In this document: in pieces, positions 1 to 64,000 of the stretch | Position numbering within the stretch: the first letter of the stretch is position 1 | Layout of the letters: each line of letters begins with the position of its first letter | Assembly: GCA_001464585.1 (NCBI GenBank) | Contig: LNFF01000022.1 | Span: forward strand, 79,107 to 143,106 | DNA: 64,000 nt | Reading direction: 5' to 3' | DNA from: Gammaproteobacteria bacterium Ga0077554 | GTDB lineage: Bacteria; Pseudomonadota; Gammaproteobacteria; Ga0077554; Ga007554 | Program-made: the position numbers and the translations under genes | Notes under the pieces: model-generated | What the model saw: only the letters and a program-made list of their open reading frames with translations | The model's database searches: none | Told to the model about the DNA's origin: nothing

Positions 1-283
1 CCGTCATGTGCGAGAATAAGCAAGGCTGCTGAAATACCATGCCCACGGCGCGCTGATGCACAGGTATAAAAATACCTGTGCTGGACTCCTGCCATACCTT
101 GTTATTCACGGAAATCAATCCCGTTGCGCTGCGCTCCAAGCCTGCCAGGCAACGTAGCAAGGTAGTTTTGCCACTGCCAGAGCGGCCAAATACCGCCGTA
201 ATCCCCTGTGCCGGAATATCCAGCCGTGCGTGCAAGCGAAAACCTGAGTGCTTTAAATCACATTGCGCAATCAGCCGCGTCAT
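1..283 (-). CDS. modC: Molybdate ABC transporter ATP-binding protein ModC, N-terminal part; gene continues past window start
   Basis: Minus-strand ATG at 283-281 overlaps modB stop (ATGA). Translation MTRLIAQCDLKHSGFRLHARLDIPAQGITAVFGRSGSGKTT carries a Walker A motif. Absent from ORF track because truncated by window edge. Completes mod operon with modA/modB. Confidence 0.75.
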   Translation of the reverse strand, partial: MTRLIAQCDLKHSGFRLHARLDIPAQGITAVFGRSGSGKTTLLRCLAGLERSATGLISVNNKVWQESSTGIFIPVHQRAVGMVFQQPCLFSHMT

Positions 284-960
284 ATCACCCGCACTCGCGC
301 ATGGCGATCCAGCGCATAAACTACGAGCAACACGATAAAAGTAAACACCAGTAATATACCGGCAAGCCAATGCGCACTGGCATAGTCGAGCGTTTCCACA
401 TGATCATAAATGGCAATAGAGATAACCCGTGTCTCTCCAGGAATATTGCCACCCACCATCAGCACCACACCAAATTCGCCGAGCGTATGTGTAAAACCCA
501 GTACAGCGGCCGTGAGATAACCGCGCATCGCCTGCGGCAATACCACACTGAAGAAACTATCCAGCGGCGATGCGCGCAAGCACCATGCCGCTTCCAGCGG
601 TTTGCGATCTAATGCCTCAAAGGCATTTTGCAATGGCTGTACCACAAATGGCAGTGAATATAACAGCGAGGCAATCACCAGCCCGGTGAACGTAAAGGTG
701 AGCGTAGTATCCGTGAGCTGCAACCACGGCGCGCCCAACGCACCGTGCGGCCCCAATACCAGCAATAGATAGAAACCTAACACCGTCGGCGGCAATACCA
801 ATGGTAAAGCCACCATGGCTTCGATGACGGCACGGCCACGCGCACGGGTATTAGCCAGCCACCATGCCAGTGGCGTGGCAAACAATAGCAACAGCACCGT
901 GGTGACACTGGCAAGTTGCAGGCTTAACCACAGCGGGGCAAGATCCAGTTCAGTGGGCAT
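280..960 (-). CDS. modB: Molybdate ABC transporter permease ModB
   Basis: 226-aa polytopic membrane protein with the ABC permease signature region; lies between modA and modC. Confidence 0.9.
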   Translation of the reverse strand: MPTELDLAPLWLSLQLASVTTVLLLLFATPLAWWLANTRARGRAVIEAMVALPLVLPPTVLGFYLLLVLGPHGALGAPWLQLTDTTLTFTFTGLVIASLLYSLPFVVQPLQNAFEALDRKPLEAAWCLRASPLDSFFSVVLPQAMRGYLTAAVLGFTHTLGEFGVVLMVGGNIPGETRVISIAIYDHVETLDYASAHWLAGILLVFTFIVLLVVYALDRHARVRVI

Positions 961-997
961 GAATTATTTCAAGAAGTTAAAGGTTAATCTGGTATAT

Positions 998-1109
998 GTC
1001 ATTGTTTATTGTCATCGCCCTTATCATTTTAGGCGAAGAGAGGGATCTTCCAGGATCCCTCTCTTCGTTCGGGACAAGGATTTCTCGTTTCACTCGAAAT
1101 GACAAACGT
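998..1109. repeat. Family-A dispersed intergenic repeat, copy R1, between modA and modB
   Basis: gtcattgtttattgtcatcgccc ... perfect 13-bp inverted repeat gaagagagggatc/gatccctctcttc ... cgttcgggacaaggatttctcg ... cgaaatgacaaacg. Shares modules gatccctctcttcgttcggga and acaaggatttctcg with R5/R6/R7. Confidence 0.6.
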
Positions 1110-1115
1110 CAGAGA

Positions 1116-1859
1116 TTATTTTACCTTATAACCCGCTTGCTGAATAAGTGTACGCGCCTGCGCAGCCTGCATAAATACTACAAAAGCGTAGGCGGCACTG
1201 TTATTCTCTGCTTTCTTGAGCAGTACCATATCCTGCACGATGGGGTCATAGAGATCTTCTGGCACCAGCCAATAATCTCTGGAAAAAGTATTTTTTGGAT
1301 TAAGAACCTGCGCCAGCGCCAAAAAACCCAGTTGCGCATTCGCCGATGCAACGAACTGAAACACCTGCCCCACATCGTCGCCCTGCACGATACGCGGCTT
1401 TAATATGTGCCACAAACCCATGGTGTTTAATGCCTGATAAGCCGCACGACCATACGGCGCGGTGGCAGGGTTAGCAATGGCAATATGACGAATGCCCGAT
1501 TGTTGAAAAATCTGCGCACCCTCTTGCGATGGCATTGATCGCCCGCTCCATACCACCAGACGCCCCACGGCATAGGTGATGCGCCGCCCCGGCATCACCA
1601 ACCCTTCTTTTTCCAGAAGCGCAGGATGCTTATCATCAGCGGCAAGAAATACATCATACGGCGCGCCGTTATGCAATTGCGCATAAAGCTTACCCGTAGA
1701 ACCGGCGCTGATCAGCAGGTGATGCCCGGTATTTTTCTCAAATACCGGCGCCAGTATATGCAAAGTGTTGAGAAAGTTGGCGGCGACAGCGACTTTTACT
1801 TCGCCTGCATGGAGCAGAGGTGATGCAAACCATAACAGTAATAATACGGGCAGTTTCAT
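1116..1859 (-). CDS. modA: Molybdate ABC transporter periplasmic substrate-binding protein ModA
   Basis: 247 aa, N-terminal signal peptide MKLPVLLLLWFASPLLHA, ModA-like SBP sequence; upstream of modB and modC. Confidence 0.9.
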   Translation of the reverse strand: MKLPVLLLLWFASPLLHAGEVKVAVAANFLNTLHILAPVFEKNTGHHLLISAGSTGKLYAQLHNGAPYDVFLAADDKHPALLEKEGLVMPGRRITYAVGRLVVWSGRSMPSQEGAQIFQQSGIRHIAIANPATAPYGRAAYQALNTMGLWHILKPRIVQGDDVGQVFQFVASANAQLGFLALAQVLNPKNTFSRDYWLVPEDLYDPIVQDMVLLKKAENNSAAYAFVVFMQAAQARTLIQQAGYKVK

Positions 1860-1882
1860 GTGCGCACCCGCTCCTTAAATTC

Positions 1883-2653
1883 CTAAAGCTTACGTAAAAA
1901 ATCCACATTCACATAAGCGCAGCCATGCGCATTACCGGAAATAACGTGTATAGGCTGATGTGGCTCGCCGAGATGATCAAGCACCAGTAACGCGCCCGCG
2001 AAATCATGATCATGGGTATATTCGTTGATAGTCACTACTGTGCGTAAACCGGCATCGCGCGCGGAGCGAAATCCGTTTTCGGAATCTTCAAATGCCAGAC
2101 ATTGCGCAGGTTCCAACCGCATGGCGTGCATGGCGTAGTGATAAATATCCGGTGCGGGCTTTTTGGCGGGCACCACATCGCCCGCTGCAATTACTTCAAA
2201 CCACGTGGCGCTGTCGCTGCCCAGGGTATGATCCAATAATGCAATGACGTTATCCGGCGAGGTGGTGGTGGAAATTGCCAGACGCAACCCTTGGGCGCGC
2301 GCCTCTTCCAGCAAGCGCCGCACGCCGGGACGTAGCGGAATCTTGCCCTGTGACAGCAATTGAGCGTAGTAACGATTTTTTGCCAGGTGCAGGCCGAGAA
2401 TAAATGAATCAAGATTACTCAATGCGGCGGCAGGTAACGAGGGTGCATATTGTTCAATGTAGAAACGAATACGCTCTTTGCCACCCGTAACCCGGAGCAG
2501 CTTGCCATACAGATCAACTGTCCAGTCCCAATCGACCCCGGCTTCAGCAAAGGCTATATTAAATGCGGGGCGATGGCCATCACGCTCCGTGTCGGCCAAG
2601 GTGCCATCAACATCAAAAATCAGTGCGGCAAGATTTGTCATGGTTATTTTCAA
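1883..2653 (-). CDS. cbbY: HAD-family phosphatase, CbbY-like
   Basis: N-terminus ALIFDVDGTLADTERDGHRPAFNIAFAEAGVDWDWTVDLYGKLLRVTGGKERI matches the CbbY / HAD subfamily IA motif (DxDGT). Confidence 0.7.
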   Translation of the reverse strand: MKITMTNLAALIFDVDGTLADTERDGHRPAFNIAFAEAGVDWDWTVDLYGKLLRVTGGKERIRFYIEQYAPSLPAAALSNLDSFILGLHLAKNRYYAQLLSQGKIPLRPGVRRLLEEARAQGLRLAISTTTSPDNVIALLDHTLGSDSATWFEVIAAGDVVPAKKPAPDIYHYAMHAMRLEPAQCLAFEDSENGFRSARDAGLRTVVTINEYTHDHDFAGALLVLDHLGEPHQPIHVISGNAHGCAYVNVDFLRKL

Positions 2654-2680
2654 TCTTAAGTTAAAGGTTAAGGGGCTATA

Positions 2681-2736
2681 TCATTGCGAGCGTAGCGAGG
2701 AATCCTGAAGATCCCTCTCTGCGTTCGGGATGACAG
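2681..2736. repeat. Family-A repeat, copy R2, between cbbY and panC
   Basis: tcattgcgagcgtagcgaggaatcctgaagatccctctctgcgttcgggatgacagc; related to gtcattccgagcaccgcgaggaatcc...gttcgggatgaca in R4/R5. Confidence 0.6.
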
Positions 2737-2757
2737 CATTAGGCGGTGCCCATAAAT

Positions 2758-3606
2758 TCAGATGTCAATCTGTATATTGTCTATCAAGCGTGTGCTGCCT
2801 GACCAGGCCGCGGCCAGCACTACTAGTTCGCTATCACCTGGCTCGGGCAGCATCAGATCATGGCTACGGCGCACGGTGAAATAATCCGGGGTAAATCCGG
2901 CATCACGCAATGCCTGCATGCCTTGTTCCGCAAGCATTGCATAATCACGCGCACCCTCACTGATATGCTGGTGCGTAGCACGCAACACCTGATAAAGCCG
3001 TGACGCACCAGAGCGCTGTTCCGCTGTGAGATAACCATTGCGCGAACTCATGGCCAGACCGTCCGGCTCGCGCACGGTGGGCACACCGAGAATGGTAATG
3101 GGCAAGCACAAGTCAGCTACCATACGGCGTATTACCAATAATTGCTGATAATCCTTTTCGCCAAAAACGGCAATATCCGGTTGTACAATATTAAAAAATT
3201 TATTAACCACAGTGGCAACACCGACAAAATGGCCGGGGCGCGAGGCGCCGCATAAAATATCGCTTAAGCCAACCACCTCGACCCGCGTGGTATTTTCCGC
3301 GCCATGCGGATACAACTCCGACACTTCCGGGAGAAATAAAGCATGCACACCATTTTCCGCCAGCGCGATGCTATCCGCAGATAATGTGCGCGGGTAAGTA
3401 GTGAAATCCTCGTTGGCGCCAAACTGCATGGGATTAACAAAAATACTCGCCACAACCCGGTCCGCACGATGCACGGCTTGCGCCATGAGATGAATATGTC
3501 CGGCATGCAGATTGCCCATGGTCGGCACAAAGGCAATACGCTCGCCCTTGTTCCGCCACACGTGGATCATGCCACGCAACTCGGTAATGGTACGTACGGT
3601 GCGCAT
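2758..3606 (-). CDS. panC: Pantoate--beta-alanine ligase
   Basis: 282 aa; motifs FVPTMGNLHAGH and FGEKDYQQ typical of PanC; adjacent to panB. Confidence 0.95.
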   Translation of the reverse strand: MRTVRTITELRGMIHVWRNKGERIAFVPTMGNLHAGHIHLMAQAVHRADRVVASIFVNPMQFGANEDFTTYPRTLSADSIALAENGVHALFLPEVSELYPHGAENTTRVEVVGLSDILCGASRPGHFVGVATVVNKFFNIVQPDIAVFGEKDYQQLLVIRRMVADLCLPITILGVPTVREPDGLAMSSRNGYLTAEQRSGASRLYQVLRATHQHISEGARDYAMLAEQGMQALRDAGFTPDYFTVRRSHDLMLPEPGDSELVVLAAAWSGSTRLIDNIQIDI

Positions 3607-4415
3607 TAGCTAAAGGTGTGTTCGGCAGCAGGAAAGCTGCCATTTTTTACGGCATGAACATAGGCTTCGATGGCGGCTTGAATCGTGGGTTGCCCCTGCA
3701 TAAAATCCCTGGAGAATTTAGGGCGCTTGCCAACGGTGACGCCGAGCATATCGTATAATACCAGCACTTGCGCATCACACCCGGCACCCGCGCCAATACC
3801 AATGACGGACACAGCCACTGCTTTGGTAATTTCTTCTGCAAGACTTGCTGGCACGCATTCCAGCAATAGTATATCTGCCCCGGCATCCTGGAGCGCATGC
3901 GCATCTTCACGCATTTTTTGCGCTACGCTGGCATCACGGCCCTGCACACGGTATCCGCCAAGCTTATGCACCGATTGCGGCTGCAAACCGAGGTGCGCGC
4001 ATACCGGTATGCCGCGCGCCGTAAGCTGACGCACAATATCCACTTGCACCGCGCCGCCTTCGAGTTTCACCATGTGCGCCCCGCCCTCCTGCATCAACCG
4101 CGCAGCATTATGCAATGCCTGTTCAGCAGTGGCGTAACTCATGAAAGGCATGTCTGTCATTAACAGTGCCCGGCTGCGTCCACGCGCGACACAGGCGCTG
4201 TGATACACCATGTCGTCCATGGTGACGGGCAAGGTGGAAGCATGCCCCTGCACTACCATGCCCAATGAATCACCGACAAGAATTACTTCGACCCCAGCAG
4301 CATCCACGACATGCGCCAGACTGGCATCATACGCTGTCAGGCAGGCGAATTTCTCGCCTTTGATTTTCATCTCGCGCAGGGTATTGATAGTGATTTGTGG
4401 GGTCATGGCGGCCAT
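3606..4415 (-). CDS. panB: 3-methyl-2-oxobutanoate hydroxymethyltransferase
   Basis: 269 aa; [33 protein letters not shown] is the PanB signature; panB-panC pair. Confidence 0.95.
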
Positions 4416-4433
4416 CAGGAAAATCCTTTCGCA

Positions 4434-5101
4434 TTAAAGATTAAATGGCAAGGGGTTGAGATAATGGCGCCCACTGCGGCGGGCATGGACATGCTCAACC
4501 AGCTCATTATAATCTTTGTCATTGTCGACAAAGTTGGCGGCGGCGGCATTCACCATCAACAACGGTGCGGCATCATAATGATGAAAAAAGCGCGCGTAGG
4601 CATCTGCCAGGCGTTGCAAATAAGCGGACTCAATTAATTTCTCATAGCCCAGGCCGCGTTTGGCAATACGCGCCAGCAATACTTCAACAGGCGCTTGCAG
4701 ATAAATCACCAGATCCGGCGCTGGAATATCCAAGGTAAGCTGCCGGTATACCTGATCATAAAGTTTCAGCTCATCATCTTCCAGCGTCACCTCAGCGAAT
4801 AACCGGTCTTTTTCCATCAAAAAATCCGATACGCGGCCACTTTGAAACATGTCTGTCTGGCGCAACGCCTGCGTCTGCCGCGCACGCTGCAATAAAAAAA
4901 ACAACTGTGCGGGCAGTGCGGCCTGGCGTGGATTTTGATAAAAGCGTTCCAGAAAAGGATTGGCCTCGGCCTCCTCCAGCAATATCTCACTGCCAAATGT
5001 TTCTGCCAGCCGCTTCACCAGGCTGGTCTTGCCAACACCGATAGGGCCTTCGACAACGATGTAACGCGGCGCAGCTTGTTTTATTTCTACAGATTTCATG
5101 A
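4434..5101 (-). CDS. Deoxynucleoside kinase family protein
   Basis: P-loop VVEGPIGVGKTSLVKRL plus dNK-family downstream motifs. Track ORF extends to 5243 but the upstream 47 codons overlap folK; start placed at MKSVEIK. Confidence 0.8.
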
Positions 5102-5112
5102 TCAGGCTATTT

Positions 5113-5625
5113 TCAGAGTAGTGAGCAGGATAATGTATCATGAATCCGGCAACGTGCAGCCAGCACGCGCACACTGCCTTGCCCTGGCACATGCAGATCC
5201 GGTGCAATTTCAAACAATGGATACAACACAAAACTGCGTTCATGTAAGCGCGGGTGTGGCACGGTTAATTCCTCGCTCTTGCATTGCCGGTCGGCATACA
5301 GTAACAGGTCAAGATCCAGTGTACGCGCTGCCCAACGCTGCGCACTGCGTGTGCGCCCCTGGTGCTGCTCCAGCGCCTGTAACTCTGCCAGCAACTGCAT
5401 TGGCTCAAGCCGCGTATCAAGCGCGGCTACGGCGTTGATATAATCTGGCTGCATGACGGTCGCATTCAGGGTCAGCGGCGCACTGCGATACAGTGATGAA
5501 TGTCGTATGCTGCATGTTTCTGGAATAGCATCCAATGCTGCCAATGCGGTTTTTATCTGCGCTATCGGGTCATTGAGATTACTGCCAAGACCGATGTATA
5601 CACGCATTTTTTCAGGCTGAATCAC
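5113..5625 (-). CDS. folK: 2-amino-4-hydroxy-6-hydroxymethyldihydropteridine pyrophosphokinase
   Basis: 170 aa; VYIGLGSNLNDP ... LDLDLL motifs of HPPK; pcnB-folK synteny as in E. coli. Confidence 0.9.
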   Translation of the reverse strand: MIQPEKMRVYIGLGSNLNDPIAQIKTALAALDAIPETCSIRHSSLYRSAPLTLNATVMQPDYINAVAALDTRLEPMQLLAELQALEQHQGRTRSAQRWAARTLDLDLLLYADRQCKSEELTVPHPRLHERSFVLYPLFEIAPDLHVPGQGSVRVLAARCRIHDTLSCSLL

Positions 5626-7070
5626 TCGACCGAATCGCCGGATTGGGACGCACTCACTGCTTTACCTGATTTAGAGCGTGACCGGCGCGCACGTTTTTTT
5701 CCAGTGCTTGCAGCCGCCCCAGTGCGCACCACATTCACCATGCCCTGTTGCTCATCGCCTTCGGCAATTTGAAAGCGTGTCCACCAGTCACATAGCTCTT
5801 GAATTTCTTCACCTGCTTCGGCACGCAGCAACATGAAATCATAGGCAGCACGAAAACGCGGATGCGTCAAAGTTACAAACGGCCGCTTGCCAGTGATTTG
5901 CGTCAAGCGCAGTTGCAGGTTCCAGATTTCACGCATCGGCAAGCTGAAGCGTTTCGGCAAGGCAGTGCGCTGCACCTGACGCGCCACAATGACATTACCT
6001 GCCTCTTGCAATGCCTCGCCTTCGCTCATATGAGCATTGGTGCCTTGCACTTGCATTTCATGCGCGAGGGTGCGCATGGCGCCCCATAATAAAGCAGCAT
6101 AAAGAAACGCCGGTGTGGTGGTTTTGCCTGCGGCTATCCGTGCATCCGTATTGGTGAGCGCGCGCGACACCAACATTAAGGGAAAATGGCTTTCTTCATG
6201 CGCCAGATCAGCTTCGGTATAGGGAAACAAATGTCCGAACAAACCGTAATGCCGCAGCAACTCGAAGGTCTGCACCGCGTACCCGCCCATAAACAGCTTG
6301 ATCGTTTCATCGTATAATCGCGCGGATGAAATATCATCCAGCAAATATCCCAGCTTAAACAGCGGCGCTTCAGAATCAGCGTCTATGCGAAAGCCCAGTT
6401 TCGCCGCAAAGCGCACTGCACGCAGCATGCGCACTGGATCTTCGCGGTAACGCTGCTCGGGGTCACCAATCAACCGTAACCGCCCCGCGTTCAGGTCTTC
6501 CAGGCCACTGGTATAATCCACCAGCGAAAAATCGTCGATATTGTAATACAAGGCGTTAATCGTGAAATCACGGCGCCAGGCGTCTTCTTCGACTGAACCG
6601 TAAACATTGTCGCGCATGATGCGGCCGTCTTTGTCAGTGCGGTGCAGGTCATTTTTTTTATCCGTGTTTTGATCGGCATCATCAGCACTGGGCGCGGCAC
6701 GAAATGTCGCAACTTCGATAATATCCGCCCCCACCCGCACATGGGCGAGGCGAAAGCGTCGGCCAATCAGGTGGCAATTACGAAACTGCTCGCGCACCTG
6801 CTCGGGCAACGCATTGGTCGCCACGTCAAAATCCTTGGGTTCGCGCCCCAGCAGCACGTCACGCACGCCGCCGCCTACCAGATAGGCCTGATAGCCGGCA
6901 TTTTTAAGGCGATACAACACCTTGAGCGCGCCCTCACTGATATTGGAACGCGAAATGGTGTGTTCCGCACGCGGTATAATTTTTGGAATACTGATAATCG
7001 CTACTGCCTTATATAAAGAGGGTTTACGGGTTTGCTTGAGCAAACTCCAGCAAAAAGAGTATAATATCAT
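5622..7070 (-). CDS. pcnB: Poly(A) polymerase I
   Basis: IIPRAEHTISRSNISEGALKVLYRLKNAGYQAYLVGGGVRDVLLG aligns to E. coli PcnB N-terminus; the 26 codons upstream in the track ORF overlap tRNA-Glu, so start placed at ATG 7070 (MILYSF). Confidence 0.85.
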   Translation of the reverse strand: MILYSFCWSLLKQTRKPSLYKAVAIISIPKIIPRAEHTISRSNISEGALKVLYRLKNAGYQAYLVGGGVRDVLLGREPKDFDVATNALPEQVREQFRNCHLIGRRFRLAHVRVGADIIEVATFRAAPSADDADQNTDKKNDLHRTDKDGRIMRDNVYGSVEEDAWRRDFTINALYYNIDDFSLVDYTSGLEDLNAGRLRLIGDPEQRYREDPVRMLRAVRFAAKLGFRIDADSEAPLFKLGYLLDDISSARLYDETIKLFMGGYAVQTFELLRHYGLFGHLFPYTEADLAHEESHFPLMLVSRALTNTDARIAAGKTTTPAFLYAALLWGAMRTLAHEMQVQGTNAHMSEGEALQEAGNVIVARQVQRTALPKRFSLPMREIWNLQLRLTQITGKRPFVTLTHPRFRAAYDFMLLRAEAGEEIQELCDWWTRFQIAEGDEQQGMVNVVRTGAAASTGKKRARRSRSKSGKAVSASQSGDSVE

Positions 7071-7109
7071 TTCTTTATGTCTCGCGCAGGCTGCCTGCCT
7101 GGGACACAA

Positions 7110-9354
<2,245 letters not shown>

Positions 9355-9407
9355 ACCTCACTACTGTCCGATTGGTTTCATGCTGATCGGCTGAAAAGCC
9401 AGTTTCG

Positions 9408-10205
<798 letters not shown>

Positions 10206-10206
10206 A

Positions 10207-10941
10207 TCAGACCGACTCGTCTGCCAGTTTTTGCGCGGCGGCCAGATCCAGCGTGCCTTCATACAGCGCACGGCCAGTAATCACGCCGGTGATACCTTCA
10301 TCAGCCACTGCGCACAACGCCGTGATATCTTCCAGGCTAGAGATACCCCCCGATGCAATAATCGGTATAGACACGGCGCGCGCCAAAGCGACGGTGGCTT
10401 CGATGTTCACGCCGCCCATCATGCCATCACGGCTGATGTCGGTGTAGATAATGGCTTCGACGCCATCTTTTTCAAAGCGCTGGGCAATATCAATCACGTC
10501 GTGATGAGACAACTTTGACCAACCGTCAATCGCGACTTTGCCATTTTTAGCATCGAGACCAACGATGATATGACCGGGAAATTCACGGCACACATCGCCG
10601 ACAAAATGCGGTGTGTTAATCGCCTTGGTGCCAAGAATTACATAACGCACACCGGCATCAAGATAAGTCTGGATAGTGTCGTCATCACGAATGCCGCCAC
10701 CCACCTGCACTGGCAGATCAGGATAGGCGCGTACAATTTCTCGGATGATAGCAGCGTTCACTGGCTTGCCCGCAAATGCACCGTTCAAGTCCACAATATG
10801 CAGCCGCCGCGCACCGGCTTGCACCCAACGCTCGGCAACGGCGAGTGGATCATCGGAAAATACGGTGTCGTCTTCCATGCGCCCCTGACGCAGGCGCACG
10901 CATTTGCCATCTTTCAAATCAATGGCGGGTATCACCAGCAT
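10207..10941 (-). CDS. hisA: Phosphoribosylformimino-5-aminoimidazole carboxamide ribotide isomerase
   Basis: 244 aa; [17 protein letters not shown] ... HisA TIM-barrel motifs. Confidence 0.95.
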
Positions 10942-10972
10942 GACGATTTCCTCGTGTAAATATTAAATATTA

Positions 10973-11001
10973 AAGATCCCTCACCATGTTCGGGATGACA
11001 G
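10973..11001. repeat. Family-A repeat fragment R3 inside the his operon (hisA-hisH spacer)
   Basis: aagatccctcaccatgttcgggatgacag; same module as R2/R5/R6. Confidence 0.55.
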
Positions 11002-11004
11002 TAA

Positions 11005-11654
11005 TTATACATTTCCATCCCAACGCACAAAATTAGACAGCAGCGCCAAACCCGCGTGATGACTTTTTTCAGGATGGAATTGCGCCGCAAAAACATTGCG
11101 GTGCGCCATAGCGCACACAAACTCTACACCGTATTGCGCAGTAGCGGCAATCTGGGCGGAATCTGTAGGGTCAACATAATAGCTATGCACGAAATAAAAA
11201 CGGCTGTCTTGTGCAATGCCTTGCCATAACGGATGTGCAATGGTCTGATGCACCTGGTTCCAGCCCATGTGAGGGATCTTCAACATATCTCCCGTCTGCG
11301 CCTCGCGCATCTGGGCGGGGAAACGCCGCACCCGACCCGGAAAAATGCCGAGTCCTTGCACACCGTCATTTTCTTCGCTGGCATCCAGCAACACTTGCAG
11401 ACCCATGCAGATGCCCAAAAAAGGTTTGCTGCGTACTGCCTCTTTCACGACTTTATCCAGACCCAACCGCTGCAACTCAGCCATGCAATCCCGCGCCGCG
11501 CCCTGGCCAGGAAACACAATGCGATCGGCCTGCATGATGCGCTCCGCAGAGGACGTGACCTCTACCCTGGCCGACCCTGCAACATGCTCCAAAGCCTTGG
11601 CCACGGAACGTAAGTTACCCATGCCATAATCAATTACCGCAACGCCTGTCATAT
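11005..11654 (-). CDS. hisH: Imidazole glycerol phosphate synthase glutamine amidotransferase subunit
   Basis: MTGVAVIDYGMGNLRSV ... GICMGLQ (catalytic Cys) ... HPEKS; upstream 48 codons of the track ORF overlap hisB. Confidence 0.9.
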
Positions 11655-11671
11655 GTTGGTCATGTGAAACT

Positions 11672-12265
11672 CTAAAGGCTACCCTTGGTAGATGGCATAA
11701 TTCCCTGCATGCGTGGATCATGCTCCAGCGCCATACGCACCGCACGGCCAAACGCTTTAAACACGGTTTCGACAATGTGGTGTGCGTTACGGCCACGCAG
11801 ATTGTCGATGTGCAATGTCACCAGCGCGTGATTAACAAAACCCTGGAAAAATTCACGGAACAAATCCACATCAAAATCACCAATGCGCGCGCGCGGAAAA
11901 TCAATATGGTACTCAAGGCCGGGACGGCCTGAGAAGTCGACGACGACGCGCGACAATGCCTCATCCAGCGGCACATACGCATGGCCGTAACGACGTATGC
12001 CGCGCCTGTCACCGACTGCTTTGGTGATGGCCTGGCCGAGCGTGATGCCGATGTCTTCGACAGTGTGGTGCGCGTCAATGTGCAGGTCACCTTCAGCCTT
12101 GATGTCGATATCAATCATGCCGTGCCGCGCGATCTGATCTACCATATGATCAAGAAATGGCACGCCGGTTTGAAAATTCGATACACCTGCGCCATCGAGG
12201 TTAACTGTTACTTCGATGCGTGTTTCCAGTGTGTCACGTTTGACAGTGGCCTTGCGGTCAGTCAT
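11672..12265 (-). CDS. hisB: Imidazoleglycerol-phosphate dehydratase
   Basis: 197 aa; IGDhD single-domain form with his-rich metal motifs HHIVE / HALV. Confidence 0.95.
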
Positions 12266-12281
12266 ACATATTCTCCGAGGT

Positions 12282-13385
12282 TTATAGGGCGTGTTCCAAC
12301 GCCTTTAAAAAAGCCTGATTTTCTTCTGGCGTGCTTACGGTAACGCGCAAACAATCCGCCAGCAATGCGCTTGCGCCGTGCATGCTTTTAATCAAAACAC
12401 CTTGCGCCTTGATCGACTCAAAGATTTGTGGCGCACGTCCGGCGGGCACGCGAAACAAAATAAAATTGGCACGGCTCGGATAAACGGTAATGCCATTCAA
12501 TGCACGCAACGCTGTCAATAATTGTTCCCGATTGTCCCGCAGCCTGGCGGCCTGCGCCTCCAGCACATCGTAATGGCGCAAGGCAAATCCAGCGCTGGCC
12601 TGCGTCAATACACTGATATTATACGGTAAACGTATTTTATCCAATTCATTTAACCACGCGGGGGAACCTGCCAACACGCCCATGCGCAACCCTGCCAGTC
12701 CCATTTTCGACAGCGTGCGCAACACCAATAAGTTATCGTACTGTGCAAGGCGCGACATGAAGGTGCTGCCAGCAAAAGCGTTATAAGCCTCATCGACGAC
12801 TACCAGACCTGGGCTGATTTCAATCAGTTCACATACCTGCTGTTCATCAAACAAATTGCCGGTGGGGTTGCTGGGGTACGACAAAAACACTACGGCGGGA
12901 CGATGCCGGATAATCGCCGCGCGCATGGCGGGCATATCCAAACTATAATCACTGGCATTGAGCGGCACGCAGACAAATTCCAAACCGGTAACCGCGGCGA
13001 TCATGCGGTACATGGAAAAATACGGCTCCGGCGTCAACACCGCACGTCCCGGCGCAGCTACCGCCATGGCAATAATTTGTATCAGCTCATCCGAACCATT
13101 GCCGAGCATGATCTCCATGCCTTGCGGCACGTTAAGCGTAGCGCGCAAGAGTATTTTTAAATCACAGGCATGGGGATCGGGATAGCGATTCCACTTTGCA
13201 TCGCGCAATACTTCCAGCCACTCATCAACTAACGGTTTGGGCCAGGTGTAGGGATTTTCCATCGCATCAAGCTTGATGAGATTGCCTATCTCGGGTACAT
13301 GGTACGCAGACAAGGCACGCACTTGCGGACGAATCCACTGCTCCACTAAACTATCAGGGGGAGCATTAGCGGTTTTGGTATTCAT
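12282..13385 (-). CDS. hisC: Histidinol-phosphate aminotransferase
   Basis: 367 aa class-II aminotransferase; PLP lysine region [12 protein letters not shown]. Confidence 0.9.
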
Positions 13386-14710
13386 TTGACTACTGCCTGC
13401 GCCTGTACGACTGCGGGCATACGATATTCAGCAGAACGCGCATGAGCAGTCAGTCCTTCGCCGCGCGCCAGTATGGAAGCACTGTGACCCAACGTTGCCG
13501 CACCTTGCGCTGAACACATAATCAAGCTGGAACGCTTTTGAAAATCATACACACCCAGCGGCGATGAAAAACGTGCGGTGCGTGAGGTGGGCAACACATG
13601 GTTCGGGCCAGCACAATAATCACCCACGGCTTCGGCCGTATAGCGACCCATGAAAATCGCCCCGGCATTGTGAATGCGTGCGGCTAACGCTTGCGGATCG
13701 GCCACCGACAGCTCCAAATGTTCGGGCGAGATAAAATTCGCCACAGTAACCGCCTCGTCAATATCACGCACCTGTATCATCGCACCGCGCTTGGCCAGCG
13801 ACGCCTCAATCACTGTGGCACGCTCCATGGTCGGCAACAAGCGGTCGATGCTGGCTTTTACTTTATCAAGATAGCCTGCATCCGGACTTACCAAAATTGA
13901 TTGGGCATCTTCATCGTGCTCGGCCTGTGAAAACAGATCCATTGCAATCCAGTCAGGGTCGGTGAGGCCATCACAGATCACCAGAATTTCCGATGGGCCC
14001 GCAATCATGTCGATGCCTACCGTGCCATACACCATGCCTTTGGCAGTGGCGACATAGATGTTGCCGGGGCCAACAATTTTATCAACACGCGGAATGTTTT
14101 GCGTGCCATACGCCAATGCCGCCACCGCCTGCGCGCCACCAATCGTAAACACGCGATCCACCCCGGCGATGGCGGCGGCCGCCAACACCAGATCATTCAA
14201 CACGCCACCCGGCGCGGGCACCACCATAATTAACTCATCCACACCCGCCACTTTGGCCGGAATGGCATTCATTAATACCGATGAAGGATACGACGCCTTG
14301 CCGCCGGGCACATACAAACCGACGCGCTCCAGCGCGGTGACTTGCTGGCCAAGCACGGTGCCATCGGCTTCGGTGTAACTCCAGGAAGCGGATTTCTGAT
14401 GCTCGTGATAGACCCGCAAACGCATCGCAGAAAACTCAAGCGCCTCGCGCTGTACAAGTGGAATTTTCTGTAGCGCGTCCTGTAACTGTTGCCGGGATAT
14501 TTCCAGCTCTGCCATGTGCGATACGTTCAACCTGTCGAAACGGCTGGTGTATTCGAGAACGGCGGCATCACCACGCGTGCGCACATTTGCCAGAATGTCG
14601 CGCACTGCATGCACCACAGCATCGTCCGAAACACTTTCCCACGCCAAACGCCGGTCAAGCTGCGCCCAGAAATCAGCATCTGTAGTATTCAGTCTTTTGA
14701 TATTTAACAT
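13382..14710 (-). CDS. hisD: Histidinol dehydrogenase
   Basis: 442 aa; HisD motifs incl. [13 protein letters not shown]. Confidence 0.95.
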
Positions 14711-14724
14711 GGAATATGTCTTGG

Positions 14725-15443
14725 CTATTTTGGTGTCTTGGCTATGTTGGTACGCTTCTGTTCTTTCATTTCCGCCGCACAGGGACGTGTTAGTGCCGTG
14801 GGAGGCAGGATGCCGGGAGCGGCCACTGCTTCGGCAATGCGCGCAATCAGCGCATGCACCACCTCATGCTTCATCTTCATCGACGCTTTGTTCACAATCA
14901 AACGCGAACTGATATTTGCGATCAACTCCAGCGGCGCCAGGCCATTGGCCTTGAGCGTGTTGCCGGTATCAACCACATCGACAATACAATCGGACAAACC
15001 CACTAACGGCGCCAACTCCATGGAACCATACAGCTTGATGATTTCAACCTGTTTGCCCTGCGCGGCAAAATAACGGCGCGTAGTCGCCACGTATTTAGTG
15101 GCGATGCGCATGCGTGCTTCGCTGTTCTTAAACGCGACAGGGCCGGCCAGCATCAGGCGGCAACAGGCGATTTTCAAATCCAGCGGTTCATATAAACCGT
15201 CGCCGCCGTATTCCATCAACACGTCCTTACCCGCCACACCCACGTCAGCCGCGCCATATTCAACATAGGTAGGCACATCGGATGAACGGATAACCACTAA
15301 TTTGATGTTAGGTTGGTTGGTATCCAGAATCAACTTGCGGCTGGTCTCAGGATCATCCACGGGCACAATGCCAGCGTGCGCCAGCAGCGGCAGCGCGTCT
15401 TTAAAAATGCGTCCCTTGGCAAGCGCGATGGTTAAGGTTTCAT

Positions 15444-15447
<4 letters not shown>
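14725..15447 (-). CDS. hisG: ATP phosphoribosyltransferase (short-form HisG) with C-terminal repeat-derived extension
   Basis: [10 protein letters not shown] ... [14 protein letters not shown] catalytic signature; 240 aa vs ~215 typical, extra segment [18 protein letters not shown] encoded by the Family-C repeat. Confidence 0.9.
14771..14824. repeat. Family-C in-frame coding repeat, copy in hisG 3' end
   Basis: tccgccgcacagggacgtgttagtgccgtgggaggcaggatgccgggagcggcc; ~85 % identical to the copy at 15583-15635. Confidence 0.7.
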
Positions 15448-17116
<1,669 letters not shown>

Positions 17117-17146
17117 TCATTCACTGGCCCGCTCACGGCATGGCCT

Positions 17147-17401
17147 TTATTGCACGGTTGTTTCACGCACTTTTTCCCACTCCGCAGGAGTGTAGGTACG
17201 CATCGACAAGGCGTGGATTTCTGCGTGCATTCTATCACCCAGCGTGGCATAGACCAGGCGGTGCTGTGCCAGCATGCCCTTGCCATCAAAAGCATCGGCA
17301 ATGATCACTGCTTCAAAATGCACACCATCATCACCATTTACTTGCACAATGCTACCCGGCAACCCTATCTCAATCAGTCGCTTGACTTCTTCAGCGCGCA
17401 T
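17147..17401 (-). CDS. ibaG: BolA-family protein IbaG
   Basis: 84 aa; HAEIHALSMRTYTPAEWEK aligns with E. coli IbaG HAVSIKAYTPAEW; located between mla genes and murA as in E. coli. Confidence 0.8.
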   Translation of the reverse strand: MRAEEVKRLIEIGLPGSIVQVNGDDGVHFEAVIIADAFDGKGMLAQHRLVYATLGDRMHAEIHALSMRTYTPAEWEKVRETTVQ

Positions 17402-17638
17402 GCGGAATCCTTATATATATAGACCTAATGGTAAATTTATTATTATACCAAATATATCAAAAGGATAGTGAAGATCGTGAGTTATTGCGGGAGAAATGTC
17501 TTGAAAAAACCATCATAAAGAAGCTTTTGAAGAAAGTAGCCTGGCTCTATAATATTATATTGGTCAGTCATAATTAACTGATAAACATATAAAATTACTT
17601 CATCAGCAATATCGGGGCAATGATCGGCGAAATCCCGG

Positions 17639-17983
17639 TCAGGCCAGATAACGGCTTATGATTATATGAAATGAACAACTCACATCCCGGTAAGGGTCAT
17701 CAAAGAAAATGCCAATTTTGAATGAGGAAGAGGACGGAGGATGCTCCTCACACCACGTGACCGTACCCGTCAGGCTAACGACATGGTCGTCTTCCGCATA
17801 GAAAATTTTAACGGGTCGGCCGGGATCCATGTAGACAGGCAAGGTGATTCCCATTCCTGAGATAGACATGTCGCGTATTTCAGGGATTTCATGAAATTCG
17901 CCACGAACCTCCAGGGTAAATGTGCCCTCACAGTGATCCATGCGCAACGGTTTGCGTTCGTGCCTGCGTTTTTCAATGCCCAT
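17639..17983 (-). CDS. PilZ-domain protein (c-di-GMP binding motifs)
   Basis: RRHERKP (RxxxR) and DMSISGMGI (D/NxSxxG) motifs of the PilZ domain. Confidence 0.6.
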   Translation of the reverse strand: MGIEKRRHERKPLRMDHCEGTFTLEVRGEFHEIPEIRDMSISGMGITLPVYMDPGRPVKIFYAEDDHVVSLTGTVTWCEEHPPSSSSFKIGIFFDDPYRDVSCSFHIIISRYLA

Positions 17984-18149
17984 TTTAACTCCTGTACGCT
18001 ATCACCTAACATGGCATGCGTAAGTAATAGCGGCCATCTGGGCCACCTCCTTGAGATGATTCGGGATTTGCACCATCCCGATGATCATAAAGAATAAACA
18101 GGTCTCACTGCCATTTTTCCAGTAAATTCGACCCCCATCCTATGCATTC

Positions 18150-18485
18150 CTAGGCCATTGGGAGAATGTGTTCTACACCACTAATGGTTGCAATCGCCAG
18201 CATTTGCGGGGGGATGTTTTTGAAGGTAATGCGCTTCTCCTGGGCGCGTGCGTTACGCATCCATTCAATCAGCAGCGCAAGGCCTGCACTGTCCACATGA
18301 CTGATGCCCTGCAAGTCAAATGTGATGTCTCCACCCCCACTGAGCAAGGTAGAGCTAGTACGCCACACTGACGGCACCGTCTCAAAAGTGAGGGCGCCGG
18401 AAATTAAAAAGCCACCTTCTGCAAATGGCTTGATCTGGACAGCATCACTATCACCGCGCTTAATACCCTCAGGGGTAACGCTCAT
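18150..18485 (-). CDS. mlaB: STAS-domain protein MlaB
   Basis: 111-aa STAS fold (anti-sigma antagonist-like), immediately downstream of mlaC with 4-bp overlap. Confidence 0.7.
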   Translation of the reverse strand: MSVTPEGIKRGDSDAVQIKPFAEGGFLISGALTFETVPSVWRTSSTLLSGGGDITFDLQGISHVDSAGLALLIEWMRNARAQEKRITFKNIPPQMLAIATISGVEHILPMA

Positions 18486-19159
18486 GGGGCCTGAGAACGT
18501 GGTTTGGCAGACGCGGCAGGCGCAGGTACGGCTGCAGCAGGCTGGTTGGTTTGATTACGCTGGGCAAGTTTGGCGATTAACTTGTCTAACCCGGACTTAC
18601 GTATTTCATTGGAGAAACTGGTGCGGTAATTCGTGACCAGGCTTACGCCGTCAATAGCCACATCATAAACCTTCCATTCCCCATTTTTCAAAGCCAGACT
18701 GTAGTCAATCGGAATAGCGGCCGCGCCTGGCTGTTCAACTGCTGTATGCACGGTCACCTCTGTGGCACCGGGATCAGCGCGCACCGGAGCATAGGTGATG
18801 GAGCGGTCAGTATAGTCGGTGAGTGAAGTAGCGTAGGTACGCACCAGAAGATTGCGAAATTCCGCAACAAATTTTTCACGCTGAACAGGAGTAGCCGTGC
18901 GCCAATGCTTGCCCAGCACCCACGACGCCATGCGCTCGAAATCAAAGCGCGGCAAGACAATATCACTGACCAACGCGTAAATGCGCGTCGGGTCTTTACG
19001 AATAACGGCCTCATCTGCTTTGAGCTTGGCTATCAGGCGATCTGCCGTTTGCTTGATCATCTCTAACGGCGGTTGAGGCTCGGCTGCTATCGCATTAATG
19101 CTGGCGGATCCAAAGGCTACCAGGCACAGCAGTAGTAATCTGGTTATGAATTGGCTCAT
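18482..19159 (-). CDS. mlaC: Phospholipid-binding periplasmic protein MlaC
   Basis: 225 aa, signal peptide, Ttg2D/MlaC family sequence. Confidence 0.85.
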   Translation of the reverse strand: MSQFITRLLLLCLVAFGSASINAIAAEPQPPLEMIKQTADRLIAKLKADEAVIRKDPTRIYALVSDIVLPRFDFERMASWVLGKHWRTATPVQREKFVAEFRNLLVRTYATSLTDYTDRSITYAPVRADPGATEVTVHTAVEQPGAAAIPIDYSLALKNGEWKVYDVAIDGVSLVTNYRTSFSNEIRKSGLDKLIAKLAQRNQTNQPAAAVPAPAASAKPRSQAP

Positions 19160-19337
19160 TGATCAACTCCGTGACATGTTTAATTGCATTTAAGAAAGCT
19201 GTAATCCATTCGCAGGGTCCGGAAACAAAACTTATAATATTACAAAGTGAAACATAGGGTATGTGGGACATTTTCCTTCAGGATACTAACGTTACAGCAC
19301 TCTCTTGGTTAATTAGAGGCTGACTGGCTAAATTGGT

Positions 19338-20702
19338 TCATTGCTCCGTCCCGGCTACGTTTTGCAATTGTGCAACGCGCATATTGTATTCGTAAATGGT
19401 TTTAATGTAATCGGTTTGGGTTAATACATAGCCCTGAAATGCGGCGATAACACGATCGGCTGTTTCCAGCCCCGCTTCAAAATCGGCATAACGGCCCACC
19501 ATCCAACGCCGCGCATGGCGACTGCCCTCACTTAACTCTTGCAGCGCAGCATGCTCGGACTTCACCTGATAGTATTGTTCGGCCACCTGAAAAGGGATGC
19601 CTTGTTGTGCCAGTGAAGATTTGGCAATCAATGCATTTAACTCTGCCTGCTCCTGGGCCACCTTGGCGCGCTGCACTCCGCGCTGCCAATCCCACTTCAA
19701 CCCTATCATGGGCGTAAGCCCGGTTTCATTAAACGGATCGTAGATATAAGGGTTATCCAGCCGATCACGATTAGGGGAATAAGAAAGCACGCCTGCAACC
19801 CCCGCATAAAGATTGGGCATGGCGTCCGCGCGCCGCGCTTCGACCAGGGCATGCCGGGCTTTCAAGCCCGCAGCGACCTGGAGTATTTCGGGACGCTGGG
19901 CGAGTGCCTGCCGCTGAAATTCTGACAGATCTCCACCCGGCAGCGCTACGGGAGATAAGGCCTTGTCGGCCAATTGCAATTCATCCGTCGCTTTCATCCC
20001 GGTCAGAACTTTTAAACCTTCCAAAGCGATTTTCTGCATGCCTTCAGTCTGGGAAATATAGCGGCCTATAAGCGAATGTCCGGCCTGCAGCGCAAAAATA
20101 TCTGCCTGTCGCATATCGCTTTCGCCTTCATCCAGCCATCTCTGAGCCACGTCGATCGCTTTGGCAATGCGTGATCGTACATCTTCAAGAAAGCGGCGAC
20201 CGTCCTGGGCGGCCAGATAACCGTAATAGGCGCGCTTCACATCCAGAGCGGTGGCGGCGCGCTGAATGCGTATATCATGCTCCTTGACCTGCACATTGGC
20301 CTGTGCGGCAATCGCATAATTTTCGACCTTGCCGAAGGTATATAAAGGTTTGATAATGCTTAATTGAAAATTAAGCCACGGCGATACGCTGTTTTTCTGC
20401 AGGTCATATTTATCAGAACGCAAGGTGCAATTGCCGGGCACGCATCCGCCGTCCCGGAACGGGCTGCCATCTACACCGGGTGATATGGCCAAAAAGGTAT
20501 TGGCGTCAAATTTCCAGTCTTGATTACCATGCACTTCCTGTAATAAAGCCTGCGCGCTGCCTACCAGGTGTTGTCGTTCAGCAATACGCGGATCGGTTTC
20601 CAACGCGCGTTGCGTGGCCTGCTCCAAGGTAAACGTAAGCGTTTCGCCGCTTGCATGTGCGCACGTTAATAACCCTGCCAGTAGCGCTACGCCCAATCGC
20701 AT
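19338..20702 (-). CDS. TolC-family outer-membrane efflux protein, embedded between mlaD and mlaC
   Basis: Signal peptide MRLGVALLAGLLTCAHASG, then two OEP-type repeats (LTFTLEQATQRALETDPRI... and LSEFQRQALAQRPEILQ...). Start placed at internal ATG giving the signal peptide. Confidence 0.7.
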   Translation of the reverse strand: MRLGVALLAGLLTCAHASGETLTFTLEQATQRALETDPRIAERQHLVGSAQALLQEVHGNQDWKFDANTFLAISPGVDGSPFRDGGCVPGNCTLRSDKYDLQKNSVSPWLNFQLSIIKPLYTFGKVENYAIAAQANVQVKEHDIRIQRAATALDVKRAYYGYLAAQDGRRFLEDVRSRIAKAIDVAQRWLDEGESDMRQADIFALQAGHSLIGRYISQTEGMQKIALEGLKVLTGMKATDELQLADKALSPVALPGGDLSEFQRQALAQRPEILQVAAGLKARHALVEARRADAMPNLYAGVAGVLSYSPNRDRLDNPYIYDPFNETGLTPMIGLKWDWQRGVQRAKVAQEQAELNALIAKSSLAQQGIPFQVAEQYYQVKSEHAALQELSEGSRHARRWMVGRYADFEAGLETADRVIAAFQGYVLTQTDYIKTIYEYNMRVAQLQNVAGTEQ

Positions 20703-20785
20703 TCCCGGTCGCATCCTTAATACCATGTTGAACTTCATCCTTAATCCCATCTCTTAATCCCCAATCCAATTAAAGCCCAATCCAA

Positions 20786-21286
20786 TCAAGGCCCAGCTCC
20801 TTCTGCGGCTTTACTTTCCCCCGTTCCTTCAGCGGCTTTGTTAAATAAAAATTGCCCCACCATTTGTTCCAGGATGAATGCCGACTGAGTGAGCTTAATT
20901 TCCCCACCAGACTTCAGCATCGTCTCCGCGCCCCCCGGTTCCAATGCAATATATTGCTCGCCCAGCAATCCGGCGGTTAAAATACTTGCCGATGTGTCTT
21001 CTGGTAATTGATTATGCTTGGCAGCAATGCTTAATGTCACCAATGCATCATAGCTTTTGTCATCATATATAACTGTTTTGACACGACCGATGCGCACCCC
21101 TGCGACCGTCACGGGCGCACGCTCTTTTAATCCACCGATATTCTCAAAACGTGCAATCACTTCAAAACCATCCTGGTCAGACAAGCTGCTCAAGTTGCTG
21201 ACCTTCATTGCCAGCATTACCAACGCGGCCAGACCCACTGCCACAAACACGCCGACGGCGATTTCCTGGGTTCTTTTTTGTATCAT
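20786..21286 (-). CDS. mlaD: MCE-domain protein MlaD
   Basis: 166 aa; N-terminal TM helix + MCE domain. Confidence 0.85.
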   Translation of the reverse strand: MIQKRTQEIAVGVFVAVGLAALVMLAMKVSNLSSLSDQDGFEVIARFENIGGLKERAPVTVAGVRIGRVKTVIYDDKSYDALVTLSIAAKHNQLPEDTSASILTAGLLGEQYIALEPGGAETMLKSGGEIKLTQSAFILEQMVGQFLFNKAAEGTGESKAAEGAGP

Positions 21287-22069
21287 TCAAACGCTCCCAA
21301 ACATCAGTGCAGTTAATATGAAATCCAGCCCCAGCACCGCAAAGGCCGTATGCACCACAGTGCGGGTGGTGGCGCGGCTGACGCCTTCGGTGGTAGGCAC
21401 GGCATCATAACCTTCAAACACCGCAATCCACGCCGCCACAAAACCAAACACAACACTTTTGACAAGACCATTCATGATGTCTTCGTAAAAATCTACTTTG
21501 CCTTGCATTTGTGACCAGAACGCGCCGCTATCCACTCCCAGCAGGCCGACTCCCACAAAATAACCGCCCAGTATCCCCATGGCGCTGAACATGGCTGCCA
21601 GCAATGGCATGGAAATAATGGCGGCAATAAAGCGCGGCACAATGACACGCTTCATGGGATCCACGGCCATCATTTCCATGCCGGAAAGTTGCTCCGTGGC
21701 TTTCATCAAACCAATTTCTGCCGTCAATGCCGAGCCAGCGCGCCCCGCAAATAACAGCGCCGCCACCACTGGCCCCAGCTCACGTACCAAAGACAAGGCG
21801 ACCACTTGGCCCAATGATTCTTCAGCGCCAAAATCCACCAGGGTATTATACCCTTGCAGACCGAGCACCATACCCACATTCAAACCGGAGATGACAATCA
21901 GCATCATTGACAAAACACCCACTGAATAGAGCTGGATGATCACCAGGCGAGGCCGTGGCACGAGGCTGGGTATCGCGGCAAACACCCGCATTAAAAATAG
22001 ACCGCCACGCCCCAGGCGCTCAAACAACGCCAGGCTGCTGCGTCCCAGCTTCTGAAACCAATCAATCAT
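21287..22069 (-). CDS. mlaE: Phospholipid ABC transporter permease MlaE
   Basis: ~260 aa polytopic permease; track ORF N-terminal 34 codons overlap mlaF, start placed at MIDWFQKLG. Confidence 0.85.
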
Positions 22070-22890
22070 CAGGCGCTTACCCCCGCCAGCAAGTCTTGCG
22101 CATAATCCGCAGCGGGGTAATGGAAGGGTACGGGGCCATCCGGTAAACCGCCCATAAACTGTCGAATCCATTCTGACCCGGAATGGCCAAGCTCTTGCGG
22201 CGTGCCGTGGCCCACGATTTTCCCTGCGGCCATCATATACATGTAATCACTGACCCTGCTCAACTCATGCACATCGTGCGACACAATAATGCTGGTAAGA
22301 CCCAGGGTATCATTGAGCATGCGTATCAATTGCATGATCACACCGACGGTAATCGGATCCTGCCCGGTAAACGGTTCGTCGTACATGATCATGGCCGGAT
22401 CAAGCGCAATGGCCCGCGCCAAAGCCACGCGACGCGCCATGCCCCCGGAAAGCTCGGCAGGCATTAAATCACGGGCGCCGCGCAGACCCACCACTTGCAA
22501 CTTCATGAGCACCAGATCACGCAGCATGGATTCGGGCAAATGCGTATGCTCGCGCAACGGAAATGCTACGTTTTCAAATACCGTAAGATCAGTGAATAAC
22601 GCGCCGGTTTGAAACAGCAGGCTCATGCGCTTGCGCAAGCGATACAGGTCATCACGCGAGACATGATGGATGTCTTCGCCCTCTACCAGCACGCTGCCCG
22701 TAGAAGGAGCCAACTGGCCGCCAATGAGCTTCAGCAAAGTGGTTTTGCCGGTGCCGCTTGGACCCATAATCGCGGTGATCTTGCCACGCGGAATGTCGAT
22801 GTCCACACCATCAAAAATCACGCGCGCGCCGTGCGCAAAACGCAGGTCACGAATTTTTACCATCAGTGCATCGTCATGGAGTTCTGCCAT
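22069..22890 (-). CDS. mlaF: Phospholipid ABC transporter ATPase MlaF
   Basis: Walker [15 protein letters not shown] signature, Walker B IMYDEP; start at ATG preceded by AAGGA. Confidence 0.9.
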
Positions 22891-23010
22891 TATAAATCCT
22901 TTTTTCACCTGTCGGCTTATCAGGCGACTTCACAAGGCAGGTGTGCAACCTTGTTATAATATCATAGAAGTTATTCAGGAGCCGCAAGCGAACCCAAATA
23001 ACCAAGCGTC

Positions 23011-23451
23011 TTATAGGGAAATTAATTTACGCAGGCGTTGTGCAGGGGTATGGTCTTGATAATAGTTATTGATTTGTGCAAAGGGACTATAGCCCGATTT
23101 GGCATAGAGCGCCAACGCCGCATGATTGTCGGCACGCACTTCAAGGCGCAGGCTGGTACAACCCTTACCCAAGGCCGCTGATTCAACCGCCTTGAGTAAG
23201 GCGCGGGCAATCCCACGCCCTTGTGCACGGGGGTGTACCACCAAAGAATAGATACGGCCGCTTAGGGAGCCGCGCCGATACAACACCACACTATCGGCAA
23301 TAATTTCACTGTCCTCTTCATACACTAAAATAGATGCACTGTCGCGATTCAACAAGCGCCGGAAACTTTGCCGGCTCATCCGGTCTCCGGGGAAAATCGC
23401 CTCCAACCGCACCAATGCATCTATATCTTCAGGAGTAGCGGAACGTATCAT
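23011..23451 (-). CDS. GNAT-family N-acetyltransferase (RimI-like)
   Basis: 146 aa; acetyl-CoA motif HPRAQGRGIARALL. Confidence 0.75.
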   Translation of the reverse strand: MIRSATPEDIDALVRLEAIFPGDRMSRQSFRRLLNRDSASILVYEEDSEIIADSVVLYRRGSLSGRIYSLVVHPRAQGRGIARALLKAVESAALGKGCTSLRLEVRADNHAALALYAKSGYSPFAQINNYYQDHTPAQRLRKLISL

Positions 23452-23469
23452 TACCTGGAGATAGTTTCA

Positions 23470-24627
23470 TTAATCACGAAACGCAGCGCCTTCCGAACCA
23501 ACCAACGGCTCATGATGACGCAGCGTAAATTTCTCCCCGAATAATACCGGTCGATAACTCATTTTAACCTTGCGCAGATTTTCCAGGCCCAGGTCATCAC
23601 CCACGTTAATGTATACGCAGTCATGGTAGACCTTGGCAAATTCATGGAATAGAAATTGCGCTGAGCCCAGCACCGCAAAATTGGTTTTTTCCACCAGAAT
23701 GCTCGCCACGCTCGGGGTAATGCGTTCACCAATGGTAAAGCCTTCCAGCCGGTCATCAATAAACAGGCACAGCCCTTGCAGATCGAGCTGGTCATAATGC
23801 TTGATGGCGCGCTCAATGGCTTTGCGCTCCATCTCTACCGTATAAAAGAAATCGCCAATCGCTTCACCTGCGAGATATTTAAGACGGTTCTTCAGCCAGG
23901 TTTCAACCAGCGCGCGGATACCTTCCCAGTGCTGCGGCCCCAACACTTCGAGACGGTGATTAGGATAGGCGCGCCGAAACTGGTTAATTTCACCACGCTT
24001 GGTTTTGTAAGGATTACCCTTGAGCTGGATCAAGTCTTCCGTGGAATAAATGTAATCGGGCAAGGCGCGCTCCACCAGCCACGGCGACCGTATTGATTCA
24101 ATAGCGCCCTCTTCCCCCATTGAAACCGGGGTCTCGGCATCTAACACCTCCAGGAAATCCTTATACACATATTCCACGACACTGAAATAGGGCGAAGGAT
24201 TGTGGCTGTCCATAATCTCAAAGCAAATCTCCAGCGCACGCGCCTGGCGCGACCGGTCGCCCAGCGGTGGCAGCAGCATGGTGAGGCAGTTGCCATTGAG
24301 ACTGAACAGGCAGAAACACTCTTCAATGATCTGGTAAAACGCGCTCATGCGTGATAACCATATGATATTATTTGAAAAAGTGTAGTCGGAAATAGGAATC
24401 TGAAGGGAGTGTTGATAACGCTCGAAAAGCGCCTTGGTGTCAACGGTGAAAGGGTAAAGACGGTAATCGGAGATGGCGAGATAGCTCTTGGGAAAGAGGT
24501 CGTTGGTCAATACCGTAAGGTTGTTTGCCCACGTTCGGTTCGCCTTGGCTTTATCTATCTGGTTCTCCAGATCAAAGCGCTTGGCGTGTACGGTACTACC
24601 GGGAGGTTCGTCTGTTTGTGTTAGCAT
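23470..24627 (-). CDS. Hypothetical protein; possibly DUF2156 / MprF-C-terminal-like acyltransferase fold
   Basis: 385-aa intact ORF with good coding appearance; adjacent to GNAT gene; family assignment from memory only. Confidence 0.35.
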   Translation of the reverse strand: MLTQTDEPPGSTVHAKRFDLENQIDKAKANRTWANNLTVLTNDLFPKSYLAISDYRLYPFTVDTKALFERYQHSLQIPISDYTFSNNIIWLSRMSAFYQIIEECFCLFSLNGNCLTMLLPPLGDRSRQARALEICFEIMDSHNPSPYFSVVEYVYKDFLEVLDAETPVSMGEEGAIESIRSPWLVERALPDYIYSTEDLIQLKGNPYKTKRGEINQFRRAYPNHRLEVLGPQHWEGIRALVETWLKNRLKYLAGEAIGDFFYTVEMERKAIERAIKHYDQLDLQGLCLFIDDRLEGFTIGERITPSVASILVEKTNFAVLGSAQFLFHEFAKVYHDCVYINVGDDLGLENLRKVKMSYRPVLFGEKFTLRHHEPLVGSEGAAFRD

Positions 24628-24991
24628 GTAGTGCTCCTGTTAAGTAAAATGGTTCAAGTATACGGGTTATCTTTCACGCTGTCCCCGTGCCGCCATTGAG
24701 GGCGGCATCATCTCGACAGCAGTTGTGTGTATAACGGCACTATTTTGATAATCAATAGCCTTGTCATCACACACTCCGGGACTGTTGCATTTAATAAAGC
24801 AAAATGTACCATTTGTAAAGAGCTACGGTAAAAATTGTTGGGATCGCCTGTCACCCAAGGGTCTGTGAGGAAATAAGTGTTATATTTAAACGGCGCTCAC
24901 GGGATGCGCTGCAAGGCGTTTGGCGCGCAGTATAGCCGGCTACATAAGCGCTAAACAACGCCGCAGGGCGCCCGTCAGTGACGTTTAAATG

Positions 24992-25138
24992 TAAGAGACC
25001 TCTGAGAAACTCGATCAAACGGATGATGGCGAGGCGGAAATGGGCGAAAAAGCGGAGTGTACACGAAGTACATGAGCATTTTGAGCGCATTTCCAACGAC
25101 GCCAGCGCCGTTTCAGCGAGTTTCTCAGAGGTCTCTTA
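24992..25138. repeat. Family-B ~150-bp structured element, copy B1; perfect 22-bp terminal inverted repeats
   Basis: taagagacctctgagaaactcg ... core ggcggaaatgggcgaaaaagcggagtgtacacgaagtacatgagcattttgagcgcatttccaacg ... cgagtttctcagaggtctctta. Sits in a larger structured spacer 24872-25147 flanked by aaataagtgtta / taacacttattt. Confidence 0.7.
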
Positions 25139-25164
25139 ACACTTATTTATGAACAGGCCCTAAC

Positions 25165-26238
25165 ATGACCTACTTCACCAAACGCTACCACCCCCCCGGC
25201 ACGGCGCCGGGCGAACTGACCGTCGATGCGGCCACAGCCGATCAGCCACTCACGCTCCGCCTCATTGATTATGACGCCACAGAGTACACCGAGAAGGAAA
25301 ACATTAGCTTCGAAGAGTGCCTGCCGCACCTTGAGCATCCCGCCATGACCTGGATCCACGTCCACGGCCACGCCGCACCGGACTTGTTGCGTAACATCGG
25401 TAAAGCCTTCGGCCTGCACCCCCTGGCACTCGAAGATGTGCTCAATTCCGGGCAACGCCCCAAGGTTGAATCGTATGACGGGCAGCTATTTGTCGTCATG
25501 AGCCTGCCCGTACACCCTAACGGCTCCATCATCACTGAACAGGTCAGCCTGTTTGTAGGGAAAGATTTCTTGGTCAGCTTTCATAATGGCCTGACTGACC
25601 CCTTTGATCTTGTGCGCAAACGCCTGCGCAACCACAGCGGACATATTCGTAGCGGTGGACCAGACCATTTGCTTTATGCCCTGCTTGATGTGATCATTGA
25701 TGAAGGGTTTCCGGTGCTGGAAGATCTGGGCGAAGAGATCGAAGACATTGAAGAAGTGCTGCTCGCTTCACCCGATAAAACCACGCTGCACAACATTCAT
25801 CATATCAAACGCGAGCTGCTCTTGTTGCGTCGCATGCTCTGGCCACACCGCGAAGTGCTGAACTCATTGCTGCGCGGCGACCATGCGCTGATACGCGATG
25901 ACACCAAAACGTATTTACGTGACTGCTATGACCACACCATTCAGATCATGGATCTGCTGGAAACTTACCGTGACATCATGACCGGCATGCTGGACATCTA
26001 CCTCTCCAGCGTCAGCATGCGCCTGAATGACGTGATGCGCGTATTGACCGTCATCGCCACGCTATTTATACCGCCCACGTTTGTGGTGGGCGTATACGGC
26101 ATGAATTTTGACCGTGCGGTCAGCCCCTGGAACATGCCAGAACTGGAATGGAAGTATGGCTATGTGTTTGCCTGGCTCATCATCGTTGCCATGATGGGTG
26201 GAATGCTGGTTTATTTTAAACGCAAAAAGTGGTTTTGA
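25165..26238 (+). CDS. corA: Magnesium/cobalt transporter CorA
   Basis: 357 aa; GMN motif (YGMNF) before the two C-terminal TM helices. Confidence 0.9.
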   Translation: MTYFTKRYHPPGTAPGELTVDAATADQPLTLRLIDYDATEYTEKENISFEECLPHLEHPAMTWIHVHGHAAPDLLRNIGKAFGLHPLALEDVLNSGQRPKVESYDGQLFVVMSLPVHPNGSIITEQVSLFVGKDFLVSFHNGLTDPFDLVRKRLRNHSGHIRSGGPDHLLYALLDVIIDEGFPVLEDLGEEIEDIEEVLLASPDKTTLHNIHHIKRELLLLRRMLWPHREVLNSLLRGDHALIRDDTKTYLRDCYDHTIQIMDLLETYRDIMTGMLDIYLSSVSMRLNDVMRVLTVIATLFIPPTFVVGVYGMNFDRAVSPWNMPELEWKYGYVFAWLIIVAMMGGMLVYFKRKKWF

Positions 26239-26239
26239 C

Positions 26240-27985
26240 ATGCTCACACACATTCACATACGCGACTTCACCATCATCGACCAACTGGAACTGGATCTCG
26301 AAAATGGCATGACCGTGCTTACCGGCGAAACCGGGGCAGGCAAGTCCATCATCATAGATGCGCTGAATCTGGTGCTGGGGGACCGCGCCGACAGCGGCGT
26401 GGTGCGTCACGGCTGCGCACGCACTGACATCAGCGCCACGTTTGACATCAGCGCCATCACTGCTGCCCAGGCATGGCTGGCGGAACAGGAGATGGACGCT
26501 GAAGATAATAGCGAGTGCGTGCTGCGCCGCACCGTCACCAATGAAGGCCGCTCGAAGGGCTATATTAACGGCAGCGCTGTGCCCATCCAGTCATTGCAAA
26601 CACTCGGAGATAAACTGGTAGACATTCATGGCCAGCATGAACATCAATCGTTGCTTAAAAACGATATGCAGCGCCAGTTACTCGATGATTATGCCGGCCA
26701 CGCAAATCTGCTCACACAACTCGCCGCCACCTACCGCCAATGGAAAACTGTGGGGGCTGAGCTGGATACGTTGCGCAGTGCCACGCAAGACCGTGATACG
26801 CGCCTCGACATGTTGCGCTATCAGGTACACGAGCTTGAAACACTGGCGTTGAGTGAGAATGAAGTCAACGCACTCGAAGAAGAGCGCACACGCCTGGCAA
26901 ACTCCGGGCGCCTGCTCGACACCTGTCAAACGGCGCTGCATAACCTTTACGAAAGCGATGCAAATGACATCTTCACCGTATTGGGCCGCACCTTGGGCGA
27001 GCTGGAACAACTGCGGACGCTCGATAGCCGCTTGTCCAGCGCCTGTGACCTGCTCAACAGCGCACATGTGCAGATTGAAGAAAGTGCCAACGAGCTGCGA
27101 CATTACCGCGACACTCTTGATCTTGATCCGGCGCGCCTGACGTGGGTAGAACAGCGCCTCGACACCATCCATCAACTGGCGCGCAAACACCGCACTGCAC
27201 CGGCAGCACTTGCCGACCTGCTCACCACACTGCAAACTGAATTATCTTCCATTGAACACAGTGATGAGCATCTGCAACATCTGCAAAATCAGCTTGCCGC
27301 CCTGAGCCATACTTATCTCGAACAGGCGCGTCAACTCAGCGCCAGCCGCACGCGTGCCGCGCACGACTTCAGCACCAAAGTCACCGACGGCATGCAGCCG
27401 CTAGGACTGGCGGGCGCGCGTTTTGAAATTGCCTTGCAGCCATTCGCCACCGATGGTCGCTCCCGGCATCCTGCCTCCCGCGACACTAGTGCTTCCATGC
27501 ACGTCGTACCAACGGCCACCGGCATGGAACGCGTGGATTTTCTGGTCAGCACCAATCCCGGCCAGCCCCTCAAGCCATTATCCAAAGTCGCCTCCGGCGG
27601 TGAGCTATCGCGCATCAGCCTCGCCATACAAGTGATCGCTGCACGCAGCAGCCACATCCCAACTTTGATTTTTGATGAGGTTGACACCGGCATCGGTGGC
27701 GGCGTCGCTGAAACCGTGGGGCGGCAATTGCGCACGCTCGGAGAATCCCACCAGGTACTGTGCGTCACCCACCTCCCCCAGGTCGCCGCGCTCGGACATC
27801 ATCACTTGCACGTCACCAAAGAAAGTACAAAAGGCACCACCACCACCCGCATCCGCGCCCTCACCGACACCGCCCGCAACGAAGAAATCGCCCGCATGCT
27901 CGGCGGCGTGGAAATTACCGCCCAAACACGCGCGCACGCCAAAGAAATGATTGGGCAAGCGAAGAAAAAGAAAGCGCGGGCTTAG
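26240..27985 (+). CDS. recN: DNA repair protein RecN
   Basis: N-terminal Walker A GETGAGKS, coiled coil, C-terminal LSGGE / Walker B DEVD; start at ATG 26240 (MLTHIHIRDF) directly after corA stop. Carries an in-frame Family-C insertion. Confidence 0.9.
   Translation: MLTHIHIRDFTIIDQLELDLENGMTVLTGETGAGKSIIIDALNLVLGDRADSGVVRHGCARTDISATFDISAITAAQAWLAEQEMDAEDNSECVLRRTVTNEGRSKGYINGSAVPIQSLQTLGDKLVDIHGQHEHQSLLKNDMQRQLLDDYAGHANLLTQLAATYRQWKTVGAELDTLRSATQDRDTRLDMLRYQVHELETLALSENEVNALEEERTRLANSGRLLDTCQTALHNLYESDANDIFTVLGRTLGELEQLRTLDSRLSSACDLLNSAHVQIEESANELRHYRDTLDLDPARLTWVEQRLDTIHQLARKHRTAPAALADLLTTLQTELSSIEHSDEHLQHLQNQLAALSHTYLEQARQLSASRTRAAHDFSTKVTDGMQPLGLAGARFEIALQPFATDGRSRHPASRDTSASMHVVPTATGMERVDFLVSTNPGQPLKPLSKVASGGELSRISLAIQVIAARSSHIPTLIFDEVDTGIGGGVAETVGRQLRTLGESHQVLCVTHLPQVAALGHHHLHVTKESTKGTTTTRIRALTDTARNEEIARMLGGVEITAQTRAHAKEMIGQAKKKKARA
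27456..27508. repeat. Family-C in-frame coding repeat, copy in recN (opposite orientation)
   Basis: gtcgctcccggcatcctgcctcccgcgacactagtgcttccatgcacgtcg is the reverse complement of the hisG/dabb copies; encodes [17 protein letters not shown] within RecN. Confidence 0.65.
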
Positions 27986-27995
27986 GATGTAAAAG

Positions 27996-28802
27996 TCATT
28001 GCGCCAGCGGTAACTCCACCGGATGCGCATGTTTGAACAAGGTGAAAAAGTTTTCAGTGGTGGCCTGGGCAATTTCAGCTAACGACACACCGCGTAGTGC
28101 GGCAATGTGTTCGGCCACGTGCCGGGTATAGGCGGGTTGATTGGTTCTTCCCCGATGCGGTGCAGGCGCAAGATAAGGCGCGTCTGTTTCGACCAGCATG
28201 CGCTCCAGCGGCATGCGCGTTGCCACGTCTTTTAATTCTTTGGCGCTCTGGAACGTGACTATGCCTGAGAATGAGATGTAAAAATTCAAATCCATGGCCT
28301 GCTGGGCCGTGTCCCAGTCTTCAGTGAAACAATGCATTACCCCACCGACTTCATCCGTACCTTCTTCGCGCAGGATGCGCAGCGTATCGTGTTTGGCTTC
28401 GCGGGTGTGGACGATCAACGGCTTGCCAGTGGCCTTGGCCGCCGCGATGTGGCGGCGAAAGCGCGCGTGCTGCCAAGCCATGTCGCCGCTGTTACGAAAA
28501 TAATCCAACCCTGTTTCACCGATAGCCACTACGCGCGGATCCTGTGCGTGCGTTATCAGGTCATCCACGCTCGGCTCCTGGCCTTCGTGTTCATTAGGGT
28601 GTACGCCGACCGATGCAAATACATGCGGGTATTGATGCGCCAGGGCCAGCACCGCAGGGTACGTTTCAAGGCTTACAGAAACGCACAGCATGTAAGCGAT
28701 GTCCTGCGCATGGGCGTTTTGCATAACGGCATCCATGCCACCCCACGAGGGGTCGAGAAGATCAAGATGGCAGTGGGAATCAACTAATAACAAGGTAGAC
28801 AT
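27996..28802 (-). CDS. tatD: TatD-family metal-dependent hydrolase
   Basis: 268 aa; LVDSHCHLD ... HTR ... ETDAPY motifs. Confidence 0.85.
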   Translation of the reverse strand: MSTLLLVDSHCHLDLLDPSWGGMDAVMQNAHAQDIAYMLCVSVSLETYPAVLALAHQYPHVFASVGVHPNEHEGQEPSVDDLITHAQDPRVVAIGETGLDYFRNSGDMAWQHARFRRHIAAAKATGKPLIVHTREAKHDTLRILREEGTDEVGGVMHCFTEDWDTAQQAMDLNFYISFSGIVTFQSAKELKDVATRMPLERMLVETDAPYLAPAPHRGRTNQPAYTRHVAEHIAALRGVSLAEIAQATTENFFTLFKHAHPVELPLAQ

Positions 28803-28856
28803 AAAGCATCCGGCAGATATAAGCGCGCCATAATAGTAAACGGAATAGCAAATGTA

Positions 28857-29228
28857 TTACATGGTATGGGTAGGACGATCCGCGCTGAGCGCGCCAGCCA
28901 GGTAGGTTTCAATTTTTTTGCGGGCGGTTTCGCTTTCCTGGTCACTGCCAAATTGCACGCCAATGCCAGTAATACGGTTGCCCTGCGCACCTTTGGGGGT
29001 AATCCACACCACGCGCCCGGCCACTGGCAGTTTTTCAGTTTCCTGCATGAGTGTTAGCAGCATAAAAACTTCGTCGCCGATTTTGTAGGGTTTGTTGCTG
29101 GGAATAAACAAGCCACCGTGTTTGATAAATGGCATGTAGGAAGCATACAACGCGCTCTTGTCTCTAATGGCAAGCGATAAAATGCCTTGTCGTTGCGGCG
29201 CTGCTGCGGTTTTATCTTCTTCTGCCAT
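28857..29228 (-). CDS. pilZ: Type IV pilus assembly protein PilZ
   Basis: GILSLAIRDKSALYASYMPFIKHGGLFIP...LPVAGRVVWITPKGAQGNRITGIGVQF closely matches Pseudomonas PilZ; tmk-holB-pilZ-tatD synteny. Confidence 0.85.
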   Translation of the reverse strand: MAEEDKTAAAPQRQGILSLAIRDKSALYASYMPFIKHGGLFIPSNKPYKIGDEVFMLLTLMQETEKLPVAGRVVWITPKGAQGNRITGIGVQFGSDQESETARKKIETYLAGALSADRPTHTM

Positions 29229-29302
29229 GATCCCGATCCACCACCTGTTATATTTTTACCATTCTAACAGAACCGCTCCCGCTGCCCGGAGTTGAACACA
29301 TT

Positions 29303-29455
29303 CTCCAGGGCACCTCTAATAAAAATTCGATCAAGACGCGAGGGCAAGGCGGAAATGCGCGAAAAAGCGCAGTGTACACGTCGTACATGAGCATTTTGAG
29401 CGCATTTCCAACGCAGCCATCGTGGCTTTAGCGGATTTTTAGAGGTACCCTCCAG
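29303..29455. repeat. Family-B ~150-bp structured element, copy B2; its right arm overlaps the holB 3' end
   Basis: ctccagggcacctctaataaaaattcg ... ggcggaaatgcgcgaaaaagcgcagtgtacacgtcgtacatgagcattttgagcgcatttccaacg ... cggatttttagaggtaccctccag; core is 90 % identical to B1. Confidence 0.7.
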
Positions 29456-30423
29456 TTAATCAGAATATCTTCCAGTAACATCTGTGCATTACTCTGACCC
29501 GCCGCGAGGCGCGAGGCCTCTCTGATTTTATCAAGCTGGTCATAAAAGGTTTTCAAGTTTAATTGTTCAGCAAGTGCCTGTAAACGCAAACGCGCATCAG
29601 GATTCGCCAATAGCGGGGGATGCTCCGCTGACTTGAGGCGAATCATATCAATAATATAACTGTGCATCCAATATAGCGTCTCTTTCAGCTCTAACTTCAG
29701 CCAAATCGCCGCTAATGACACAGGTGACACCTGATTGAGCAATAAACGCTCCATGCCGTCGAGCACATTCAGGCGTTGGCTAGTCTGCCCACCCTGTGCC
29801 ATTTGCAACGCCGCGAGCGGCGCTCCACTAGCCAGTGCCAATAATAATGCGGCATCATGATCTGGGCCCAGTTGTGCGGCCAGCCAGGAAGCGGCAACTT
29901 TTTGGGCGGGAAGTGTACAGGTGATGCGCTGGCAGCGGCTGCGCAAGGTTGCAGGCAGAGCCGTGGCGTTGTTGGCAACCAGCATCAATAATGACCGGGG
30001 CGCCGGTTCTTCCAGTGTTTTAAGCAGGCTGTTGGCCGCCTGTGTGTTCATGCACTCAGCGGGAGAAATAACAACCACTTTATAACCGGAGTAATGCGCT
30101 TTCATATTCAGATTAGCACTGATCTCACGCACCTGGTCAACGCCAATTATTTTTTTGTCTTCCAGCAATCCCACCCAATGATTATCCGGGTGAGTGCCCG
30201 CCTGATTAAGCAGGCAACCACGGCAGGCGCCGCACGGTCTGGCGTCGGCAGAAAGATGCTCGCACAATACGGCGCGCGCAAACGTCTGGGCAAAAGATTC
30301 TTTACCGATCCCCTGCGGGCCAGTCAGCAACATGGCATGTGGCAAGCGGTCTTCATGCAGACGCTGCATCAGCCCTTGCCATAGGGTGTGTTGCCACGGG
30401 AATACTTGATTGCTGCTGATCAT
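29428..30423 (-). CDS. holB: DNA polymerase III subunit delta-prime
   Basis: AAA+ clamp-loader fold, [13 protein letters not shown]; zinc module CGACRGC; last six codons (VPLKIR*) lie within repeat B2. Confidence 0.85.
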
Positions 30424-31079
30424 AATGTAGCAAAAAAATCGGTAAGCACCGTCTGGATATTTTTTTGCACATCCTCTAGCGGTTGCGCGGCATCAATCAC
30501 CCGGTAACGCGCGGGATGTTGCTGCGCCAGTGCCAAATACGCCAGGCGCACCCGTTCAAAAAAAGCCGCCTGCTCGGATTCAAAACGGTCTGGGGCGCTG
30601 CGCTGTCCGGCGCGCTGCAAACCTTCGGCCACTGGTAAATCCAGCAACAGCGTTAAGTCAGGACGCAACGCGCCCTGCACCCATTCTTCAAGTGTGGCAA
30701 TACGCTCACTGGAAATGCCTCGCCCCCCTCCCTGATACGCATAAGTGGCATCGGTAAAACGATCGCACAACACCCATGCGCCTGCCTCGAGTGCGGGGAG
30801 AATAACCCGCGCCAGATGCTCGGCGCGTGCCGCAAACATCAGCAGCAATTCGGTGTCGCTGGACATGCCATCTTCACGGCGCTCCAGCAACAGGCCGCGA
30901 ATCTGCTCCGCCAGCGGCGTGCCACCCGGCTCGCGGGTGACTATCACCGTGTGGCCCGACATTTCAATGCAACGGCGGATGAATTCACGATTGGTGGTTT
31001 TCCCCACGCCTTCGGCGCCTTCAAGCGTAATGAATTTTCCGCGCCTTGCAGTAATATGAGGGGGTGACGGTGCCATCAA
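30420..31079 (-). CDS. tmk: Thymidylate kinase
   Basis: [15 protein letters not shown]-loop, DRF motif. Confidence 0.9.
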
Positions 31080-31444
31080 CGATCCAATACCTCATGTCGT
31101 GTATGTTCAACAATTTTCAGCACTTCATTGATCAAGGATTTTTCAATGTTCAACTCTTCAAGCGTGGCGCGAAGATGTTGCACCACAATATCAAAATGGG
31201 CACTACCCAAGCCGCGCTGCACCAAACGCGCATGCGCACTGCGCAGATCTTTTCCGGCATAATGCGTCACGCCGCCAAACGCAAAGGTTAAAAAGCCTTT
31301 CTGCTTTTCTATCTGCTGATTAATATCAGTCCCTTCAAAAAACAGCTTGACACGTGGATCGCGTATCACTTTGCGATAAAATATCTCTACCGCCGCATTG
31401 ACAGCGGCCTGTCCTCCGAGTCGGGTATACAAATCTTCGCTCAT
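31076..31444 (-). CDS. glbN: Group-1 truncated haemoglobin
   Basis: LYTRLGG ... FF ... 2/2 haemoglobin fold motifs; start at internal ATG ([11 protein letters not shown]). Confidence 0.75.
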
Positions 31445-31513
31445 GAAATAAACTTTACCCATACCACGTTTAAATTTATCAGCCTGCAAACAGCGGTTCA
31501 GCTTTTTCCAGAA

Positions 31514-32023
31514 TCAAGCATCCGCAGTCTTCTGATAATGCTTTCTGCGAAACAAATCATTACGGCGGCTCACCAGGCGATCAAGAAATAACAGGCCATC
31601 CAGATGGTCTATTTCATGCTGCACCGCGCGCGCCTCATAGCCTTCCAGTTCATGCCGCAATAATGCACCCGATTCGTCGCGCGCTTCAAGCGTAATGCGT
31701 TCGGCGCGCACCACATTACCCGTGTAATCGGGCACGGACATGCAGCCTTCGCGCCCTAGCACATGGCCTTCCCAGGTGATGATTTCAGGATTGATGAGCA
31801 CCAATCGGCCATGGTGCCTGATTTTGGGTTTACTTGAAACATCGACAATCACAATCCGCTGCAAGCGCCCGGTTTGCGGCGCGGCAATGCCCACGCCACC
31901 GGGGCCTGCCCGCATGGTTGCTTCGAGATCAACGATGAAGTTACGCAGCTCGTCATCGAAATGTTCAACTGGTTGCGAGATGCGCTCCAGGCGTTCATCA
32001 GGGTATGTGAGTATTTGCAGCAC
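31514..32023 (-). CDS. def: Peptide deformylase
   Basis: GVGIAAPQ, EGCMSVP, HEIDHLDG motifs. Confidence 0.95.
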   Translation of the reverse strand: MLQILTYPDERLERISQPVEHFDDELRNFIVDLEATMRAGPGGVGIAAPQTGRLQRIVIVDVSSKPKIRHHGRLVLINPEIITWEGHVLGREGCMSVPDYTGNVVRAERITLEARDESGALLRHELEGYEARAVQHEIDHLDGLLFLDRLVSRRNDLFRRKHYQKTADA

Positions 32024-32041
32024 TTGACTAATCTACCCTGG

Positions 32042-32572
32042 CTACCCAAGCATCAGGTCGATCGGCTCAAGCTGCACTTCTATGCCTTTGCCATCCAATA
32101 TCTGCACAGCAGATTCCAGCGCCGCCACGCCTTGCAGGGCACGACCTTCAATTTGCATGATGTAAATGGGTTTGTCTTCGGTGCCTGCGACATCCGATTG
32201 CAGGTCAAGAATGTCCAGCCCGGCGTCAGCCAACACGGTAGTCACCTGCGCGACAATGCCGGCACGGTCGGCACCAAACACGCGGATATGCACATCCGCT
32301 TCCGGGTGACGATGCAGTTGGCCTTCAATTTTATCAACATGCAATTTCAGCCCCAGCGATTCGCACACCGGCGCCGACGTGTTTTCCAGCGCCGCCGTGT
32401 TGCCTGCGTATTGCACCATCAACATCACAGTGAAGTTGCCCCCCAGACGCGTCATGGACGCTTCACCCAGGTTGCAACCACCGTCATACAACGCAGCTGT
32501 AATACGCGCGACAATGGCGGGGCGGTCTTTACCTACGACGGTGAGCATGAACCAGTGGGGTGCTGTTGTCAT
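32042..32572 (-). CDS. Tandem ACT-domain protein (GcvR-like)
   Basis: Two ACT repeats (LTVVGKDRPAIVARIT ... ; RVFGADRAGIVAQVT ...). Confidence 0.55.
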   Translation of the reverse strand: MTTAPHWFMLTVVGKDRPAIVARITAALYDGGCNLGEASMTRLGGNFTVMLMVQYAGNTAALENTSAPVCESLGLKLHVDKIEGQLHRHPEADVHIRVFGADRAGIVAQVTTVLADAGLDILDLQSDVAGTEDKPIYIMQIEGRALQGVAALESAVQILDGKGIEVQLEPIDLMLG

Positions 32573-32585
32573 GACGCATGACTCC

Positions 32586-33380
32586 CTAATGCAATGTTGA
32601 ATGTACGATGTAAATCAATAAAACACCCACACCAATCAGCGTGGCCTGTTGCACGGTGGCGGCGGGTTGCACACGTTTATGCAGGCCGGGTATCAAGTCT
32701 GCCACGGCAATATAAATAAAGCTGGACGCCGCTATCGCCAATATATACGGCAAAATATGTTGCATGTCGCCCAGGCTGAAATAACCCAGCAGCGCGCCCA
32801 CAACCGTGGTCAGGCTGGCTAATATATTATACAGAAAAGCCTTTTTGCGGCTAAATCCGCTGTGCAGCAACACCGCAAAATCGCCCACTTCCTGGGGAAT
32901 TTCATGTGCCGCCACCGCCAGGCTGGTGACCACGCCCAAATGAAAATCCGTCAGAAACGCCGCCGCGATCAAGACACCATCCACAAAGTTGTGGATGCCA
33001 TCGCCAATCAGAATCAAGGTGCCTGCTGCCTGGCCTGTTTGATTGGTGTCGGCATGGGCATGTTCCGGCATATGCGCCTCGCAATGGTCAACATGACAAT
33101 GCCGCCACAACACCATTTTTTCCAGCAGAAAAAAGCCCAGCAGACCCAACAATACAGCCAGGGTGATGTTGTGAAAATCCACCACCCCCGGCCCCGCCAA
33201 CGCATGCGGCAACAGCCCCAAAAACGCCGCACCCAACAACGCGCCCACGGCAAAACTCACAAAATGCGGCAAAGCGCGCGTGCGCCAGGTTTCAGGCATC
33301 AATAAAAAACCGGACGCCGCCACCACACTGAGCGCGCCGCCAAACAGACTAAAAAGAATTATCCAACCAAGAAGGTTCAT
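32586..33380 (-). CDS. zupT: ZIP-family metal transporter (ZupT-like)
   Basis: 8 predicted TMs, His-rich loop HCHVDHCEAHMPEHAH, conserved HE..E motifs. Confidence 0.8.
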   Translation of the reverse strand: MNLLGWIILFSLFGGALSVVAASGFLLMPETWRTRALPHFVSFAVGALLGAAFLGLLPHALAGPGVVDFHNITLAVLLGLLGFFLLEKMVLWRHCHVDHCEAHMPEHAHADTNQTGQAAGTLILIGDGIHNFVDGVLIAAAFLTDFHLGVVTSLAVAAHEIPQEVGDFAVLLHSGFSRKKAFLYNILASLTTVVGALLGYFSLGDMQHILPYILAIAASSFIYIAVADLIPGLHKRVQPAATVQQATLIGVGVLLIYIVHSTLH

Positions 33381-33492
33381 GAGCGAAGAGGTTCAATCTA
33401 TAAATGTGTGGGCATGATACCCTAATATAGGGGTTGCCGCTGGAGTAAAACACGGGGATGTATTGTAAATTATTGATAAATAAATAAAAATC

Positions 33493-33657
33493 TACGCGGC
33501 AAGCTATGGGGCATTTCTATGTCATTCCGAGCACCGCGAGGAATCCTAAGCAAGATCCCTCCCCCGCTTTCGCGCGGGTCGGGATGACAATACACGCAGC
33601 AAGCTGCGGGGAGAGCGTAGCGAGGGGCCCAAACCCGAAGAGATTGAAATGACAAAC
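33493..33657. repeat. Family-A composite repeat R4; left boundary of NACHT cassette
   Basis: ...gcaagctatggggcatttctat gtcattccgagcaccgcgaggaatcc taagcaagatccctcccccgc...gggtcgggatgacaata cacgcagcaagctgcggggagagcgtagcgagg...aaacccgaagagattgaaatgacaaac; same direct orientation and ~85 % identity to R5. Confidence 0.7.
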
Positions 33658-33688
33658 AATGCCGTGGCGTCGCGAATTGGCAAATAAC

Positions 33689-33787
33689 TTCCGGTTGTCG
33701 CGAAGCCAACTTAAAGAAACCGAACAAATTATCGAGGTACACCACGATGAGCTCAAACGCGCTTGGCACAAACACTTCCCAGGTTGA
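33689..33787 (+). pseudogene. DUF4160-family gene remnant (C-terminal 32 codons only); N-terminus replaced by repeat R4
   Basis: FRLSRSQLKETEQIIEVHHDELKRAWHKHFPG* resembles the DUF4160 C-terminus; no start codon; overlaps DUF2442 start as in intact two-gene modules. Confidence 0.45.
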
Positions 33788-34007
33788 AGTCACCCATATT
33801 TCAAATCACGGCGTGTGGCTGTTGGCTCGCGGTCACGAGTTATTCATGTCTTACGAAAAATTTCCATGGTTCAGGGATGCGCCTGTGGGAAAAATCCTGA
33901 ATGTTGAAGAGCCAACGTCAGGGCACTACTACTGGCCGGATCTGGACGTTGATTTAACCGAAGAAATAATCTCGCATCCTGAGCGTTTCCCACTTCAGGC
34001 AAGATAA
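33747..34007 (+). CDS. DUF2442-domain protein
   Basis: 86 aa; ...YWPDLDVDL... motif; usually paired with an upstream DUF4160 gene. Confidence 0.65.
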   Translation: MSSNALGTNTSQVEVTHISNHGVWLLARGHELFMSYEKFPWFRDAPVGKILNVEEPTSGHYYWPDLDVDLTEEIISHPERFPLQAR

Positions 34008-34196
34008 CGCATAACAACTACGCACGCTTGATGCGCTTAACATATTCGCTCTTGATTGTTGGGCTTCGCAGGCTCAGCACCAACCTACCCGCCCAACTTA
34101 CTGCGTTTGTCCAAACGAATAGTGACCTGGGTTAGAATCGTACCTAGCCACGAAATAACATTACGATACCGAATAAATATGACGCGATTGGTTTGC

Positions 34197-36746
34197 TCAT
34201 AGGCATTCTAATGGGGTGTTGGGATTTTTCGCCACTCGCATACGCACAACCAGGTCGTCATCCGCCGCGAGCTGCATGAGCACATCGGCCGGGGTAGTGG
34301 CATTCTCCGCTACACGCCGACGCACATGCTGGTCGTCGTCCGCCACGAGCCGCGTGAGCACCCCGACCGGAGTAGTGGCATTCCCCGCCACCTGCCAGCG
34401 CACATCCTGGTCGTCATCCGCCACGAGCCGCGTGAGCACCTCGGCCGGGGTATTGGCATTCCTCGCCACGCCCCCACGCACACGCGGGGCGTCGTCCGCC
34501 GCGAGCCCCGTGAGCACCTCGGCCGGGGTATTGGCATTCCTCGCCACGCCCCCACGCACACGCGGGTCGTCGTCTGCCACGAGCCCCGTGAGCACCTCAG
34601 CCGGAGTATTGGCATTCCACGACACCCGCTGGCGCACATCCTGGTCGTCATCCGCCGCGAGCCGTGTGAGCACCTCGGCCGGAGTATTGGCATTCCACGC
34701 CACCTGCCAGCGCACATCCTGGCCGTCATCCGCCGCGAGCCGCGTGAGCACCTCGACCGGAGTATTGGCATTCCCCGCCACCTGCCCGCGCACGTATCTG
34801 TGAGGATCTTTGGCTAGTTTACCCAAAACCTCACTCGGTGTTTGACTATCGGTTGCAATGGCAATCCTTCTCAGCCCAGACGTTTGACAGTGACCCCACA
34901 AATAGGTCTCGATCCCGTTGCCTTCCGCTGTCATCGCTACCCCGCTGCGCCGCCATACATGCAGGGCGGTGCGCAGTCCACTGAAGGTGCGCTCTTTTCC
35001 ATTAATGATGCGAACATGATAGCCCTGATCGATCAACCACTCCGTAGCCTCTTTACGTTGCCCGGCTGTGCTCAGGCTCCAGGTAAGCGCCAGTACTTCC
35101 TGATAATCGGGTTGTTGCCAATGGCGTTGAACTACGTCCACCAGACTACTTTGCTGAATATTGGCTTGCGCCAAACACCATTCCTGAAAGGTTAAATGCA
35201 GGAATTCATAATAGTGTCCATAATCTTTCAGTATGCCTGCCGTCACTGCCACGTTGCGGAGAGTATCGTTCGAAAAACCATCATCAAGTCGGTTATTTTT
35301 CAATGTGCGGTAGGCGTGATCCAATTCTCGTCGCGGTATTTCCGTAACACGTTGCACATTCCCGGAGGCCACCAGATGAACAAGCCACGCGTGCACCACA
35401 GAAAATGCCAGGCTATCGGTTTCTGCGGGGTGACGGTTTCTGCATAATTGATAAAATGCTTCCTGGTAAAACTGGGCGCGATTTTTGGGTAATTTAATCT
35501 CTTTGTCAGGTGGATTCACCAAGGCGATTAATGTCAGGAGTAAAGGATTCGCAGTCAGCTCGCTTACCTTGTCATCAGCTTGGAGTGTTTGCCACAGTTT
35601 GTCGGCCCACGCCCCATCCACTTGATTCAAGCGCTGCCGCATCATGCCACTATGACGGCTACCTTGCCACACGCCAACTAGAGCCAACAAAAAAGCACGC
35701 TGGTCACGGGGTAACATCCCCATCACGTAATGGACCTGATCATTGGCGATGTGTTTATCAAACTCACCGTAGTAGCTGGCGGTGCGGCAGGTGACAATTT
35801 TCAAACCCGGCAAGGCGGCTACTTGCTCAGCACTCCGTTGTGCCCCAGGCAGTTCGTCCCAGCCGTCCAGCAACCACAGGCGTGTCGTTTGCCCACCCTC
35901 TTCCGTGCGCGGCACCCGGCCAAGATCGCGCAACCGAAAGACGGCGATATCATCGCGGCGGCACCCTTGGTGCCAATGTTTTATGAGTGTGGTCTTACCG
36001 CTGCCTGGTTCACCCAATATTACGGATATGCCCGCGCTCTTTTGCAGACGCCGCTGCCAAACCACATCTGCATTTTCACGTTTAAAGCGCTGTTGCGACA
36101 CATGCTCGCCGGACTTTTGCCAGCCGAGGGGAAATTCAAGGGGATTACTTTTTTCTTCCTGGGGTGAACGCGTGTTTATCGACTGCCGAACCAACCGGCC
36201 GAGCTGTAACGGATGATAAAAAGAGGGGTAGAGTCCGTCGGGGCTGCTTTTAATCTCAGGCTGATAGAGGGAGGATTGTCCACGCTGTAATAACGTATCG
36301 ATCCCTTGATTCGCGCTGGCAATACCGCGTAAAACCATGTGTTCACGAAATTCATTGGTGCGGGATAGATTCTCTGCGAGCTGTTTGAGCAATCCTTCTG
36401 TTTCTGCTGTGAAATCGATATTGGCGGTAGATGAGCCCACAGCACGTTGCCATACCGAAGCGATTCGTTCGATATTAGGGCGCTTACTCACGTCCAGGAG
36501 TAACACCAGTTCATTCCGTACGGCATCGTCGAACAGTGGCCCTTCTTTTAATAACAATGCATCCGCCAACGCCTTTTTGGTTTCACCCGCATGTTCTTGA
36601 TACCATGTCAGGGTGTCCCGTAAGGCCGCTTCAAATACACGGCGCTCTTGCTGGTTCTTCAAGAGGTCGTTTAGTGAAGATTCACCCGCGTATCCCAGAA
36701 GAAACTCAGTGAGCTTTGCAACGATCGTTATTGTTATTGGATCCAT
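34197..36746 (-). CDS. STAND NTPase: N-terminal uncharacterised domain + NACHT + 8-9 C-terminal LRV/HEAT-like 23-aa repeats
   Basis: Walker A ILGEPGSGKTT, Walker B LWLLDGWDE, then repeats NANTPAEVLTRLAADDDQDVRWQVAW. Start ambiguous: TTG 36797 in track vs ATG 36746 with AAGGA upstream. Confidence 0.8.
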   Translation of the reverse strand: MDPITITIVAKLTEFLLGYAGESSLNDLLKNQQERRVFEAALRDTLTWYQEHAGETKKALADALLLKEGPLFDDAVRNELVLLLDVSKRPNIERIASVWQRAVGSSTANIDFTAETEGLLKQLAENLSRTNEFREHMVLRGIASANQGIDTLLQRGQSSLYQPEIKSSPDGLYPSFYHPLQLGRLVRQSINTRSPQEEKSNPLEFPLGWQKSGEHVSQQRFKRENADVVWQRRLQKSAGISVILGEPGSGKTTLIKHWHQGCRRDDIAVFRLRDLGRVPRTEEGGQTTRLWLLDGWDELPGAQRSAEQVAALPGLKIVTCRTASYYGEFDKHIANDQVHYVMGMLPRDQRAFLLALVGVWQGSRHSGMMRQRLNQVDGAWADKLWQTLQADDKVSELTANPLLLTLIALVNPPDKEIKLPKNRAQFYQEAFYQLCRNRHPAETDSLAFSVVHAWLVHLVASGNVQRVTEIPRRELDHAYRTLKNNRLDDGFSNDTLRNVAVTAGILKDYGHYYEFLHLTFQEWCLAQANIQQSSLVDVVQRHWQQPDYQEVLALTWSLSTAGQRKEATEWLIDQGYHVRIINGKERTFSGLRTALHVWRRSGVAMTAEGNGIETYLWGHCQTSGLRRIAIATDSQTPSEVLGKLAKDPHRYVRGQVAGNANTPVEVLTRLAADDGQDVRWQVAWNANTPAEVLTRLAADDDQDVRQRVSWNANTPAEVLTGLVADDDPRVRGGVARNANTPAEVLTGLAADDAPRVRGGVARNANTPAEVLTRLVADDDQDVRWQVAGNATTPVGVLTRLVADDDQHVRRRVAENATTPADVLMQLAADDDLVVRMRVAKNPNTPLECL
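34216..34820. repeat. Near-identical 69-bp tandem DNA repeats (~9 units) encoding the LRV-type repeats of the NACHT protein
   Basis: Period-69 units such as cgcgagccgcgtgagcacctcggccggggtattggcattcc...; produce spurious ORFs on both strands in all frames (34216..34803+, 34310..34771-, 34326..34817+). Confidence 0.85.
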
Positions 36747-36940
36747 TGATGCAGAATGTTCCTTAAACACTTGCCTTTCAGGGAGGGTTACACCCAATTA
36801 CTTTACCATGACATGAAGAAAAATAGTGCGTGGGACGCGGGGGAAATAGCAAAATCAATCCATAAAAAAAGACCCGCCGGCAGTAAATCCGGGGGTCTCT
36901 TGGTGCGAGGTTGAATGATTAACTTCTAAAATAAAAATCC

Positions 36941-37086
36941 CCGTAGTAAGCTGCGGGGTATTTCTATGTCATTCCGGACACAGCGAGAAATCTTAAACAA
37001 GATCCCTCTCTTCGTTCGGGATGACAATAAACGCAGCAAGCTGCGGGGAGAGCGTAGCGAGGGAGAGCCAAACCCGAAGAGATTGA
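36941..37086. repeat. Family-A composite repeat R5; right boundary of NACHT cassette
   Basis: ccgtagtaagctgcggggtatttctat gtcattccggacacagcgagaaatc ttaaacaagatccctctcttcgttcgggatgacaataaacgcagcaagctgcggggagagcgtagcgaggg...aaacccgaagagattga. Confidence 0.7.
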
Positions 37087-37115
37087 TACCACTTTACACC
37101 CAGCCAGACCAATCT

Positions 37116-37874
37116 TTACTTCGCCAGCCAGATCAAACTCGCCATTCTGCCCGTAATGCTGTCACGCCGAAAAGAGTAAAAGCGTTGCGCGTCGGTGTAG
37201 GTGCATTCGCCGCCGCCATATACCGCTGTGACGCCCTGACGCGCCAGGCGTTGTCGGGCGAGCTGGTAGATGTCTGCAAGCCAACGTCCAGTAGGCGCAG
37301 GTTTAAAGGCATCTACTGCCTGCGGGTCGTGCGCCATGAATATCTCACGCACTTCTGCGCCTACTTCAAAGGCTTGTGGGCCGATGGCCGGGCCCAGCCA
37401 CGCCATGAAGCTTTCCGGGGGGGCGTCGAGCGCGGCCAGTGTGGTTTCTATGACGCCATTGGCCAGGCCGCGCCAGCCAGCATGCGCGGCGGCAACTTTG
37501 CTGCCTTCGCGGTTACATAGCAACACGGGCAGGCAATCTGCCGTCAATACGGCGCACACGACGCCTGCTTCGATAGTGTAACTGCCATCGGCGGTGCAAC
37601 CTACTGTAACCTCGGCGGCATTCACAATCTGCGTGTCATGCACTTGATTCAGCCATACCGGCGCGGCAGGCAGGTTCAGACGACGCTTCAACTGCGCGCG
37701 ATTAACAGCGACGTCCTGCGCGACATCGCCCACATGATCACCCAGGTTGAAACCCGCATAGGGAGCCCGGCTCACACCGCCGAGGCGGGTGGTGGTGTAT
37801 GCCTGCACATTAGCGGGCGCGGGCCAGTCGGGAATGATCCAGTCAGTACTATTCTTCATGGGCAACCCGGTCAT
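37116..37874 (-). CDS. pgeF: Peptidoglycan editing factor PgeF (YfiH family)
   Basis: YfiH motifs (NLG...GD, QVHD, CxxxxLLC, HAGWRG); start may be the ATG at 37859; rluD-pgeF pair. Confidence 0.8.
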   Translation of the reverse strand: MTGLPMKNSTDWIIPDWPAPANVQAYTTTRLGGVSRAPYAGFNLGDHVGDVAQDVAVNRAQLKRRLNLPAAPVWLNQVHDTQIVNAAEVTVGCTADGSYTIEAGVVCAVLTADCLPVLLCNREGSKVAAAHAGWRGLANGVIETTLAALDAPPESFMAWLGPAIGPQAFEVGAEVREIFMAHDPQAVDAFKPAPTGRWLADIYQLARQRLARQGVTAVYGGGECTYTDAQRFYSFRRDSITGRMASLIWLAK

Positions 37875-38811
37875 CGTGCAGTGCTTTAATCAGCGTGGTC
37901 ATGTCATCGGGTAACGGCGCGTGCCATTCCATCGGCTCACCGCTTTCAGGGTGCTGCAATGCCAGCCGCGCGGCATGCAATGCCTGGCGCTTGAAGGTGC
38001 GTAGCGTGGCCATTAATGATTCGCTGCTGCCGGGTGGAATGCGCAAACGTCCGCCGTACACCGGATCACCCAGCAAGGGGTGATGAATATAGGCCATGTG
38101 TACGCGAATCTGATGGGTACGGCCAGTTTCCAGATGTACTTTAATATGGGTGTGGATGCGGAAGCGTTCAGCCACGCGGTAATGACTCACGGCGGGTTTG
38201 CCGCTGCGGGTTACGGCCATGCGCTTGCGGTCTACGGCATGGCGGCCAATCGGCGCGTCAACGCTGCCGCCCGAGGTCATCACGCCCATCGCTACCGCTT
38301 CATATTCACGCTCAATGCTGCGTTCCTGGAGTTGTTGCACCAGATCGGCCTGCGCGGTGAGGGTGCGCGCCACCACCAGCAGACCGCTGGTTTCCTTGTC
38401 GATGCGATGCACAATTCCGGCACGCGGCACATGCACCAGCTCGGGGGCGTAGTGCAGCAATGCGTTGAGCATGGTGCCATCATGGTTCCCCGCCGCCGGA
38501 TGCACCACCAGTCCGGCAGGTTTGTTGATCACCAGCAAATGTTCGTCTTCATACACGATGTGCAGCGGGATGGCCTGGGGCAGCGAGGTCACTTCCTCGG
38601 CCAGCGTGGCGGTAAGCTCAATCTGTTCACCGCCCACCACTTTGTCTTTGGCGCGCCACTGACGGGCGTCCACCGTCACCTGACCACCGCGTATCCATTG
38701 TTGCAGACGCGCGCGCGAATAGCTGGCAAACATCTCGGCCAATGCCTGATCAAGGCGCATGCCCGCCAGCGCGTCCGGAACGCGTGAAGATAAATGTTCT
38801 GTATTGGTCAT
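37849..38811 (-). CDS. rluD: 23S rRNA pseudouridine synthase RluD
   Basis: S4 domain + catalytic HRIDKETSGLLVVA. Confidence 0.9.
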   Translation of the reverse strand: MTNTEHLSSRVPDALAGMRLDQALAEMFASYSRARLQQWIRGGQVTVDARQWRAKDKVVGGEQIELTATLAEEVTSLPQAIPLHIVYEDEHLLVINKPAGLVVHPAAGNHDGTMLNALLHYAPELVHVPRAGIVHRIDKETSGLLVVARTLTAQADLVQQLQERSIEREYEAVAMGVMTSGGSVDAPIGRHAVDRKRMAVTRSGKPAVSHYRVAERFRIHTHIKVHLETGRTHQIRVHMAYIHHPLLGDPVYGGRLRIPPGSSESLMATLRTFKRQALHAARLALQHPESGEPMEWHAPLPDDMTTLIKALHDDRVAHEE

Positions 38812-38890
38812 TCCGTATGAGTGGTATAATGGGGCACGAAAATCACGTCTAACTCCTTTGCACTAAACTTAAGAGATTCATTTTACCACG

Positions 38891-39946
38891 ATGCGTTTAG
38901 CTAACCTGCTGTTTCTTACTTTCATGGTGTCTTGCGCTATCGGCTGCGCACCTTCAAAATCCACAATAGCTGCTGAAAAACCACACGATACAACAAAAGA
39001 AGCGGCGGTTGCGGATCTCCAGCTTTATAACCAGGCCAAAGCCGCCCTGCTCACTGGCAACTACCCGCAGGCCGCCACCCACTTGGGCACGCTAGCGATC
39101 CGCCATCCCCTCAATAATTACGCCCAGCAAGCCCTGTTGGAAACCGCCGCAGACAGCGTTAAACGTGGGCAGGCCGCAACAACCATCGCGGACGCTGAAA
39201 AATTCATCAGCCAAAACCCCAATCACCCGCACGTAGATTACGCCTATTATCATCGTGGGCTGGTAGCATTTTATGACAGCCTGCCGGCACTGGAAGCAGC
39301 GGATCCCGCCACCATCACACCCCAGGCATCAGCACCCGTACGGCGTGCGTTTCAATATCTGGCCGAGCTATTGCGGAATACCCCCAGCAGCGCATTTGCA
39401 GCCGATACCACGCAGCGCATGCTGCATATTCGCAACACCCTGGCCCGGCATGAAGTCGCTATTGCCAAACATTATCTGACACAGGGCGACCCTGCCCGCG
39501 CGGCGGCACGCGCCAACTATGTTGTGCGGAATTATCAGCCATCGCCTGCCGTTGCAGATGCCTTGGCGATATTAACCCAGGCCAATGCCGCAGCCCTAAA
39601 AGCACCTGAACCTCCGGTTGATGCGGATGCTGGTGCGGCAGCACCTCAAGACACCGCACCCTTATCAAACAAGGGCTGGTTACTGTCACAAAATCCCGAG
39701 CACTACACCTTGCAGATCTTCACCACCAGCAACGAAAAATTCATAAAAAATCATATCGCCAAGCATCAACTGACAGGCAAGGCAGATTATTTCCGCAGCG
39801 GCGCCGACACCTACGCGTTGGTCTATGGGGCTTACCCCACCAAAAACGCAGCACAAGACGCTGCGACACAACTTCCCCGATACTTAATTGCAGGCAAGCC
39901 ATGGATACGCAGTTTTAAATCCATCCACGCGAGCCTTAAGCAGTAG
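38891..39946 (+). CDS. BamD-like TPR lipoprotein fused to a C-terminal SPOR domain
   Basis: Lipobox CAIGC; central region paralogous to the downstream bamD (NPNHPHVDYAYYHRGLVAF vs YPRHPNVDYAYYVKGLAGF); C-terminal HYTLQIFTTSNEKFIKNHI...ADTYALVYGAYPTKNAAQDA resembles SPOR. Confidence 0.65.
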   Translation: MRLANLLFLTFMVSCAIGCAPSKSTIAAEKPHDTTKEAAVADLQLYNQAKAALLTGNYPQAATHLGTLAIRHPLNNYAQQALLETAADSVKRGQAATTIADAEKFISQNPNHPHVDYAYYHRGLVAFYDSLPALEAADPATITPQASAPVRRAFQYLAELLRNTPSSAFAADTTQRMLHIRNTLARHEVAIAKHYLTQGDPARAAARANYVVRNYQPSPAVADALAILTQANAAALKAPEPPVDADAGAAAPQDTAPLSNKGWLLSQNPEHYTLQIFTTSNEKFIKNHIAKHQLTGKADYFRSGADTYALVYGAYPTKNAAQDAATQLPRYLIAGKPWIRSFKSIHASLKQ

Positions 39947-39992
39947 TTATGATACTTCACACCCTAACCGGCACAGGAAAAACTCACATCTT

Positions 39993-40784
39993 ATGAATCT
40001 GCGTCATCTGTTACTGATCTTGATCATCACTTTAACTCCAGGCGCATGCGCTACATTAGAGGATCAAAGCGATGACACCAAAAACTGGTCCGCCAGCCGC
40101 CTCTACGAGCGCGCCAAAGAAAAGCTCAACAATGGCGATTACGAAAAAGCCATAAAAGATTTGGAAGACCTGGTATCACGCTATCCTTTCGGCCCGTATG
40201 CACAACAAGCACAACTCGATATCGCCTACGCCTACTATAAATATGACGAAGCGGATTCCGCTGTAGCCGCCGCCGATCATTTCATTAAACTTTACCCGCG
40301 CCACCCCAATGTGGATTACGCCTATTATGTAAAAGGCCTGGCCGGATTTAACCGCAGCATCGGCAACCTGGAACGCATGCTCGGGCAAGAGGCATCTGAA
40401 CGCGACCCGCGCGCCGCGCGCGAATCACTGCAACATTTCTCGCAACTGGTTAAACTGTTCCCCGGCAGTAAATACGCGCCCGATGCTACGCAGCGGATAT
40501 TATATCTCTACAACACGCTGGCGAGTTATGAAATACATGTAGCCACTTACTACATGAAACGTCGCGCTTATGTAGCCGCTGTTAATCGCGCCAAATATGT
40601 CCTTGAAAACTACCCCACCACACCCGCCACACCGGATGCGCTGGGCATCATGGCCAAGGCCTACAAATTGCTGGGCATGAATGATTTATCCGATGATGCA
40701 CTGCGTGTACTCGAACTGAATTATCCGCAAAACCCATACCTCACCGAGGTGCGAAAGATGAAGGTTAAAATTAAATCAGGCTAA
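39993..40784 (+). CDS. bamD: Outer-membrane protein assembly factor BamD
   Basis: Lipoprotein signal MNLRHLLLILIITLTPGACA; TPR BamD sequence; start ATG 39993 with AGGAAA upstream; divergent from rluD as in E. coli. Confidence 0.85.
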   Translation: MNLRHLLLILIITLTPGACATLEDQSDDTKNWSASRLYERAKEKLNNGDYEKAIKDLEDLVSRYPFGPYAQQAQLDIAYAYYKYDEADSAVAAADHFIKLYPRHPNVDYAYYVKGLAGFNRSIGNLERMLGQEASERDPRAARESLQHFSQLVKLFPGSKYAPDATQRILYLYNTLASYEIHVATYYMKRRAYVAAVNRAKYVLENYPTTPATPDALGIMAKAYKLLGMNDLSDDALRVLELNYPQNPYLTEVRKMKVKIKSG

Positions 40785-40796
40785 AGGAGGCTACTC

Positions 40797-41318
40797 ATGT
40801 GGGACTTTTTTGGAACCGTGCGTCACCGTCATTCGGTACGTAAATATCAAACCGACATCGCTGTAGAACGCGAAAAATTGCACGCCATTCTCGAAATGGC
40901 CTGCGCCGCACCCTCTGCTGGTGACCTGCAAGCCTACCAGATCATCGTCGTCAGCACTCCCGCCGAACGCGATGGTTTACGCACTGCCGCTGGCGGGCAA
41001 GCGTTTCTCTCGGAAGCCCCAATCTGCCTGGTATTTTGCGCCGACCCCGAAGCCTCCGCCAAACAATATGGCGAACGCGGCCGCTCACTGTACGCCATAC
41101 AAGACGCCACCATCGCCGCCGCTTACGCACAGCTTGCCGTTGTCGCTGCGGGCATGGGTTCTACCTGGGTCGGAGCGTTTGATGAAGCGGCGGTAAAAGA
41201 ATTGCTGGGTATACCCGCACACCAACGCCCCGTCGCGCTGCTGAGCATCGGCTATCCTGCCGAAATGCCCGAGCCAACGTCACGCCGACACTTGAGTGAG
41301 ATTGTGCAATACCGATAA
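40797..41318 (+). CDS. Nitroreductase-family protein
   Basis: HSVRKY ... nitroreductase fold motifs. Confidence 0.75.
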   Translation: MWDFFGTVRHRHSVRKYQTDIAVEREKLHAILEMACAAPSAGDLQAYQIIVVSTPAERDGLRTAAGGQAFLSEAPICLVFCADPEASAKQYGERGRSLYAIQDATIAAAYAQLAVVAAGMGSTWVGAFDEAAVKELLGIPAHQRPVALLSIGYPAEMPEPTSRRHLSEIVQYR

Positions 41319-41357
41319 AGACGCGTTGCGGTTTTGGATTTGGGAACAGGCGCCGGA

Positions 41358-42074
41358 TCATCCATCTTCATCTCGCGCCAGGAATGGCATGAACAGATGT
41401 CGAATCTCATCCAGTGAATCAGCAATCGTATAGGGCACTATCTTGGCAAAACTGTCCAGCAGAACCACGGCGTTGACGGCGGCGTCTTGCTGGCTGGCCG
41501 CGCGTAGCCGTGCCGCCAGTGCAGTATTGACAATCTGGAGATTGCGGTAGATTTTCACCAGCCCTTCCATATCAAGGTCTGCTTCGCCCCCTTGTTTGCG
41601 TATGAAATATTGTGCCAACAAATACATTGAACTCGCGCGGTAGATGGTTTCAGCCTCACTTGCGAAAGGCAGATGAAAACGCGCCATGGGTTTGAAAAAG
41701 CCCGTGTGAGGACAGCCGCTGGTGGCGACGATCAAGCCCAGCAGAGAGCTGATTCCGGCTTGTGCAGTGGTATCTTTGGAAACGGTGCGTTCGGGAGTGG
41801 TGACATCCAGGCGCACTTTTTCATAAGACACCAAGCCGCTGCATCCTTCCATCAATTTGATGAGATTGAGAGCCACCGGACAATAGGGTGAGATCGATGG
41901 ATCCAAGGGGCAGTTGGAACATTGATGGAATGCCAGCGCCGTCCAGTCTGGGTGATGGTCTGTAGAATCGTCTATCTGGTTCAGCGTGGATGGATCGAGT
42001 TTGACGTCAAAATCCAGGTGGCTACCATTCTGAAGCGAAAAATGGTATCTAATATCCAAGGGGAGTTCATTCAA
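41358..42074 (-). CDS. Hypothetical Cys-motif protein (CSNC...YCP...SGCPH)
   Basis: 238-aa intact ORF downstream of the REC/HD-GYP/HK genes, separated from them by MITE R6. Confidence 0.4.
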   Translation of the reverse strand: MNELPLDIRYHFSLQNGSHLDFDVKLDPSTLNQIDDSTDHHPDWTALAFHQCSNCPLDPSISPYCPVALNLIKLMEGCSGLVSYEKVRLDVTTPERTVSKDTTAQAGISSLLGLIVATSGCPHTGFFKPMARFHLPFASEAETIYRASSMYLLAQYFIRKQGGEADLDMEGLVKIYRNLQIVNTALAARLRAASQQDAAVNAVVLLDSFAKIVPYTIADSLDEIRHLFMPFLARDEDG

Positions 42075-42145
42075 GGTGCACCTGTTCCATTCCCAATATT
42101 TCGCTGATGTTCAAGTGATGGTCTTGTAAAAAATCAAAAAAGTCT

Positions 42146-42310
42146 GTCATTTCGACCAGCGGGAGAAATCTTGTAAGATCCCTCACTACGTTCGGGATGA
42201 CAGCTATTTTTGCGTTCGAGACAAGGATTTCTCGGCAACCGCTCCCGGCGTTGCTCTACCTTCCGCCATCCATGGGGGGCGCATGCAGTCATCCCGCTGG
42301 TCGAAATGAC
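42146..42310. mobile_element. Family-A MITE-like element R6 with perfect 19-bp terminal inverted repeats
   Basis: gtcatttcgaccagcggga ... tcccgctggtcgaaatgac; internal modules shared with R1/R2/R7 (aagatccctcactacgttcgggatgacag; gcgttcgagacaaggatttctcgg; cttccgccatccatgg). Confidence 0.65.
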
Positions 42311-42336
42311 AGGCTTTTGTGACTTTTTACAGTGCA

Positions 42337-42894
42337 TCAAGTATCATTTTCTTCCAGAATTATCGAGCCATCTTCCCCCCAGTTTACCCTGACCAGGTCG
42401 GGATATTCAGCCTCCAGTTTTTGCAGAGCGGTCTTTTGTCGATCGAGTTCTTTTCTTTGGGCGCGCACCTGATCTGCAAGACGGCGGTTTTCCACCAAAA
42501 CAGCGCGATGTTCCAGGGCATGGTATACACAAAGCGTTAAATCAGGGTCATTCCACGGCTTACTGATGAAGCGAAAAATTTCGGCGGCATTGACAGCCCC
42601 TATCAGTCCTTCCAGATCGGCATGGCCGCTGATGATGATACGCATAGCGTCAGGTTGTAATTTTTTCATTTCAGACAAGAGTCTGATGCCATCCATTTCA
42701 GGCATCCGATAGTCCGATATCACCAGATCAAAATTGGTTGTTTGCGCCCGGCGCAAAGCCTCGTGTGGATGGGAAAATAGTTCTATTTCAGCATCGCTTG
42801 CCGCCAGCGCACGGCGTAATGCACGCGATACATTTTCTTCATCATCAACTATCATGATCCGGTGCATGGCGAACCTCTCATTTTGTTTCGACAT
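42337..42894 (-). CDS. Single-domain response regulator (REC)
   Basis: IMIVDDEENV ... DLVISDYRMPEMDG ... KPW; may start at internal MHRIM (42867). Confidence 0.75.
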   Translation of the reverse strand: MSKQNERFAMHRIMIVDDEENVSRALRRALAASDAEIELFSHPHEALRRAQTTNFDLVISDYRMPEMDGIRLLSEMKKLQPDAMRIIISGHADLEGLIGAVNAAEIFRFISKPWNDPDLTLCVYHALEHRAVLVENRRLADQVRAQRKELDRQKTALQKLEAEYPDLVRVNWGEDGSIILEENDT

Positions 42895-44194
42895 GAATTA
42901 CTAAATTCTTGCCTGTATCCCGTTCAAATGTCCTGATTTTCGAGATCAGCGCTTCTGTCAGGCGATAGCCCTTGGTAAGCAGCAACATGCCATCGCTATT
43001 GAGCAAGTCACGCGCAAGCATCATGCCTTCGCGCAAGCCATCGGAAGTCAGTTTGACTTCACGCAGTAGGGCAGTTTGATTAGGCTGGCGGTCAAGTATT
43101 TTAACAAATTCATCGGCTACCCGAGGGTCGTAGCGCTGGTTCTTGTTGTTGACCAGGAAGGCGCGCGCCTCAGCCGGCGTGGCGGATTTGTCGAGCAACG
43201 TACCGATCTGCAAAGCATCATAGTCGTTCACTACTGCCAGAATGCGCGCGCCGAGAGGAATTCTGTCGCCAAATAATTGATCGGGATAACCCTTGCCATC
43301 GAACCGCTCATGATGACTTCTGATCAGTCTGGCGGCGCCCTCCATAGGCTCCAGCGCCAGCAGCGCCGCCGCGCCCATTGCAGGGTGTTTATCCATGAGG
43401 GCGCGCTCGCGCGGCGGCAGGCTGATATAAGGCTGGTTAAGCAGAGCATCAGGCAGGCCGAGCTTGCCTATATCATGCAGCAGTCCGGCAAAATAAACAT
43501 TCTCCGTGTCTTCTTCTGTCATACCCATTTGCTGGGCCAGCATGCGCGCCTGTTCTGCAATGCGGCGACTATGACCGGTAGCCTTTCCTTCGCGCATCTC
43601 CACCAGGTTGGCAAAGACCGGGATCGCAGTCACATAGCTTCTCTTCAATTCCTGGAAGGCCAGATCGAGCATGTCAGCGGTCTGCTGAATCTCCGCCGTA
43701 CGATGCTGCACCATCTTTTCCAGATTGGTATTTAATTCCTTGAGTTCCTCGTTTTGCTTGAGCGTCAATTCCTCAAGGCGCCGCTTTTCACGCTCCAGAA
43801 ACTTCCTTTCCAGAGCATTCTGCACGGCCAGCTTTATGTCGTTGTCTTCCCACGGCTTGCTGATATAACAGTAAATACGTCCTTTGTTGACGGCCGAGAT
43901 TGTCGATGTCAGATCAGAATACCCTGTCAGGAGAATGCGCACCGTCTCAGGCCAGCGTTTGGCAACCTCTTCGAGGAATTTGGCGCCATCCATGCCCGGC
44001 ATCCGCATATCTGAAATCACCAGATCGGCGCTTTCCTTTTCCAGGACTTCCAGGCCTTGCATGCCGTCCTGAGCGGTAAGAATGCGATAACCTGCCGGAC
44101 GAAACAGCCGCCGCAGCGCCGACAGGATATTTTCTTCATCATCAACCAATAATAATGTGGCAGGAGAGACCTGATCTGTTGCCTGGGTGTCCAT
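42878..44194 (-). CDS. Response regulator with HD-GYP c-di-GMP phosphodiesterase domain
   Basis: REC (LLLVDDEENI...DMRMPGMDG) + HD-GYP (LLHDIGKLGLP ... SHHERFDGKGYP). Confidence 0.85.
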   Translation of the reverse strand: MDTQATDQVSPATLLLVDDEENILSALRRLFRPAGYRILTAQDGMQGLEVLEKESADLVISDMRMPGMDGAKFLEEVAKRWPETVRILLTGYSDLTSTISAVNKGRIYCYISKPWEDNDIKLAVQNALERKFLEREKRRLEELTLKQNEELKELNTNLEKMVQHRTAEIQQTADMLDLAFQELKRSYVTAIPVFANLVEMREGKATGHSRRIAEQARMLAQQMGMTEEDTENVYFAGLLHDIGKLGLPDALLNQPYISLPPRERALMDKHPAMGAAALLALEPMEGAARLIRSHHERFDGKGYPDQLFGDRIPLGARILAVVNDYDALQIGTLLDKSATPAEARAFLVNNKNQRYDPRVADEFVKILDRQPNQTALLREVKLTSDGLREGMMLARDLLNSDGMLLLTKGYRLTEALISKIRTFERDTGKNLVIHVETK

Positions 44195-44230
44195 CGCCCG
44201 AGTTCCTCTATCTAAATAATACCGACTCTG

Positions 44231-46318
44231 TCATGCAGCATTTTCACGCTGCCCAGTATGATTATGACCATGATTATTACCCTGGCTGACAGGCAGCCAT
44301 ACCTTGAAGCTTGTTCCTTGCCCCACTTCACTGTGAACGTCACAATGGCCTCCATGCTTTTTGATGATTCCGTAGGATAAGGACAGCCCCAGTCCAGTGC
44401 CTTTGCCCACTGGTTTGGTGGTGAAAAATGGCTCGAATATCCTGTTCAGGTTCTCCTGCGGAATGCCCTTGCCATTATCCGACACTTCTATCCATACCCA
44501 GTCATCCTTCATTCCGGTGCGCACGGTGATAATCCCCCGGCTCTCTATCGCTTGCGCGGCATTCACCAAAAAATTCATGAATACCTGGTTCAACTGTGAC
44601 GCCAGGCATTCCACCGGGAGAATGTCGCCGTATTCTTTGATCACGATGGCCTTGTACTTGATCTCGTTATTGGCGATGTTCAGGGTACTGTCCAGCCCCT
44701 TGTGCAGATCCACCACTTGCCATTCGACCTCATCCACATGGGAGAAATCCTTCAGATCCTGCACGATCTCACGAACCCGTCGTACACCTCCCAATGACTC
44801 CTTGATCAACTCCACAATGTCAGTTTCAAGAAACTCGATGTCCACCTGTTTCTTTATTGATTGAATGCTCTCCAAGCTTGCGCGGATATCGGGGGTCGCC
44901 CCCATAAGCTGTTCAGCGGCTTCATAGGCATGAAGCACCTTGAACAGGTCTTCAATATATTTTTGCAACGAACTGAGATTGGAGCTGACATAACCTACTG
45001 GATTATTGATCTCGTGTGCCACCCCTGCCGCCAATTGGCCGATCGACGCCATTTTTTCGGATTGGAGCAATTGGTTATGAGCCTCTTGCAATTGTTGTAT
45101 CAATGATTTTTGCTGCTCTTTTTCTTCATTCAATGCATGCTCTATCTGTTTGCGCTGGGTAATATCCGTCATGGAGCCGATAACTTCGAGCGGCCTTCCC
45201 TCTGTATCGCGAACCAATCGAAGCGTATCATGCACCCAGGTATAGGAACCATTCTTGTGGCGAAAACGGTATTCATAAGTCTGTTGTTGATTAACCTTTT
45301 GGTCATCCACGAACAAATAAGGCAGTGCGCTGAACACTCTTGACACATCATCTGGGTGGATATGATTAAACCAGAAATCATTCTCACCCAACAGTTCATG
45401 CGATTCGTAGCCCAGTACCCGCGTCAGATTCTCGCTGACAAAGGTGATCTTGAAGTCGCCTGACGGAACGCTGGTGTAAATAATGGCTGGTGTGTTGTCG
45501 ACCAGGTATTGCAAGCGTCCACCGGTTTTAGCGAGATTTTCCTGTGCTTTCGCGCGTTCCTCAATATCTCTGAGCAAGATTTGATTGCTTTCATGCAATG
45601 CTTCCAGCAACTCGTTGCGCTCAAGTATGGCCGCCAGCTCCCTCGCCAGCATTTTCATGATCTCTTCATCGTTTTCGGAAAATGACCTCCCGCCTGGCCT
45701 GTTGGCGAGATAAACAACGCCACGCATGACACCATTTATCTTAAGTGGAACGCCAAGCAAGCTTTCCATGGCCGGGTGCCCGCCCCCCATATCAGGCAAG
45801 CCGCATGACCTCGGATCTTCGGAGATATTGTTTACCCGGGTCACCTTGTCTTCCCGATAAAATCCCCCGAGCAGGCCTTTACCAGATGGCTGGCTATTTA
45901 TGTGAGCTGTTTCTTCTTCGGAAAATCCATAAGACATAAAGTCCTTTACCTTTCCCTCCCTGTCAAAAATGGCGATGGTGCCATAATCCACCGCCGTCAC
46001 TTCCATGAGGTTTTTGAGGATGTCACGGTAAAGATTATGAATGTCTCCCGAATGACGCCAGCGATCATCGGCCTCCCTGATTCCCGCTATTGCCGTGTCA
46101 ATCAATGTCATGCGCATATTGGTTCCGACCAGGTGGTCTATGCACCTTTCAGCATTTTCGATCCTGGCACGCATGCTGGAGAACAATCCGTTCAAACTTT
46201 TAGCCAGTTCGGATAATTTGTCATTACCTTTCTCTGGAATATTCACGACCCAATCATCTGCGGCCGCAGCACGAACAGCGGATATGATGTGCTCTATGCG
46301 TAATTCATTTGTTTTCAC
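44231..46318 (-). CDS. Cytoplasmic GAF-PAS sensor histidine kinase
   Basis: No TM segments; GAF, PAS (TPAIIYTSVPSGDF...), HisKA (GVAHEINNPV), HATPase_c (DNGKGIP...GTGLGLS). Confidence 0.85.
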   Translation of the reverse strand: MKTNELRIEHIISAVRAAAADDWVVNIPEKGNDKLSELAKSLNGLFSSMRARIENAERCIDHLVGTNMRMTLIDTAIAGIREADDRWRHSGDIHNLYRDILKNLMEVTAVDYGTIAIFDREGKVKDFMSYGFSEEETAHINSQPSGKGLLGGFYREDKVTRVNNISEDPRSCGLPDMGGGHPAMESLLGVPLKINGVMRGVVYLANRPGGRSFSENDEEIMKMLARELAAILERNELLEALHESNQILLRDIEERAKAQENLAKTGGRLQYLVDNTPAIIYTSVPSGDFKITFVSENLTRVLGYESHELLGENDFWFNHIHPDDVSRVFSALPYLFVDDQKVNQQQTYEYRFRHKNGSYTWVHDTLRLVRDTEGRPLEVIGSMTDITQRKQIEHALNEEKEQQKSLIQQLQEAHNQLLQSEKMASIGQLAAGVAHEINNPVGYVSSNLSSLQKYIEDLFKVLHAYEAAEQLMGATPDIRASLESIQSIKKQVDIEFLETDIVELIKESLGGVRRVREIVQDLKDFSHVDEVEWQVVDLHKGLDSTLNIANNEIKYKAIVIKEYGDILPVECLASQLNQVFMNFLVNAAQAIESRGIITVRTGMKDDWVWIEVSDNGKGIPQENLNRIFEPFFTTKPVGKGTGLGLSLSYGIIKKHGGHCDVHSEVGQGTSFKVWLPVSQGNNHGHNHTGQRENAA

Positions 46319-46499
46319 GATCGTTCCTTACACACCCGCCCCCCCTGATGGGGAACCACTCGGACAGCGTTGGAAATGATTTCCCAGGCCACTGTCACGA
46401 AACGCGTGGTTTTCCGCATAATTACCTTTATCCCAGATTTTCCATTAGAGTCTTACTGCGAGCACCTGAGATACGGAGTCTGGGTTTATTGTTTTCGGC

Positions 46500-46715
46500 A
46501 TGAAACCGGAAAAACTTGATAGGAGGCACGGCATGGCGTGCCAGCCTCGCCACCCCCTGCAGGCGAATCTCGGCTATCGCTGCAATCCATCATGCATACA
46601 TTGCCATGTCAATGCCCGGGCCGACACGCAGCAAAATGATGACTCACTACACATGAGAAGATATTGCACATACCCCCACCGTAAAAAACACCCCTCCCCG
46701 CAAATTTTCCCATAG
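46500..46715 (+). pseudogene. Truncated remnant of a radical-SAM/Cys-rich (ArsS-like) gene
   Basis: PLQANLGYRCNPSCIHCHVNARAD contains CxxxCxxC and resembles ArsS-family N-termini; ORF stops after 71 codons and acnA starts ~100 bp downstream. Confidence 0.4.
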
Positions 46716-46819
46716 CCCCTCCCACAGTAACCGTATAAATCATAAAGATTTTCCACAGATTCCGTGCCTGAAACGCGGATTTAAGGTACTCTATACCGAC
46801 TTGAGCACGAGAAATTATC

Positions 46820-49624
46820 ATGGCAACACACAAAACCAACCTGAACAGCTTTGGCACGCAATCCACGCTAACGGTAGACGGTAAACCCTATCATTATCAT
46901 TCCCTGGCGACACTGGGCAAAATCGGCATCGGTGATATTTCCCGCCTGCCTTTCTCGCTGAAGATTCTGCTGGAAAACCTGCTACGCCATGAAGATGGTA
47001 TCGCGGTTAAGAAAGTTGATATTGAGGCGCTGGCAAAATGGAATCCCAAAGCGGAGCCGGATAAGGAAATCTTCTTTATGCCGGCGCGGGTGCTGTTGCA
47101 GGATTTCACCGGCGTGCCTGCGGTAGCGGATCTGGCGGCGATGCGCGCGGCGTTGCAAAAGCTTGGCAGCGACCCTAAAAAAATTAATCCCTTTACACCG
47201 GCTGATCTGGTGATCGACCATTCTGTGCAGGTTGACCAATACGGCAGCGCGACGGCATTTCAGGCCAATGCCGCTTACGAATTTCAGCGCAACAGCGAGC
47301 GTTATCAATTTCTGCGCTGGGGCCAGAATGCATTTAATAACTTTCGCGTGGTGCCGCCGGATAACGGCATCGTACATCAGGTTAATCTGGAATACCTGGC
47401 ATCGGTTGCCATGACATCGGCCAGCGACCAAGGCACCTGGGTCTACCCGGATACCGTGATCGGCACGGACTCACACACCACCATGATTAACGGCTTGGGT
47501 GTATTGGGTTGGGGCGTCGGCGGCATTGAGGCAGAGGCGGCTTTGCTCGGCCAGCCCAGTTCAATGCTGATCCCGCATGTGATTGGATTCAAACTAGTGG
47601 GTAAACTGCCCGCTGGCGCGACCGCCACGGACCTGGTGTTAACGATTACACAAGTGCTGCGCAAAAAAGGTGTGGTAGGCAAGTTCGTGGAATTTTACGG
47701 GCCGGGACTGGCGCACTTGACGCTGGCCGACCGCGCCACCATCGCTAATATGGCGCCGGAATACGGCGCCACGCTCGGCCTTTTTCCGGTCGATACACAA
47801 ACCACCGATTATCTGCGCCTTACCGGACGTGAAGAGGCGGTACCGCTGGTTGAGGCTTATTACAAAGCACAGGGTTTGTGGTATTCACCCGATCATCCTG
47901 AGCCTGTCTATACTGACACACTGGTGTTTGATCTGGGTTCCGTGGTGCCGTGCCTGGCGGGGCCTGCGCGACCACAAGACCGCACGCCGCTGGGCGAAGT
48001 GCGCGCCTCGTTCCGTAAATTACTCGCCAGCCAATACAAGGACGAAGTGTCCGGCCTGGATAAAGATGATTTCAATGACTGGCTGAATGAAGGCGGCAAT
48101 CCGATGCTGGTCGCGCCGGAATTTGCGCCTGCGCATCCCGATGAGTTGCTGAATGTGTTTGGCACCTGCGTGCCGATACGCCAACCCGATGGACTGGCAT
48201 ACAAGCTGTGCCACGGCTCGGTAGTGATTGCGGCCATTACCAGTTGCACAAATACATCCAACCCCTCAGTGATGATTGCAGCCGCATTGCTGGCGAAAAA
48301 TGCCGTGCGGCGCGGCCTGCAAGTCAAGCCGTGGGTGAAAACCAGCCTGGCGCCCGGTTCACGCGTGGTGACAGATTACCTGGTGAAGGCCGGCTTGATG
48401 CCCTACCTCGAAGCCTTGCGTTTTCATCTGGTAGGTTACGGCTGTACTACCTGCATCGGCAATAGCGGCCCTCTTCCAGAACATATTTCACAAGCGGTCG
48501 CCGACGGTGATCTTTCCGTGGCAGCGGTATTGTCAGGCAATCGTAATTTCGAAGGCCGTGTTAATCCGCTGGTACGCGCCAACTACCTGGCCTCACCACC
48601 ACTGGTAGTGGCATATGCGCTGGCGGGCAATATTAACATTGATCTTTCTGTTGATCCGCTCGGCATCAATGCCAATGGTGAAATGATTTACCTGAAAGAC
48701 ATCTGGCCTACCAACGAAGAAATTGCCGAGCTGACGCGCAGCCATGTCGTTTCCACACAATACAAACGCACTTATGCCGATATTTTTCGTGGCAACAGCG
48801 AATGGAATGGATTAAAGGTTCCGCAGGATCAGTTGTTCCAGTGGAGCAACGATTCAACGTATATCAAGGAACCGCCGTTTTTTGATGGCATCACCGCCAC
48901 CCCTGCGGCATTGACTGATATCCGTCAGGCACGCGTGCTGGCCCTGCTGGGAGACTCAGTAACCACCGATCATATCTCCCCTGCTGGCTCTATCGGCAAA
49001 ACCAGCCCGGCCGGAAAATATTTAATTGAATTGGGTGTATCACCCACCGAATTCAATTCTTACGGCGCGCGGCGCGGCAATCACGAAGTGATGGTGCGTG
49101 GCACTTTTGCCAACGTGCGCCTGAAAAATAAATTAGTCGCGGGTGTCGAAGGCGGTGTCACGCTGCATTTGCCAGAGGCCACGCAAATGTCGATTTATGA
49201 CGCCGCCATGCGTTATGAAAAAGAAGGCACCGCACTGATTGCCATCGCCGGCAAAGAATACGGCACCGGCTCTTCGCGTGATTGGGCTGCCAAAGGTCCC
49301 AAGCTGCTGGGCATCCGTGCCGTCATCGCGGAAAGTTTTGAGCGTATTCACCGCTCCAATCTGGTGGGCATGGGCGTCTTGCCGCTGCAATTTTTGCCCG
49401 GTGAAAGCGCACAAACACTCGGGCTTAGCGGCCATGAAATTTTCGACATTATCGGCCTCACCGCATTGACACCTGCACAAAAACTTCAGGTGTCTGCAAA
49501 AGGCAGCGATGGCACGGTAAAGCAATTTACGGTGTTGTCACGCATCGACACCGCCAACGAAGTGGAATACTTCCAGCACGGCGGCATTTTGCCGTATGTG
49601 CTGCGGCAGTCACTGAGGTCATAA
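46820..49624 (+). CDS. acnA: Aconitate hydratase A
   Basis: 934 aa; aconitase Fe-S ligands (ITSCTNTSNP, GCTTCIGNSGP), SRIDT, swivel domain. Confidence 0.95.
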   Translation: MATHKTNLNSFGTQSTLTVDGKPYHYHSLATLGKIGIGDISRLPFSLKILLENLLRHEDGIAVKKVDIEALAKWNPKAEPDKEIFFMPARVLLQDFTGVPAVADLAAMRAALQKLGSDPKKINPFTPADLVIDHSVQVDQYGSATAFQANAAYEFQRNSERYQFLRWGQNAFNNFRVVPPDNGIVHQVNLEYLASVAMTSASDQGTWVYPDTVIGTDSHTTMINGLGVLGWGVGGIEAEAALLGQPSSMLIPHVIGFKLVGKLPAGATATDLVLTITQVLRKKGVVGKFVEFYGPGLAHLTLADRATIANMAPEYGATLGLFPVDTQTTDYLRLTGREEAVPLVEAYYKAQGLWYSPDHPEPVYTDTLVFDLGSVVPCLAGPARPQDRTPLGEVRASFRKLLASQYKDEVSGLDKDDFNDWLNEGGNPMLVAPEFAPAHPDELLNVFGTCVPIRQPDGLAYKLCHGSVVIAAITSCTNTSNPSVMIAAALLAKNAVRRGLQVKPWVKTSLAPGSRVVTDYLVKAGLMPYLEALRFHLVGYGCTTCIGNSGPLPEHISQAVADGDLSVAAVLSGNRNFEGRVNPLVRANYLASPPLVVAYALAGNINIDLSVDPLGINANGEMIYLKDIWPTNEEIAELTRSHVVSTQYKRTYADIFRGNSEWNGLKVPQDQLFQWSNDSTYIKEPPFFDGITATPAALTDIRQARVLALLGDSVTTDHISPAGSIGKTSPAGKYLIELGVSPTEFNSYGARRGNHEVMVRGTFANVRLKNKLVAGVEGGVTLHLPEATQMSIYDAAMRYEKEGTALIAIAGKEYGTGSSRDWAAKGPKLLGIRAVIAESFERIHRSNLVGMGVLPLQFLPGESAQTLGLSGHEIFDIIGLTALTPAQKLQVSAKGSDGTVKQFTVLSRIDTANEVEYFQHGGILPYVLRQSLRS

Positions 49625-49668
49625 TGTTATTACGATACCTCTGATGAACTCATAATCTGTCATTTCGA

Positions 49669-49735
49669 CCGCAGGGAGAAATCCTTGTCTCGAACAAATG
49701 TGAGAGATCTTTCAAGATTGTCCTGAACGCGGTGA
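49669..49735. repeat. Family-A repeat, partial copy R7, between acnA and uup
   Basis: gtcatttcgaccgcagggagaaatccttgtctcgaacaaatgtgagagatctttcaagattgtcc. Confidence 0.55.
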
Positions 49736-49747
49736 TTGGAACCACGA

Positions 49748-51670
49748 ATGCCTTTAATTACGCTTGATAAAGCCCATCTTATTTATGGCCGCTGGCCGCT
49801 GCTTGATGGCGCAGATTTTTCTCTGGATGCCAGTGAAAAAGTTGCGCTCATCGGCCGCAACGGCACCGGCAAATCTACGCTGCTGCATGTCCTGGCGGGT
49901 CTATCCGCCCTCGATGGCGGCACGCGTTGGCATGACACCGCTGCACGTATCGCCTATGTTTCACAAGAGCCGCCACTCGACCCGCAACTCACGGTGTTTG
50001 AGGCCGTATCGGAAGGTCTGGGCAGCGTGCGTCAAACACTGCTCGACTACCACCATATCAGCCATGCCCTGGCACATCATGAGGCCGACACCGATACCCT
50101 GCTGGCACAGTTGCAAACCGTGCAGACCACGCTTGAAGCGCAGGGTGGCTGGTCGGCGCAAAACCGCGTTGAGCAAGTGCTGACGCGCCTCAGCCTGCCT
50201 GAAGACTCACTCATCAGCACCCTTTCCGGTGGCTGGCGCAAACGTGTCGCACTGGCACGCGCGTTAGTAATGCAACCGGAAATTCTGCTGCTTGACGAGC
50301 CCACCAACCATCTGGATTTTGGCGCCATTGAATGGCTGGAAGAATTTCTGCGCGACTTTAGTGGCAGTATCGTGGTGATCAGCCATGACCGACGCTTTCT
50401 CGACCGCATCGCGACGCGCATTCTTGAGTTGGATCGCGGCAAACTCACCAGTTTCCCCGGCAATTTTCGCACCTACCAGCAACGCAAAGCCGAACTGCTG
50501 TCGGCTGAAGCCACGCTCAACGCCGAGTTCGATAAATTTCTCGCGCAGGAAGAAGTGTGGATACGTCAGGGCGTAAAAGCACGCCGCACCCGCAATGAAG
50601 GCCGCGTGTTACGCCTGGAAAATTTGCGCCGTGAACGCGCCGCACGACGCGACCGCATCGGCAACGTATCGCTAAAAGTTGACACCGGTGAACGCTCTGG
50701 CAAGCTGGTCGCCGAGCTGGAAGATGTCAGCAAATCCTTTGACGGCAAAACCATTATCCGCAACTTCTCCACCCGCATCATGAGTGGCGACCGGGTCGGC
50801 TTGCTCGGTCCGAACGGTGCCGGTAAGACCACGCTGTTGAAACTTATTTTGGGTGAACTCGCACCCGATAGCGGCAGCGTACAACTCGGCACCAAACTGC
50901 AAGTCGCGTACTTCGATCAATTGCGCGAACAACTCGACCCCGAATCTACATTGCGTGATGTAGTATGCCCCGGCTCGGATTTTGTTGACATTGGCGGCTC
51001 AAGAAAACATGTCATCGGTTACCTTGGGGACTTCCTGTTCCCACCCGAAAGTGCTTTTGCGCTGGTCAAAAGCCTGTCCGGCGGCGAACGCAACCGCTTG
51101 CTGCTCGCACATCTCTTCACCAAACCAGCCAACGTGCTGGTGCTTGACGAGCCGACCAATGACCTTGATCTTGAAACACTGGAAATGCTGGAAGCGTTGC
51201 TGACAGAATATACCGGCACGTTGTTCCTGGTGAGCCACGACCGCGAATTTCTCGACAACGTCGTCACCCAGGTCATTGCCTTTGAAGGTGATGGTGTGTT
51301 GCGCGAATATCCCGGCGGCTACGATGACTGGCTGCGATCCCGCCCCAAGGCCGGTGGCAACACTGGAAGTACAGGAACAGCCGGCGGCGCGCCAAAACCC
51401 CTCACGCCACCATCGACGCCACAACCAGAATCCACAAAACGCCCACGCCTGTCGTTCAAGGAAATCAAAGAGCTGGCGGAACTGCCCGCACGGATTGAAA
51501 CACTGGAAAAACGCCAGGCTGAAATTGCCGGATTACTTGCCGACCCGAAACTTTACCGCAGCAATCCGGCGCAGGTGCAAACATTGCAAACAGCAGCCAC
51601 TGAAGTTGCCAACGCCCTGGCAACTACGTATGCACGCTGGGATGCGCTGGAAGCGAAGCATGCAAAGTAG
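49748..51670 (+). CDS. uup: ABC-F family ATPase Uup
   Basis: Two ABC cassettes (GRNGTGKST / GPNGAGKTT, two LSGG motifs) joined by linker, C-terminal coiled-coil; start at ATG 49748. Confidence 0.9.
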   Translation: MPLITLDKAHLIYGRWPLLDGADFSLDASEKVALIGRNGTGKSTLLHVLAGLSALDGGTRWHDTAARIAYVSQEPPLDPQLTVFEAVSEGLGSVRQTLLDYHHISHALAHHEADTDTLLAQLQTVQTTLEAQGGWSAQNRVEQVLTRLSLPEDSLISTLSGGWRKRVALARALVMQPEILLLDEPTNHLDFGAIEWLEEFLRDFSGSIVVISHDRRFLDRIATRILELDRGKLTSFPGNFRTYQQRKAELLSAEATLNAEFDKFLAQEEVWIRQGVKARRTRNEGRVLRLENLRRERAARRDRIGNVSLKVDTGERSGKLVAELEDVSKSFDGKTIIRNFSTRIMSGDRVGLLGPNGAGKTTLLKLILGELAPDSGSVQLGTKLQVAYFDQLREQLDPESTLRDVVCPGSDFVDIGGSRKHVIGYLGDFLFPPESAFALVKSLSGGERNRLLLAHLFTKPANVLVLDEPTNDLDLETLEMLEALLTEYTGTLFLVSHDREFLDNVVTQVIAFEGDGVLREYPGGYDDWLRSRPKAGGNTGSTGTAGGAPKPLTPPSTPQPESTKRPRLSFKEIKELAELPARIETLEKRQAEIAGLLADPKLYRSNPAQVQTLQTAATEVANALATTYARWDALEAKHAK

Positions 51671-51799
51671 CAATAGCACAACAAATCAGCAGGGAATCTG
51701 ACCCAAAGGGGGAATGGGGTGCCGCGCTTTTGCGGCGTCCCGTTTGAGCGACAGGTTAGGCTTGATGTGGCATGTCAAGACTTGACCCTTTGCTGTGCG

Positions 51800-52150
51800 T
51801 TATTTTGTTAGGTGTCTACGCTTATAGACACCAATTCCATAAAATGTAAACGTAATAATGTAAGGGATTCCGATATACAGCATGAAGGTTGATTTTGTAA
51901 CATCTTGAAGATCCATAAATACACTAAATACACTTACAAAGAGCAAGTTAAAGGTAACTATAAAAAAAGTAATCAATAAATACCTTGTATTGCCGAGAAG
52001 AGATGAGCATCCCGATAATATCAATGCGATAGCAGCAATAATCACCCCTACGCCCGATGCCGCGCTCATCGGAATAGACAAAACTGATACTACTACTGAA
52101 GTTACACCGATAAACTTAAATAGTTTTTCAGGAAAGGATGGGTTTTCCAA
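51800..52150 (-). CDS. Hypothetical small membrane protein (3 TM) in low-GC island
   Basis: 116 aa; hydrophobic segments; AT-rich codon usage unlike flanks. Confidence 0.5.
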   Translation of the reverse strand: MENPSFPEKLFKFIGVTSVVVSVLSIPMSAASGVGVIIAAIALILSGCSSLLGNTRYLLITFFIVTFNLLFVSVFSVFMDLQDVTKSTFMLYIGIPYIITFTFYGIGVYKRRHLTK

Positions 52151-52244
52151 ATTTTTATGGCCTATGCACGAAAAAAACTAGCCGACAATCATCACGGTCG
52201 GCTAGCACATTATATATAAAACTTGATTTGATGATTTAAAATAG

Positions 52245-53012
52245 TTAGTCGATTATACTCTCAGCCAAGTTTATGAAGTTATCAAGCGCCGCACCTTTGA
52301 CCATCCTATTTAAACTTAGATTATATATTTTTCTATCGGTGGCCCATGTTAATTCAGTGGTAGATTTCCTATTTTGACTTTTTTTGTTCCGCAATATCGC
52401 GGAATGACCGTTAATTTTCTGATTTATTGCCTCCTCAATCATCACAAGCCCACCACCTGAGATAATATAATCATTTTCTTCCAGCATTAGAGTGCCAAGT
52501 TTAGGAATAACAAAAACTCGCGTAAGAGATGACCATCCTTCTGGTGTTAACACTCCCCCAGGGGCTGCGCCGAGCATTTGTATCTCTTTGTTAGACTCGG
52601 GCAATAAAGAAGGTTTTACTTTCAACAGCGATTGAATTTCCTGAAAGGGTCTTAACCCTTTCCCTCCATTTTTTTCAGTCCCCGGTGATGTCCCATTATT
52701 GCTCAAGGTTTGTATCGCTCTATCCATATACGAAACAGCCTCCTCAGGAGCGTCCACATACCCCAACGATTTCATTTGTGAAATCTCATTCCTTGCCTGA
52801 TTTTTTAAAATATCTGGCACTTCCATAACTTCTATTGATTTAACAATCACCCCTGAAGGCATAGGTGGATGCCCAGCATTTGGAACGGTTTGTGCGTTTA
52901 CATATATGAAAGGTGTGGTCGCAAGACAAATAGCAGCAACTGCTGTAAAAATGTTCTTTCTGATAGATGAAAAGTGTTTAACATCTGTTTTAGGTTTCAT
53001 TTCCATTGACAA
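52245..53012 (-). CDS. Hypothetical secreted protein in low-GC island
   Basis: 255 aa; N-terminal signal-like FTAVAAICLATTPFIYVNAQ; no recognisable domain. Confidence 0.5.
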   Translation of the reverse strand: MSMEMKPKTDVKHFSSIRKNIFTAVAAICLATTPFIYVNAQTVPNAGHPPMPSGVIVKSIEVMEVPDILKNQARNEISQMKSLGYVDAPEEAVSYMDRAIQTLSNNGTSPGTEKNGGKGLRPFQEIQSLLKVKPSLLPESNKEIQMLGAAPGGVLTPEGWSSLTRVFVIPKLGTLMLEENDYIISGGGLVMIEEAINQKINGHSAILRNKKSQNRKSTTELTWATDRKIYNLSLNRMVKGAALDNFINLAESIID

Positions 53013-53061
53013 ATCCTCTTTAAATAAAAATTATTAGCCGTTTTCACGGCAAGCCTTACCG

Positions 53062-53451
53062 CTACGATAAATTACAGTTTACTGCGGAAGTGCTACCCAT
53101 CCAGTAGACACCCACGGAACTAGTCCATCGCCAATGTACTCCTGACACAAACCAGCCACCCCATCCTTCATTTACATGTCCAGCGTACGAACGCCAAGTA
53201 TATGCCCATCCGGTACGAAGAAGATGTTGATAGGTACCATTGTAGTAATGATACGAGTCTGTCCAAAGCCAGTTATATGCCCAAGGATCCCAAGAAATAC
53301 TTTCATTGAACCCGCCACAATTTGCCCTACTAAATAGCGAAAGCGCGGCATCTGCGTCTTTGATGGGAACTAAAGATGAGATGGTTAATATTCCGCTCAT
53401 CGCAAGCACAACTTTTAACGATTTTAACTTACACCCTTTACTAAAAAACAT
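53062..53451 (-). CDS. Hypothetical small secreted Trp/Tyr/Gly-rich protein with two Cys
   Basis: Start ATG 53451 preceded by GGAGG; signal peptide MFFSKGCKLKSLKVVLAMSGILTISSLVPIKDADA; mature ~95 aa rich in W/Y/G. Confidence 0.55.
   Translation of the reverse strand: MFFSKGCKLKSLKVVLAMSGILTISSLVPIKDADAALSLFSRANCGGFNESISWDPWAYNWLWTDSYHYYNGTYQHLLRTGWAYTWRSYAGHVNEGWGGWFVSGVHWRWTSSVGVYWMGSTSAVNCNLS

Positions 53452-64000: not shown

Follow-up and report, generated by a model that had tools for sequence, protein, structure and literature searches.

Bacterial NACHT proteins of several clades, including repeat-bearing ones, defend against phage; they carry a Walker B signature D[GAS]hDE, and their domain vocabulary includes an N-terminal helical domain of the NNH type (Kibby et al., bioRxiv 10.1101/2022.07.19.500537). 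A DUF4160 toxin and a DUF2442 antitoxin constitute DhiTA, a type II toxin-antitoxin system of Dickeya dadantii 3937 which works by itself (PMC8198452), and DUF4160 has also been predicted to serve as effector domain in NsnC-like proteins of Menshen (PMC12065111). In Neisseria, minimal mobile elements (Saunders and Snyder 2002) are, according to PMC1797815, segments that comprise one to three accessory genes and no mobility genes, lie between conserved housekeeping genes, differ in content at a syntenic site in relatives and have intergenic repeats at their junctions.

The segment between zupT and pgeF in the window (the whole 64-kb stretch of DNA analysed) combines features of these systems (Table 1). 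It is probably a small accessory segment at a recombination-prone variable site, composed of three independent layers: a decayed DhiT/DhiA pair, an intact NLR-like NTPase gene and the passenger repeats R4 and R5. The preliminary description had seen direct repeats bracketing a truncated DUF4160, an intact DUF2442 and a P-loop/LRV protein between zupT and pgeF-rluD, and both this observation and the identity of the flanking genes (ZIP, Cu-oxidase_4 and RluD-type Pfam matches) were confirmed by blastn and Pfam. Its interpretation held for the accessory, variable site, for the NACHT/LRV protein and for the state of the DUF4160/DUF2442 genes, and failed for the repeats as boundaries, for a joint defence arrangement and for an unassigned N-terminus. 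The start codon of zupT points toward the island, at which no integrase or tRNA gene was found. An upstream TTG at 36797 offers the NTPase an alternative start (866 aa). The terminator-like hairpin, read directly from the sequence and not reported by an automated scan, is kept in the alignment with the related locus L002.

Table 1. Features of the island and its flanks, with coordinates in the window.
Feature	Coordinates	Strand	Basis
ZIP-family zinc transporter (zupT-like), conserved left flank	32586..33380	-	Pfam Zip E 6.7e-36
R4 composite repeat: hairpin, 60-nt palindromic core, hairpin, tail	33482..33649	+	blastn vs R5
DUF4160 (DhiT-type) toxin-gene remnant, 3' half only	33659..33787	+	Pfam DUF4160 E 9e-6, profile 35-65/65
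DUF2442 (DhiA-type) antitoxin gene, intact, orphan	33747..34007	+	Pfam E 3.8e-12, 46.7 bits vs cut-off 23.9
NLR-like STAND NTPase gene, intact: NNH2-like domain, NACHT module, LRV solenoid	34197..36746	-	849 aa from ATG 36746
C-terminal LRV (HEAT-like) repeat solenoid, presumed sensor	34200..34874	-	Pfam LRV E 1e-34, 116.7 bits
NACHT module with helical and winged-helix extension, residues ~215-590	34977..36104	-	motifs, EruA region, Foldseek
N-terminal all-helical domain, divergent NNH2 relative, residues 1 to ~140	36327..36746	-	phmmer/Pfam NNH2 via homologues
Terminator-like hairpin then T-run, between R5 and NACHT gene start	36856..36900	-	direct sequence reading
R5 composite repeat, between pgeF stop codon and island	36929..37086	+	blastn vs R4
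pgeF-type (Cu-oxidase_4/YfiH) gene, conserved right flank	37116..37874	-	Pfam E 1.7e-74
rluD (RluD-type), next after pgeF	37849-38811		

The NTPase genuinely belongs to the NACHT clade. Its Walker A (GEPGSGKT), Walker B (LWLLDGWDE), TCR sensor and FLHLTFQEW winged-helix motifs are invariant columns of the family alignment, and DGWDE fits the bacterial NACHT signature. A profile of the family matches NOD2 (E 5e-6), NLRP1/3 and NLRC4, and the top Foldseek matches are NLRP9/7/3 (E 7e-9 to 4e-7). The best curated match, to the NACHT region of the antiphage protein EruA (NCBIfam NF058535; residues 243-462, E 2.9e-9), scores 35.7 bits where the cut-off is 1000, and EruA, with 1318 aa, has a different architecture, so that the NTPase is not an EruA equivalog. 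The earlier assignment to the NACHT/STAND NTPases with an LRV sensor is thus upheld. Among the profile checks, LRV, DUF4160 and DUF2442 were matched, while Pfam NACHT, which matches 4 of 11 family members, and NNH2 both scored the NTPase itself below threshold, and PADLOC returned only P-loop-level matches and no known defence-system model. As in the repeat or 'antigen-receptor' type of bacterial NACHT protein described by Kibby et al., a single polypeptide joins an N-terminal output domain, a central NACHT with winged-helix extension and a C-terminal HEAT-like repeat, and the gene is solitary, with a patchy distribution. Unlike that type, the protein of the window lies below the Pfam NACHT and NNH2 thresholds, has a sensor of 26-aa LRV repeats and belongs to a tiny family (about ten homologues detectable among 5.8e9 clusters).

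The N-terminal ~250 aa had been left unassigned as the putative effector; residues ~6-140 of this stretch form a divergent version of NNH2, the 'NACHT N-terminal helical domain 2' of Pfam. A phmmer search with the domain against 1.84e9 representatives gave 16 matches, and among the proteins scanned P0025, P0026, P0029, P0030, P0031 and P0033 match NNH2 (E <=1.4e-4) over the stretch matching the query, four of the six above the Pfam cut-off of 27 bits. Structure prediction yielded a helical domain (AF2 model, pLDDT 85.4), for which neither a solved nor a viral structural homologue was found, and the NTPase contains no recognisable enzymatic effector. Elsewhere NNH2 is fused to NB-ARC plus WD40, WD40, TPR and NACHT bodies, which identifies it as a shuffled N-terminal output module, and here it is presumed to act as output/effector or as an adaptor. 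The solenoid at the other end is encoded by a 78-nt tandem array (34230-34793, 7.2 copies, 85% matches in TRF) with a GC content of 0.68-0.70, and matches 1LRV (E 1e-16) and, in Foldseek, PP2A-A HEAT.

Sites with a zupT and/or pgeF flank were compared in L002, L004, L005 and L013/L014, together with a different chromosomal site in L001. The zupT orthologues of L005 and L013 are 85.8-92.8% identical to that of the window at the nucleotide level, and pgeF orthologues are present in L004 and L005. L013/L014, with the zupT flank at 92.8%, holds an intact DUF4160 gene, DUF2442, the NACHT gene and R5, and lacks R4. L002 has pgeF, the NACHT gene, R4 and a DUF4160 remnant; DUF2442 is lost, and 92 unrelated nt occupy the position of R5. 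The L005 site is nearly empty, with neither repeat nor the NACHT gene, and keeps an ~85-nt DUF4160 3' remnant (Smith-Waterman score 35, against 19.8 +/- 2.1 and a maximum of 29 for shuffles). An AlkZ-like gene adjoins pgeF in L004, the contig of this MAG ending 885 nt past pgeF, so that only one side of the alternative cassette is visible. The NACHT homologue P0003 of L001 lies between dnaE and HigBA-like/ParE genes, and homology to the window is confined to the NACHT coding sequence and ~75 nt. The proposal of an accessory segment at a variable site between conserved genes is thereby supported, and the site is an ordinary accessory hot spot. The Neisseria elements, as described in PMC1797815, are similar in all the general traits given above. 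They differ in that here the alternative content comes from MAG and metagenome contigs only, that R4/R5 show no relationship to dRS3 or Correia elements and demonstrably fail to delimit the unit, and that transformation-driven exchange is only putative at this site.

The DUF4160/DUF2442 pair falls in the same two Pfam families as DhiTA and likewise has overlapping genes with the toxin first, its sequences being distant from the Dickeya proteins (PMC8198452). In contrast to DhiTA, the toxin gene in the window lacks its promoter and N-terminal half, and only the antitoxin is intact, whereas the pair in L013 is complete (DUF4160 of 79 aa, profile 1-65/65, 68.9 bits). Homology to the L013 toxin gene begins at ~33672; R4 and ~24 nt of unrelated sequence stand in for the toxin promoter and 5' half. 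DUF2442 is 95% identical to its L013 orthologue in amino acids (dN/dS 0.27). The DhiT/DhiA pair of the window is decayed, with a broken toxin and an orphan antitoxin, in agreement with the truncated and intact states first described.

The repeats had been described as ~150 bp at ~85 % identity. They are indeed direct, ~165 nt long, and 81.5% identical over 168 columns in gapped blastn (E 2e-42), which pairs 33482-33647 of R4 with 36929-37086 of R5, with in-register blocks of 80 nt at 83%, 48 nt at 98% and 19 nt at 100%, and their left ends lie ~11 nt further left. They are built of shorter palindromes and contain a palindromic core of ~60 nt (TGTCATTCCGRRC..GAGRAATC / GATCCCTC..CGGGATGACA), the half-sites of which give 10 matches at 7 loci in the window where 0 are expected, all 7 intergenic. 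The extended composite, with the hairpin CGYRGYAAGCTRYGGGG twice and the tail GAGCGTAGCGAGGG..CAAACCCGAAGAGATTGA, occurs within the window at R4 and R5 only. Its ends are sharp and common to six aligned copies (AATAAAAATC...GAAGAGATTGA). Full-length copies are found on metagenome contigs with no other sequence in common with the window, one of them flanked by the genes for MucB/RseB and an HtrA-type protease, with an ECF sigma factor gene upstream. R4 and R5 are therefore copies of a dispersed intergenic family, comparable to REP/BIME/MITE-like repeats in being short, multi-copy, strictly intergenic, sharply ended and strongly hairpin-forming (z = -5.1 for R5). The family differs from these in having no clear terminal inverted repeats or target-site duplication and no Rfam match, and we know of no cognate transposase.

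It had been proposed that R4, the DUF4160 remnant, DUF2442, the NACHT gene and R5 move or excise as a unit via the repeats. The direct orientation and identity of the copies would permit recombination between them, the indel relative to L005 begins at most a few nt from the left edge of R4, L004 homology resumes directly after R5, and the lack of an integrase or tRNA gene calls for a non-classical route. This is nevertheless very improbable. The same genes occur with one repeat only in L013 and L002, and this independent presence of R4 and R5 at orthologous loci implies that the cassette predates both; so the locus comparison that revealed variable content did not bear out paired borders. Since R5 is present in the window and L013, and absent from L002, which has the closest NACHT allele, loss or recombination has to be assumed. 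The reduced L005 site, with its toxin fragment and no solo repeat, is not what would be expected after recombination between the repeats, the L001 copy of the NACHT gene has no such repeats, and the repeat unit also sits in housekeeping intergenic regions. With 7 of ~57 intergenic gaps in the window occupied, chance alone would make ~0.7 pairs of neighbouring gaps both occupied, so that the bracketing is not statistically remarkable.

Also very improbable is the suggestion that the NACHT-LRV gene and the DUF4160/DUF2442 pair form one undescribed defence system, for instance with a DhiT effector released by the NLR-like sensor. The effector role predicted for DUF4160 in Menshen, the adjacency that the window shares with L013/L014 and, in part, with L002, and toxin-antitoxin genes near the homologues in L001 and L011 would fit it. 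All adjacency loci, however, are one orthologous site in close relatives and hence a single evolutionary instance, and the pair is missing beside the NACHT gene in L001 and beside more distant homologues. The genes converge and so do not form one operon, in both the window and L002 a destroyed toxin gene stands beside an intact NACHT gene, L002 has no DUF2442, and DhiTA functions alone. A third reading, that the NACHT-LRV gene has no immune role and either encodes a STAND ATPase for cellular signalling or regulation or is a relic in decay that has no function, is unlikely. It would agree with the lack of a matching defence-system model and of an enzymatic effector, and with the frameshifted or truncated NACHT copies in L013/L014 and L001, which indicate that the gene may be in the course of being lost. 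Evolution of the NACHT gene outpaces that of its neighbours, with a dN/dS of 0.28-0.44 against 0.02-0.12 for zupT (0.05), pgeF (0.10), rluD and def, and values of 0.3-0.44 would also fit relaxed constraint. Against this, these dN/dS values are still well under 1, the ORF runs uninterrupted through 849 codons and has every catalytic motif invariant, and bacterial NACHT proteins tested from several clades defend against phage (Kibby et al.). The patchy distribution, the change of site, the recently homogenised variable repeat sensor and the toxin-antitoxin-rich neighbourhoods are the usual signature of conflict systems. The more distant homologues lie near toxin-antitoxin, resolvase, caspase-like and lipase-like genes, as is typical of such neighbourhoods.

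For the accessory segment with three independent layers, the probable history is as follows. A DhiT/DhiA module was already in place here before the related genomes diverged from their common ancestor, and the rearrangement that brought R4 deleted the toxin promoter and first ~39 codons, leaving an orphan antitoxin. R4 and R5 were acquired separately, as passengers in intergenic space and not as the vehicle of the island; for gain, loss and exchange of the island's content, homologous recombination in the conserved flanks is the simplest explanation. The NTPase falls within the already known bacterial NACHT proteins and, by analogy with tested repeat-type members, may have an anti-phage role: the LRV solenoid would bind a phage-derived or infection-altered ligand, releasing autoinhibition so that the NACHT module binds NTP and oligomerises. 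The N-terminal helical domains clustered in this way would then act on the cell directly or recruit another factor, and may thereby stop growth or kill the infected cell.

Comparison with five related loci shows that the island lying between a ZIP transporter gene (zupT) on one side and the pgeF-type and rluD genes on the other consists of three ordinary and independent layers, namely a decaying DhiTA toxin-antitoxin pair, a stand-alone NLR-like gene and passenger repeats. L004 and L005 are the two close relatives found by a pgeF scan of species-representative genomes, L001, L002 and L013/L014 came from look-ups of homologues of the NTPase, and the five states of the site were established from a blastn map combined with junction alignments.

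Positions of the island's features and of other elements recorded in the window and in the loci compared
Sequence	Feature	Positions	Strand	Remarks
Window	Third short repeat family, 51 nt	7987-8037, 14771-14821, 15583-15633, 55693-55743		61-88% identity
Window	99-nt direct repeats	25025-25123, 29340-29438		85% identity, unrelated to R4/R5 family; one copy abuts start of holB-like ORF (29428-30423)
Window	Bacterial-type (truncated) globin gene	31076-31489		Neighbour of zupT
Window	Two-ACT-domain protein gene	32042-32572		Neighbour of zupT
Window	Repeat R4	33482-33647		81.5% identical to R5 over 168 columns (gapped blastn, E 2e-42)
Window	DUF4160 fragment	33659-33787		Profile positions 35-65 of 65 only
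Window	DUF2442 gene	33747-34007		Intact; 46.7 bits, cut-off 23.9; directly downstream of toxin, ORFs overlapping at 33747-33787
Window	NACHT gene	34197-36746	minus	Opposite strand to small genes; 849 aa (866 aa with upstream TTG)
Window	GC-rich hairpin followed by T7	36856-36900	minus	Between R5 and NACHT start; kept in L002
Window	Repeat R5	36929-37086		
L001	3' frameshift in NACHT copy	~12500-12640		True C-terminus ...NANTPLECL readable in another frame
L009	Second palindromic core copy	99-218		Just past 3' end of long ORF (212-1912, minus strand); the rseB-htrA copy of the full composite is on this contig too
L011	Gene of homologue P0009	5694-8972		DUF4062-NACHT-LRV variant; Unstab_antitox gene upstream
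Sister contig of L011 (sample 3300078620)				Unstab_antitox gene upstream, caspase-like Peptidase_C14 gene downstream
L013 (L013/L014)	NACHT gene	338-2585		Split into 541 + 205 aa; ~500 nt of LRV end missing
L015	Homologue P0008	1092-4357		Begins 18 nt past serine recombinase (Resolvase) gene; protein kinase gene farther upstream
P0007 contig (JGI sample 3300042731)	LCAT/PGAP1-like lipase/esterase gene	336-1973		26 nt upstream of homologue
P0007 contig	Homologue P0007	1999-4686		Lacks NNH2

States of the site between zupT and pgeF in the window and its relatives
Locus	R4	DUF4160	DUF2442	NACHT gene	R5
Window	Present	Remnant	Intact	Intact	Present
L002 (about 90% nt identity)	Present, 24-nt loop insertion	Remnant	Replaced by ~160 unrelated nt	Present	Absent, 92 unrelated nt in place
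L013/L014 (zupT flank 92.8%)	Absent	Complete, 79 aa	Present	Split and shortened	Present
L005	Absent	~85-nt 3' scar in 113-nt gap	Absent	Absent	Absent
L004					Absent; high-GC AlkZ-like glycosylase gene adjoins pgeF (PF06224, E 5e-19)

The segment had been described as accessory, and this holds, as the site is variable between conserved genes. No match to an integrase or transposase family was found among the sizeable ORFs of the island, all of which are accounted for, and a tRNA/tmRNA search for an integration target returned none. The L004 contig ends 885 nt past pgeF, inside the AlkZ-like gene, leaving the zupT side and the other island columns out of view. The short gap in L005 might be taken for a pristine empty site, a reading ruled out by its significant remnant of the DUF4160 3' end (Smith-Waterman score 35; shuffles 19.8 +/- 2.1, maximum 29). 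At L001, the NACHT homologue (71% amino acid identity) is located between dnaE and HigBA-like/ParE genes, homology to the window covers only the NACHT coding sequence and ~75 nt downstream, and no repeat of the R4/R5 family is present. Divergence between the window and L013 is mosaic, and the dS of 0.07 for DUF2442 against 0.39 for the adjacent NACHT gene hints at recombination inside the locus, with putative breakpoints within the island. The globin and two-ACT-domain genes beside zupT represent an ordinary housekeeping context conserved in L005.

The direct-repeat pair recognized in the preliminary description is borne out by the alignment, although its left ends lie ~11 nt farther out than first placed. 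A repeat search of the window resolved R4 and R5 into in-register blocks of 80 nt (83%), 48 nt (98%) and 19 nt (100%). The composite unit comprises a GC hairpin CGYRGYAAGCTRYGGGG, an imperfect palindrome of ~60 nt, the same hairpin again and a tail ending GAAGAGATTGA, the palindromic core reading TGTCATTCCGRRC..GAGRAATC / GATCCCTC..CGGGATGACA. This core gives 10 half-site matches at seven loci of the window (none in shuffles), all seven intergenic, and the full composite is limited there to R4 and R5. A metagenome scan with the composite-specific tail recovered three more copies; two of them are complete and the third is interrupted by the end of its contig. One of these metagenome copies occupies the gap between the MucB/RseB and HtrA-type protease genes, with an ECF sigma factor gene upstream of it. 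Since the contigs carrying the further copies have no other sequence in common with the window, the composite unit is a dispersed intergenic repeat; its ends are sharp and common to the copies, and neither terminal inverted repeats nor flank duplications could be made out convincingly in the four full copies. The family is REP/MITE-like, and no Rfam match was obtained across 32500-38000 at E <= 1. A conserved RNA or DNA structural role for both repeats is unsupported because only R5 is strongly structured in single-strand folding (z -5.1), R4 folding no better than shuffles (z -0.45).

The small genes retain the toxin-first order and the overlap characteristic of DhiTA, and the truncated DUF4160 and intact DUF2442 reported earlier were both confirmed by profile. 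The DhiT/DhiA proteins of Dickeya dadantii 3937 are DUF4160 and DUF2442 proteins experimentally shown to form a toxin-first type II toxin-antitoxin system, in which growth is inhibited by DhiT unless DhiA is co-expressed, and the operon is under the control of the complex itself (PMC8198452). The Menshen study restates the DhiTA identity, most DUF4160 genes being followed by a DUF2442 gene (PMC12065111). Unlike the Dickeya system, the window lacks a complete DUF4160 toxin gene. A complete one is found at L013 (profile 1-65 of 65, 68.9 bits), where a 57-aa gene call had suggested a truncated toxin until an upstream ATG was seen to give the full 79 aa. In the lineage of the window and L002, R4 plus ~24 nt stands in place of ~320 nt containing the dhiT promoter and the first ~39 codons. 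The DUF2442 genes of the window and L013 are 95% identical, with a dN/dS of 0.27. Judged from sequence, what the window contains is a decayed representative of DhiTA, a known family, with a presumably inactivated toxin and an intact antitoxin. The loci can be ordered as a decay series running from the complete pair (L013) through loss of the toxin (window) and then also of the antitoxin (L002) to the scar in L005.

The repeat-bounded layout had looked like a mobile defence cassette of a new kind, with R4 and R5 as its boundaries in the manner of the minimal mobile elements of Neisseria. Part of this likeness stands: the flanks are conserved, the content at the syntenic site differs (DhiTA/NACHT, the L005 remnant, the AlkZ-like gene of L004) and the island has no mobility genes of its own, so that it fits the minimal mobile element idea, as outlined in PMC1797815, descriptively. 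The mosaic divergence is at most an indirect hint that content was exchanged through transformation, with homologous recombination in the flanking genes. The repeat-bounded part does not. The zupT to rluD comparison proposed at the outset did reveal alternative content, and it also revealed the genes at the site without both repeats, since the cargo occurs with R5 and without R4 at L013 and with R4 and without R5 at L002; at L001 the NACHT gene has neither. These three loci contradict a composite-transposon-like cassette whose terminal repeats travel with the cargo, and from the five site states it follows that each repeat was gained or lost irrespective of the other and of gene content; the toxin-antitoxin module predates both. 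The core repeat occupies seven of about 57 gaps, a density at which chance alone should place ~0.7 occupied pairs side by side in a window. Given this, the independence of R4 and R5 and the dispersed copies, we reject the repeat-bounded mobile cassette. What survives is the weaker statement of a variable site between conserved genes, without mobility genes or a tRNA gene. The small genes and the NACHT gene had further been proposed to form an undescribed defence arrangement. The pair does adjoin the NACHT gene, but it is the known DhiTA, and a joint system is unlikely because the two are convergent, the pair accompanies the NACHT gene at one orthologous site only, and distant NACHT homologues (P0007, P0008, P0009) adjoin other genes. 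The lipase/esterase gene and homologue P0007 could, on sequence grounds, represent a version split over two genes, the effector being encoded separately.

The NACHT protein is rare, with ~10 true homologues among 5.8e9 protein clusters. Its P-loop GEPGSGKTT conforms to the Walker A pattern GxxxxGK[ST], residues G245, E246, G248, G250 and K251 being invariant in the family alignment (A1), and its Walker B segment LWLLDGWDE, with D294, G295, D297 and E298 invariant, agrees with D[GAS]hDE, the signature by which NACHT proteins are told apart from other STAND NTPases (Kibby et al., bioRxiv 10.1101/2022.07.19.500537). The family profile matches NOD2 (E 5e-6) and NLRC4 over the NTPase core, and NLRP1 and NLRP3 at profile positions 497-531, around the winged-helix motif FLHLTFQEW; the profile and Foldseek agree that the helical and winged-helix extension has its homologue in NLRs. 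The full-length AF2 model has a pLDDT of 72 (70-95 in the NACHT and solenoid parts), and its best Foldseek matches are NLRP9, NLRP7 and NLRP3, followed by PP2A-A HEAT repeats. Because the window protein gives no match to Pfam NACHT (PF05729) at E <= 0.01, its membership of the NACHT clade rests on family-level and structural evidence; four of the 11 family members do match PF05729 (best E 3.7e-7). The NACHT/STAND identity assigned earlier therefore holds on motifs, family profile, the NACHT region of EruA and Foldseek. The NCBIfam model of EruA (NF058535) is matched over that region (E 2.9e-9), but at 35.7 bits (cut-off 1000), and Avs4 (NF041815) at 10.5 bits (cut-off 1500), so the protein is an equivalog of neither. 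PADLOC matched no system to it, the hits to PtuA, HEC-02A and mad8 (E about 1e-3) being at the P-loop level only. The gene evolves faster than its neighbours yet stays under constraint, its dN/dS of 0.28-0.44 comparing with 0.02-0.12 for zupT, pgeF, rluD and def. Upstream of the gene, the hairpin at the R5 side looks like a terminator that would shield it from pgeF read-through, and is not listed by a terminator scan. The protein is a new, rare member of the known bacterial NACHT kind, and no new category is needed.

The C-terminal part is made up of tandem 26-residue LRV repeats (PF01816, 116.7 bits, cut-off 21.6), which the family profile also aligns to 1LRV (E 1e-16) and the AF2 model renders as a high-confidence alternating-helix solenoid. 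The underlying DNA is an array of 7.2 tandem 78-nt units that are 85% identical, with a GC of about 0.69, and the copy number of the repeat varies among homologues. The N-terminal ~250 aa, formerly left unassigned, contain a stretch homologous to NNH2 domains. In a HMMER search of 1.84e9 representatives, residues 1-210 matched 16 proteins, and among those scanned P0025, P0026, P0029, P0030, P0031 and P0033 match Pfam NNH2 (PF22734; E 1.4e-4 or better) within the very stretch matched by the query, of which four exceed the 27-bit cut-off and two fall just short of it. The phmmer matches to these six have library-wide E values of 7.6e-6 to 7e-4, and the domain alignment (A2) displays conserved motifs. 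Residues 1-210 of the window protein itself do not match Pfam NNH2 even at E <= 10, the sole match at that threshold being an Arb2-like one attributable to chance. Other proteins fuse the NNH2-like domain to NB-ARC+WD40, WD40, TPR or NACHT bodies. The structure prediction proposed for this region yielded a confident fold but no convincing solved (PDB) relative: the pLDDT of about 45-55 in the full-length model rose to 85.4 (pTM 0.79) with a dedicated alignment, giving an eight-helix bundle, and Foldseek against viral structures found nothing below E 0.4.

Bacterial NACHT proteins of several clades, repeat-bearing ones included, were tested by Kibby et al., who described their domain logic, and because of the analogy with these proteins we infer an anti-phage role for the present one. 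The LRV solenoid would act as sensor of a molecule that derives from the phage or is altered by infection. Once this ligand is bound, the NACHT module would be able to oligomerise in an NTP-dependent manner, and the clustered NNH2 domains would give the output, directly or via a recruited factor, so that the infected cell stops growing or dies. It is rather improbable that the NNH2-like domain suffices by itself to kill the cell or arrest its growth, as an effector with a fold new to solved structures that NACHT-driven clustering would trigger. The confident model, the lack of a structural relative in the PDB or among viral models and the shuffling of the domain among NACHT, NB-ARC, WD40 and TPR bodies are compatible with this reading. 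Plant CC and fungal HeLo domains attack membranes through a released first helix, and on this reading the conserved hydrophobic first helix of the bundle would, for example, be freed in the same way.

The remaining interest is modest and lies first in a very rare NACHT subfamily that combines an LRV sensor with a putative NNH2-type output domain. The series of loci also provides a stepwise record of chromosomal toxin-antitoxin decay at one hot spot, in which a composite repeat of ~165 nt is caught in destroying a toxin gene. Should the NNH2-like domain prove to act as an effector, the rare NNH2-NACHT-LRV family would offer a compact model for it.

Follow-up and report, generated by a model that had tools for sequence, protein, structure and literature searches.

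The locus analysed here raises the question of what kind of protein carries the tandem repeats encoded at the 3' end of a minus-strand gene, and whether these repeats, as a sequence-only reading had proposed, are nearly identical and recently expanded, vary in number and form the sensor region of a defence protein. The window denotes the whole stretch of 64,000 nucleotides that was analysed, and the following features are referred to throughout:

34197-36746, minus strand: gene of an 849-aa NNH2-like / NACHT / LRV protein, start ATG at 36746; the array is its 3' end
36276-36746, minus strand: N-terminal all-helical domain, NNH2-like (NACHT N-terminal helical domain 2), aa 1-157
35157-36089, minus strand: NACHT-type STAND NTPase and winged-helix region, aa 220-530
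35991-36014, minus strand: Walker A, GEPGSGKT (invariant columns of the alignments A1 and A4)
35853-35879, minus strand: Walker B, LWLLDGWDE (invariant columns of A1 and A4)
35784-35798, minus strand: IVTCR (invariant columns of A1 and A4)
35535-35549, minus strand: NPLLL (invariant columns of A1 and A4)
35178-35207, minus strand: FLHLTFQEW (invariant columns of A1 and A4)
34851-35156, minus strand: conserved helical linker, start of the solenoid, aa 531-632, helical in the AlphaFold2 model
34773-34850, minus strand: leading LRV unit u0, DSQTPSEVLGKLAKDPHRYVRGQVAG, of LRV fold and divergent from the other units
34227-34772, minus strand: homogeneous array of seven 78-bp units (TRF, unit table, identity matrix, Pfam LRV, 1LRV, AlphaFold2)
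34197-34226, minus strand: truncated terminal unit or C-terminal cap, NPNTPLECL (9 aa), and stop codon
34126-34196, minus strand: about 70 bp past the stop codon, travelling with the gene
36862-36898, minus strand: GC-rich hairpin and T-run between the yfiH-like upstream gene and the NACHT gene
34216-34803, plus strand: by-product ORF of 195 aa (ORF table)
34326-34817, plus strand: by-product ORF of 163 aa (ORF table)
34310-34771, minus strand, other frame: by-product ORF of 153 aa (ORF table)

The long minus-strand ORF of the gene includes the P-loop, and its ATG at 36746 is preceded by an AAGGAA motif and is in line with the orthologues, which begin with MD(P/L)IT. A mechanical TTG start at 36797 was rejected: it would add 17 amino acids found in no orthologue, and exact look-up gave no record of the resulting 866-aa product, the 849-aa product being present in assemblies from JGI, NCBI and ENA, all of a single drinking-water filter metagenome. 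The neighbours in the window are housekeeping genes (holB, tmk, def, a ZIP transporter, yfiH and rluD). The hairpin and T-run upstream of the gene, read from the sequence and kept in the orthologous locus L002, suggest that the NACHT gene may form its own transcription unit; promoter and terminator consensus scans did not rise above shuffled expectation and did not call this hairpin, and no known RNA families were found in 33300-37300. On the 3' side, the 70 bp past the stop codon are kept in L002 and in a second orthologous locus, L001, despite a different genomic context, and homology to both stops at about 34121-34126.

A set of Walker A (GxxGxGK[ST]), Walker B (hhhhDGhDE), T/S-x-R after strand 4, PLhL and the winged-helix motif F-x-H-x-[ST]-F-Q-E is typical of NACHT, and the window protein has it complete, in the five motifs listed above. 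The Pfam NACHT model (PF05729) misses its gathering score on this protein (15.5 vs 26.7 bits, E=0.015, P-loop only); it is carried by the homologues P0021, P0022 and P0124 and by most of the 52 proteins retrieved with a family profile built from A1, several of which are named 'NACHT domain-containing' at their source. Foldseek ranks NLRP9 and NLRP3 highest (E 6e-8 to 1e-6); for NACHT domains taken in isolation, TM reaches 0.52. The assignment as a NACHT protein is thus supported by motifs, family profile and fold, though the Pfam cut-off is not reached. Between this region and the repeats, the linker shows the strongest conservation of any stretch when distant orthologues are compared (window vs L001 identity 0.87-0.93, compared with 0.62-0.82 elsewhere).

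The N-terminal domain, modelled by AlphaFold2 as a 7-helix bundle (pLDDT 75), is named NNH2-like after the homologue P0131, whose N-terminus matches both Pfam NNH2 (E=4.7e-7, 30.1 bits, over the 27-bit cut-off) and the N-terminal domain of the window protein (E=1e-9). The same module also heads NB-ARC+WD40, TPR and NACHT proteins, and is presumed to be an output or adaptor module. A Foldseek search of this fold against the PDB gave a best E of about 1 and no recognisable effector fold, a word-index search with the N-terminal domain alignment gave no match, and the Foldseek rows of the Bcl-2 family (probability about 0.06) were discarded as no evidence.

A tandem array is indeed found where the sequence-only reading had put it (34216-34820): TRF places it at 34230-34793, with a period of 78, 7.2 copies, 85% matches, no indels and a score of 701. 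The proposed period of 69 bp, or 23 amino acids, has to be replaced by 78 bp and 26 amino acids, as given by both TRF and direct unit extraction; the motif quoted in that reading itself counts 26 residues, as does the Pfam LRV model, which is matched over 1-26. The seven homogeneous units share the 26-aa consensus NANTPAEVLTRLAADDDQDVRxxVAx, and the motif of the cap that follows them is kept in distant homologues (NPNTFLESL, NPSTLLESL). The earlier count of eight to nine holds for LRV units if the divergent leading unit and the partial cap are added to the seven, the homogeneous units being only seven. These are similar rather than almost identical: pairwise DNA identity ranges from 76 to 94% (mean 83%), with 7 of the 21 pairs below 80%, only the pairs u1/u5 and u3/u4 reaching 94%, and each unit at least 5 nt away from any other. 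Owing to a predominance of non-synonymous codon differences (165 vs 60), the units are less alike in amino acids (identity 58-92%, mean about 69%) than in DNA. A 36-nt unit core occurs five times, against none expected in shuffles, and is absent elsewhere in the 64-kb window. The array has a GC content of 0.68 and a GC3 of 0.77, against 0.62 expected from local codon usage; as an argument for GC-biased conversion or foreign origin this excess is not statistically meaningful, because every unit goes back to a single one of 26 codons.

The class of the repeat proposed earlier, LRV/HEAT-like, was borne out. Pfam LRV (PF01816) matches the array with 116.7 bits (cut-off 21.6 bits, E=1.2e-34) in seven stretches, the best covering model positions 1-26 of 26, and phmmer aligns residues 687-841 with six repeats of PDB 1LRV (E=1.5e-9), with a regular 2-residue insertion per unit in the inter-unit turn. 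AlphaFold2 gives a pLDDT of 90-98 across aa 630-840 (above 90 over the array) and alternating 7- and 9-residue helices, helix A at unit positions 6-12 and helix B at 18-26 in every unit, and Foldseek matches the array to the HEAT solenoid of PP2A PR65 (E about 2e-6). The stacked units are thus predicted to form a HEAT-like alpha-solenoid, as had been anticipated, with one helix-turn-helix LRV repeat per 78-bp unit, whose core is built by the framework residues P5, L9, L12, D15, V20, R21, V24 and A25.

The expected variation in unit number exists between lineages, the level at which it could be compared: the orthologous loci have 6 (L002), 7 (window), 8 (L001) and about 2 units (L063/L064), counts that could be affected by the fact that the close orthologues all come from short-read metagenome assemblies. 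The L002 protein is 90% identical to the window protein and its locus is syntenic, the L001 protein is 73% identical, and L063/L064, at 72%, is a pseudogene; frameshifts occur in two of the five orthologous loci, and L001 has a 1-bp deletion inside one unit. Window and L002 orthologues are 93% identical in DNA (the flanking gene 92.6%), yet the order of their units is scrambled, the best matches falling out of order (first window unit with fifth L002 unit, fifth with first). The nearest neighbour of a unit lies in its own array for 8 of 8 units of L001 and 5 of 7 of the window, and identity within arrays (0.837) exceeds that between arrays (0.810; permutation p=0.0005), a difference of 2.7 points that makes the signal of homogenisation in the window itself modest. 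The framework codons CTC, CTC, GTG, CCG and GCC are found in all 20 units of the three close arrays, u0 having different codons for these residues. With 45-55% (about 50%) DNA identity to the other window units, and 91% and 74% identity to its counterparts in L002 and L001, respectively, u0 is positionally orthologous between lineages and lies outside the homogenisation.

The proposal of a recent expansion is not supported, the dS among window units (0.21) being as large as the divergence between window and L002 (0.18). As it is no smaller, most units are not recent copies, and a recent duplication or conversion is suggested only for the two 94% pairs, which are more alike than the flanking gene is between orthologues. 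Likewise, slipped-strand behaviour in the manner of a contingency locus is unlikely for 78-bp units that keep the frame and differ by 6-24%; exact matches out of register reach 58 bp at most in the window array, with few others above 25 bp.

Compared with the closest orthologue, L002, no part of the gene evolves faster than the array (omega about 1) or is less conserved (identity 0.77-0.82, against 0.87-0.99 elsewhere), and omega, 0.28 (window vs L002) and 0.19 (window vs L001) outside the repeats, is 0.9-2.5 inside the array. Per-column entropy and pN/pS locate this variability at unit positions 19, 22, 23 and 26, with 17, 18 and 3 less variable. The four peaks fall within helix B at a spacing of i, i+3, i+4, i+7, and by helix periodicity positions 18, 19, 22, 23 and 26 would form a stripe down one face of that helix. 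The hypervariable codons have a pN/pS of only 1.37 across the three close arrays, a value from 20 units that does not separate relaxed constraint at exposed positions from positive selection. Among 19 homologues, one per separate 50%-identity cluster, the most variable positions within arrays are again 19, 26, 23, 22 and 18, and each homologue has its own framework 'flavour' common to all its units. In one homologous array, L006, the ten units have a mean DNA identity of 94% and differ only at positions 9, 19, 22, 23 and 26, plus one silent change at position 8 (pS 0.018, pN 0.072, ratio 4.1); this array is much younger than that of the window.

The explanation that we favour as a whole, with moderate confidence, is that the array forms the sensor solenoid at the C-terminus of a tripartite, stand-alone NLR-related bacterial protein (NNH2-like N-domain, NACHT and LRV repeats); this solenoid would turn over by whole units under selection on its stripe and bind a ligand, and the protein would act in defence. 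Most likely, out-of-register recombination is combined with diversifying selection on a putative ligand-binding stripe. Because the units keep the frame and have exact matches of up to 58 bp in common, pairing out of register, through unequal sister-chromosome exchange, gene conversion or template switching, could occasionally add, remove or recombine whole units without breaking the reading frame; selection would then favour amino-acid change on the helix-B stripe, and both together would re-tune the binding of the solenoid, on the evolutionary timescale that separates related lineages rather than as a high-frequency switch. A ligand on the stripe may relieve autoinhibition, whereupon the NACHT module would oligomerise in an NTP-dependent manner and bring together the N-terminal helical domains, which may be active themselves or engage a partner. 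Judged by the bNACHT and Avs proteins that have been tested, such a protein would most probably serve in defence against phage or other invaders. The earlier designation as a defence sensor is in keeping with this architecture; it gains nothing from the housekeeping neighbours or from the defence models, PADLOC giving only P-loop-level matches on the window (E 1e-3 or weaker) and NCBIfam none above threshold (EruA partial with 35.7 bits vs a cut-off of 1000, Avs4 with E=0.057).

It could be argued instead that structural constraint is sufficient, the LRV fold imposing the framework on an old array without unit exchange, whose variable positions are unconstrained surface. The within-array dS, at least equal to the divergence from L002, the units of three lineages nearly as alike between arrays (0.81) as within (0.84), the pN/pS of 1.37 and the seven unit pairs below 80% identity are all compatible with this view, which we nevertheless regard as rather unlikely: fold constraint alone does not predict a separate framework flavour in each of 19 homologues, and it is at odds with framework codons common to 20 of 20 units while u0 uses others for the same residues, with changed unit numbers and scrambled order between such close orthologues, and with the near lack of silent change in L006. 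We are also doubtful of a non-immune STAND protein, an NTPase with a regulatory or scaffolding function comparable to MalT or AfsR, in which the solenoid binds a host partner and unit turnover is the neutral drift of a tolerant scaffold. The housekeeping neighbourhood, the defence models below threshold, the missing enzymatic effector domain and the N-domain without a good PDB match would suit such a protein, and non-immune roles of bacterial NLR-related proteins are described in the literature (10.64898/2026.09.02.748808). Several features speak against it: the distribution is sporadic, with only 13 word-index homologues, few of them close, genomic position varies between orthologues, two of five loci are frameshifted, and the array evolves fast with a focus on its surface. 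Small TA-like gene pairs adjoin the gene in three loci (DUF2442/DUF4160 pairs in the window and L063, HigBA-like and ParE genes in L001, with MITE-like repeats alongside), and relatives have other domains at their N-terminus instead, either of conflict type (CHAT, DUF676 lipase, TIR) or DUF4062-like. Among the matches listed from GTDB species-representative genome contigs only distant relatives occur (at most 28% identity), and metagenome DNA scans for the conserved 3' tail and the unit core gave 0 matches. This is a weak negative, because the JGI contig of the window itself would have been an exact match, and the collection is thus evidently without that sample.

The remaining two alternatives concern the repeat itself. 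The alternative that unit number and order arose when short metagenome reads were assembled across a repeat deserves mention, the window being an Illumina metagenome contig from a granular-activated-carbon drinking-water filter (PRJNA301005) with exact repeats of up to 58 bp, the Logan contig L003 breaking and being garbled inside the array, and a unit of L001 having lost 1 bp. We consider it very improbable, as the 849-aa product and 7.5 kb of flanks recur with zero mismatches in separate ENA k127 and JGI contigs (apparently of one sampling project), reads are uniquely placeable because each unit differs from all others by at least 5 nt, the frame is intact across 546 bp, the longest internal repeat of L002 is 30 nt and thus below the assembler's k, and L006 shows the same design on a 592-kb contig. 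Programmed hypermutation or phase variation, which would make the array either the target of a DGR or a contingency locus with high-frequency switching by strand slippage, comes to mind since DGR-diversified sensors are found on other bacterial NACHT proteins (PMC10907252) and FGS-domain relatives are among the family profile matches. Its probability is minimal: within the window a DGR target is effectively refuted, with no second unit copy as template repeat anywhere in the 64 kb and variable codons that change at all bases rather than specifically at adenines, and a contingency locus was rejected in turn, since gain or loss of 78-bp units (26 codons) in frame cannot switch the gene on or off and a unit divergence of 6-24% disfavours frequent slippage.

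The sensor solenoid favoured here has its closest parallels among known NLR-type proteins. In bNACHT NLR-related proteins, C-terminal superstructure-forming repeats of 'antigen-receptor-type' have been described, with HEAT-type repeats among the sensor classes, and NNH domains have been catalogued (Kibby et al., bioRxiv 10.1101/2022.07.19.500537; Cell 2023). The window protein shares their layout, in which a variable N-domain and NACHT are followed by tandem repeats at the C-terminus, together with the NACHT motifs, profile and fold; unlike them it stands outside the tested bNACHTs, has no PADLOC match and only the partial EruA match in NCBIfam, lies below the Pfam NACHT cut-off and has repeats of the 26-aa LRV subtype. 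Fungal NLRs with highly internally conserved (HIC) WD40, ANK or TPR repeats, such as Podospora HNWD / het-e / het-d (Dyrka 2014 PMC4986451; Ament-Velasquez 2025 PMC11761791), resemble it in DNA-level similarity of units, varying repeat number, shuffled units and variation at few positions of the predicted binding surface. The fungal units are 80-100% identical, whereas those of the window are 58-92% (amino acids) or 76-94% (DNA) identical and form an LRV alpha-solenoid, and fungal paralogue exchange and allelic polymorphism are documented, whereas the window was compared between lineages. Set against a HIC-type identity of at least about 80%, the window means are 83% for DNA and about 69% for amino acids; L006, with 94% DNA identity, lies clearly above, several homologues also show high identity, and differences in repeat number (6, 7, 8, about 2) and unit shuffling are present between orthologous lineages.

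Highly repetitive WD40 and TPR repeats of bacterial NLR-like proteins have been read as young duplications, and rapid diversification through them has been proposed, as yet untested (Hu 2017 PMC5587647; Dyrka 2020 bioRxiv 10.1101/2020.01.06.895854). These are likewise STAND/NLR proteins whose units have unusually high internal identity; the repeats here are of LRV type, and variable positions and dN/dS were measured, including those of L006. We found no description of LRV arrays attached to NACHT proteins in the literature. The leucine-rich repeat variant protein of Azotobacter vinelandii (1LRV) belongs to the same repeat family (PF01816) and has the signature P..L..L..D.D..VR..VA, with units of 24 residues instead of 26 and without attachment to a NACHT NTPase.

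The window array is a real but fairly ordinary case of a pattern known from fungal and bacterial NLR-like proteins. Only tentatively can it be proposed that LRV arrays on this NACHT clade represent a general, recombination-driven diversification of a bacterial intracellular receptor, with a framework homogenised by lineage and four or five helix-B positions made hypervariable by positive selection, as a counterpart of the fungal HIC-repeat NLRs and, conceptually, of cassette-built receptors. If so, gain, loss and shuffling of units would generate new binding stripes and possibly receptor repertoires within a population, specificity would evolve via whole-unit recombination and point changes at stripe residues, and the window would stand for an older and partly decayed array, L006 for a young one. 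The sequence would then reveal the recognition surface of a bacterial NLR-like receptor, a stripe of four or five residues in each 26-aa unit, offering a cheap and concrete route to the ligands of orphan NACHT proteins by array swaps or stripe grafts between homologues, and an evolutionary regime so far known mainly from fungal NLRs, and only hypothesised for bacterial WD40/TPR NLRs, would be extended to bacteria with DNA-level numbers.

Arrays such as this one also have a practical side, as they break short-read assemblies and yield long false ORFs, which annotation pipelines should mask. The three long spurious ORFs that the sequence-only reading had attributed to the repeats are all present within 34216-34817, and exist because the repeated unit is free of stops in other frames. 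Translated, they give periodic strings of low complexity, and the same alternative-frame strings recur in the frameshifted tails of P0001 and P0003 and in L006.

The earlier observation of a tandemly repeated sensor region at the end of the NACHT gene is right in substance, with its period wrong and its identity overstated. Tandem Repeats Finder returns one array (34230-34793; 7.2 copies, 85% matches, 0 indels, score 701) where the sequence-only reading had placed it, namely at the 3' end of the minus-strand ORF 34197-36797. The period is 78 bp or 26 amino acids, not the 69 bp and 23 residues proposed, and the motif quoted in that reading is itself 26 residues long. Cut out in the coding register of the ORF, the units are the following:

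34773-34850, minus strand: u0, divergent leading unit, DSQTPSEVLGKLAKDPHRYVRGQVAG
34227-34772, minus strand: seven homogeneous 78-bp units (u1-u7), consensus NANTPAEVLTRLAADDDQDVRxxVAx
3' of the homogeneous units, minus strand: terminal partial unit of 9 residues, NPNTPLECL, then the stop codon

The seven units do form a homogeneous set, but to call them near-identical is too strong: any two of them share 76-94% of their DNA sequence (mean 83%), with 7 of the 21 pairs under 80% and 94% attained by u1/u5 and u3/u4 alone. The leading unit shares about 50% DNA identity with the other seven and spells the same motif in codons richer in AT. The array contains five copies of a 36-nt unit core (0 in shuffles) that is absent from the remainder of the 64-kb window. 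The array has a GC content of 0.68 and a GC3 of 0.77, compared with 0.52 and 0.53 elsewhere in the gene; local codon usage would give about 0.62 for the same amino acids. The three long ORFs reported in other frames exist because a stop-free unit is repeated, and alternative-frame strings of the array reappear as frameshifted tails of database proteins as well as in L006, the locus of a distant NACHT relative.

The likely start of the gene is ATG 36746, giving 849 aa: every orthologue begins MD(P/L)IT, and the exact-match look-up succeeds with this start but not with the mechanical TTG at 36797, whose 17 extra residues (36747-36797) occur in no orthologue. Assemblies of PRJNA301005, the metagenome of a drinking-water filter with activated carbon, contain the exact 849-aa product at JGI, NCBI (LNFM01) and ENA, and two of their contigs match the window base for base across 7.5 kb. 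Its C-terminus passes Pfam LRV (PF01816; 116.7 bits, cut-off 21.6), matching the 26-position model over its full length seven times, and aligns with 1LRV, the LRV protein of known structure (E=1.5e-9), each unit regularly carrying two extra residues. An AlphaFold2 model (33 sequences, mean pLDDT 80, pTM 0.71) matches the PP2A PR65 HEAT repeats (E about 2e-6), and the LRV/HEAT-like alpha-solenoid proposed from the sequence is supported. In the centre, Pfam NACHT scores 15.5 bits, below its 26.7-bit threshold, and covers the P-loop only; the NACHT assignment is supported by GEPGSGKT, LWLLDGWDE, IVTCR, NPLLL and FLHLTFQEW, all in invariant alignment columns, by a family profile search retrieving mostly proteins with PF05729 (several source-named NACHT domain-containing), and by the match of the predicted fold to NLRP9 and NLRP3 NACHT structures (E 6e-8 to 1e-6).

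Residues 1-157 (36276-36746, minus strand) form a helical module, modelled as a 7-helix bundle (pLDDT 75) with no significant fold match in the PDB. The same module heads the NB-ARC+WD40 proteins P0026 and P0131, the TPR protein P0043 and the NACHT protein P0124. In P0131 the module scores above the threshold of Pfam NNH2 ('NACHT N-terminal helical domain 2'; 30.1 bits against 27) and matches the window protein at E=1e-9; transitive homology makes the window's own domain NNH2-like. In P0043 it is followed by near-identical 42-aa TPR units, another internally homogenised sensor. Other NTPase relatives carry CHAT, DUF676 lipase, TIR, metallophosphatase or DUF4062-like N-domains, and LRV/HEAT or FGS domains as C-terminal sensors. 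With three parts and modules that are swapped, the window protein and its relatives have the architecture described for bacterial NLR-related proteins, whose 'antigen-receptor-type' sensors include HEAT-type repeats as one class (Kibby et al., 10.1101/2022.07.19.500537). Bacterial NACHT proteins with HEAT-type sensors are already catalogued, and the window protein shares their layout, with LRV units.

Variation within the 26-aa unit is strongly patterned. Over 20 units, entropy per column is highest at positions 19, 22, 23 and 26 (2.3-2.6 bits) and next highest at 18, 17 and 3, while L9, L12, D15, V20 and R21 are invariant. Each unit in the AlphaFold2 model consists of helix A (positions 6-12) and helix B (18-26); positions 19, 22/23 and 26 are spaced i, i+3/4, i+7, as on one helix face, and the conserved V20, R21, V24 and A25 fall on the other. 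From this helix periodicity we infer that the variable residues would form a single exposed stripe.

Unit number varies between orthologous loci, as had been anticipated, with 7, 6, 8 and about 2 homogeneous units in loci known from short-read assemblies.

Orthologous loci, with amino acid identity to the window protein, context and homogeneous units (close orthologues all from short-read metagenome assemblies)
Window: yfiH - gene - repeat element R1; 7 units
L002: 90%; syntenic with the window; 6 units
L001 (NCBI metagenome-assembled genome): 73%; gene after dnaE and before HigBA-like and ParE genes; 8 units
L063/L064 (two metagenome records): 72%; DUF2442/DUF4160 pair follows; about 2 units
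L003: 93%; contig stops within the array; garbled, units not countable

The gene is disrupted in two of the five loci. In L001 the loss of 1 bp within unit 7 (12500-12520) shifts the frame, and L063 (1940-1970) and L064, the two metagenome records, share a frameshift after FLHL with loss of most units and the cap. When the window is compared with L002, no other part of the gene is as poorly conserved as the array (identity 0.77-0.82, elsewhere 0.87-0.99). The leading unit u0 is a clean positional orthologue (91%), and the order of the other units is not conserved, the best matches between window (W) and L002 (L2) units being W1/L2-5 (91%), W5/L2-1 (90%), W2/L2-3 or L2-5 (88%) and W4/L2-4 (88%). 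The nearest neighbour lies within the own array for 8 of 8 L001 units and 5 of 7 window units, and identity is 0.837 within arrays versus 0.810 between them (permutation p=0.0005); the homogenisation effect is real but small.

Substitution rates in the NACHT gene (Nei-Gojobori; pairwise counts over non-independent, recombining units)
Non-repeat part, window vs L002: dS 0.18, dN 0.05, omega 0.28
Non-repeat part, window vs L001: dS 0.80, dN 0.15, omega 0.19
Among window units: dS 0.21, dN 0.19, omega 0.9
Among L002 units: dS 0.165, dN 0.19, omega 1.15
Among L001 units: dS 0.08, dN 0.20, omega 2.5

These rates bear on the recent expansion that had been read from the array. It may hold for the two 94% pairs, u1/u5 and u3/u4, which alone exceed the orthologue identity of the flanking gene (92.6%). 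For most window units it does not: their dS (0.21) is no smaller than the divergence between window and L002, too large for copies made recently. Between window and L001 units (34227-34772 vs L001 11986-12687), dS is 0.225, far under the 0.80 in the rest of the gene, and framework codons are identical across all 20 units in three lineages; biased conversion, DNA-level constraint or an exchange of arrays between lineages are possible explanations. About 70 bp past the stop codon (34126-34196) are likewise conserved in L001 and L002 despite the different genomic context of L001 (about 86% identity between window and L001, counted by eye; gene average 78%), and perhaps act as a terminator or 3' UTR element moving with the gene.

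As to how units turn over, exact out-of-register matches of 58, 25, 25, 24 and 22 nt between window units would suffice for occasional homologous mispairing of sister copies or for template switching, by which whole units could be gained, lost or made chimeric with the frame kept. Such events are expected to be rare, because the units differ by 6-24%. This divergence, and the fact that whole-unit changes cannot switch the frame, make a contingency locus unlikely; a DGR target is effectively ruled out within the window, the 64 kb containing no template repeat and the array showing no adenine bias. Two exact-pattern scans of a metagenome contig collection gave 0 matches, which carries little weight since the source sample (JGI 3300002461) is not part of it.

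Similar arrays recur across the family. With E below 1e-3 as the limit, an exhaustive HMMER search gives 1227 relatives, and 88 of 158 sequences examined contain at least three 26-aa LRV units, many with a mean unit identity of 0.6-0.72. In 19 homologues, each representing a separate 50%-identity cluster, the most variable positions within arrays are again 19, 26, 23, 22 and 18 (mean entropy 1.7-2.1 bits). Every one has a framework flavour of its own that runs through the whole array, as in NAAAPAEILARLAADD, NPSSPSELLAALAKDAD and NGNTSAEVLALLAKDDD, a signature of lineage-specific homogenisation or independent expansion.

Homogeneous C-terminal arrays of distant NACHT relatives
L006: 78 bp x 10 at 95%
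L004, Nitrospirillum amazonense: 78 bp x 2.9 at 96%
L015, archaeon, 6519-7492: 93 bp x 10.5 at 90%
L029, Nostocales, 7400-8215: 102 bp x 7.9 at 93%

In L015, L029, L023 (7639-9686) and L054 (6901-7436) the periods are 93, 99 or 102 bp, with HEAT-like units of 31-34 aa and 74-93% matches; since these arrays are homogeneous too, internal homogenisation is not confined to the 26-aa LRV type. L006 lies on a 592-kb contig of an alphaproteobacterial metagenome-assembled genome (5806-8073, plus strand, and 8092-8949, minus strand). Its ten 78-bp LRV units (94% mean identity) differ only at positions 9, 19, 22, 23 and 26, plus one silent change at 8. With pS 0.018 and pN 0.072 (ratio 4.1), this array is the cleanest evidence for what appears to be diversifying selection on the stripe; beside it, the window array is mid-aged rather than extreme. 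A putative ISXO2-like transposase ORF (read by eye) directly adjoins the L006 NACHT gene, and the array contains false ORFs of 267-475 aa in other frames.

WD40, ANK and TPR repeats of fungal NLRs are internally conserved, polymorphic in number and positively selected at surface positions (PMC4986451; PMC11761791). High internal conservation is also known from WD40 and TPR repeats of bacterial NLR-like proteins, for which rapid diversification was proposed, untested there (PMC5587647; 10.1101/2020.01.06.895854). Our literature search found no published description of LRV arrays behaving like fungal NLR repeats; the same helix-B positions being hypervariable in many independent arrays, together with an omega of about 4 in the young L006 array, could interest specialists.

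By analogy with characterised STAND/NLR proteins, the variable stripe of the solenoid would bind a ligand, binding would license NTP-dependent oligomerisation of the NACHT domain, and the clustered NNH2-like domains would then deliver the output. The most probable role of the gene is a putative one in defence, to which the tripartite architecture, the conflict-type N-domains of relatives, the patchy distribution, the non-conserved genomic location, the TA-like genes adjoining in three loci, the pseudogenised orthologues and the evolutionary regime of the sensor all point. The PADLOC and NCBIfam models gave no defence match above threshold for the window protein, and its neighbours in the window are housekeeping genes.

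Two small ORFs lie downstream of the NACHT gene:

33659-33787, plus strand: 42-aa ORF before the DUF2442 ORF
33747-34007, plus strand: DUF2442 ORF, 86 aa, convergent with the NACHT gene

The 42-aa ORF seems to be what the repeat element has left of the 3' part of a DUF4160 gene; in L063 an intact DUF2442/DUF4160 pair (2596-2989) follows the orthologue, and in L001 HigBA-like and ParE genes do. A small TA-like pair therefore tends to adjoin the NACHT gene. On both sides the gene is flanked by direct copies of an element of about 165 bp (33482-33647 and 36929-37086; 83-100% identical in blocks), with an internal inverted repeat GTCATTCCGA...TCGGGATGAC and a partial third copy at 2678-2704. The upstream copy is missing at the same site in the syntenic L002, which marks it as a mobile MITE/REP-like insertion.
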